From Felis catus (Eukaryota): 64,000 nt of DNA. The stretch covers positions 13,392,001 through 13,456,000 of the forward strand of contig NC_058369.1 of NCBI RefSeq assembly GCF_018350175.1. Direction: 5' to 3'. Shown here in pieces: positions 1 through 64,000 of this stretch; the first letter of the stretch is position 1; each line of letters starts with the position of its first letter. The notes below the pieces were generated by a model. That model made no database searches and was not told where the DNA came from. It saw nothing but the letters and a program-made list of their open reading frames with translations. A program made the translations under genes and the position numbers.

Positions 1-70
1 GAAGGACGGGTTTGTATCTCTGCTTCTGCATTCCCAGCAACAGACTCAGAAAAGGGGCTTGGTGGCTAGG

Positions 71-151
71 TGAATGAATGAATGAATGAATGAATGAATG
101 AATGAATGAATGAATATGTGAGTGAATGAATGAATGAGCGAATGAGTGAAT
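71..151. repeat. (TGAA)n microsatellite, probably an L2 3' tail
   Basis: ~11 perfect units, then degenerate. Confidence 0.9.
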
Positions 152-1553
152 ACATTCCCCACTCTGTCATCTCCACACTTATGGGGGACTCAGGGTCTAG
201 CCTCCTTCTGGGCAGCTATCTGTTAGACCCAGGATGGGTCTGAGATTTCTGTGGATGCACACCTGCGGGCTTGAGTCCTTCCCTACTCAGGCAGCCTGTG
301 GGTCCCTCAGCCCCTGGGAGACCTCTCCCAGGTCTCTTGCATCCGGACCTAGACTTGTGGCCCAGCCCTCAGGCTCCTGGAAGAGAGGCTTCCTGTTCAG
401 CCACCACCCCAACCCCTGCCTCTTTGATCGGCCATTTCCTGGGAGTGTGAGTCCTGGGGCATCCCAACTGACAGGTTCGTTTGGAGGCTCCTCAGGTCTC
501 TTCCAGCCAGCCATGGGCTGATAAGAGGCTCCATCTGGAATGGAATCTCAGGTGATGCCCACCCACAGCCCCACCTCCATCCACCCCTGACCCCTAGCCA
601 CCTCTGCCAGCCTCGTCTCTGAGGGGTGAGGTTCAAGCAGGCAGCAGGGCAGACACGGGTGGATGGTGATCGTTCACCAGGCCCCCCCATTCTAAGTTCA
701 GCCCCTTCGAGGGGGTCTCTGACCCCTCAGGGCAGATGAGCCCAAAGGGGAAAGAGGGATCTTCCCAGAGAGAGAAGGTGGGTATAGAGCCTGCAGGGCC
801 TGTTCAGGGTGAGAGGCCTGGCAGAGCCTCCAGGGTCTGTGGCTCGTGCTTTTGTGAGTATCTGGATGTTGACATATTGGACTTGAATTCAAAAAGCATC
901 AGATGCCGCAAGGACTCCACAGAAGTCTGCACAGGCTGGAGTCAGCCGGTGGGCACAGTGTGAATGCTTCTTATGGGGCAGGGACCCGCACAGGGGCAGG
1001 CTCTGTTGTCAGGGGCTGGGACACTGAATGCCATACAGGGATGTGTGCCCGGTCCTGAGGGAGATGTGGGTGGCTTCATCACGACTGTGCTTTAGAAAGA
1101 GCCCCCAGCAGGCCACGCAGGCCTGGGGTGGGGGCCTGGTGAGTGGATGGGGGGATGGAGGGGGGACGGCTGCTCTTCGAGCATGGCTGAGAATGCATCC
1201 ATTTAGGGTCCCCTCTCCTGGCATCCCTGTGGACATGGGAGGGCATGAGTGGTCCCCAGGCCTCCTCTGCCACCACAGCCAGGCCTTCTCCAGGGTGTCC
1301 CCAAGAGGCTGGGATGAGAAACCGAAGTCCTGTCTGCAGACCCCAGGCCATCACCTGGCTCTGCTCAGCCTCATCACTGGCCCATGAGGCCACCCCTGCC
1401 CAGGCAGCTGTCCACTCATTCATTCATGCGGCCCAGCTATTTTCTGGACACCACAGAGGAAACAGATCAGCTGCCCGCAGGCAGTGACGAGCAATCAGAT
1501 GTCCTGACCCTGTCCCAAGCTCAGAGCTAGGAAGAAAACACTGGGAGAGAGAT

Positions 1554-1554
<1 letters not shown>

Positions 1555-1599
<45 letters not shown>
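1555..1599. repeat. (GT)n microsatellite
   Basis: Direct reading. Confidence 0.95.
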
Positions 1600-1603
<4 letters not shown>

Positions 1604-2079
1604 CTGGACTCAGTCACCCCCAGCCAGGCTGGGACAGGGTGAGGCCTAGGTAGTTAGGAGGCCTGGGGGAGGAGGAGGAAAGGGCTCCCCACCTCCCTGT
1701 CCCCAAGGCTGAATGAATGAGTCGCCCAAGCACGCCCTCTGCCAGAAAGGAGCTTGGTTTTGGACAGCCCCAAAGCAGGCTTCTGCTGGCCTGTCTTCCT
1801 GGCATTGGTGATAAGGGTTAGAAATGGGGGTGGGGGCTCAGTCCCGAAGATGGTGGCCTTGAACCTATGGCCCTAGCAGGCACCCCCTCAGCTCCTGGGA
1901 GCCCCCACGTCGGGGTCCTAGGCACCCTCCACGTGGCAACATCCTGCAAGCAGGACTCTGAGGAGGTAGTTTCAGGACGGAGGTGTCCAGTCGCTTTGCA
2001 AAGTTATCCCCTCAGCAAATGCGTGTATTTGAGGGGTTGAAGGAGGGTTGGAGTTTGAAGACCCGATTTTAGAAAGGGG

Positions 2080-2720
2080 GCGGCTAGGAGTTCTCGAGAC
2101 CTGTCGGGGACCGGAGTTGTCGCTTCGCTAAGTAAGGTCCCCTCCATTGCGCCCAGCCAGACAGCGAGTTTGAGGACCAGCTGAGCGCTGGGGGCCGAAG
2201 GGGGCTCCCGGGAATGTGGGATCTTTAAATGTAGGCGGAGCTTGCGGGGTCGCCGGGGGCGGTGCCAACCCGGGCTCGACCAATCGGCGGCGCCGTCCGC
2301 GTCGCACCGCCCCCTCCTCTCCCGGCCCGGGCGGGCGCTCGCCCCCGGCCGGGCCCGTGGACAGGGCGGCGGGGGATGCACCCGCCGCCGCCCCCGGCCC
2401 GGCCGCCTCCGGGCCCCACGCCGGTCGGCTGCTGCCCGCCCCGTCCGCGGCCCCGGGCCCGGCCCCCACGCGAGGGTCTGCGGCCGCGCGGGACCCTCTC
2501 CCCTCCAGCTTCTTCTGCCCACGGGAGCCGAGCCCTGCAGGTACCGGGTGGGACGGACCGGAGCGCCCAAAGAGGGAGGCACGTCCTGGAGGGGGGACGC
2601 GGTTTGGGACAGGGGCCAGGACGGAGGGTCTCCGAAGGATCCGGAACCCAGGGGACACGGAGAGGAAGGGAATGTGTGTCTGTGCACTGCCTGAGCGAGT
2701 GGAGATTCGCGGACCCCCAA
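2080..2720 (+). promoter_or_regulatory. KCNN1: CpG island promoter of KCNN1 with CCAAT box (2280-2284) and GC boxes
   Basis: Very high CpG/GC density 4.3 kb upstream of the first canonical coding exon; contains a splice donor CTGCAG|gtaccg at 2540/2541. Confidence 0.8.
2300..2540 (+). other. KCNN1: Putative KCNN1 first exon (5' end approximate); may be coding from ATG 2376
   Basis: Donor CAG|gtaccg at 2540 inside the CpG island; matches acceptor ctcag|GTC at 7005/7006. Confidence 0.6.
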
Positions 2721-5700
2721 TCCCGGAGGGGGAAGGTACTGGGTTCACTTTGGCCGGGGTAGAGCAGTGAGTCTCTAAACTCCATAGATACGGTGGGGGG
2801 AGCTCTTGGGGTGAAGGCAGTGACCTGGGACTTATTTGGGAACGGGAGGGAGGAGACCCTCACCACTGGCTCCCAGATACTGCCGTTAGGGTCGCCCTAA
2901 TGCAGGGGCCAAGGAGCTAGGTCTCTCAGCTGTCCCTGGACAGAGGTTCGGGTACCCTACACAGGGCACTGCCTTGGCTGTCCTGGAGGGCAGGCTGCAG
3001 ATGTGAGTGCTGGAGGCTGGGAGCCAAATGGGAGACGCTGATGGAGAGGGGTCAGCGTGGAGGGCGCTGGTGGAGGCAGCCCCGCGGAGGGCAGAGCAGG
3101 CTAATTGCATCCTGCTGAGCGCTGGCAGGTTCCTGACTGGTGGTGATGGGGGGGGGGGTGGGGGGGGGCGCCCAAAGGAATTGGGCAGTCAGCGCCTGCC
3201 TTACTGTACCCACTCCTGGGCAGCCCAGGGGTGGGAGGGCAAGTGGATCCCATCCACCCTGCAGAGCTAGGGTGCAAACAGTGCTGGTGGGTGGGTTGTC
3301 TTAGGATCCTTACGCACCCTCCACTGGGACACACACCCCACACAGCTCACCCACACGTCCTGGAAGGTTCTGCCATGTGCTGCCCTGGCCACGGTTCCAG
3401 GGAGCGGTGGGATGTGGATTTCACCGCAAGGTGGGGCTCTGCTTTGGAGATAGGCCCCTTCTGGTCCAGCTCCGAAGGATGGGCAGCAGCACCTCCTCAG
3501 ATGTACCCACAGCCACATGCTAAGCATTTTCCATGTGAGGTCTCACTTCCGTTTTGGCCACCAACCTGCTGGGGGGGGGGGGCGGGGGGCAGGCACCGAG
3601 ACATCCTTTTACTGAAGAGGCAGGCGGCTGAGGAGGGGGCAGTGACTTCATCCTGGCTGGGACACCCAAGGGTCCCTCCCAGGCAGACACTGCACCAACT
3701 TGTCATTTGTAAAAGGGCTCACTCGAGGACCTTGGGGGGGTCTGGCCAGTTTCTTTGTCTTTCTGTTGAGTAGAAAAGCTTGGAGAAGCCAGCCGCCCTG
3801 CTTCCTGCCACCTGCCTGCCTTCTCCCACTCCTCGAGTCCTCCTGGGCGCCCCCTGCCGTGGGTGGCCCGCCGGGTTCCCACAGTGTCTCTTGGGGTGGT
3901 GTGAAAGGGGGCGGGGGTTCGGCTCATCCTCCCATGCCAGCCTTCAGTGAACAGAGGGCTCATGCCCCAGACATATTAGGTAATTTTGGCAATTCTAGGG
4001 ACCTTCTGAACCAGATGCAGCCCACGAGGTGTTTCTAACTTTTTAGAACTCATTGGCGAACCCAGGGCCTTCACCCAGAAAAATACACCCTTTCACAGAC
4101 ATCCAAACCTTGGCCAGAGTTTTAGAGAGGCTCCTGGTTCTTTGGGAATCTCTGAGGGTTCCAGGGACCCCAGCTTTGGGCCTAGTTGCAGTGGGGGAGG
4201 GGAAGGTATACCTGGGAAGGGGTGGGGTCTCTCGTCTCCCAGGGCGCCCCCCCCCCCCCCCGTCCCACCTGAACTGCAGAAACCAGCTGCCCCCTTCTAT
4301 GGAATCTCAGGCAGGCCACTCTGTCCTGTTTCTTCTGAGGTCACAGGAAGGGTCAGACACCCACCGTGCCTGGGTCCTGAGCTCTGTGGCCCCTCAAGGG
4401 CAGGGCTTGGCTGACTCCCTTCCCAGAAGGCTCGTCAAGAGGGAACTTGGCACATCCCACCACCCTCTGCCCCCCCCAGATGGCACTGACTTCGTCTCTG
4501 CTCCCTTCCTGACTTTGTGACCTTGGGAAGGTGCTAAACCTCTCTGAGCCTTGTCTCCCATCTGTAAATTGGGAGCGGGAATGCCGCCTGCCTCACTTAG
4601 TGGCCACGGAGGCTAAACATGATAATTCTGATAAAGAGCCCAACAAGCCCACAGTAAGCGCCATGGGCACGTTAAGGTGATGGGCCACAGGAAGGCCCTC
4701 CACCTCACTCCCTCCCAGAAGCCACCTGTACCCATCCCCCCAACCCCTCCCTGCCCAGGGCACCTTAGGACGAGGCTGCCAGGCAAGGATGGAGCATGGC
4801 CGACACACGGCTGAATTTGGCCTATGCGTCGGGCGGCTGAGTCACATCCCCAAATTGTATCTTCGTAAGTGCGTTTCGGAAGGTCGTTTGCAACACCCCC
4901 ACCCCCTCCAGGCTCCGTCTGCCAGGCCACTCGCCTCTCCTGCCTGTGCCCCCGAGCCCTGGGTGAGGACCCCCTGCGCTTTCAGGAGGGATGGTAGGAG
5001 CGATGCCTGGGGTTTCCTCACCTCCTGGGAGAGAGCAGGGTCTGCGATCGCTGTGTGTCTCCTGGTGACAGGCTCCCGGCCCCACCTGCCAGCCGATGGC
5101 CCTTCAGGTGGCGAGCAGGGGCCCTCGCCCGGGAGTAGCAAGGCCCCTGAGTGTTCGTGAAGGTGGAGAGAGAGATCCGGGGCCAAGGTCAGCCTTATAA
5201 GCCGTGAAGTACGGGGCGTGCAGGAGACCAGCTCATATAAACCATGAAGTGCTAAGCCCGTGTGAGGCCAGGACTTACAAACCAACGTGTCAGGCCACAG
5301 GTGGCCACGGCCTGGTTGAGGTAGTGCATGGAGGGGCAAGGGAAGGGACATGTTCTAATACTCATGAGGTCGCTCTGCCACGAAAGGAAGGTTTCTTGTG
5401 CCCCTACTGTGCGCGGGCACCAGCATCTGGGGACAGGCGGTGAGTGGGACAGACACTGTGGGGGGGGTGCCCGACAAGGTGTCATCTTGGCATGTCTTTA
5501 TGTGACAGTTTCCGTGTCTGTCACCCCCCGCCCCGAGTGTGGTTGCAGGGCCGCAGAGGCATCCTGTCTGTGCGCACAGCCCTCTCTCCCGGGCCTGGTC
5601 CACAGGGGCCCGCCGTGCATGCCAGGCTGGCCTTTTCAAAGGGGGTCAGCACTTGGCCACTGCCTGTCGCTGCCCCGCTTATTCCTGCTGAGAGAATCTT

Positions 5701-7086
5701 ACAAAGCAGCCCGGTCCAGGATCTGCCCTAGAAGGACATGGCCCCTTCATGGCACAGCGCCTCAGTTTCCCCACCGGTAAAACTGGCCAAATCCCAGCAC
5801 CCCTTCTTGGGGGGTGTTGGCAAGGATCAAGGAGCAAATTGGTGTGAAGGACGTAGCCTGGCGTGTTGTAGACGTTCGCTAAACATCAGCTCGTAGTGGC
5901 AACGGGGGGTACACAGGAGGGAGGGAGAGATGGTGGGTTGGGGTGGGACAGGGGAGGGTCTAGAAGGTGAGACTCCAGGCAGCCTCATCTTGTATGGGTC
6001 ACTGTCCTCAAGGTCTTCGCTCTCGAACATGATCCCAGAGGACACTGCCCTACGCAAGGGCAGAATCCCAGGATGTCGGGGCGGTCAGACAGTCTGCTCT
6101 CTGGTAGCCTGGTGGGGAAACTGAGGCTGACCCGGGGTCACAGGGCCAGGCTGAGCACATCTCACAAGGCCCTACAGAATCAACTCTGGGATCTTAGAGG
6201 TAAATACCGGGTTGCCACGTTGGTCCCGGAGTCTCTTTGGAGATCACAAACCTCCTTCCACGCAGGCAGGAGGGGGCTGGGGGGTCTCTGCAGCCACAGC
6301 CACGGTCCTCGTGTCCCCACACTGATACCCCATGCTTGCGTGTGTTCAGGCCTTCGGACAGCTCTAGGGGAGGAATTGGAGGCCCAGCAGGGCGAGCTTG
6401 ACTTGCCCGAGAACCTGAAGGTCAGAAGGAGACGAGCCCAGGTTGGAACCACCTCCTGACCACACACACGGCCTCTGGTCCTCCCAGGCAAACCTGCCAG
6501 CACATTCTGTCTCCAGACATTCCCAAGTGTTTACTGAGCGTCAGCTGAGTGCTCGGCATTGTTCGAGGTACTTGGAGACAGAAAACCAGTGGGCAAAGGT
6601 TCGATAAGAGGGCGTTCCAGGCAGAGGGCCCAGCGGGTGCAAAGGCCCCAGGCTGGACCAGGCTGGTCAGGATCTGGTGATGGGGATGCTTCCGTGGTCG
6701 GAAGAGAATGACTCTGGAAGAGTGAGAGGGTTGAGGTGGGTAGGAGCCAGACCACAGAGGGCCTCCTGGCCACAGTGAGGCCTTTGGTTTTTGTGCAGCA
6801 GCACTGGGGAGCCATGGGAGGGTTTTGAGCAGGAGAGGAATATAGGCTGACTTGGGTGTTTCTTGGATGGCCAACCCACGCGTCAGTCACGTGTCTGGGT
6901 TCAGGGCTTCCTGAGCCTCAGAATGTCTTGGGGTGGTGACAGGGGTCCCTGCCCTCTGGTCGGTTGGCAAGGCCCTTCCCTGACTGTGTCCCTCATGCCC
7001 CTCAGGTCGGCACAGGAGCCCGGTCACTGAGCCATGCTGGGCCCCGGGTGGCCTACAGCGAGCCCAACCCCGGCACCCACATAGTC

Positions 7087-25606
<18,520 letters not shown>

Positions 25607-25936
25607 CACCCCTGCCCACCACCAGACCCCTCAATCTTGGCCATCGTGTGGCCGCCACGTCCACGCCATCCAGGAAGCCCTGTACAGTGGTGCCTCTTGG
25701 AGTTCAAGGAGCCGAAGCTGAGTTGGGCTGAGTGGACCAGGGCCCTCCCCACCCAGACCGTCTGGGCAGAAGGCAGGGCCGGACCGCAGGCGAGGGCAGG
25801 GGTGGGCCACCACCCGTTTCCTCCCTGAATGGAGCCGGGGGGAGCCAGGAGCTTCCTCTGGTCCCCTGGCCCCCTGGCTTTCCCCAGGCCCCCGGTGGGC
25901 ACGGAGCAACCAGGAGAGGGGTCCTTGCCAGTTCTG

Positions 25937-25942
25937 AATAAA
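25937..25942 (+). terminator. KCNN1: KCNN1 polyadenylation signal AATAAA
   Basis: First AATAAA, 330 nt after the stop codon. Confidence 0.7.
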
Positions 25943-27279
25943 GCAGGACCCACCCAGTTGCTGCCTGTTTTGCATGGCTGGGGGACACTCATGACATGGG
26001 AGGTGGCCACCTGACTCCAGGTCCCAGAACGGATGTGGGGGTCTAGGCGAGCCCCTGCCATCACTGTTCTAGCCTGGTGGCCCCCCAAGCCGGAGCTCAG
26101 CTGGGTACACCTCCTGAGGACAGCAGCGGCAGTCCCCACTGGACCCAGCCCCGCCCTGCAGGAGGCAGCAGATAATCGAGACATCCTTCCCATTCTACCA
26201 GCCGAGTTTGCTGGAGCACCCACAGTGGACCAGGGTCCGGTGGGGAAGGTGACATGAGTAGGAGCACCATGTTCATTGGACCTGCCGTGGACAGGGACCA
26301 TCACGTAAATCACCACACTTGGTCACCAGAACCTGGCCCCGGGCGGGGTGGGGAAACCGCGGGCCAGAGAAGTGAAGCCACCTGCCTGGGGCTGCAGAAC
26401 GAGGAGGGCTGAGTCGGGATACAAACTCGGGGGCCCATGGGTCAAAGCGAAAAACCTCGGTGGAGGGTGCTGGAGCGGGGGGGAGTACAAGTGGGGGAGG
26501 GTGTGGTATGATCCCCGGGTTAGAGTGGCCCCCGGGGTGGGCTTGGGGCGGGCTGGAGTTCCCCTCCGGAACCTTCCCGGTTCTGGACGCAAGGAAAATC
26601 AGAAAGGTCCCTCCAGGCCTTGGGCTCAGTGTGCTGTGGTGAGGCAGGGGTGGCAGGCGCTTGGCAGCTGCTGGGCTCTGGGTATAGCAGGGAGATGGTG
26701 GCCTGGCCCCTGGGAGGCTAGTCCTGGCCCAGCTGAGAGCCTCAGGTCCTGGCAGCCTCTGATAAAGAGCTCAGCAACCTGGCTCAGCAGATAACGTGGG
26801 TGCAAGATCGAGAAGAGTGGGGACGTGCCCATGGGCTCCAGACCGGAGTTGGGAGTCCTGACTAGCAGGGCTGGGTGCTACCGGGCAGAGGCTGCCCCCC
26901 TGTGGGGGCCTCAGTTTCCCTCTCTGTAAGATGGGCTGAGGAGAATAGGGCACAGTGCCCAGCTTTGGGGATCACCTAGTCGGAGGGAGGAGGCACGGTA
27001 AACAGCACTCAGACAGAGACCAGAGCCATAAAGAAATCAACAAGGCAGAGTATGACTAGGGGACTCTGAGGAAGTGACATTTGGGCGTGGGCGGGGCGGA
27101 GGTTGCGGGGGGGGGGGGGGGTAGTTGGGAGAGCCCATCTGGGGAAGGGCGTTCCTAGTAGGGGACTGGTCAGTGCAAAGGCCAAGAGGCAAGACCTGAG
27201 TTCGGGGGGTTTGGAGGACAGTCAGGAGGTGGCACGGAGACCAGAGTGGGAGGCTGGGTCGGTTCCCGGGGCCAAAGGT

Positions 27280-28030
27280 GCCGGGTAGGGGCCAGATGAA
27301 ACCGCAAGATAGCCCGGTGGCTGCCTCCGCTCCGGGCCAGCCACATCCGCCCCCGCCCGCCTCTGACTCAACGGCGCCGACCCTGCAAAAACAGGGCCCG
27401 CCCCGCGCCGGGGGGGTGGCAAAGTCAACAGCGCGGGCACGCGGGCGGCACGTCCCCGGCGGCCCCGGGCGCGTCACGGGGGCGGCCGCGGAGGACCAGG
27501 AAGTCGGCGGCCGACGCGCCCGCCGGGGGTGGGGGACCCGGGGCGCCCGCACGAGTTCGCGGAAGCCGGAGGAAGCTCGGGGGCGACCGGCGCCGCGAGG
27601 AAGGGCGCTGAGCCGCGGGAGGGCCTCGGGCGCACCCCGGCCGCGCGCCCGGTCGCTGGGCGCGGGGGCCGTCCTCCCAGCGGGGTGCCGCGTCCCCGCC
27701 GTGCGCCCGGGCCTGCGCCATGCGCCCCGGGGGCGTGCGAAGCTTCGCGCTGGAGCTGGCCCGGGGCCCCGGCGGCGCGTACCGCGGCGGGGAGCGGCTA
27801 TGCGGCCGGGTGCTGCTGGAGGCGGCGGCGCCTCTGCGGGTGAGAGCGCTGGAGGTGGCGGCACGCGGCGGGGCGGCGACGCACTGGCTCGAGGGCCGAA
27901 GCGTGGGTGTCAACGCGGTTTCCAGCGACTACGCTGCTGCCGAGACGTACCTGCGGCGGCGGCAGCTGCTGCTCCGAGGTGAGCCTCTCAGCCCCCCGCC
28001 CCCACTCCCGGCTGGGATCCCCTGGGACCC
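27280..28030 (+). promoter_or_regulatory. ARRDC2: CpG island / upstream promoter of ARRDC2 (exon 1a)
   Basis: CpG-dense; GC boxes; ETS-like GGAAG motifs at ~27497-27577. Confidence 0.8.
27720..27978 (+). CDS. ARRDC2: ARRDC2 alternative coding first exon 1a (402-aa isoform when spliced to 30975)
   Basis: MRPGGVRSFALEL...YRGGERLCGRVLLE...RQLLLR, phase-1 donor G|gtgagc compatible with exon 2. Confidence 0.9.
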
Positions 28031-29423
28031 TCGCCCCAGATCTGGGCGCTCTACTCCAGTGCGGGGAGAGTTTCAGTTTAGAGGCTGTGTGGTCGAGTGA
28101 CCTTTCTTAAGTAGTGGGGACCTCCTCCCCAGGGTCTTGACCCTCCCACAGGACACCTACCCACCTACCCCCCTCCCAAACCAAATCCTCTTTCCCAGGA
28201 AAGAGACACCCCCCCCTTTACAGGGGGTGTCTGGGCACCCCCCCCCCGACAGAGCTGGGAAAACCCTCCACCTAAAGGCTATGCGCGGGACCCTACCCCC
28301 CCCATCCAGAGTTTGGAGAACCCCTGGGTGGAGTCGGGACATCCTTCTCTCTGGACCCCAGGATCTCCTTTTAACTCCAGATTTGGGTCCCTGATTTCCC
28401 AAAGAAGACCCCCATCTCCCGCGCCTTCAGTTTACCCCCAGTGTTTGCAGGAACCAGTTCTAACCCGGGTTGGGAGTTCTGGTGATAGCTGCAGGTAGGT
28501 TTGCATCCCAAAGAGAGAGGAGACTTGGGGTGGGGACAGATCGGGCTGGGAAGACTTCCAGCTCTGAACCTCAGCCCCCCACATTTAGGCCAACACAGAG
28601 AGTCAGGAGCAGGCCAGGGGCGAGCCCCGGCAGTGAGCTATGTTTGCTGTGGAGGATGTTGGCTTCCTGGGTCCGCCAAACCCCTTCGGCTAAGCCAGAC
28701 TTCACTATACTCTTCTGTGAAATGGGCAGAGGAAAGAGGCAGCTCAGACCTGGTTTCCCACCTATGGCCCCCTTTTTTCCAAGCAGATGCTTTGCCCACA
28801 GCCTTTCAGTCTTGTCTCAACGCCCTAGGTGCAGGCTCTCCCCTTACTAGCTGTGGAAACCCAGACCTCAAGGGCCCTAGGGCGGGACAGGAAGGGCCCC
28901 CCCCCCCAGGCACTTCCCTTCCCCTGAGGTTCAAGGGAAGTTGGGGCTGGTCTCACCCCTGGTTCCACTCACCAGCTGCTTCATTAAGACACTGCAGGGG
29001 TGAAGCTTGCAGAACTGCTGGGTAGCCTCAGGTGAGGCCCTGCCCTTCTGTGGGCCTCTGGGGACCCATCTGTGAAATGGACTCACCTCATCCGCCATCT
29101 CCTCCTGGGCTTATAGCCTCCAGGGCTCCACTTGGCCCTGGTGGGCGGGGGGAAGGTACTAGCCCTTCATTTTGGTCTCAGAGTCCCCTCTTCCGTGCAG
29201 ACCCCCCAAGCTGATCACTGCGTCTACCGCCTCTGCCCCTCCCTTACGTACTGTTCTGACCCCAATGCCCCTGTGGCCACTCTGGCTGCAGGTTACCGTG
29301 TCCGGTTATGATTTCCTCCCACTGGGGCTTCCGAGGCCTCAGGGCTGGTCCCAGGGTCGTCTGAGGGCCCCTCAAAGGTGGCCGCCAGGGTAGTGGGTAG
29401 GTTCGAGCAGCTGCTCATCTCGC

Positions 29424-29441
29424 TGCCAGCAGAGGGCGCCG
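29424..29441 (+). promoter_or_regulatory. CTCF motif TGCCAGCAGAGGGCGCCG
   Basis: Matches CCASYAGRKGGCRS consensus. Confidence 0.65.
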
Positions 29442-30329
29442 GTGCCCTGCAGACCGCCAAGAGGAAACTGCCTTAGAAACTCTCCTGGAGGTTCTTCTCT
29501 GAGGAAACTGAGGCCCAGAGAGGAGTCCTACCGTCTCGAGGGCACACCGCAGCCCTGACCCTAGGGGTTCCTGGGACGTCCCTTCCACTCGGTTGTCTGG
29601 GAGGGGACTGGGGCCCGGGTGAGGGGCGGGGGGGGGGTGCTGCCAGGAGTGGGCACAAGGACGCCTAGGGGGTTTGTAGGAGTTTGCTGGGGGCTGCAAA
29701 TTGGGACAGGAACATCGAGAGTTGGGAACAGCCTGGGCAAAAGCGCCGAGGTGCGACAGAGTGGCGGCTTGTGGGGAGTGGGTTGATGACGTGGGAGCAA
29801 GGCTCTGGGAGAGGTCGAGCATGGGCTACACAGTGATTCAAGGCCCGACATTCTGAGGTCAGGACTGATTTTCTTCCAGCTCTACAAACATGGAAACTTA
29901 GGTTTTAAGAGATTGTCACTAGCCCGGGGTCACCCAGCTAAGCGGGATTCTAATCAGAAGAGGGGGCGGGCGCCCAAGCAGAGGAGGGCCCCACGCACTT
30001 CCTCCTCCTTCCGCCATCACTTACAGGCGAAACTGAGGCCCAGGGTAGTCCTGGGCACTCAAGGCCCCGATTGGGTCCAGCCCATCCCACACCCCTCTAG
30101 CTCGGGGCTGGACGTGTCTTGAGTCAATCTGAAAGTGGTGGCCAGTTGATGATTAAACCTAGTGCCAGAATGCTCTTGCTGGGTAACTTCAAGCCCGGGA
30201 CCCGCTTCCGGCCCTGTTTCCCCTCTTTACCCCCGGGGTCTTCGAGAGACCGGCTCTGGCCCCCGATGCTTCAGTTTCACCGAGGGTAGAGGGCAGGCAG
30301 CTGGGGCGTTTTGAGGTTTTGTTCCACGC

Positions 30330-30500
30330 CTGGGAGGAGCCACGCCCCTCGCCGCGCCATTGGTGTGGTCCTTTGTGGGGGTGGGGCCTGTGTCTCGCCC
30401 CGCCCCGCCCCTCCCGCCGTATAAAGGCAGCGCCGGCGCCGGGCTCACAGGAATTTCTGGCCTGGTCCGCAAGTGCGCCTGCGCACGTTGGGCCGGTTCG
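30330..30500 (+). promoter_or_regulatory. ARRDC2: Proximal ARRDC2 promoter: inverted CCAAT (30359-30363), GC boxes, TATAAA (30420-30425), NRF1-like TGCGCCTGCGCA (30474-30485)
   Basis: Motifs read directly at the 5' edge of a CpG island (~30330-31050), ~190 nt upstream of ATG 30608. Confidence 0.8.
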
Positions 30501-30508
30501 AGTTCTGA

Positions 30509-33416
<2,908 letters not shown>

Positions 33417-34077
33417 GGGGCAAGTGAATACCTCGAGGGATGCGGGTACACACAGGCTTCCGGCCTCCGTGGACATGGGGAATGGCTGGATCGAGAGCGG
33501 CCCGACCGGACTGCGCGGAAGCTGGGGAATCCGCGCCTCGGAACAGGGCAGGGCTTTCCGACATAACCCAGGACGGGGGAAGAGTCTGGAACCTGACCGA
33601 CGTGGACTGGCCCTCGCGAGGCATCAGATGCCCCTTGTCGGATCCCGTCTTGTCTACGCCGGCCTGTGGACAGGGCTCGGCTCCCCCGGGAGCCTCTGGT
33701 CTGGGAGAGACGTCGCCAGACGTAAACGCTTCCGGTCCCGTGGGACCGGAGGAAGAGACCCAGGACCGGGAGAGTCCAGACGGGAGCAGAGAGGGCTTCC
33801 CGGAGCAGAGGGCGTTCTGGCTGAGGCGGTGGCGTGTGAATAGCGGCCCAGCAGGCAGACAAACAGGAGGAGGAAGAAGTCGGAGAAGGTCAGAGCTGAG
33901 CGATGTTTGGAGATCACCCCCTTCATCTCAGAACTGGGGCTCAGAAAGCGAGTTGCCTCCGTTGAGGCCACACGGCAAGGGCCGGCAGGCGAGAGGGCCC
34001 AGGAGTGAGGCATTCAGGGAAGCGGGTCATTGGAGCTCCGGGGGGCTTATGGGTGGCAGGAGACCACTGCTCCAGCC

Positions 34078-34296
34078 TTTGTTTTGTTTGTTTTTTTAAA
34101 AGTATTTATTTATTTTGAGGGAGCGCACGAGCAGGGAGGGCAGAGAGAGAGGGAGAGGAGAGAGAATCCCTAGCGGGCTCCATGCCGACAGCGCAGAGCC
34201 CAGCTCGGGGCTTGAACCCACGGATGGTGAGGTCATGACCTGAGCAGAGATCAAGGGCTGAACGAACGCTTAACCGACTGAGCCACCCCGGCCCCC
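34078..34296 (-). mobile_element. CanSINE inside the ARRDC2 3' UTR (antisense)
   Basis: SINE consensus; flanking ctccagccttt repeat. Confidence 0.85.
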
Positions 34297-34655
34297 CTCC
34301 AGCCTTTGAAAGCCAGAGAGAGATTCCTGGCCTAGGCTGGGCCTGCCTGGGGGCTCCTCCAAGTACTCCAGGACATGCGACTTGCCTGGGTATTGTATGA
34401 CCAGGGAAACCCGGTTCAGAATATTAAGCCAGACCTTGGGGTCAGAGGTCAGCCTGGGGTAACACACGAGGACCAGCGAGCCTCTGGAGCCCTCCTGTAT
34501 CCTGGAGGGACAAAGTGTGAGGGGGCAGCTGGACAAGCCCCCAGTTGGAGAGTCTCAGCCATAGCTGGGGGCGGGGCCCCCGCCTGGGACTCATCATTTT
34601 TGATAAGCCTTAAATTGTTCTCTTTTTTACAGATGTTGGTTTTTTTTTTTTTTTA

Positions 34656-34661
34656 AATAAA
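34656..34661 (+). terminator. ARRDC2: ARRDC2 polyadenylation signal AATAAA
   Basis: AATAAA after a U-rich tract with a GU/U-rich downstream region. Confidence 0.7.
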
Positions 34662-34999
34662 AGCGTGGGGAACGAGACTGGGTTTACTGGTTTATTTCCC
34701 CCAGCTGACAAGGGAGCTGAGTGGCCATGACCTCCATCTTGCGTCAGGATCTCAAGGGTCGAACTCCAGGCCGCGGAGGGCGGAGGGGCCCCTTGTCCAG
34801 AAGGAGAAACTGAGGCCCAGGGACACAAAGGGAGGCTGAGCTCAGGTTGGAGCTGGACCCCATGCCCCTTCCCTAGCACAGTCACAGAGGCTAGGAACTT
34901 GAATGGGGGAAGGCAGACAGAGGCCTCAGAGAGGAAAAAAAGCTGGCTGGGCGGGGGCGCCCGGGGACACGTGGATCTTGCTTCTCTTGAGTTTGAACC

Positions 35000-35490
35000 A
35001 CTTTTGTTTTTATTCAGATGAAACTTCTGTGCCATGAAATGAACCCCTTTAAAGCATACAGTTTGGTAGCGTTTTGTGCATTCACACGTGCGGTGTGCAC
35101 CCATCACCTCCCCAAAGGAGACCCCGCCCCTGTTAGCAGTCACCCCCACCCACCCCCTCCCTCACTCCTGGCACCCACTCATCTGCTTCCCGCCTCTGTG
35201 GGTTTTCCTGTTCTGGGCATTTCACGTGGATGGGATCATGCTCCGTGTGGCCTCTCCGGCCGGGCTTGCACTCAGCATAAACGTCCACGTTTTCACCCAC
35301 GTGGCAGCATTTCGTCAACGTTTTGTAACGTTTTGTGGCCAAATAATATTCTTTAGCGTGGATGGACTACATTTGGATTCTCCCTTCACCCCTCGATAGA
35401 CATTTGGGCAACGGCGAACAGGGCTGCTTTGGGCATGCGTGTGCAAGGATTTGTTGGCATGGAGGTCATCATTCTTCTGGAGCTGCGGGT
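35000..35490 (-). mobile_element. Old L1M 3'-end fragment
   Basis: L1MB-like 3' UTR text. Confidence 0.6.
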
Positions 35491-36769
35491 AGGGAAAGGG
35501 AGTCCAGTGGAGTGAGGTGACTCGTGCAGGGTCCGGAGTCCCCACTCGGAACCGCCAGGCTCACAGGTCGGCTCCTGGAGGGGCTCCCAGCCAGAGCCGG
35601 CGCTCAGGCCCCGCCCCCGCCCCGAGGCCCCGCCCCCACAGGGCTGGGCCCAATTAGAACCCCGTTTTAATAGTCCCGGCTGTGTTCACCCATTTGCCCC
35701 AGGCACTGAGAATTAACTGGCAGTCTGGGGTGACCATTGGCGGGGCCGAGGAACAGGGAGGAGGACGAGGGCACCCAGGGCCTGGACCCTGGCAGGTATG
35801 GGTTCAGGCTTAGCTTTCTGAGTGACCTACGGGCAAGGGCAAGTCACGTGGCTCTGAGCCAGTTTCCTCCCCCGAGACTCTTGGGACACCTCCCTGCCAC
35901 AGCCTCAGTTGTCTGCCACCCGTGGTGTGAATTTGGGTCCTGATCCCCACCGACTTCCGGCCCCGGGTTTTGCCCAGCCCTCCCTGTCCAGCGGCGTCTG
36001 CCCTCGGCAGCTGACCTGGCATCCAGCTTTGAACCCGTCAGATTTGGGGTTCCTTTGGGCCCCGCAGAAGAGAGATGTACCCACAGCACAGACCAGGTCA
36101 CCCAGACCTCCAAAATAGCCTCAGGAGGGGTGAGCTCCCCTGTCGCCCTGGTGTGCAAGACACAAGATCCCAGTCTCCAGAACTCTGTCCCCACACAGAA
36201 GAGTAAGGTGTTTGTTACAAAAGTTTCCCCTGGCAGGCTTGGGAGGACAAGCCATCGCGCGTCCCCGGGACTTCTGCGTCTGCAACTGTCTGGAACCTGA
36301 TCCCTTAAGGGGTGGATTATCCGGTTCAGATAAATGGGAATCAGCATGGAGCTGGCTTGGGTCATCCAGAATTCAGGGAACCCCCTGAACACAGAGTGAG
36401 GCCCATAGGGCATAGAGGGGGGTGGCCGAGATAAAATCCCACCCTTCCCTAGGCCCCTCTCACCCACCCCTCCTTCCAACCCCCCCCCCCCCCCCCGCCC
36501 GGATCCCTGACTGCTATTCACGTAATCCAAGCTGGTTTCCACCTCAGGACCTTTGCACATGTGGTTCCCTCTGCTGAAAGGCTCTTCTTCTCTGTGACTG
36601 GCTCTTCTTCACCTCCTAACCTCATTTTTCCAAGAACGCCCCAACCTGTTGGTTAAAGGTGACACTCCCTGTTACTCCCTCTCCCATCTCCCTGTCCTGT
36701 TGCCTTCATAGCCCTCATCCCTCTCTGAAATTTTGATTTAGATACTCATTTATTTGAAGCTTTGGGGGC

Positions 36770-37038
36770 CTCTGCCTCTCTCTGCCTCTCCCATGTTTTT
36801 TCACTGTCTCTTTTGCTCACTTTCTGTAAGTCTCTCGTCTTTGTCCCCCACCCCCACCCCCTCTCTGTCTCTGGTTCACCGTCTCTGCATCTCTGTTTCT
36901 CTCACTCCTATCACTTGCTGTCTCTTGCCCCTGGCTCACCATCTCTTATGGTCACTATCTCTCTGTTTCAGTCTCTGAGTCTCTCACTGTCTCTCTGTTT
37001 CAGTCTGTCATTGTCTCTGTTTCCCCCTGTCTGGCTCA

Positions 37039-37080
<42 letters not shown>

Positions 37081-37180
37081 GTCTTTGTCTCTGTCTTTCA
37101 CTCACCATCTCTCTTGTTTACCATCTCTCTGTCTCAGTCTCTGTTTCTTTCACCATCTCCGTCTCCTTTCCTGGCTTGGC
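36770..37180. repeat. CT-rich low-complexity tract with (CT)n core
   Basis: Direct reading. Confidence 0.85.
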
Positions 37181-40020
37181 CAGGCCCCCAGGGCCCTGGG
37201 GGTGACAGGCAGGGCGCCCTTTGCTTGTTTTCCACCCTCGCTGGCAGGGGCCCGGCTGGGCCGCTGTTCAGGAACCCTCCAGCTGCCTAGCTGCAGCCAC
37301 CAGGCACAGCCGCCTCTGGCCTCTCCTCCCAGCACATTCTGTCCCGAGCAGGGAGCACTGGGGGTGGGTGGGGTGGGGGTGGAGGGTTCCTGTCGGGCTC
37401 CAGTTACAGGACAGCCCGTCCTGGTGGCCTTGCTCCCCACCAGTGCTGCCCCCTGATGCCTCCCCTCCTTGCTTGGGACTTAGATCTTCATGAATGGGGC
37501 CCCTCTGCCAGCTCATTCCTACCTCAGGGGCTTTGCACCTGCTGTGCCTTCCCCCTGGAGTTCCCTCTCCCCAGATATGCCCAGGACCTTCTCCCCAGCA
37601 GGCTTCAGATCACAAGTCACTGCCCTAGGATGCCCTCCCTGTCTCTGGGTCAGAACACCCCTCAATTCCCTGACTCCTGTCCTGATGCCTTTCGCTTCCT
37701 GATCTTCCCCCTTCCTCAAAGTTATATATTTACTTGTTCGTTGGTGTGGTGTCTGTTTCCCCAGAGCCCTCCCGGGCACACACTAGGTGCTCAATGAATG
37801 CTTTAGAATTGTTGCCATTTCATCCCAAAGTTCAGCTCTAGCTTAGCCACCCAGGCGCCCACACACAGCTCCCGTCCCTTCAGCCTGGCTGACCTACCCC
37901 AGACCCTGCCTCCTCCTGACCTTGGCGCCCCCTGCGCCCCCCGCACACCAGCAATATCTCTGCCCTCCCAGCTGCTCCTGGCGACTTCCCTCCCCCAGAT
38001 GCACCTTTTCCAGTGCGGGGCTGAGTCTGTCTGTTTTTTAGACCCACTGGGCTCCATGCGGGGGCGGCTATCACACACACACACACACACACACATACAG
38101 GGACCCAGAAATGGGCCGGTGAACTCGGGCACACACAGCCTAGACCTCCACGGACACAGACCCGCGTGCGCCTGCGTGCACACACACGTAAGGTCCAACA
38201 GCATTGACCACGCCGGGCGCCCCCGGCTCTGGTTGAGGGTTTGCAGGGTGTTCCCTCTGCCCTCGCTTCCCCCACCTTATTTCGGGTGTTCGAGGAAGGC
38301 CAGGAAAGTCCCCAGAAAGCATCAGGCTGGGCGAGAGGCCCAGGAGGAAGCAGTGAATCAGCTGGCAGCCATCAGTGCCCAAAGGGACCCCCTCCGGGGG
38401 TTGGGGGGACTTACAGAAAACAACAATAAAGGATTGGGGGGTGGACGGGGCCAATGGGGCCTGCTGAGCGGGGTGGGGGAGGGGAGGGGGCATGCCTCTA
38501 TGGGTTCCCGGGGCTCCAATACCCCCACTCTGCTGAGCCTGATTCCCAGGTGGGGAAACTGAGGCACGGGGCTCAAATGACTTGCCCAAGCCCCTCCAGC
38601 CATGATGGGGCAGGCAGAGGCCCCCGAAGTCCTTGGTCAAAGGTTTTGGGGGGGGCGTCCCCTCTTCCTGCTCTCCTTTTGGAGGACAAAAGGAGCCTGG
38701 TCCACTTCATGGCTCCAGATGTGGACATACGACCAGGTCCGGCCAATTAGAGCCTTTTGTGACCACAGACTCAGGGATTGGTTCAGGAATAGGCATGTGA
38801 CTCTGACTGGGCCAATCGTGCTGGGAATCTGTGGTGGAATCCACAGACACCCCTTCCCTGGAGGGTCCCGGGAGGGCTCCCAGGAGGAGAGGCCACTGGG
38901 GTTGGGGTTTTGATGGGTGAAGAGGAGTTCACCAGGGAGGTAGAGAAGGGCATTCCAAGAGAGGGCAGCCGCGGCTGTGTTTATTTGCTCCTAGGCACCC
39001 CCACGAGCCCCCTAAGGGTGAGACCACCTCTTTGCCGGCAGCCTTGTTGGCAGCTGACGTTCCATTAACGTTTGTGGTGTAGGTGGCCCTTGTCTGGGGA
39101 CGCAGATGAGTGAGATGGGTGGGCCGTGAATGGGAGAATGGGATTCAGGGGGCCAGAGAGCCCAGGGCCGGGTCAAGGTGGCCCCGGGGGGCCTGGGAAC
39201 AGCACCGCGGTCCCAGGCAGGAGGGGGCACTTCCCGTCTCCCCGTCTGTGAGCCCCCAGTCCTGGGCAGGGCCCTCCAAGGGGAGGCAGGTGGGGGTCTC
39301 TGCCTTCCTGTGCGACCCTGGGATGGTGACGGCACGTCTCCGGGCCTCAGTTTTGTCACCTGGAACCTGACTTCGTGGTAGGACAGGGTCGGTACCGGGC
39401 ACAGAAGCAACACCAGGTCTGCGGGACCGGATGGGGTGTGCTGAGCCAGTGGAGGAGGGGCTGGGCCGTCCAACACATTCCCTCAGCAGTTCCTGGCCTC
39501 TTTGAAAACAGGAAGCTGGCTCTCAAGGGAGCCCCCCAGCAGCGCTTCCTGAGCCTCCTCATGACGCGTGCTGGGGGGGAGGGAGGAGGGAGGCGGGGGG
39601 GGGGGGGGCCGTGCACGCACATGCGTGTTTGCAGGCGGCCTGGAGATGAGTGAAGCCCACCAACGCGTGCACACGTGTCTGCGTGTCAGCTTTGTCCGTG
39701 GAGTTACCCGGAAGCACGTGCCCATGGTGCGTGTGCTTGAATGTGGGTTTGCACACGTCGGCCAATACGGGAAGCAAATGCGGGCTGGTGGGTGCGTTTG
39801 TGAGTCTGGGTCTAGGTGGCGGGCATCGGTGTCTATCCGCAGTGGGGACCGGGGAGTGCTGGCGGGAGCTAGCCAGTGGGGGAAACACCTAAGGGTCAGT
39901 GACGGTCTGGAGTCAGCCACAGGGGCCAGAGGGGGCCAAACTGGGGCCTCCTCACGCCATGTTCCTGAGAGGCTTTTCACTTGCCGGCAAACTTCTACTC
40001 ATCCTTCAAAACCCCATCTC

Positions 40021-40210
40021 GCCTGGGTGGCTCAGCGGGTTGGGCATCTGACTTCGGCTCAGGTCACGATCTCACGGTTCGTGAGTCCGAGCCCCGCGTC
40101 GGGCTCTGCGCTGACAGCTCGGAGCCCGGAGCCTGCTTCGGATTCTGTGTCTGCCTCTCTCTCTGCACCCCCTCCTCTCAAAAATAAATAAATGTTAAAA
40201 AAAATTATAA
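40021..40210 (+). mobile_element. CanSINE with TSD aaaaccccatctc
   Basis: SINE consensus, flanking direct repeat. Confidence 0.9.
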
Positions 40211-41504
40211 TAAGAAAACCCCATCTCAAATACCCCTTTTTTCTAAGCCAGTCCTGACGCCATGGGCTGAGGGCATTTCGTGTCTGGCCATGTCTATCCC
40301 CTCTGGATGCTGAGGGGCATCACCAGGAACACAGGGCCATGTTCCCCACATGCTGACTTTCTGGAGTTGGCCCAGATTCCTTGGCCATACCTGATCCCCA
40401 GGAGGGGGACTCCTGCTGCCATATAATCCTCAGGACCTGCCAACCCCGGTGGTTTAGAAGGTCGGGCAAGACATTTCCACTTGATCCACAGGCCCATGTG
40501 TTCCGGAAAGTCCCCCGCCCAGGCCTGTGGGCTTTCTGGCCTTGGCCCACAGCAGTTCAATGCCAGTCTGCTTTGTCTGTAGGATGGACCAGAGGTTTTC
40601 CAAGGCCCAGGCCGTGTGATGGGGGTTTCTCGCTGGTGTCTCAGTGTCCCAGTCCCAGGGCCGCCATGGGGGGCTTTGAAACAAGGCTCAGATCCCATCC
40701 CTCACGCCCCCTCCCCCAAAGCCCACCAGGCCCTCTGTGGCCTCGCCCCGCAGCCTCTATCACAACAGATTTAGGCCTACCTCAGGGCCTTTGCACTGTT
40801 CCTTCTGCTCAGAGAGCCCTTCCCTCGCTCCCTACCTTCTCCTCCTTGATCTAAGTTCAAGTGTCCCCTCCTCAGAGGCCCCTCAGCCTCCCTGACCAAA
40901 GCTGCCGCTCTCTCAACCCCTCCCTTCCGCCTCTGGCAATTCATAATTACCACATATCTGTGGCTTCGTGGCCATCCTCCACCTCTCCTCTGTAATGGGA
41001 CCTCCAAAAGGAGGGGGCGGGGCGTAACGCCCCTCCCCCAAATGGGAGAGTTTCCCAGCATCATGTCTCACCCTTTCCTTCCAGACTGGGCCTAGAAGTT
41101 TCCTCATTCTGGCTGTTATCGGCCAACAGCATAGATGGGAAATCCCAGGGAAGGAGAGGCAGTGTCCCCGTGTCCAGGCAGAGCATACTCCTCCCCCCAC
41201 GTGGCCAGAGCTCCACCTCTCCTGCAGGAGAACGTCCGCTCTTAGGCTCGGAGTTCAAGGTCCAGCCCGCGTATGGCAAAACCCTTCCTCTTCCTTTCCC
41301 TAATTCTCAGCTGCTGTCAGAGACCATTTGCTGCACTGAGCATGTCAGCACATCGGGCTGAGTACGAAGCAAGGGACTCGTTTGCACGGTATATGACCAT
41401 TGCGGACCGATGAACTCATAGTCTGCCCAGTACGTAAACTGGGCCGTTGCTTGTTGGCTACTGACAGCCGCGTAGAGAACAGAGGCTGCCCAAGCGCTTA
41501 GATC

Positions 41505-42231
41505 AGGGGTTGACAAACTTTTGCTATAAAAAGTCACATAGTATGGGGCACCCGGGTGGCTCAGTCGTTGGAGCGTCCGACCCTCGATCTCAGCTCAGGT
41601 CTTGATCTCAGGGTCAGTTTGTTTTGCTTTGTCTTTAAAGTGTGTTTATTTATTTTGAGAGAGGGCGTTCGCATTAGCGGAGGAGGGGCAGAGAGAGGGA
41701 GAGAGATTGGGAATCCCCAGCAGGCTCCCTGTTCCACGCTGAGCCCGACGCGGGGCCGGACCTCATGAACCCCGAGAGCCCGTGGCCCAAGCCAAAATCA
41801 AGAGTCCGCCGCTTAACCCGCTGAGCCACCCAGGCGCCCCTCAAGGTCATGACTTCAAGCCCCACGTTGGGCTCCATGTTGGGCCTGAAACCTACTTAAA
41901 AAAATAACATAGGGGCGCCCGGGTGGCTCCGTCGGCTGGGCGACCGACTTGGGCTCAGGTCACGATCTCACGGGTCGTGAGTTCGAGCCCCGCGTCGGGC
42001 TCTGCGCTGACTGCCTCGGAGCCTGGCCAGCCGTTCCCTTGAAAGCAGCCATAAACAATACACAAATGAGGGGGGGGGGCGTGGGCAGTGTCCCAATAAA
42101 GCTTTATTTACATAGTTTTGAATTTCATATAGTTGTGTGTCCGGAAACCTTCCTTCGGTACGTTTGTAATCATTGCAAAAGCGTAAAAGGCACGTCTAGC
42201 GCGTGGCCAAAGCTACGTTTGCCAGCCCCTG
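41505..42231. mobile_element. MER58-like MITE containing three nested CanSINEs
   Basis: Terminal inverted repeats caggggttgacaaac...gtttgccagcccctg; SINEs at ~41544-41905, 41617-41840, 41911-42025. Confidence 0.7.
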
Positions 42232-42464
42232 GATGAGACCTTCAGTGGGCAACAAAGTATCGGGAGTGGTCGTCTTACAAACACTGCAGCTCCGCTTAAA
42301 GGATTGCAGGTCGCCAGCGACGGAATTTTAGAGCAGGGTAGACGCTTAACGGCGTCTGACCCCTGACAGGCGACAGGTATCACGCTTGATGTTTACGAAG
42401 CATTAGATCGGAGCAAGTGAGGGTGGCTCCCTGGGTGTCAGGACCCAGTTTAAGTTGGACCCAG

Positions 42465-42501
<37 letters not shown>

Positions 42502-43100
42502 CTCCAGCACCATGCGGACCAAACCGGGCGCCGCCTGCCCATTCTCAGAACACTGTTTACCAAGTATCAAGTGACAGGGGCCGGCGGCCGGTATCGAGTC
42601 ACAGGGCAGTCACACTGAGGCTTGGGCGCTGTGACAACATCTCCAGACACCAGCTGTTTACAGTGACATGAGACTGGCTGTTTACAGGGGACCAGCTGAC
42701 CTGCTTCCGGATGCCAGAGCCCAGATGGCCGGTGGGACGGGCTCCTCTGCAGGTGTTTGCAGAGGGCCCAGGTCCTGGGGACCCCCCCCTCCTGCGGCCG
42801 CCTCCAGCAGCAGGAGTGGGGATGAGGAGAGAGCTCGTGGCCGAGGCGAGGCGAGGCTTTTGCTGGCCGAGGACCCCCACGCTCATCCCTGCTCTTTGGG
42901 GGCAGGAATTGAGCCCTGCGGGGCATCAGGTTCCGCGGTCTGGCCGCCACCCTCTCTCTCTCTGCTCATGCCCGGCTGCGCCACCTTGCACGCATCGCTT
43001 CGCTTATCTGAGCCTTCACTTCTCTATCTGGAAAATGGGCAGGGCGATGGATCAAGGTTGCCAAATCAAATACAGGATACCCAGTTAATATGGAATTTCA

Positions 43101-43320
43101 GGGGCGCCTGGGTGGCTCCGTCGGTCAAGCGGCCGACTTCGGCTCAGGTCATGATCTCAGGGTCTGTGAGTTCGAGCCCCGCGTCGGGCTCTGTGCTGAC
43201 GGCTCGGAGCCTGGAGCCTGCTTCGGATTCTGTGTCTCCCCATCTCTCGGCCCCTCCCCTGCTCGTCCTCTCTCTCTCTCAATAATGAATAAATGTTCAA
43301 AAAAAATTAAAAAAATAATT
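43101..43320 (+). mobile_element. CanSINE within a MER-like element
   Basis: SINE consensus. Confidence 0.9.
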
Positions 43321-43949
43321 TCAGACAACCAGCCAATACATTTTAGTAGGAGTATATCCCAAATGCTGCATGGAATATACTTATGCTAAAAAAAAACAAA
43401 CAAAAAACCCACACACAAAACAAACAAAAAAACAAGGTGTTTATCAAATATGCCTCGCCTATGATGAAGTCTCCCTGATAGGAGGTTGTGAAGGTCTTGA
43501 GGGGATCACAGGCCGGGCACAGAGAAAGGGCCTGATGCTTCATAGGACTGACGTTCACTGTCCCTATCTCCCCCAGGAGCTCACAGGGATCAGCCCAAGT
43601 GAGGTCTGCTGATTAGCTCATAAATGCATCATGTGCCTCTGGGGAGCAGGGCCTGGGTGACAAGAATGATGCCATTATTCAAGAGTTTCACTAGGATGTC
43701 AGCAAGAGGCCCTGCACCACAGGAAGGAGAGGCTTTCTTCATTTATAGCGTGTCCCCAGCACCCAGATGCTCTGAAGGGCTCAGCAGAGTTGTTGGGTGA
43801 AAATAAGAAGACATTCAATAAATAGCTGTTGAACTCCATGTCTGATCCCATCCCTCTTTATTGAATACTTACTGCATGCCAGGCGCTCGAACCCATGCGT
43901 GCCCAGGGCTCCCCATCAGCAAGGGAGATGGGTATTAATACGGTCATCA

Positions 43950-44170
43950 GGGGCGCCTGGGTGGCTCAGTCGGTTGAGCGTCCGACTTCGGCTCAGGTCA
44001 TGATCTCGCGGTTCGCGGGTTCGAGCCCCGCCTCGGGCTCCGTGCTGACAGCTCGGAGCCTGGAGCCCGCTTCGGTTTCTGTGTCTCCCCCTCTCTCTGC
44101 CCCTCCCATGCTCACACTCTGTCTCTCTCTGTCTCAAAAATAAATAAACATTAAAAAATTTTAAAAAAAT
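43950..44170 (+). mobile_element. CanSINE
   Basis: SINE consensus; TSD aatac[g/a]gtca. Confidence 0.9.
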
Positions 44171-45019
44171 ACAGTCACCTGCATAAACGCAAAATTATAA
44201 CTTGGACAAGACCTGCCAAAGGGAGATACGCAGTGCTAGTAGGATCCAGAGGGTCCTGAGTAGGGCCCAGAGGGGCTTTCTATGGGAGTGACACTTTATG
44301 GGGAGCTGGAGGAAGAGATTCGCAGGTACAAACATGGCACAGAGCATCCTAGGTAGTGGGCGCAGCCTGTGCAAAGGTCCTGGGGTGAGAGCGAACGTAA
44401 TTTCGGGGGCTGGCTTCGTGCCACCCCCAGCTCCCTTTGACAATTTGCAGGCTCCAGCAGATAGTCAAGGCTAAGTTTAAGATGGTCGGGGTCTCCCGGC
44501 GAGTGGAGCAGGATGTGATGCCCTCAACCACCCACAGCGGGGGAAGGACAAAAGTCTGGGCGCATCCTCAGCCAGAGGGGTGGGGAGGAGCAGGTGAGGT
44601 GAACGGCGCCCAGCACCGCCTCTGCCCTGGAATTTCCTGAGCTACTTGCCGGCCCAGTCCACCCTCCTCGCCCACATTGCCATAGCCACTTCCCAGGGCA
44701 CAGAGCAGCAGGATCGAGACAAGGCCACAAGCCACTGCTGGGTGGAGTCAGGAGGCAGAGAGAAGAGTTCTGGGACGCCCAGCTGGGAACTCTCAGGACG
44801 GAGAATCAGAGCCGGGATGGCAACAGTAGCAATCACAATAATAGCTGCTAAGGCCTAAAAGTGCCCAGCTGAGTCCTGGCAGGGAGATTTAATAGCCGCA
44901 AAAGCCCCAGCAGGCTGGTTCCGGAAGTATCCCCGTTTTAGAGACAGAGAGACTGAGACTCAGAAGGGTGAAGCGACCGGTTGAGGGCTCCCGGTGACCC
45001 CGGGATGTGGCAAATCTTC

Positions 45020-45385
45020 ATTCTGGCTCCTACGACAATAACTACCACGGAACGGGGGGCTTAAACAGCAGACAGGTACTTCTTTCTCACAAGTCCGGAG
45101 GCTGGCAAGTCCAAGATCGGGATGCCGGCAGATCCGGTGTTTGGTGAGGGATGATTCTTGGTTTGTGGGCACCTGCCTTCTGTCTGTGTCCTCACATGGC
45201 AGAAAGCAGGGAGAGGGAGCAAGCTCTCTTGTGTCCCTTCTCATAAGGGCACTAATCCCATCGTGGGGGCTCCGCTATCGTGACCTAATCGCCGCCCAAA
45301 GGCACCCCCCCCTTCTAACGCCATCACACTGGGGATCGGGGTTTCAATTTATGAACTTGGGAAGGGACGCAAGCATCAGTCTATA
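45020..45385. mobile_element. MLT1-like LTR
   Basis: MaLR consensus-like text. Confidence 0.65.
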
Positions 45386-45804
45386 GCCACACCCGCATTT
45401 CCTTTTTATCCTCACTGTTGAGGGGCTGACATCAGGGCCCATTGGACCCTCCGGGCCATTTGTCTCTAGCCTCATTAGTACTGGCCATAAAATGGGACTT
45501 TGGCCAATTGCCAATATCCAGAGGAAGACCTTGACCCCGGGCTCCTGAGCCCACTCTGGGCTCAGCCCAGGGGGACTACGGCAGGAGATGTTTCCATCTC
45601 CCGGTTGAATCTGTAACTCGCCGTGTCCAGTTGGTAAAGGCAAATGTGTACATCCACTATCTGTTACTTACTGTATATCTGGGGGAGGGGATGGGCTGCC
45701 ACGGGGCCGATGGAACTTTCTGGGTGATGGAAATATGATATCCAGATTGACAGTTTCAGGATTTATGCATTTGCCAAAACACATCCAACTGTACTTTACT
45801 GGGT

Positions 45805-46618
45805 TTTGTTTTGTTTTGTTTTAATTTTTTTTTTTAACATTTATTTATTTTTGAGACAGAGAGAGACAGAGCATGAACGGGGGAGGGTCAGAGAGAGGGA
45901 GACGCAGAATCCGAAACAGGCTCCAGGCTCCGAGCTGTCAGCCCAGAGCCTGACACCGGGCTCGAACTCATGGACCGCGAGATCGTGACCTGAGCCGAAG
46001 TCGGCCACTTAACCGACTGCGCCACCCAGGCGCCCCTGGGTTTTATTTTTTAACGTTTATTTATTTGTTGAGAGAGAGAGAGAGAGAGAGAGAGCGCTCA
46101 GGAAGGGGAGGGGCAGAGAGACGGAGAGAGACAATCCCAAGCAGGCTCTTCGCCATCAGCACAGAGCCCAATTCTGGGCTCGATCCCACGAACCACGAGA
46201 TCATGACCTGAGCTGAAATCAAGAGTCGGACGCTTCACCAGCTGAGCCACCCAGGCTCAGTACGTGAGTCCCGTACTGAATTCTACTGTATGGGAGTTAT
46301 GCCCTAACAAAGCTGACCTTTAACACAGTTATATGAAATTTTATTTTAAGACCAGTTGGGGAAAGGCAACATCATAACAAAATTCACATGCTTTTTTTTT
46401 TTAATTTTTTTTTTAACGTTTATTTATTTTTGAGACAGAGAGAGACAGAGCATGAATGGGGGGAGGGTCAGAGAGAGAGGGAGACACAGAATCGGAAGCA
46501 GGCTCCAGGCTCCGAGCTGTCAGCCCAGGGCCCGACGCGGGGCTCGAACTCACGGACCGCGAGATCGTGACCTGAGCCGAAGTCGGACGCTTAACCGACT
46601 GAGCCACCCAGGCGCCCC
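45805..46618 (-). mobile_element. Three CanSINEs (45805-46036, 46040-46256, 46392-46618), the last with TSD aaaattcac[a/g]tgctttt
   Basis: SINE consensus, direct repeats at 46379 and 46621. Confidence 0.9.
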
Positions 46619-48619
46619 ATAAAATTCACGTGCTTTTATACAAAGTCTTCTGTTTGGGGAACTTGAGTTATTTGCTGTACCTACGGAAGGACGTCAAGTG
46701 CTATCTCACTATAGACTCTAGCTGTCCAGACGTGCCTGGTAGTGTTCCCTTCCTCCCTTCGGAATAAAACGCGTCTGTATTTTAAATCATGTCGACCCTA
46801 AGGTGCTATCTGCAAAGCCTTGGCGAAATACACACGGACATACTGTTACATAAACACAGAAAAGAAGATAAAAGCGGTCAGTCTAGGCTGGGAGATGTCA
46901 CAGCTGTCAAAGCCGCACACCCAGACGCTGCCTCCGTTTCCCCATCTGTGCAGTGACATAATAACCTCCTTGGGATTCTCTCCCTCCCTCTCGCTGTCTC
47001 TGCCCCTCCCCCCGCTCACACGCGCTCCCTCTCTCTCTCAGGATAAACAAAAATAAAATAAAATAAAAATAAATCCTAGATTGGATTTGGCGTCCTTTGC
47101 CCTGTCTGCTGTACGTGTTTGCTTTATGCTGACGTAAATCGACACAACGGGAGGACCGCGATTCCCACCGCTGTCCAAGTGCCTGAGTTGTTCGTCTACA
47201 CGGCAGGCTTCCTCGCAGGGTGCGGGCCAACCCAGCGAGGCGGCGTTCAGCAGCACCGCCTCAGCCATGCCCAGTGCGCAGCCGCCCCTTGACAAGGTCC
47301 ACTCGTGGTCCTGCTTTTCTAGAACAATCTTGGGGGTGCTGAGGAGCCCAGGCCGGTGCCTTGAGACCCCGGAGCCCCTGGGGTCACCAGGAGGTTGGAT
47401 TCAGGGTGACCAATGGGGGAGCTGGGGTGGGAGGCTTTGGGACCCAGCAACGTGGCTCCCAGGATGAGGGGAGGGGGTTAACGGGTGGGGCAAGGCAGCC
47501 AGGCCCAGGTTGGGCTCAGCGTGTATAACTTGGGCCCCTTTCAAAGTCCAGCCCGTCAACCGTTCCCCGGAGGTTCGACAGCGTGGCTCATCCCACTCAG
47601 ACTGGAGGCCCAGAGGTAGATGCAGGAGACGGGGGAGGTGAGACAGGGGACCCAGTCCACCTGTGAGAGAGACAGACAGATGGGGGAGAGACGGGGAGAG
47701 AGGGTCTCAAGGGTGATTTTGATTTTGGAGCTGGGCTCATCCCGTAAGACCCATCTCGAGCCTCGGATGAGAAGCATGACCCTGGGATTAGCAGGAACCT
47801 CATAAGGTCGAGGGGGAAGGAGTGTCACGGAACGGAGGTCAGTGCCTCCTGGGTCACTGTGCGTCCGGGGACGGGCCCATGGGTCACTGTGCATTCTTGA
47901 CTTCAGGGCATGTTTGAAATTTTCCATAACACAAGGCATTTTTAAATGATCTCTGGAAAAAATAAATAAATACATAACATGACCTCTGGGCTCCTGGGTC
48001 TGATCCCAGGCCTGATGTCCAGGATCGAGGGAAATCTCAGCTCTTCCTGGAGCAAAGCCCAGTGGCGCCAGAGTGGGGGATGTCTAGAAAACTCCGAGAA
48101 TGCCCCAAGCCTGAGACAGAGGCGCCAGGCCGCCTCAAGAAGGCGGCTGGGAATTCTGCCGCTGGCATCCCCCTGCCATTCCGGAAATATGTGATGTGCA
48201 CCCCCACACCTGCCAGCTCCGAGGCTGGAGAGACCAGAGCAGTGACTCCTTCATCCCTGGGGAGGCACTTGCAATATAAGGAGTGACCGCCCTTCCATGG
48301 GCTGCCTTCCTGGGAGACGCTGGGGGGAAGGCCGGACAGGGGAGAGGTGGGGAGTGAGAGGTGACAGCCTGAGTTTTAGGGGACCTGGGGATCTCATCTC
48401 ATTCCCTGAGACTGGGGGAACGGGGCTGGCCTTATGACTGATGTCGCTGAGGAAGCGGGCTGGAATCCAAATGACCAGATCTGGAGAAACCCATCATTTC
48501 ACCAGGAAAAATCTCTGAACCATGACCTCCACCAAGAGTGGGAACAGAGGACGGATAGCTTAAAATGAACTTGTCGTGCACCCCAAGACCCATGAGGGCA
48601 GATGCCGGCCATGTGAAAA

Positions 48620-49410
48620 TCGGTCCACCCAAAAACAAACAAAGAAACAAAACAGCTCGGTGGTATCGGGAATATGATAGAGGAAGGAATGATCTGGTGA
48701 AACAGATCAAGTGGAGGCCTCCCTACATTGGAAAGAGAAATAAATGAAATAAATGGGGCTCTCGACCCTTCAGGGAAACAGAAATGGCTCTCTTAAGAGA
48801 TCCTAAAGAAGCAACAGGGAAGGTGGATGTACCATATTCATGGATGGGGAGGCTGAGGCTTAAAAGATGCAGATTCTCCCCATTGGAGGGTCTGTTTTGT
48901 CCCCCCCCCCCTTCTGAAGTTTTAACACAACCCCATCCAAAGTCACAACACGGGCTTTCCCTCAGGAGCATGATAAGGTGACACAAAAATTCACCGGGAA
49001 GAGCAGAGGGTTGCAAATAGAATACTTATACAGAAGAACAGGGCGGTGTTACCTGTCCTACCAGCTATGGGGACCCATGACAAAGCTTGTAATTAAGTCA
49101 GAGGGATACTGGCACAGGCAGGGACACGTTGACCAATGGATTGGAATTAAATGCCCACGGTCACCCTATGGAGGTCAGGAATTGGCTCCAAGATAGACAG
49201 GATCTATCTCAGCAGCGGGGAGGGGAGAGTATTGTCTAAAAGAATCTGTAAAGTGAGAGTCTATGTTGAAAACAATTCAGGCAGTTCTTTCTGCCCACGG
49301 GTCCTGTCCCCATGCTCTAATAAAACCAGTTACCTTTTCTGTACCAAAAAAAAAAAAAAGCCCAAACAATCCAGTTGGGTCCCTTTGTCACATCACACAC
49401 AAAACTCAGT
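48620..49410 (+). mobile_element. Degraded L1 ORF2 fragment
   Basis: L1-like text (ccatattcatggat; tactggcacagg..gaccaatgga; catcacacacaaaa). Confidence 0.6.
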
Positions 49411-49939
49411 CTCCCGCTCCAGTCTCCGTTTCCATCTCACATGGCCTTCTCTTCTGTCTCAGCTCCTCCCCTCCTTTCTCTTATCTTCCAAGGACATTTG
49501 GCATTGGATTTAGGGCCCACCCTAAACCAGAATGATCCTATCTCAAGATCTTTACCTTAATGACATCCACAGAGACCCTATTCCAAATAAGGCCACATTC
49601 ACAGGTTCCAGGTGGCCCCGTCTTTTGGAGGACACCAGGCAGATCGCTTCGGGGGACCCTTGGTCTTAAGCTCATATCAGAACACAGTGAACATCCATTA
49701 GCCTGGGGTCCACAAGGCCATGTACCTGTTGCTTCCAATCCTTGCTCGCCTCGATGTCCCCAGCTTCCGGCAAGGGCTTGGCCCACAGCAGATTGGAGAG
49801 GATTCCAGAGCGGTGAAGCGAATAGATTCAGGCTCCCGACAGCCAGGGTTGAAGTCCTAGCCCCTCAGGGCAGCAACCTGATCTCTCTGTGCCTCAGTTG
49901 CCCATAAAGTAGAGCTGATAATGATCTTCTTGGACAATG

Positions 49940-50750
49940 CTGGGTTGTGCCCCCCCCCCTCACAAAAAAGAGATGTCTACCCACAACCTGAGAATGTGAC
50001 CTTAAAGGGTGTGAAAGCAAAGCCACAGGCCCGAGATAGTGTCCCTTAGGCCAAAAGGGGGCTTAATACCTAACCTAATTGCAAATGCAACCTCCCTGAG
50101 AATGTAAGTCTTAACCAGTCAGCCAGGAATTTTCTTTCTTTCTTGTTCTTTAATTTTTTTTAATTATTTATTTTGGGGAGAGAGAGTGCGTGCGAGGGAG
50201 GGTCAGAGAGAGAGGGAGACACAGAATCGGAAGCAGGCTCCAGGCTCTGGGCCATCCCAGAGTCTGACGCGGGGCTCGAACTCACGGACCCGCAAGATAG
50301 TGACCTGAGCTGAAGTCGGACGTTTGAGCGACTGAACCGCCCAGGCGCCCCGTGTCTGGCTTGATAAAGGCAATTAGGTCTTCTACTCGGTCCAATTTTT
50401 GTTCTTTAACAAGGGTCACTGCAAACATAATGAGCTTTGGATCTGGAGACAAGAGCTTCGGGGACTCGGGTTAAGGGACAAAGAAGAAGACAGAGACAAA
50501 GGGCACGTGCACGTGGACATAGAGGCAGACATCGGGGTGATGCAGCCACAAGCCAAGGAACCCCACGGGCTGCCGGCGACCACGGGAAGCCAGGAGACAG
50601 GCCTGGGTTGGGCGCTCCCTCTGAGCCCCCAGGAGGAGCCCACCTCGCCACCACTTGGGTTCCAGGCCTCCGGCCCCCTGGACTGTGTGAGAACAAGTTG
50701 TTTGAAATGTGGCAGGTTCACGGTCATCTGCTCCAGCCCCGGGAAGCTCA
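49940..50750. mobile_element. MLT1-like LTR interrupted by an ERV-LTR fragment and a CanSINE (50134-50351, -)
   Basis: gaatgtgacctt...gcagccacaagccaaggaa..ggactgtgtgagaa. Confidence 0.6.
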
Positions 50751-52109
50751 GACTTTGCCTTACAGCGTTGTTGAGGGTGATGGGATGAACTGATACCTGG
50801 TACACAGCCTTTTAAACAGCAAGCACTTAATATATGCTCGGCAGGAGAATAAAATGTGCTAATTCAGCAAAGCATGAAGTCATTGTTGACGATTGAATGA
50901 GTGATCAAAGCTCGGTGGGGATGAGGGCTCCGTGCACTCCCAGGCCCCTGGCTCCCCCACACGGTCCCCAGACCCCTGACCTCCCCTCTGCCCAGGGTTG
51001 CCCTGCCTCCCCTGAGCAGACAGGTTGATCAGCCCCGAGCAGCCGAGCAGCCAGTGGGGCAGCAAACCTCCCCAGGCTTCAGGCGGTTGGAGGCAGACGC
51101 TATTTGCAAATCTGCAAATCGAGCAAATCGAAACTGGGACTGAGGCTTTGGCCACCCACTTGTGAAACCAGCCGCTGCTGTTTCCTCCCTGTCAGAAAGT
51201 CCCCCAGTGAGGGGACATGGGGAGGGGCAAGGGGAGTGGAGGAGGGCTGACTGTGTTCCCAGGGGGCCTTGGGAAGTAACGGCACCTTTTTGCTTCGGTT
51301 TACCCATCTGCGACTGGGTGGGGGCAGGGGAGGGATCTGCGGGCTCCTGGTTGGAGACGTGGGAGTCGGGGACGCTGGGTAAGTGACTTCACCCCTCTGA
51401 GCCTCAGTTTCCCCATGTGCGAACTGGTGAGACACACACAGCCGCTCTTTCCTTTGGGAGACATGACTCCAATCCGATCACCTGCCTTGACTGCTCTGAA
51501 GGTGACGACCAACCCCCTCCCTGTGGCCCCAAAGGCCCCATGAGTCCCACCTTGCTGCCCTCCCCACATGACCTCCCCACACCACCTCCTCAGGAAGAAA
51601 CAAATGCATTCCTATCTCAGGGCTTCGGTCTCTAAGCCGCCCCTTCCAGAAGGTGCTCATCTGAAAAACTCTCTCTCTGCCACATCTGGCCAAGTGTCCT
51701 ACTCCATTCATTCCATCCACCTCCCTCCCTGCCCCCAGGCCATAAATCCCACCAAGGGATATGTCCCCATCGTCCTCAGCCCTGTCCCCAGCCCCTAGCC
51801 CAGGCCCTAGCACAGAGTAAGCGCCTGGTAAATGGCTCTCATTAAGAACGTGATTAAGCACGCTGATTAAGCACGTTGGCTTGACATTGCTGTGAACAAA
51901 GCACAGACTCCTGATGGCAAGAGAAACAGAGGGGCATGTGGGCGGACCTCCGAGCTGAGACCTGAAGGAGGTGACGGAGACATATGGGTGTCTTGGGGGA
52001 GACTGTCGCGGGCAGAGGCACGGCCTGTGCAAAGGCCCTGGGGCAGGAGAGTGCCTGCCGTGGAGGAGTTTCCCCGAGGCCCAATGTGGCCAGAGTGGAG
52101 TGAGAGGTG

Positions 52110-52548
52110 TGTTAGAGTCAGCAGTTCGTTAGGCTTTAACAGGATGTCTGAAGCCCAGCAAAGTGTGAGTCACGGTCAGTTATGGGGAAAGTCAGAGGTC
52201 TGTCCTGGCAGCCCGCCAAAACAAAGCCACAAAAAGCCGGATCAAACCAGACAGGCCCAAGACAACAACAACAACAACAACAACAACAAAAGTGCAAAGC
52301 CCTGCTCCCCCCAAAATCCCCTCCCCAAGAAATAAATATTCCACCCCCTCGTTAACAACTGTCAATAAAGGCTAGAGACCCGAACCCCAGGCCTAGCAGC
52401 TCTTCCTTGCCCGCTCTCACCTCTCAAGAGCGTACGCTCGCTTGAATTACACGTTCCTTCTTGAACCACTCAGCCGTTATGCCTGGTCTGTCCTCGAATT
52501 CTTTCTCGCAAAGGAGACCAAGAGCCTCTGGCAGCATCCCGGGGTGCA
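52110..52548 (+). mobile_element. Solo ERV1-type LTR inserted in an L2 relic
   Basis: TG...CA ends, AATAAA-like motifs, U5-like 'tcgaattctttctcgc', near-TSD ggtg/gctg; internal (AAC)n. Confidence 0.6.
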
Positions 52549-54500
52549 GCTGGATGGAGGCCGCAGGACCCGGGGTTCTCCCCAGCCTCCCTGCCAACAG
52601 TTGGAAGGAAGTGGGGACCGCAAGGCCAGCAGGGTCCTGGGGCTATGACAAGGCCTTTGGCTCTTACCCCACGGAAGGTGGGAGCCATAGAGGGTTCTGG
52701 AGAAAGGCAGGGCGAGTCTGACCCTGGCCACGTGGAGGGAAGGTTCTATGGGGGCTGAGAGCAGAAGCACGGAGACCAGGGAGGCAGTGCCTTGCTGGTT
52801 ACAGGGACAGATTCTGCTGGGGTTGGACCAGAACCTGGGGAGAAAGGGTCGGGCTTAGGAGCAGTTTTGCGGGAGAATGGAGAAGAGGGTGGGCCTGTTT
52901 GAGCCCATCTCACAGGGAGGTAAACTGGGGATCTGGGAGCAGAGGGATGTAGGTAAAGGAGAGGCTGAAAGGGAAAGAGGGAAGTTAAGAGGTGGCCAGG
53001 GTCTGGGACGGAGATTCGGGGCCTCCCCAGACTCACCAGGGCTGGTACAGACACCATGCTTCCATCTCTGATTTCCTCTAGAATTTCAATCTTGTCAGAG
53101 GGAAGAGGCTCACCTCTTCCGGTTGACGATAGGCCCGACCCAGCTTCCCACAGGCTCATCTACTCCCCTCAGCAGCTCCGAGACCAGGGTACCATCTTTC
53201 ACAGAAGGGGAAACAGAGGCGCAGACAGATGAACCCGTCACGCAGGTTGATGAGTGGCAGAGGAGGGGTTTCGAACCCAGGACGTCAGGCTCCAGACCCC
53301 GTTGTTGGGATGGCGCTCTGCCTGGGGGAGGGGGTGGCGTCATCCAATGTCCCACCCTGGAACGTATTATTTAGTACCCGGCTTCAGATGGGGTTTTTGT
53401 GGTTGTGGGATTGTTCATTCATTCCTAGCCACCTTCAGGTTCCTGCCTTGTGCAGGTGAAGTCCAAGGCCCCAGCTTGGGAAGGTCTAGGCCTGACACAG
53501 ATACTCCCAGTTCCATAGAGTCTAGGCCGGGAGGAGTTACCCGGAGCTGGGGGTCCCCAAGGGCCTGGGGGCTTCCTGAAGAAGGGACCCTCAGCCTGAG
53601 ACTCCCTTCCTGCACCCCCCCCCCACAGTTCCGATGAAAGGCAGGGAGCTCGGGGCCAATGGGGGCACTTCCTGGGTGGAGGTTCCACCTCAGACCCTGC
53701 TTCTAGCCGCCCCCCCCCCCAGCTCCTGGCTGGCACCAGGCCACCTCCAGTGCCACCGCGACATGACTTGGGCCACCCACCAGACCACAGTCACTGGGAA
53801 ACCAGCTGCGGGAGGTGAGGGTGTCGCTGTCCAGCCTGCCCGGGGTGGGGGGTGGGGTGGGGGGAACCATTTACAGCGACTATTTATGGGGCAGGCCCAG
53901 GGGACCGCAGGCTGGAGGACAGCCTGAGAGCCACAGAGCCTGGTGGCTGGACCAGAATGACCAGTCATGCCACTGGGGGTTGGAGGCCCTGGATGAGACT
54001 CCTCATGATACAGGCTTCAGTTTCCCCATCTAAAAAAGTCAGGGGAGGGGAGTGGTGGATGTCGGGCTGCTGGGTTTCCTAGGTTTGAGAGGGATTCTGA
54101 CGCGGTTTGGGTCTCCTGGGCAGCAAGAGAGAGCCCCAGGCTTCCTGGAGCGGGGGGGCCCCCCCGAGGCCACAGTGAGGACAGATGGTGGGGGAGATTA
54201 GGATCTGGGCTCGGGAGAGCCTCTTAGACGGAGGGCTGGCGCTGGGTTAGTGCGGGAGATCCCCAGGCAGGCTTGAGGGAGAGACAGAAGCAGGGAGAGA
54301 CAGGAACGGATCGGGAGAATGTGAGACAGGGAAATGAACCATGAAAGGGAGAGAAATGGGAAAGATTGGGGGGGGGTACGCTCAGGGAGGCACAGGCCCC
54401 CCCACCCTACAAATCCATGGGAAGCTGGGGGCTCAGGACCAGCCCCCTTGTCCACTGGGCCAGAGGAGCCCCTGGGTGGGGCATTAATCTGTGTGCTGTT

Positions 54501-54671
54501 TTAAATTATTATTAAATATAATTTATTGTCAAATTGGTTTCCATGCAACACCCAGCGCTCCTCCCGACAGGTGCCCTCCTCAATGCCCCTCACCCACCCT
54601 CTCCTCCCTCCCACCCCCCATCGACCCTCAGTTTATTCTCAGTGTTTAAGAGTCTTTCATGGTTTGCCTCC
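54501..54671 (-). mobile_element. 5'-truncated young carnivore/felid L1 3' end with TSD ttaatct(ct)gtgtgctgtt
   Basis: L1_Fc-like 3' UTR, AT tail, direct repeats at 54484 and 54672. Confidence 0.8.
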
Positions 54672-54724
54672 TTAATCTCTGTGTGCTGTTGAGCAAACCA
54701 TGACTTTAATATTAGGGTGGATGA

Positions 54725-54945
54725 GGGGCACCTGGGTGGCTCGGTCGGTTAAGCGTCCAGCTCTTGATTTTGGCTCATGATCTCGCGGTTTCGTGAGTTC
54801 GAGTCCCGCTCCGGGCCCTGTGCTGACAGCTCAGAGCCTGGGGCCTGTTTCAGATTCTGTGTCCCCCTTTCTCTCTCCGCCCCACCCCTGCTTGTGCTCT
54901 GTCTCTCTCTGACTTTCAAAAATGAAGAAACATTCTTAAAAAATG
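54725..54945 (+). mobile_element. CanSINE
   Basis: SINE consensus. Confidence 0.88.
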
Positions 54946-55929
54946 GTTTTTTTAAAAGATTTTCTCTCTCTGCCCCTCCCCCCCCAAAGTAAATAAATAA
55001 ACAAACTTGAACAAATAAACACACTTTAAAAAAACATACCGTTGTGGATGATGTCAGCGACAGCTTCACTCTGCTCGCTCTCCACTCTCACAACCCCGAG
55101 GGAGGACTAACTACCCCCATTTCACCGATGGAGAAACTGAGGCTCAGAGAGCACCTCCCCTCCCCCCCGTCAGGCTGCACAGCTAGGCTGGGAGCAGAGC
55201 CGGGACAGCCCGGGTGCGGTACGTGAGACGTTTGTCGGTTGCCTGGGTGACCCCACCCTCACCCCCCACCCCCCCACCCCCCCACCCCCCCACCCTCACC
55301 CCCCCCCTCACCCCCCACCCCCCCCCCCCCCCCCCCACCCCCGCCCAGCCCCCAACCCCAAGGCACATCTGCCCACCGCCCCCTTCCCCCACCAGCCCTC
55401 CCGGAGTGTTTTTCTTCCCTCCTCCTGGGTGTTTTGGTTTCGGCCGGCCGCGTAACAGGCGGTTCCCGCCGGCAGGGTCAGCCCAGGGCTGGCGGGGAGC
55501 CAGGAGCAGCGCCAGGCCCAGGGTGGGGAGGACTCAGAGAGAGATCACCGCCCTTGCCCCCCCAAGGGGGTCAGCCAGTTCCGTTTTCCTCTCCCCCTGT
55601 CCCCACCCCCCCCAAACCCATGTCCCGCTGGCTCCACCTGGACAGCGGGGCCCAGCGTGGTCGCGGCCCCCATCTGTGGCCACGGGGGCCCCCTCGCTGG
55701 ATGCGGGCGGGTGGCTCCGGGCGGGGTTTCCCGCGTCCTTGCCAAGGTTCCGTGCGCTCTGTTCGTTATTAAACATTGATGGAGGCTGCAGGGTGCGGGC
55801 CCAAGAGGCCTCCCAGTTGGGGGAACGAGGGCAGGGCGCAGACGCCCCAACCCCAGTGGGGTGGGGGGTGTTCCGGCCAGGACCCGAGGGAGGGGCTGGG
55901 GGCAGGAGGATGGGACAAGTGCCTGGAAG

Positions 55930-57740
55930 ACCCAGAGAATTCTTAGCCATGACACCTGATCACAAGCAACCAAAGGAATACGTAAATTGGTCTCCATCAA
56001 ATTAAAAACAACAACAACAAAAATTGACCAAGGTCATTCCTAAGAAAGTTGAAAAGGCAGGGGCGCCTGGGTGGCTCAGTCGGTTAAGCATCCGACTTTG
56101 GCTCAGGTCATGATCTTGCGGTTTGTGAGTTCCAGCCCCGTGTTGACAGCCTGGAGCCTGCTTCAGGTTCTGTGTCCCCCCCCCCCCCCCCCCCCCAGCT
56201 TGTGCTCTGTCTCTCTCTCTGTCTTTCAAAACTGAATAAACATTAAAAAAAGTTCTAAAGGGGCGCCTGGGTGGCGCAGTCGGTTAAGCGTCCGACTTCA
56301 GCCAGGTCACGATCTCGCGGTCCGGGAGTTCGAGCCCCGCGTCGGGCTCTGGGCTGATGGCTCGGAGCCTGGAGCCTGTTTCCGATGCTGTGTCTCCCTC
56401 TCTCTCTGCCCCTCCCCCGTTCATGCTCTGTCTCTCTCTGTCCCAAAAATAAATTTAAAAAGTTGAAAAAAAAATTAAAAAAAAAAAAAGTTCTAAAAAG
56501 AAAGTTGAAAAGGCAACCCACAGAATGGAAGGAGAATTATCTGCAAATCTTGTATCTGACAAGGGATCGATATCTAGAATATAGGAAGCACTCTTACAAC
56601 TCAGAAGGAAACAGACCAATAGCCGGAGTAAAAAATAAGGAAAGGAGGGACTTAATGTGACAGCCTGTCAACATTTGAAGATATTGGTACTTGATATCCT
56701 GTTAAGGAAAACGTGCCTCCGAATTTTAAGCTGGAGGGGGTCACTGGAACAACTTTTCGAAGAGAATCACAACCACGTGATTTTTTTAGATTTTCAGTAC
56801 ATACTAAGAATTGTGTACAAACTGAATTGTCTGTACTGACCCTCAGAACAACCAATGAAAACTCCATGATGAAAAAAAATATGGAAAGCATTCAAATAGA
56901 TGTTTNNNNNNNNNNNNNNNNNNNNNNNNNNNNNNNNNNNNNNNNNNNNNNNNNNNNNNNNNNNNNNNNNNNNNNNNNNNNNNNNNNNNNNNNNNNNNNN
57001 NNNNNNNNNNNNNNNNNNNNNNNNNNNNNNNNNNNNNNNNNNNNNNNNNNNNNNNNNNNNNNNNNNNNCACGGGGATAACGTCCATGCGATGGAATATTA
57101 CTCAGCCATCGTAAAGGAATGGAGTTCGGACACACGCTACAACACGGATGAAGCTCTGAGACATTTATGCTGAGTTTCTTTCGCTGAAGAACACACACGG
57201 GAGGCCACGCGTCGTATGATCCCGTTTATATGAAATGTCCAGGGGCGCCTGGGTGGCGCAGTCGGTTAAGCGTCCGACTTCAGCCAGGTCACCATCTCGC
57301 GGTCCGTGAGTTCGAGCCCCGCATCAGGCTCTGGGCTGATGGCTCGGAGCCTGGAGCCTGTTTCCGATGCTGCGTCTCCCTCTCTCTCTGCCCCTCCCCC
57401 GTTCATGCTCTGTCTCTCTCTGTCCCAAAAATAAATAAAAACATTGAAAAAAAATTAAAAACTTTGAAATGTCCAAAGAGACAGATCCATAGAGAGACAG
57501 AGAGCAGATTGGCGGGAAGACAGAGAGCCGGGGGGGGGGGGGGGGGTGCTGGGGGAGGGCGGGGGAGGGGAGGAGGAGTGACCGCTCATGGGCACAAGGT
57601 TTCCTTTGGAGGTGATGGAAATGTTCTGGAATTAGACAAAGGTGACAATCGCGCAGTATTGCGAAGGCACCAAGCACCACGGAATTAATTGTTCGTTTTA
57701 CAAGGGTGATCTGTATGGTGTGTGGACATCTCTTAAAAAA
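55930..57740 (+). mobile_element. L1M 3' fragment carrying nested CanSINEs (56060-56251, 56260-56490, 57242-57460)
   Basis: L1 text (aggcaacccacagaatgg; tggaatattactcagcc; ggtgatggaaatgttctgg) and TSDs around each SINE. Confidence 0.8.
56906..57068. other. Assembly gap (N)
   Basis: Run of N. Confidence 1.
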
Positions 57741-59866
57741 AAACACTGACAAACAAAAAAAGGAGGAAGGAACAAAGGCACACAGCTGGGGGAAGGGCCA
57801 AGGGCCTGGCGTCTGCAGGGTGAGGGCGGTTAAGCGCGAGCGGCCTGGCCACGGCTGTCCTGCGTCATCCCTACGGCCCAGGGTCCTCGGGGGCCGCTGA
57901 TAACCTCAGCCCCATCCTGGCTCAAGGGAGGAGACAGAGAGACAACATCTCTTCCTGACCAAGCGCAGAGGCCCCTGGAGAGAAACGGAGGAGGGAGGGA
58001 TCTGGGGAGGTAAACTGAGGCAGCCTATCTCCCTGATGGAGACATGCTTCCAGACTCGAGGCGGAAGCCATGATGAAAGGGAGTCAGATCAAGAGAGACA
58101 GAGACAGAGGAGAGGGAGCGAGAGGGGGCCAAGGGCTCTGGAGAGGCCACCTTATCCATTTTCCAGACCAGGACGCTGAGGCCAGCAAGGCTGAGTTGTC
58201 TGTTCCTCTGAACAGTAGCAGGACTCACGCATCAGGTCTCAACCATCCTGCTCCAGGACACCAACCCCCAGCCTGAGAATAAAACCCATAGGCCCCAGGA
58301 AGCAGTAACCTCTATCCCCACCCCCCCCCCACGCCCCCACGCCCCCATCAACCACGCCTGCCTCAGGGCCTTTGCTCTCTCCCTTATGCTGGCCTCTCTT
58401 CACCACTTGACCCTGGTTATCACTGCTTCCAGGAAGCCCTCCCTTACCCACTGTTCACACTTTCACTAGTCGCCGTCACTGTGTCGGGTTTATTATAAGT
58501 CCCTGCGTGACGATCACGTGACCATCTGCCTTCCCCACCGCGCCAGAAGCCCCTCGTGACAGAACCAATTCTGACCTGCGCAGGATAGGGCTTGGCACAC
58601 AGTAGGTGCTCAACGCGGACTTCGCAAATCAACGGATGAATACAGATGTGAAACGGGGTCTACTACAGTCCTGACTGTCAGAGCTGCTGGGAGGAGCTGA
58701 GGGCTGGACATTCAGAGGACCCCGGAATAACGAGTACACACTGGGCACTCAATAAACACCGGGCTGGGGCTCTGCTAAGCAGGGTGGTCCAACCCAGTGA
58801 GGTAGGGACCCCAAACCAGTGCTCTGAACCCCCTCCTATTATACACACAGGCAAACAGGAACCCAGAGAGGCACCTCCTAGAGGTCACTTCCTAGCAGCA
58901 GAAACAACTCAAAGTACAAAAAGGGAACTCAAAGTCAACAAAAAGGGAACCTGATGGAGGAAAAAAAAAAAAAAAAAATCCCAAGGTGGTGGGCTTCAGG
59001 CATGGCTGGATCCAGAGACAAGGGAGCCATCTCACTGGGCTGCTGTCCTCCCTGAAAGCTTCTCTCCCAAGGCAGTTTCAGCCTTCCCCATTCCCCCCCC
59101 CCCACTCCTGTGGAAGCAGGGTGTCCACTCTCCCCATTCTACAGCAAGAACATTCCAGATGGTGCTCAATAAATGTCCAACTCCTACTCCTTGGACCCAG
59201 GGAGGCTGTGCCTCGGTATGGGTTTGTTACCTCCTGGGGCCACCAAACAGGGTGGGTCCAGGACTGGGGCAGCCCCTATGGGGGCGTTTAGTTACCTGGA
59301 GGCTTCACTGTGAGGGGTAGGGGTGGGTATCGGGTTCTGGGCTTGAGAAGGTAGCTTTGAGCTGCGGCCCAGGTCCCTCTGGTCTTTTTTATGAGGCCGC
59401 TGACCCGGCATCCCTTGCTGTCTGCCCACTTGGTCTTGCCACCAAGGAAGGAGGAGCACTGATTCGCAAGGGAAGGCATGCCTGGATGGGAGGTGGCACA
59501 TCCACGGGAGGGAGCATGCGCACAACGGTGAACCGTCTCTCGCCGCTGGAGCACGGGGTGGGGGTGGGGGTGGGGGCAAGGCTTCTGTTCTGTCTAGATG
59601 CATAGATGGAAAACCGGGGCGCCCCCCAGGGGGCGGGGCCTGAGCCTCTCCCCTGCCCGGGGCGTTATGGAGCCAGACCTTTCTGCCCCAGAAGTTTCCT
59701 GTCCTTTTGCCACAAAATCCAGGGGTTCTGGGTTCTAATCTCCTCCCCTTCCCCCTCCCCGCCCTCCCTTAAAACCGTTAAAGTCTGTTTTGCAAACTCC
59801 GTGGCAGGGGAGGGGGCGGGGAGGGGGCAGGGGAGGCCCGCGAGGGCCGGGAGACACGGGCTGGTG

Positions 59867-59883
59867 TTGCCACCTGGTGGCCA
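59867..59883 (-). promoter_or_regulatory. CTCF motif (TGGCCACCAGGTGGCA)
   Basis: Consensus match in a GC-rich patch just 3' of IL12RB1. Confidence 0.6.
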
Positions 59884-60181
59884 CGGGGGAATCCGAGACG
59901 ACGGAGGAGCTCGGGTGGGGAGGGACGGAAAGAGGGCAGATTCAGGGTCCGAATGGGGCGTGGGGGGGGGGGGTGGTGCTGCGGAGCGTTGAGGGCGAAG
60001 AGAAAGGAGGAACCCCAAGCGCTGACCCTGGGCGGAGGGCGAATCGACCCCTAAGAGGGGTGGAGCTGGGGGAAGGAACCATGGCTCCTGATTTCAGGGG
60101 ACCCGCTCCCCCTCGGGCTGTCCCTCCCCTTGCCCAGTCCTGATCTGGGAGAGTTCGGAGTGATCATCCAGTTGTGTCTCA

Positions 60182-60208
60182 TTTATTAAAACGGAAGGCT
60201 CATTTATT
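60182..60208 (-). terminator. IL12RB1: Two AATAAA signals (minus strand), candidate IL12RB1 polyadenylation site
   Basis: TTTATT at 60182-60187 and 60203-60208, ~730 nt past the stop. Confidence 0.5.
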
Positions 60209-60933
60209 CAGCTATAAGCTCCCTCCCCCACCCCACAGCTCTGTGAGTTCAGTATTATCCTCACCCCCATTCTACGGGGGAGGAGACTGAGGCTGAGGAG
60301 GGGCCATCACTTCCTTAAGAATGATTAGAGCCCCCCCCGCCTTGTTTTCCCCACCACTAGCTCCTTAGAGCCTGGACACCCTGCAGCGCCCGCCCGCAGG
60401 AACTCTGTGCCCAGACTCCCCATCAAGTGCTCCTGGGACAAGACGTCCAGCCTCGGGTCCTAGGATCAGCACGAGCCCCCCCCCCCTCCCCCCTATTCAA
60501 CACCGAAAAGTTCTGTTCCTTCCCCCATGGATGTCTTGTGGGGGGGGGTGGGTAGCAGCTTCCATTTTCTGGCGCTTTCTAGAGTCCCCACCAGAGGACA
60601 TGTTGCAAGACTTGCTAGACAGAGTCGGGGCGGGGGGGCGGGGGGGGGGAAGGGCGGTGGCATCAGAGCCTCGAGGGTGGAAATGGCGTCTGGGTCACCT
60701 GGCCCAGGTTTGACTCCCACCAGTGCTGTGTAGCTTCAGCCTAGCCACTTGCCCTCTCTGAGCCTCAGTGGCCGTGTCTGTGAGATAGAACAGCCATGTA
60801 CCTCTCGAGGTGGTTGTGGGGGTTCAGGACATCGCGGGAGTGTCTACACAGAATAAGCTGGGTATGCAACGTTTGCTTAATAACCGGCTGTCTTCAGGCT
60901 TCCTGCCCGAAGGACGACTTTCCTCTCTGTCCC

Positions 60934-61287
60934 TCAGGCCTCCAGGCCGGTGTGCGAAGGGCCACTGAATACGGGAGTCTGTATTAGGTCTCCCAAGAGC
61001 AGTGGGAGTCCAGCCGCCTGGGCAGGGCTGCCCTCCAGACCATCCTGCCTTCCGGGCTCCGGAGTCTGAGCCTCAGGGTGTCCTCGCACCTGTCTCCTGT
61101 CCTCCGAGGGCAGCTCCGCGTCCAAGGCCAGCTCAGGAGTGCCCTGAAGCAGCCGTGTCTTCTCCTTGAGATGCCCGGGCGTGTCCAGGTCCGTTCCCTC
61201 ACCTTTTTCCCAGGACACGTTCACCACCAGGGCCTCTTTTCGGTACACCTCCTCTGGGAAGTCTGCCGGGCTTGTCCACTGCCAAGC
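60934..61287 (-). CDS. IL12RB1: IL12RB1 terminal coding exon (cytoplasmic tail)
   Basis: tctag|[22 protein letters not shown]...HTGLEA*. Confidence 0.85.
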
Positions 61288-63621
61288 CTAGATAGGAAGG
61301 GTGGGCCCGAGGCTGTGGGCAGCGCCCTATTTCCTATCCACACGGGGAGTGGATCGTGCTCCTGCTGGCTTAATTCTCTAAAATCCTGAGACCAATTCGA
61401 GGATCAGCTCTAAATCAGTGACCCCCCCCCCCATTCGGCATCCCCTTGGGAAGTCCTCCCCGGCCCCCCATTTCTCTTTGGGAAATTGTTCCTCTTCTCA
61501 CTGTTGATGTGATTGGGCAGGCAGGGCAGTGTCCCCACCCCAATTTGAGTGATGGACATGTGACCTGGCCCAGCCAATCAGAGCACTCTAGCCCCTGACT
61601 CCATGAGCATGTGGCCCAAGCTGGGCCAATCAGTGATAGCCCTGAGACTTTTGCTGAAGTGAATGGGGAAAACGGCACCTGCTTCCACTGGGGAAAGACT
61701 GCGCCTGGCTGGGAGGGAAGACTGCGGGCAGAACAGCAGCCCAGACAAATGGATGTTCAGTGTCGGGACTCCTAGATCTAGCCATGCCTGAAGGCCACCA
61801 TCCAGGGAATCCTCCCCTTACCCCCCACCCCCACCCCCACTGGGTTCTTCTGTTGTTTCTGCTGCTAGGAAATGACCCACAGGAGGTTCCTCTCTGGGCC
61901 TCTGCTTGTCAGTGTGTGAAATAGGACGGGTTTTTGGAATCCCTGTGTCAGTGGTTAGGGGAGAATAAAATGAGTGAAGGCATGGCCATTACTCTGTAGA
62001 ACCCCGGCCCAGAGTATAGACCCAATAAATAAGACCTTGAATTAGAAAAGGAGTGCCCTTACCTGCTTCCCCTGGCTGCTATGGAACTCGACCACAGTGC
62101 TGGCACAGGGTGTGGGCAGGGGCGGGCACAGATACCGCGCAGCCCTGGGGAGGGAAGGGAGCTGGTCGGAGGAGCAGTGTTTCTATCCGTTCTTACTTTT
62201 TCATTGTTCTGTCTTATTTTGTTCATCTCCACTAGGTTATAAAGGGAGAACTGATGTGGATTGGGGGGGGGGGAGGCGGGCATCTGACAGACTTTGTTTC
62301 AAATCCCAGCTCAGCCCCCACCGCTGGATACTTTGGACCTGACTCTCTGAGCCTCAGTTTCCTCATCTGTCAACTGGGCACCAATACGTACTATTGCCAT
62401 TATGGACCATCTTGGGGGAGATGGTGTAAGTTACCTGTTCAGGCCGAGGTACCCAAGGACGCCCAGGAGAAGGATGCTCAGGAAGCTCCCCAGAGACGCG
62501 AGGAGTACGGACAAATCGAACTGGGAAACCTGGACTTCTGGGAGTGGGAGAGGTTGGGTTGGGGGAGGGACACCTCCTGCCTCTTACTGGGAAGGGAGGT
62601 GGGAGGGCTGGACCCTCCATCAACTCGCTGCTGACCATGGCATGCCATGGGTCCCTCTGTGCCTCAGTTTCCTCATACGTGAAGCCGGAGACCGGGGAAC
62701 CCACTTGCCCTGTGTCTGCGGGACAAAGGCCTGGCCCGCCGCGCCCAGGACACCGTGGCTGCAAGTGCCCGCAGGTTGTGCCCATGTGGTTGCTCCCCTG
62801 GACCCAGACCTGCCACCCCACGCAAGGACTGACTGGCTGGTTCTCTTGGGACCAGATTTCACCGTAAGGACAACAGGCAGCGACTATGGCAGGAACAGGG
62901 ATCGTTTGATTTCCAAATCTCTTCCAGCCACACACCCCAGGACAACGGAGCCCGCCTCCTTATCTTTGCGATAAGAGAGACACTCATTCATTCACATTCA
63001 CTCACTCAATAAATAGCCTCCTGTCCCCTCTACCTCCCCTGGAGCCCCCAGCTGGAGAGGGGGGGGGGTGGTGGGACAGAGCCTGGGACACAGACACCCT
63101 CCCTCACCCACTCCCAAGATGTCAGGCCAGGAAGGAAGGGCAGTAACAGCTAGGGGGGCAGGGGGTGGGGTGGGCACCCAGAGGAAAGCGTGGAAGGCTT
63201 CCTGGAGGAGGAAGCTTATGAGCTGAGTTTTGGAGGATGGAAAGGAGTTAGCGGGAAGCACAGACATTCCGGGCAGAGGTGCCTGCACAGGCAAGGCAAC
63301 AGGAGTGTGAGAGAAGGTTCCGGAAGGGAAAAACCGCAAGAAGAGGTGGGAACAGAGTGAGGTGGGACTTCCTCCTGAGGGTGATGCACTGGGGACAGGG
63401 GCAGGGCCAGGGCGGCATAGCCGGGGGAGGCTTGGGCCGGGGCAGTGCATGCTGGGTAAATACCCAGGCCCTGCCCTCCTACTCACCGAAGCTGAATGGC
63501 TGGGGTTGGCTCCAGGCGCCCTGCAGCGTCACTGTGTCTGCTCGAACCTGCACGGTATAGGCTGTGCCAGCCCGAAGGCCACCAAGGGTGACCTCGGTCT
63601 CCGTGGGCTTCACAGACAGCT
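60934..63621 (-). CDS. IL12RB1: Interleukin-12 receptor beta-1, 3' part (gene continues beyond window); exons 63487..63621, 62435..62537, 62063..62144, 60934..61287
   Basis: FN3 end ([25 protein letters not shown]), TM ([22 protein letters not shown]), Box1 (LCPPLPTP), tail (WQW..EALVV..WEKGE..PELALD); consistent phases and GT-AG sites. Confidence 0.93.
61390..61870. mobile_element. Old ERVL-type LTR relic (LTR16/LTR33-like) in an IL12RB1 intron
   Basis: Paired gccaatcag and catgtgacc motifs typical of these LTRs. Confidence 0.45.
62063..62144 (-). CDS. IL12RB1: IL12RB1 Box1 exon
   Basis: cccag|[27 protein letters not shown]|gtaagg. Confidence 0.93.
62435..62537 (-). CDS. IL12RB1: IL12RB1 transmembrane exon
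   Basis: cccag|(E)[33 protein letters not shown](R)|gtaact. Confidence 0.93.
63487..63621 (-). CDS. IL12RB1: IL12RB1 exon, last FN3 segment
   Basis: cacag|(E)[44 protein letters not shown]|gtgagt. Confidence 0.93.
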
Positions 63622-64000
63622 CTGTGGGAGGGAGGCAGGCGTGGGTTCCTAGACTGCCTTTACTCCCATCGGGCGATGGGATGCCCGGGGCCTGGCTAGG
63701 CAGCGACACCCTAGGAGTGGCAATGGGGACTCAAGGCGTTTTGCTGAAAACTCTTAATGCACCCATGCACCTCGGCTTATTTGGAGGAATCTTCGTCACC
63801 AAAATGGTGCTATTTTTCTCAAATCCTGACCTCTGCAGGCTCCTTGCTCCGTCCCCTGCCCAGACCCACCTGCCTTTTCCTCCAAGCTCCTTAGAGACGC
63901 CAGGTTCTGTTACACCTCAGGGCCTTTGCACGGACAGTCCCCCCCTCCTCTACTTTGTTCACCCTTTCCCCGGATATCCGCGTGGTTTCCTCCCTCTCCT

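Follow-up and report, generated by a model that had tools for sequence, protein, structure and literature searches.

A conserved in-frame upstream start codon in KCNN1 that probably gives rise to a long form of SK1

Does KCNN1, the gene for SK1 (KCa2.1), specify a long N-terminal form comparable to the SK2-L form of KCNN2? SK2-L carries 207 additional residues and has been shown as a protein (Strassmaier 2005 and Allen 2011, as relayed in PMC4764564 and PMC5334391); excerpts of these two articles report that it binds MPP2 and reaches the postsynaptic density (PMC4764564, PMC5334391), and that the long N-terminus of SK2 decides synaptic placement (PMC4764564). For the cat, an initial annotation of a 64,000-nucleotide window (Felis catus NC_058369.1, positions 13,392,001 to 13,456,000, forward strand) had proposed that an in-frame ATG in the CpG-island exon could add an 82-aa N-terminus to SK1, creating an analogous long form.

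Gene model and promoter of cat KCNN1

The open frame beginning at ATG 2376 (G at -3, C at +4) spans 165 nt, or 55 codons with zero stops, and runs to the donor at 2540 (CAG/GTACCG). The acceptor of exon 2, CCCCTCAG, directly precedes position 7006, from which 81 nt, equivalent to 27 stop-free codons, lead up to the ATG at 7087 (Table 1). The initial annotation was thus borne out by the sequence in its 55-codon count, in the uninterrupted exon-2 stretch and in the single 625-aa frame of the spliced mRNA, with the complete long model comprising 10 exons and 1878 nt closed by a single terminal stop. Its product matched XP_044904176.1 (P0135; Felis catus isoform X2) at 625/625 residues and contains the whole 543-aa short form, just as SK2-L wholly contains SK2-S; the masses computed for cat are approximately 68.5 kDa for the long form and 60.1 kDa for the 543-aa form. 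Pfam recognized SK_channel, Ion_trans_2 and CaMBD in the long protein, and the SK_channel, pore and calmodulin-binding domains, together with the identity to the RefSeq KCNN1 protein, established the gene as KCNN1; no Pfam domain was found in residues 1-82. A retrocopy carrying the splice junction was rejected because exon 2 matches the genome at a single place. Exon 2 also contains an out-of-frame uORF, whose ATG at 7034 was absent from the initial annotation.

Table 1 Features of the KCNN1 locus in the window.
Feature	Position	Strand	Basis
CpG island with KCNN1 proximal promoter and first exon	2001..2800	.	CpG observed/expected 0.59-0.95 in 200-nt bins
CCAAT box, the sole one within 1900-2700	2280..2284	+	motif scan
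Upstream ATG and 55-codon Pro/Arg-rich extension, coding part of exon 1 in the long model	2376..2540	+	sequence; Met and frame in 39/39 chosen long models
Cys-Cys pair, residues 19-20	2430..2435	+	27/39 models
GTLSPP block, residues 39-44, most conserved stretch of exon 1	2490..2507	+	33-37/39 per column; changes include T to S and L to F
Predicted intron, phase-0 GT-AG, 4465 nt	2541..7005	+	sequence; Q/V break point matches in long models
5' part of exon 2, 27 codons open in the channel frame; 'UTR' in the annotation of the 543-aa form	7006..7086	+	27 codons in 39/39 models
LSHAG motif, 7 codons past the acceptor	7027..7041	+	KCNN1-type upstream segments
Out-of-frame uORF: ATG 7034, 16 codons, TAG 7082-7084	7034..7084	+	ends 2 nt before the canonical ATG
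Canonical ATG (543-aa SK1 starts here) plus remainder of exon 2	7087..7488	+	Met = residue 1 of 579-aa SK2 chain
Remaining coding exons of KCNN1	8246-8341, 10828-11246, 14062-14203, 17479-17589, 18206-18333, 22477-22485, 22902-22971, 25352-25606	+	full model

Besides the CCAAT box, motif scanning located GC boxes at 2257, 2307, 2329 and 2364. A CCAAT box lies 60-100 nt from the transcription start site (TSS), and its position here would place the KCNN1 TSS at roughly 2330-2380, near ATG 2376. Two other ATGs, at 2214 and 2229, which precede the CCAAT box and open frames of 4 and 1 codons, were not considered further. Among 20,000 Markov-resampled island exons, an in-frame open ATG occurred in 10.9%; for the 81-nt leader, resampling left the frame open in 63.6%. 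Given a chance of approximately 11% for such an ATG in a single genome, the evidential weight rests on cross-species conservation.

Conservation of the extension across mammals

The cross-mammal comparison recommended by the initial annotation revealed a start Met and reading frame retained well past the carnivores, in 39/39 chosen long models from 26 families and 7 placental orders, human included, these models being predictions selected for openness and some of them possibly projected from each other. By hand tally, the long form was present in at least 26 of the 46 families seen. About 20 families had only short or other forms among the models listed, and the conservation of start and frame, as expected of an SK2-L-type form, carries a survivorship bias; short X1 models were found in dog, Lemur catta, Diceros, Eptesicus and Budorcas. 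Across the 39 models the exon-1 part ranged from 39 to 63 codons, and the exon-2 part comprised 27 in every case. A hand count over the 39 representatives gave about 15-18 in-frame length changes in the exon-1 part, most of which sit in poly-Pro or Pro-Arg repeats, and slippage by 3 or 6 nt in such repeats is possible without selection. In-frame deletions outside repeats were observed in squirrels and in horse, which has lost 17 codons in frame with the Met position kept.

Mean pairwise identity among the 39 models was 0.66 in exon 1 and 0.69 in the exon-2 part, compared with 0.80 in the canonical N-terminus and 0.98 in the core, and R/W, R/C and P/L swaps were frequent in the extension. Under assumed rates, simulated neutral survival of the ATG and frame on one branch was 0.05-0.50 with indels, rising to 0.69 with slow rates and without indels. 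Word-limited searches did not find the extension in murids, hystricomorphs, lagomorphs or marsupials; those directed at rodents, afrotherians and marsupials yielded no such extension among 38 and 56 hits, a weak negative given that the search with 38 hits missed known long forms, and the sequences retrieved included no mouse or rat. Metagenome scans for mammalian DNA suited to a codon-position test confirmed 0/184 and then 3/382 candidates, none mammal-like.

Within the extension, the best-kept elements of the 39 models were M1, G13, GTLSPP, Q55 and LSHAG. The initial annotation had pointed to PxxP motifs and to the Cys-Cys pair, as a possible palmitoylation site; as functional elements both are weak, since individual models carry between 2 and 12 PxxP motifs and the pair (C19 in 28/39, C20 in 32/39) is lost in 9/10 bats, Panthera and alpaca. 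The GTLSPP block fits a proline-directed kinase site and may act as one; LSHAG and this S-P site would be the likeliest working motifs of the extension, and the Arg-x-Arg runs could possibly serve as ER-retention signals.

Ancestry of the exon-2 leader

Judging from the sequence comparisons, the annotated 'UTR' of exon 2 likely descends from an ancestral coding region and shares part of its origin with SK2-L, given that the leader is open in fish, that LSHAG reaches as far as bichir and that its last residues align with NPFTEIAM. In the fish-like locus L002, which aligns to cat exon 2, a phase-0 acceptor is followed by 28 open codons before the main Met; in alignment, this Met falls on residue 1 of the chain PDB 9vu9_A, and the short-form Met of SK1 is homologous to that of SK2-S. 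Shad kcnn1b models place 397 residues ahead of the equivalent Met and read through LSHAG. As in mammals, the in-frame extension of such teleost long models (XP_048108601.1, Alosa alosa, 979 aa) passes via LSHAG into the matching Met, whereas their about 370 upstream residues are His/Gln-rich and show no detectable similarity to the exon-1 peptide of mammals. Proteins from goby, goodeid and bichir contain LSHAG too, and the motif or a close variant was present in 73/73 distinct KCNN1-type upstream segments, a set selected by LSHAG-containing queries. The acceptor-to-LSHAG spacing is 7 codons, but 5 in two proteins.

In SK2 and SK3, NPFTEIAM sits before the short-form Met, where the last residues of the SK1 leader align, and one KCNN1-type protein (P0284) carries LSHAG and SPFTEIAM together. 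The best match of the A1 profile in an SK2-type protein likewise lies at NPFTEIAM, as a weak hit (E 0.036) of approximately 13 residues; a repeat-protein match, P0306, was discarded as spurious. The proposed analogy with SK2-L gains from the conservation, with the exon-2 part appearing homologous rather than merely analogous, and finds no counterpart in exon 1, whose mammalian peptide could not be aligned with N-termini from fish, SK2 or SK3. Unlike that of SK2-L, the SK1 extension is 82 aa long, intron-split, Pro/Arg-rich and predicted, and it is unalignable with SK2-L beyond its last ~13 residues. At the DNA level, the LSHAG Gly codon differs between cat and L002 in the third base alone. Over the first 12 codons the two show 8/6/7 matches by codon position without a third-position deficit, so constraint at the nucleotide level acts there too.

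Translation of the extension and competing readings

We consider it probable, though far from certain, that the conserved upstream ATG is translated and yields a long SK1, of 625 aa in cat, in addition to the 543-aa form. An mRNA starting upstream of 2376 and carrying the junction, for which the predicted models and PMC9564116 give indirect support, would present three AUGs in similar, adequate contexts, each with G at -3. Initiation at the first would produce the long channel, and leaky scanning would deliver ribosomes to the uORF at AUG 7034. A uORF stop very close to the next AUG disfavours efficient re-initiation; since this uORF ends too near 7087, re-initiation there would be inefficient, and the 543-aa form would come only from ribosomes skipping both AUGs or from mRNAs starting downstream of 2376. 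The extension would form a basic, probably disordered cytosolic tail, altering the trafficking or anchoring of SK1-containing tetramers and not their gating.

Alternatively, exon 1 may be a conserved GC-rich 5' UTR, with the main TSS at or past the ATG, the long form at most a trace and its peptide functionless, the frame being kept because an out-of-frame AUG is harmful or because repeats slip by threes. The fast, mutation-like amino-acid change is consistent with this account, as are the single-genome chance rate, the proximity of the putative TSS to the ATG, the short-only X1 models of several well-annotated species and the literature found, in which Fuest et al. (PMC9564116) took the proximal first exon of the human gene to be untranslated. 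We nevertheless regard it as unlikely, since the Met position is constant in all the long models, even in horse, several in-frame deletions fall outside repeats, and the fish leader is open, motif-bearing and preceded by a long upstream extension.

A different account holds that the conserved feature of exon 2 is the uORF, with its start context in LSHA and its stop in I-V/A, restraining translation of the 543-aa form and leaving the channel-frame peptide conserved as a by-product. In L002 the uATG likewise lies 28 nt past the acceptor, its surroundings are identical to those of cat at 14/14 nt, and the TAG again falls 2 nt ahead of the main ATG; both use ATA where paralogues use ATC, and paralogues L003 and L004 are without the TAG. 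The LSHAG His is invariant and followed by A, V or G. Furthermore, human AAB09562.1 begins at the uORF ATG and macaque EHH29804.1 reads the uORF frame, protein entries that suggest the uATG in both species, and excerpts of one article list KCNN1 among predicted eIF2alpha-dependent mRNAs (PMC12303066). However, the uORF start was compared at the DNA level in two KCNN1 sequences only (2/2), P0285 and P0292 carry Arg at the position of the stop-forming Ile, which is incompatible with the uORF stop, and the uORF needs neither the near-fixed acceptor-LSHAG codon count nor the Leu and Gly of the motif. The account also leaves the exon-1 Met unexplained, and uORF and peptide constraints can coexist; as a sufficient explanation we find it quite improbable.

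A more far-reaching version of the long-form reading, which we hold to be doubtful, would make the long form ancestral and the main SK1 product of this promoter in most placentals, including humans, with the 543-aa start as a third AUG limited by a uORF that has persisted since bony fish, the LSHAG extension as the missing targeting signal, and a stress- or activity-dependent three-AUG switch setting the long/short ratio. If this were true, SK1 would have been studied almost only as an SK2-S-like short form. A conserved long SK1 in itself offers a direct way to ask whether research has addressed the wrong form, and it would make about 250 nt of human sequence now annotated as 5' UTR count as coding in variant interpretation.

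An N-terminally longer mouse SK1 of about 580 aa has reportedly been described, and the novelty would be lower if that form carries the same kind of extension. For the mouse SK1 transcript set, up to 16 polypeptides are reported, according to articles citing that work (Shmukler 2001, PMID 11267657). The long SK1 sequence is itself not new, as it is identical to XP_044904176.1 in cat and has a human RefSeq counterpart, XP_011526306.1 (626 aa), with an orthologous 83-aa extension; these RefSeq KCNN1 X isoforms are automatic predictions, and their existence limits the surprise. The literature searches run returned no paper discussing the predicted X isoforms and no experimental test of long SK1; in the portions available, truncated KCNN1 forms are only mentioned in an Ewing sarcoma Ribo-seq preprint (10.64898/2026.09.16.751792), and a Kcnn1 mouse preprint (10.1101/2024.10.11.617887) is silent on isoforms. 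The original human SK1 entry AAB09562.1 (561 aa) includes part of the exon-2 extension peptide, but it starts at an ATG whose cat equivalent is out of frame. The 18 extra codons of this entry amount to 54 nt compared with 53 nt in cat, and the human model has 27 in-frame codons; the resulting 1-nt frame difference likely reflects a cDNA error.

The upstream reading frame in the cat

The initial annotation proposed that an in-frame ATG in the CpG-island exon of KCNN1 could lengthen the SK1 channel by 82 aa, to 625 aa, and re-reading the sequence returned the same ATG, splice-site and start coordinates (table below). From this ATG, 55 codons extend to a GT donor, and exon 2 opens with 27 stop-free codons before the canonical ATG. 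Splicing the full exon model yielded the claimed 625-aa open frame, identical at 625/625 residues to XP_044904176.1 (Felis catus KCNN1 isoform X2); the long SK1 is already in databases as an automatic prediction. Within a single genome the arrangement is not striking, because an in-frame open ATG arose by chance in 10.9% of 20,000 resampled island exons and the 81-nt exon-2 leader was open by chance in 63.6% of resamplings.

Features of the cat KCNN1 locus (window positions)
Feature	Position	Remark
Simple repeats	70-150 and 1556-1599	(GAAT)n and (GT)n, upstream of the island
Second candidate upstream exon (+)	706-777	Phase-0 donor at 777; in-frame ATG 736, 14 codons; would yield a 41-aa extension
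CCAAT box	2280	One, in the island
Suggested TSS	about 2330-2380	
Exon-1 coding part	2376-2540	Upstream ATG at 2376; GT donor after 2540
Exon-2 leader	7006-7086	Acceptor before 7006
LSHAG motif	7027-7041	In the exon-2 leader
Out-of-frame ATG (uORF)	7034	16 codons; TAG 2 nt before 7087
Canonical ATG	7087	
Microexon (+)	11664-11672	9 nt, AG/GT ends; would add ENM between exons 4 and 5
Likely polyadenylation signal	25937	Sole AATAAA/ATTAAA hexamer within 2.4 kb past the stop codon

The ENM insertion of the microexon also occurs in several felid and human models, and shad models carry DLM at the same place.

Conservation of the predicted long form across mammals

An exon-2 query gave 1219 matches, of which the best 120 were considered together with up to 15 members of each protein cluster. 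We compared 39 long models, selected for open frames, at one to three species per family from 26 families and 7 orders, covering carnivores, pangolin, horse, artiodactyls and whales, bats, primates including human (XP_011526306.1), and squirrels. The proposed cross-mammal check favoured the extension: a Met at the orthologous position starts all 39 chosen models, followed by 39-63 exon-1 codons and invariably 27 exon-2 codons. By hand count, the extension underwent some 15-18 in-frame length changes, most within poly-Pro or Pro-Arg repeats and a few elsewhere (squirrels, horse). At exon-1 residues 23-32, the Pro-Arg dipeptide run is longer in bovids, deer and Myotis, and shorter in pinnipeds, pangolin, horse and several bats.

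In simulations of neutral change on a single branch, joint survival of the ATG, frame and absence of stops was 0.05-0.50 when indels were allowed and 0.37-0.69 when they were not, under assumed branch lengths and indel rates and with families that are not independent. Set against a long form in at least 26 of the 46 families encountered (hand tally), these values favour, short of proof, selection acting on the upstream reading frame. About 20 families showed short or other N-termini only, a hand tally drawn in many cases from partial lists, and the short X1 models of dog, Lemur catta, Diceros, Eptesicus and Budorcas may represent true losses or annotation gaps. Word-limited sequence searches found no murid, hystricomorph, lagomorph or marsupial extension. 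Mouse SK1 has a longer form of about 580 aa. In the Nycticebus isoform X3 (P0121), splicing leaves exon 2 ahead of the canonical Met and continues in frame into exon 3, and this model thus depends on the upstream ATG.

Constraint on the peptide itself is modest. Mean pairwise identity among the 39 models was 0.66 in exon 1 and 0.69 in the exon-2 part, with 0.80 in the canonical N-terminus and 0.98 in the core; M1, G13 and Q55 are invariant, and each GTLSPP column (residues 39-44) is kept in 33-37 models. The suggested palmitoylation at a Cys pair and the SH3 idea attached to PxxP motifs gained little specific support, since the pair is present in 27/39 models and the PxxP count varies from 2 to 12. 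The exon-1 peptide contains 0-1 acidic and 4-12 basic residues, with at least one R-x-R in 38/39 models, which we take to be a possible Arg-based ER retention signal.

Ancestry of the exon-2 leader and the overlapping uORF

What this analysis adds is a deeply kept LSHAG motif and an overlapping uORF. A metagenome scan yielded a distant KCNN1-type exon (L002) that in its N-terminal part is 95% like a protein of a goodeid fish. Its phase-0 acceptor lies 84 nt upstream of the main ATG, the leader is open, and LSHAG follows after 7 codons, the spacing seen in cat. This motif, or one close to it, occurs in goby, goodeid, anchovy, shad and bichir proteins, and in 73/73 distinct upstream segments, a set enriched by the queries; shad kcnn1b models carry 397 residues ahead of the equivalent Met. 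In an alignment with the 579-aa SK2 chain in PDB, this short-form Met falls on residue 1. SK2/SK3-type proteins have NPFTEIAM at that place, one KCNN1-type protein (P0284) has LSHAG and then SPFTEIAM, and a mammalian profile matched the NPFTEIAM spot weakly (E 0.036). These observations lead us to infer that the exon-2 leader was coding ancestrally, and that the 543-aa form corresponds to SK2-S. The extension represents a long-N-terminus variant of the SK2 type. The ATG and frame of the proposed 'SK1-L' are conserved across 7 orders. Its mammalian exon-1 peptide had no detectable match outside mammals when compared with fish, SK2 and SK3 N-termini.

The uORF of L002 begins at the same 28-nt offset from the acceptor as that of cat, with 14 identical nt around its ATG, and stops at the same place. 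The paralogue loci L003 and L004 lack the uORF stop, and the uORF is not universal, since two proteins (P0285, P0292) lack the stop-forming residue. An early human SK1 entry, AAB09562.1 (P0051, 561 aa), starts at the equivalent of this out-of-frame cat ATG, and its cDNA may therefore carry a 1-nt frameshift; a macaque model also reads the uORF frame. Position -3 is G for each of the three AUGs. Under a general scanning model, much of the initiation would fall to the first AUG, and access to the third would be impeded by the uORF.

Promoter and first exons

A motif scan of the island identified four GC boxes besides the CCAAT box, which suggests the tabulated TSS; as this lies close to the upstream ATG, the fraction of mRNAs including that ATG is the key point. 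From human Ewing cells, the authors of PMC9564116 amplified and sequenced an alternative first exon joined to the ATG exon, and they describe it as untranslated; this first exon is probably the counterpart of the cat exon with the upstream ATG. Searches limited to open-access full text turned up no paper on this SK1 extension. We consider the upstream frame real and conserved, and its translation reasonably likely. Orangutan and macaque models (P0016 and P0164) have an alternative N-terminus that matches the reading of the second candidate upstream exon (DPSGQ...QREK).
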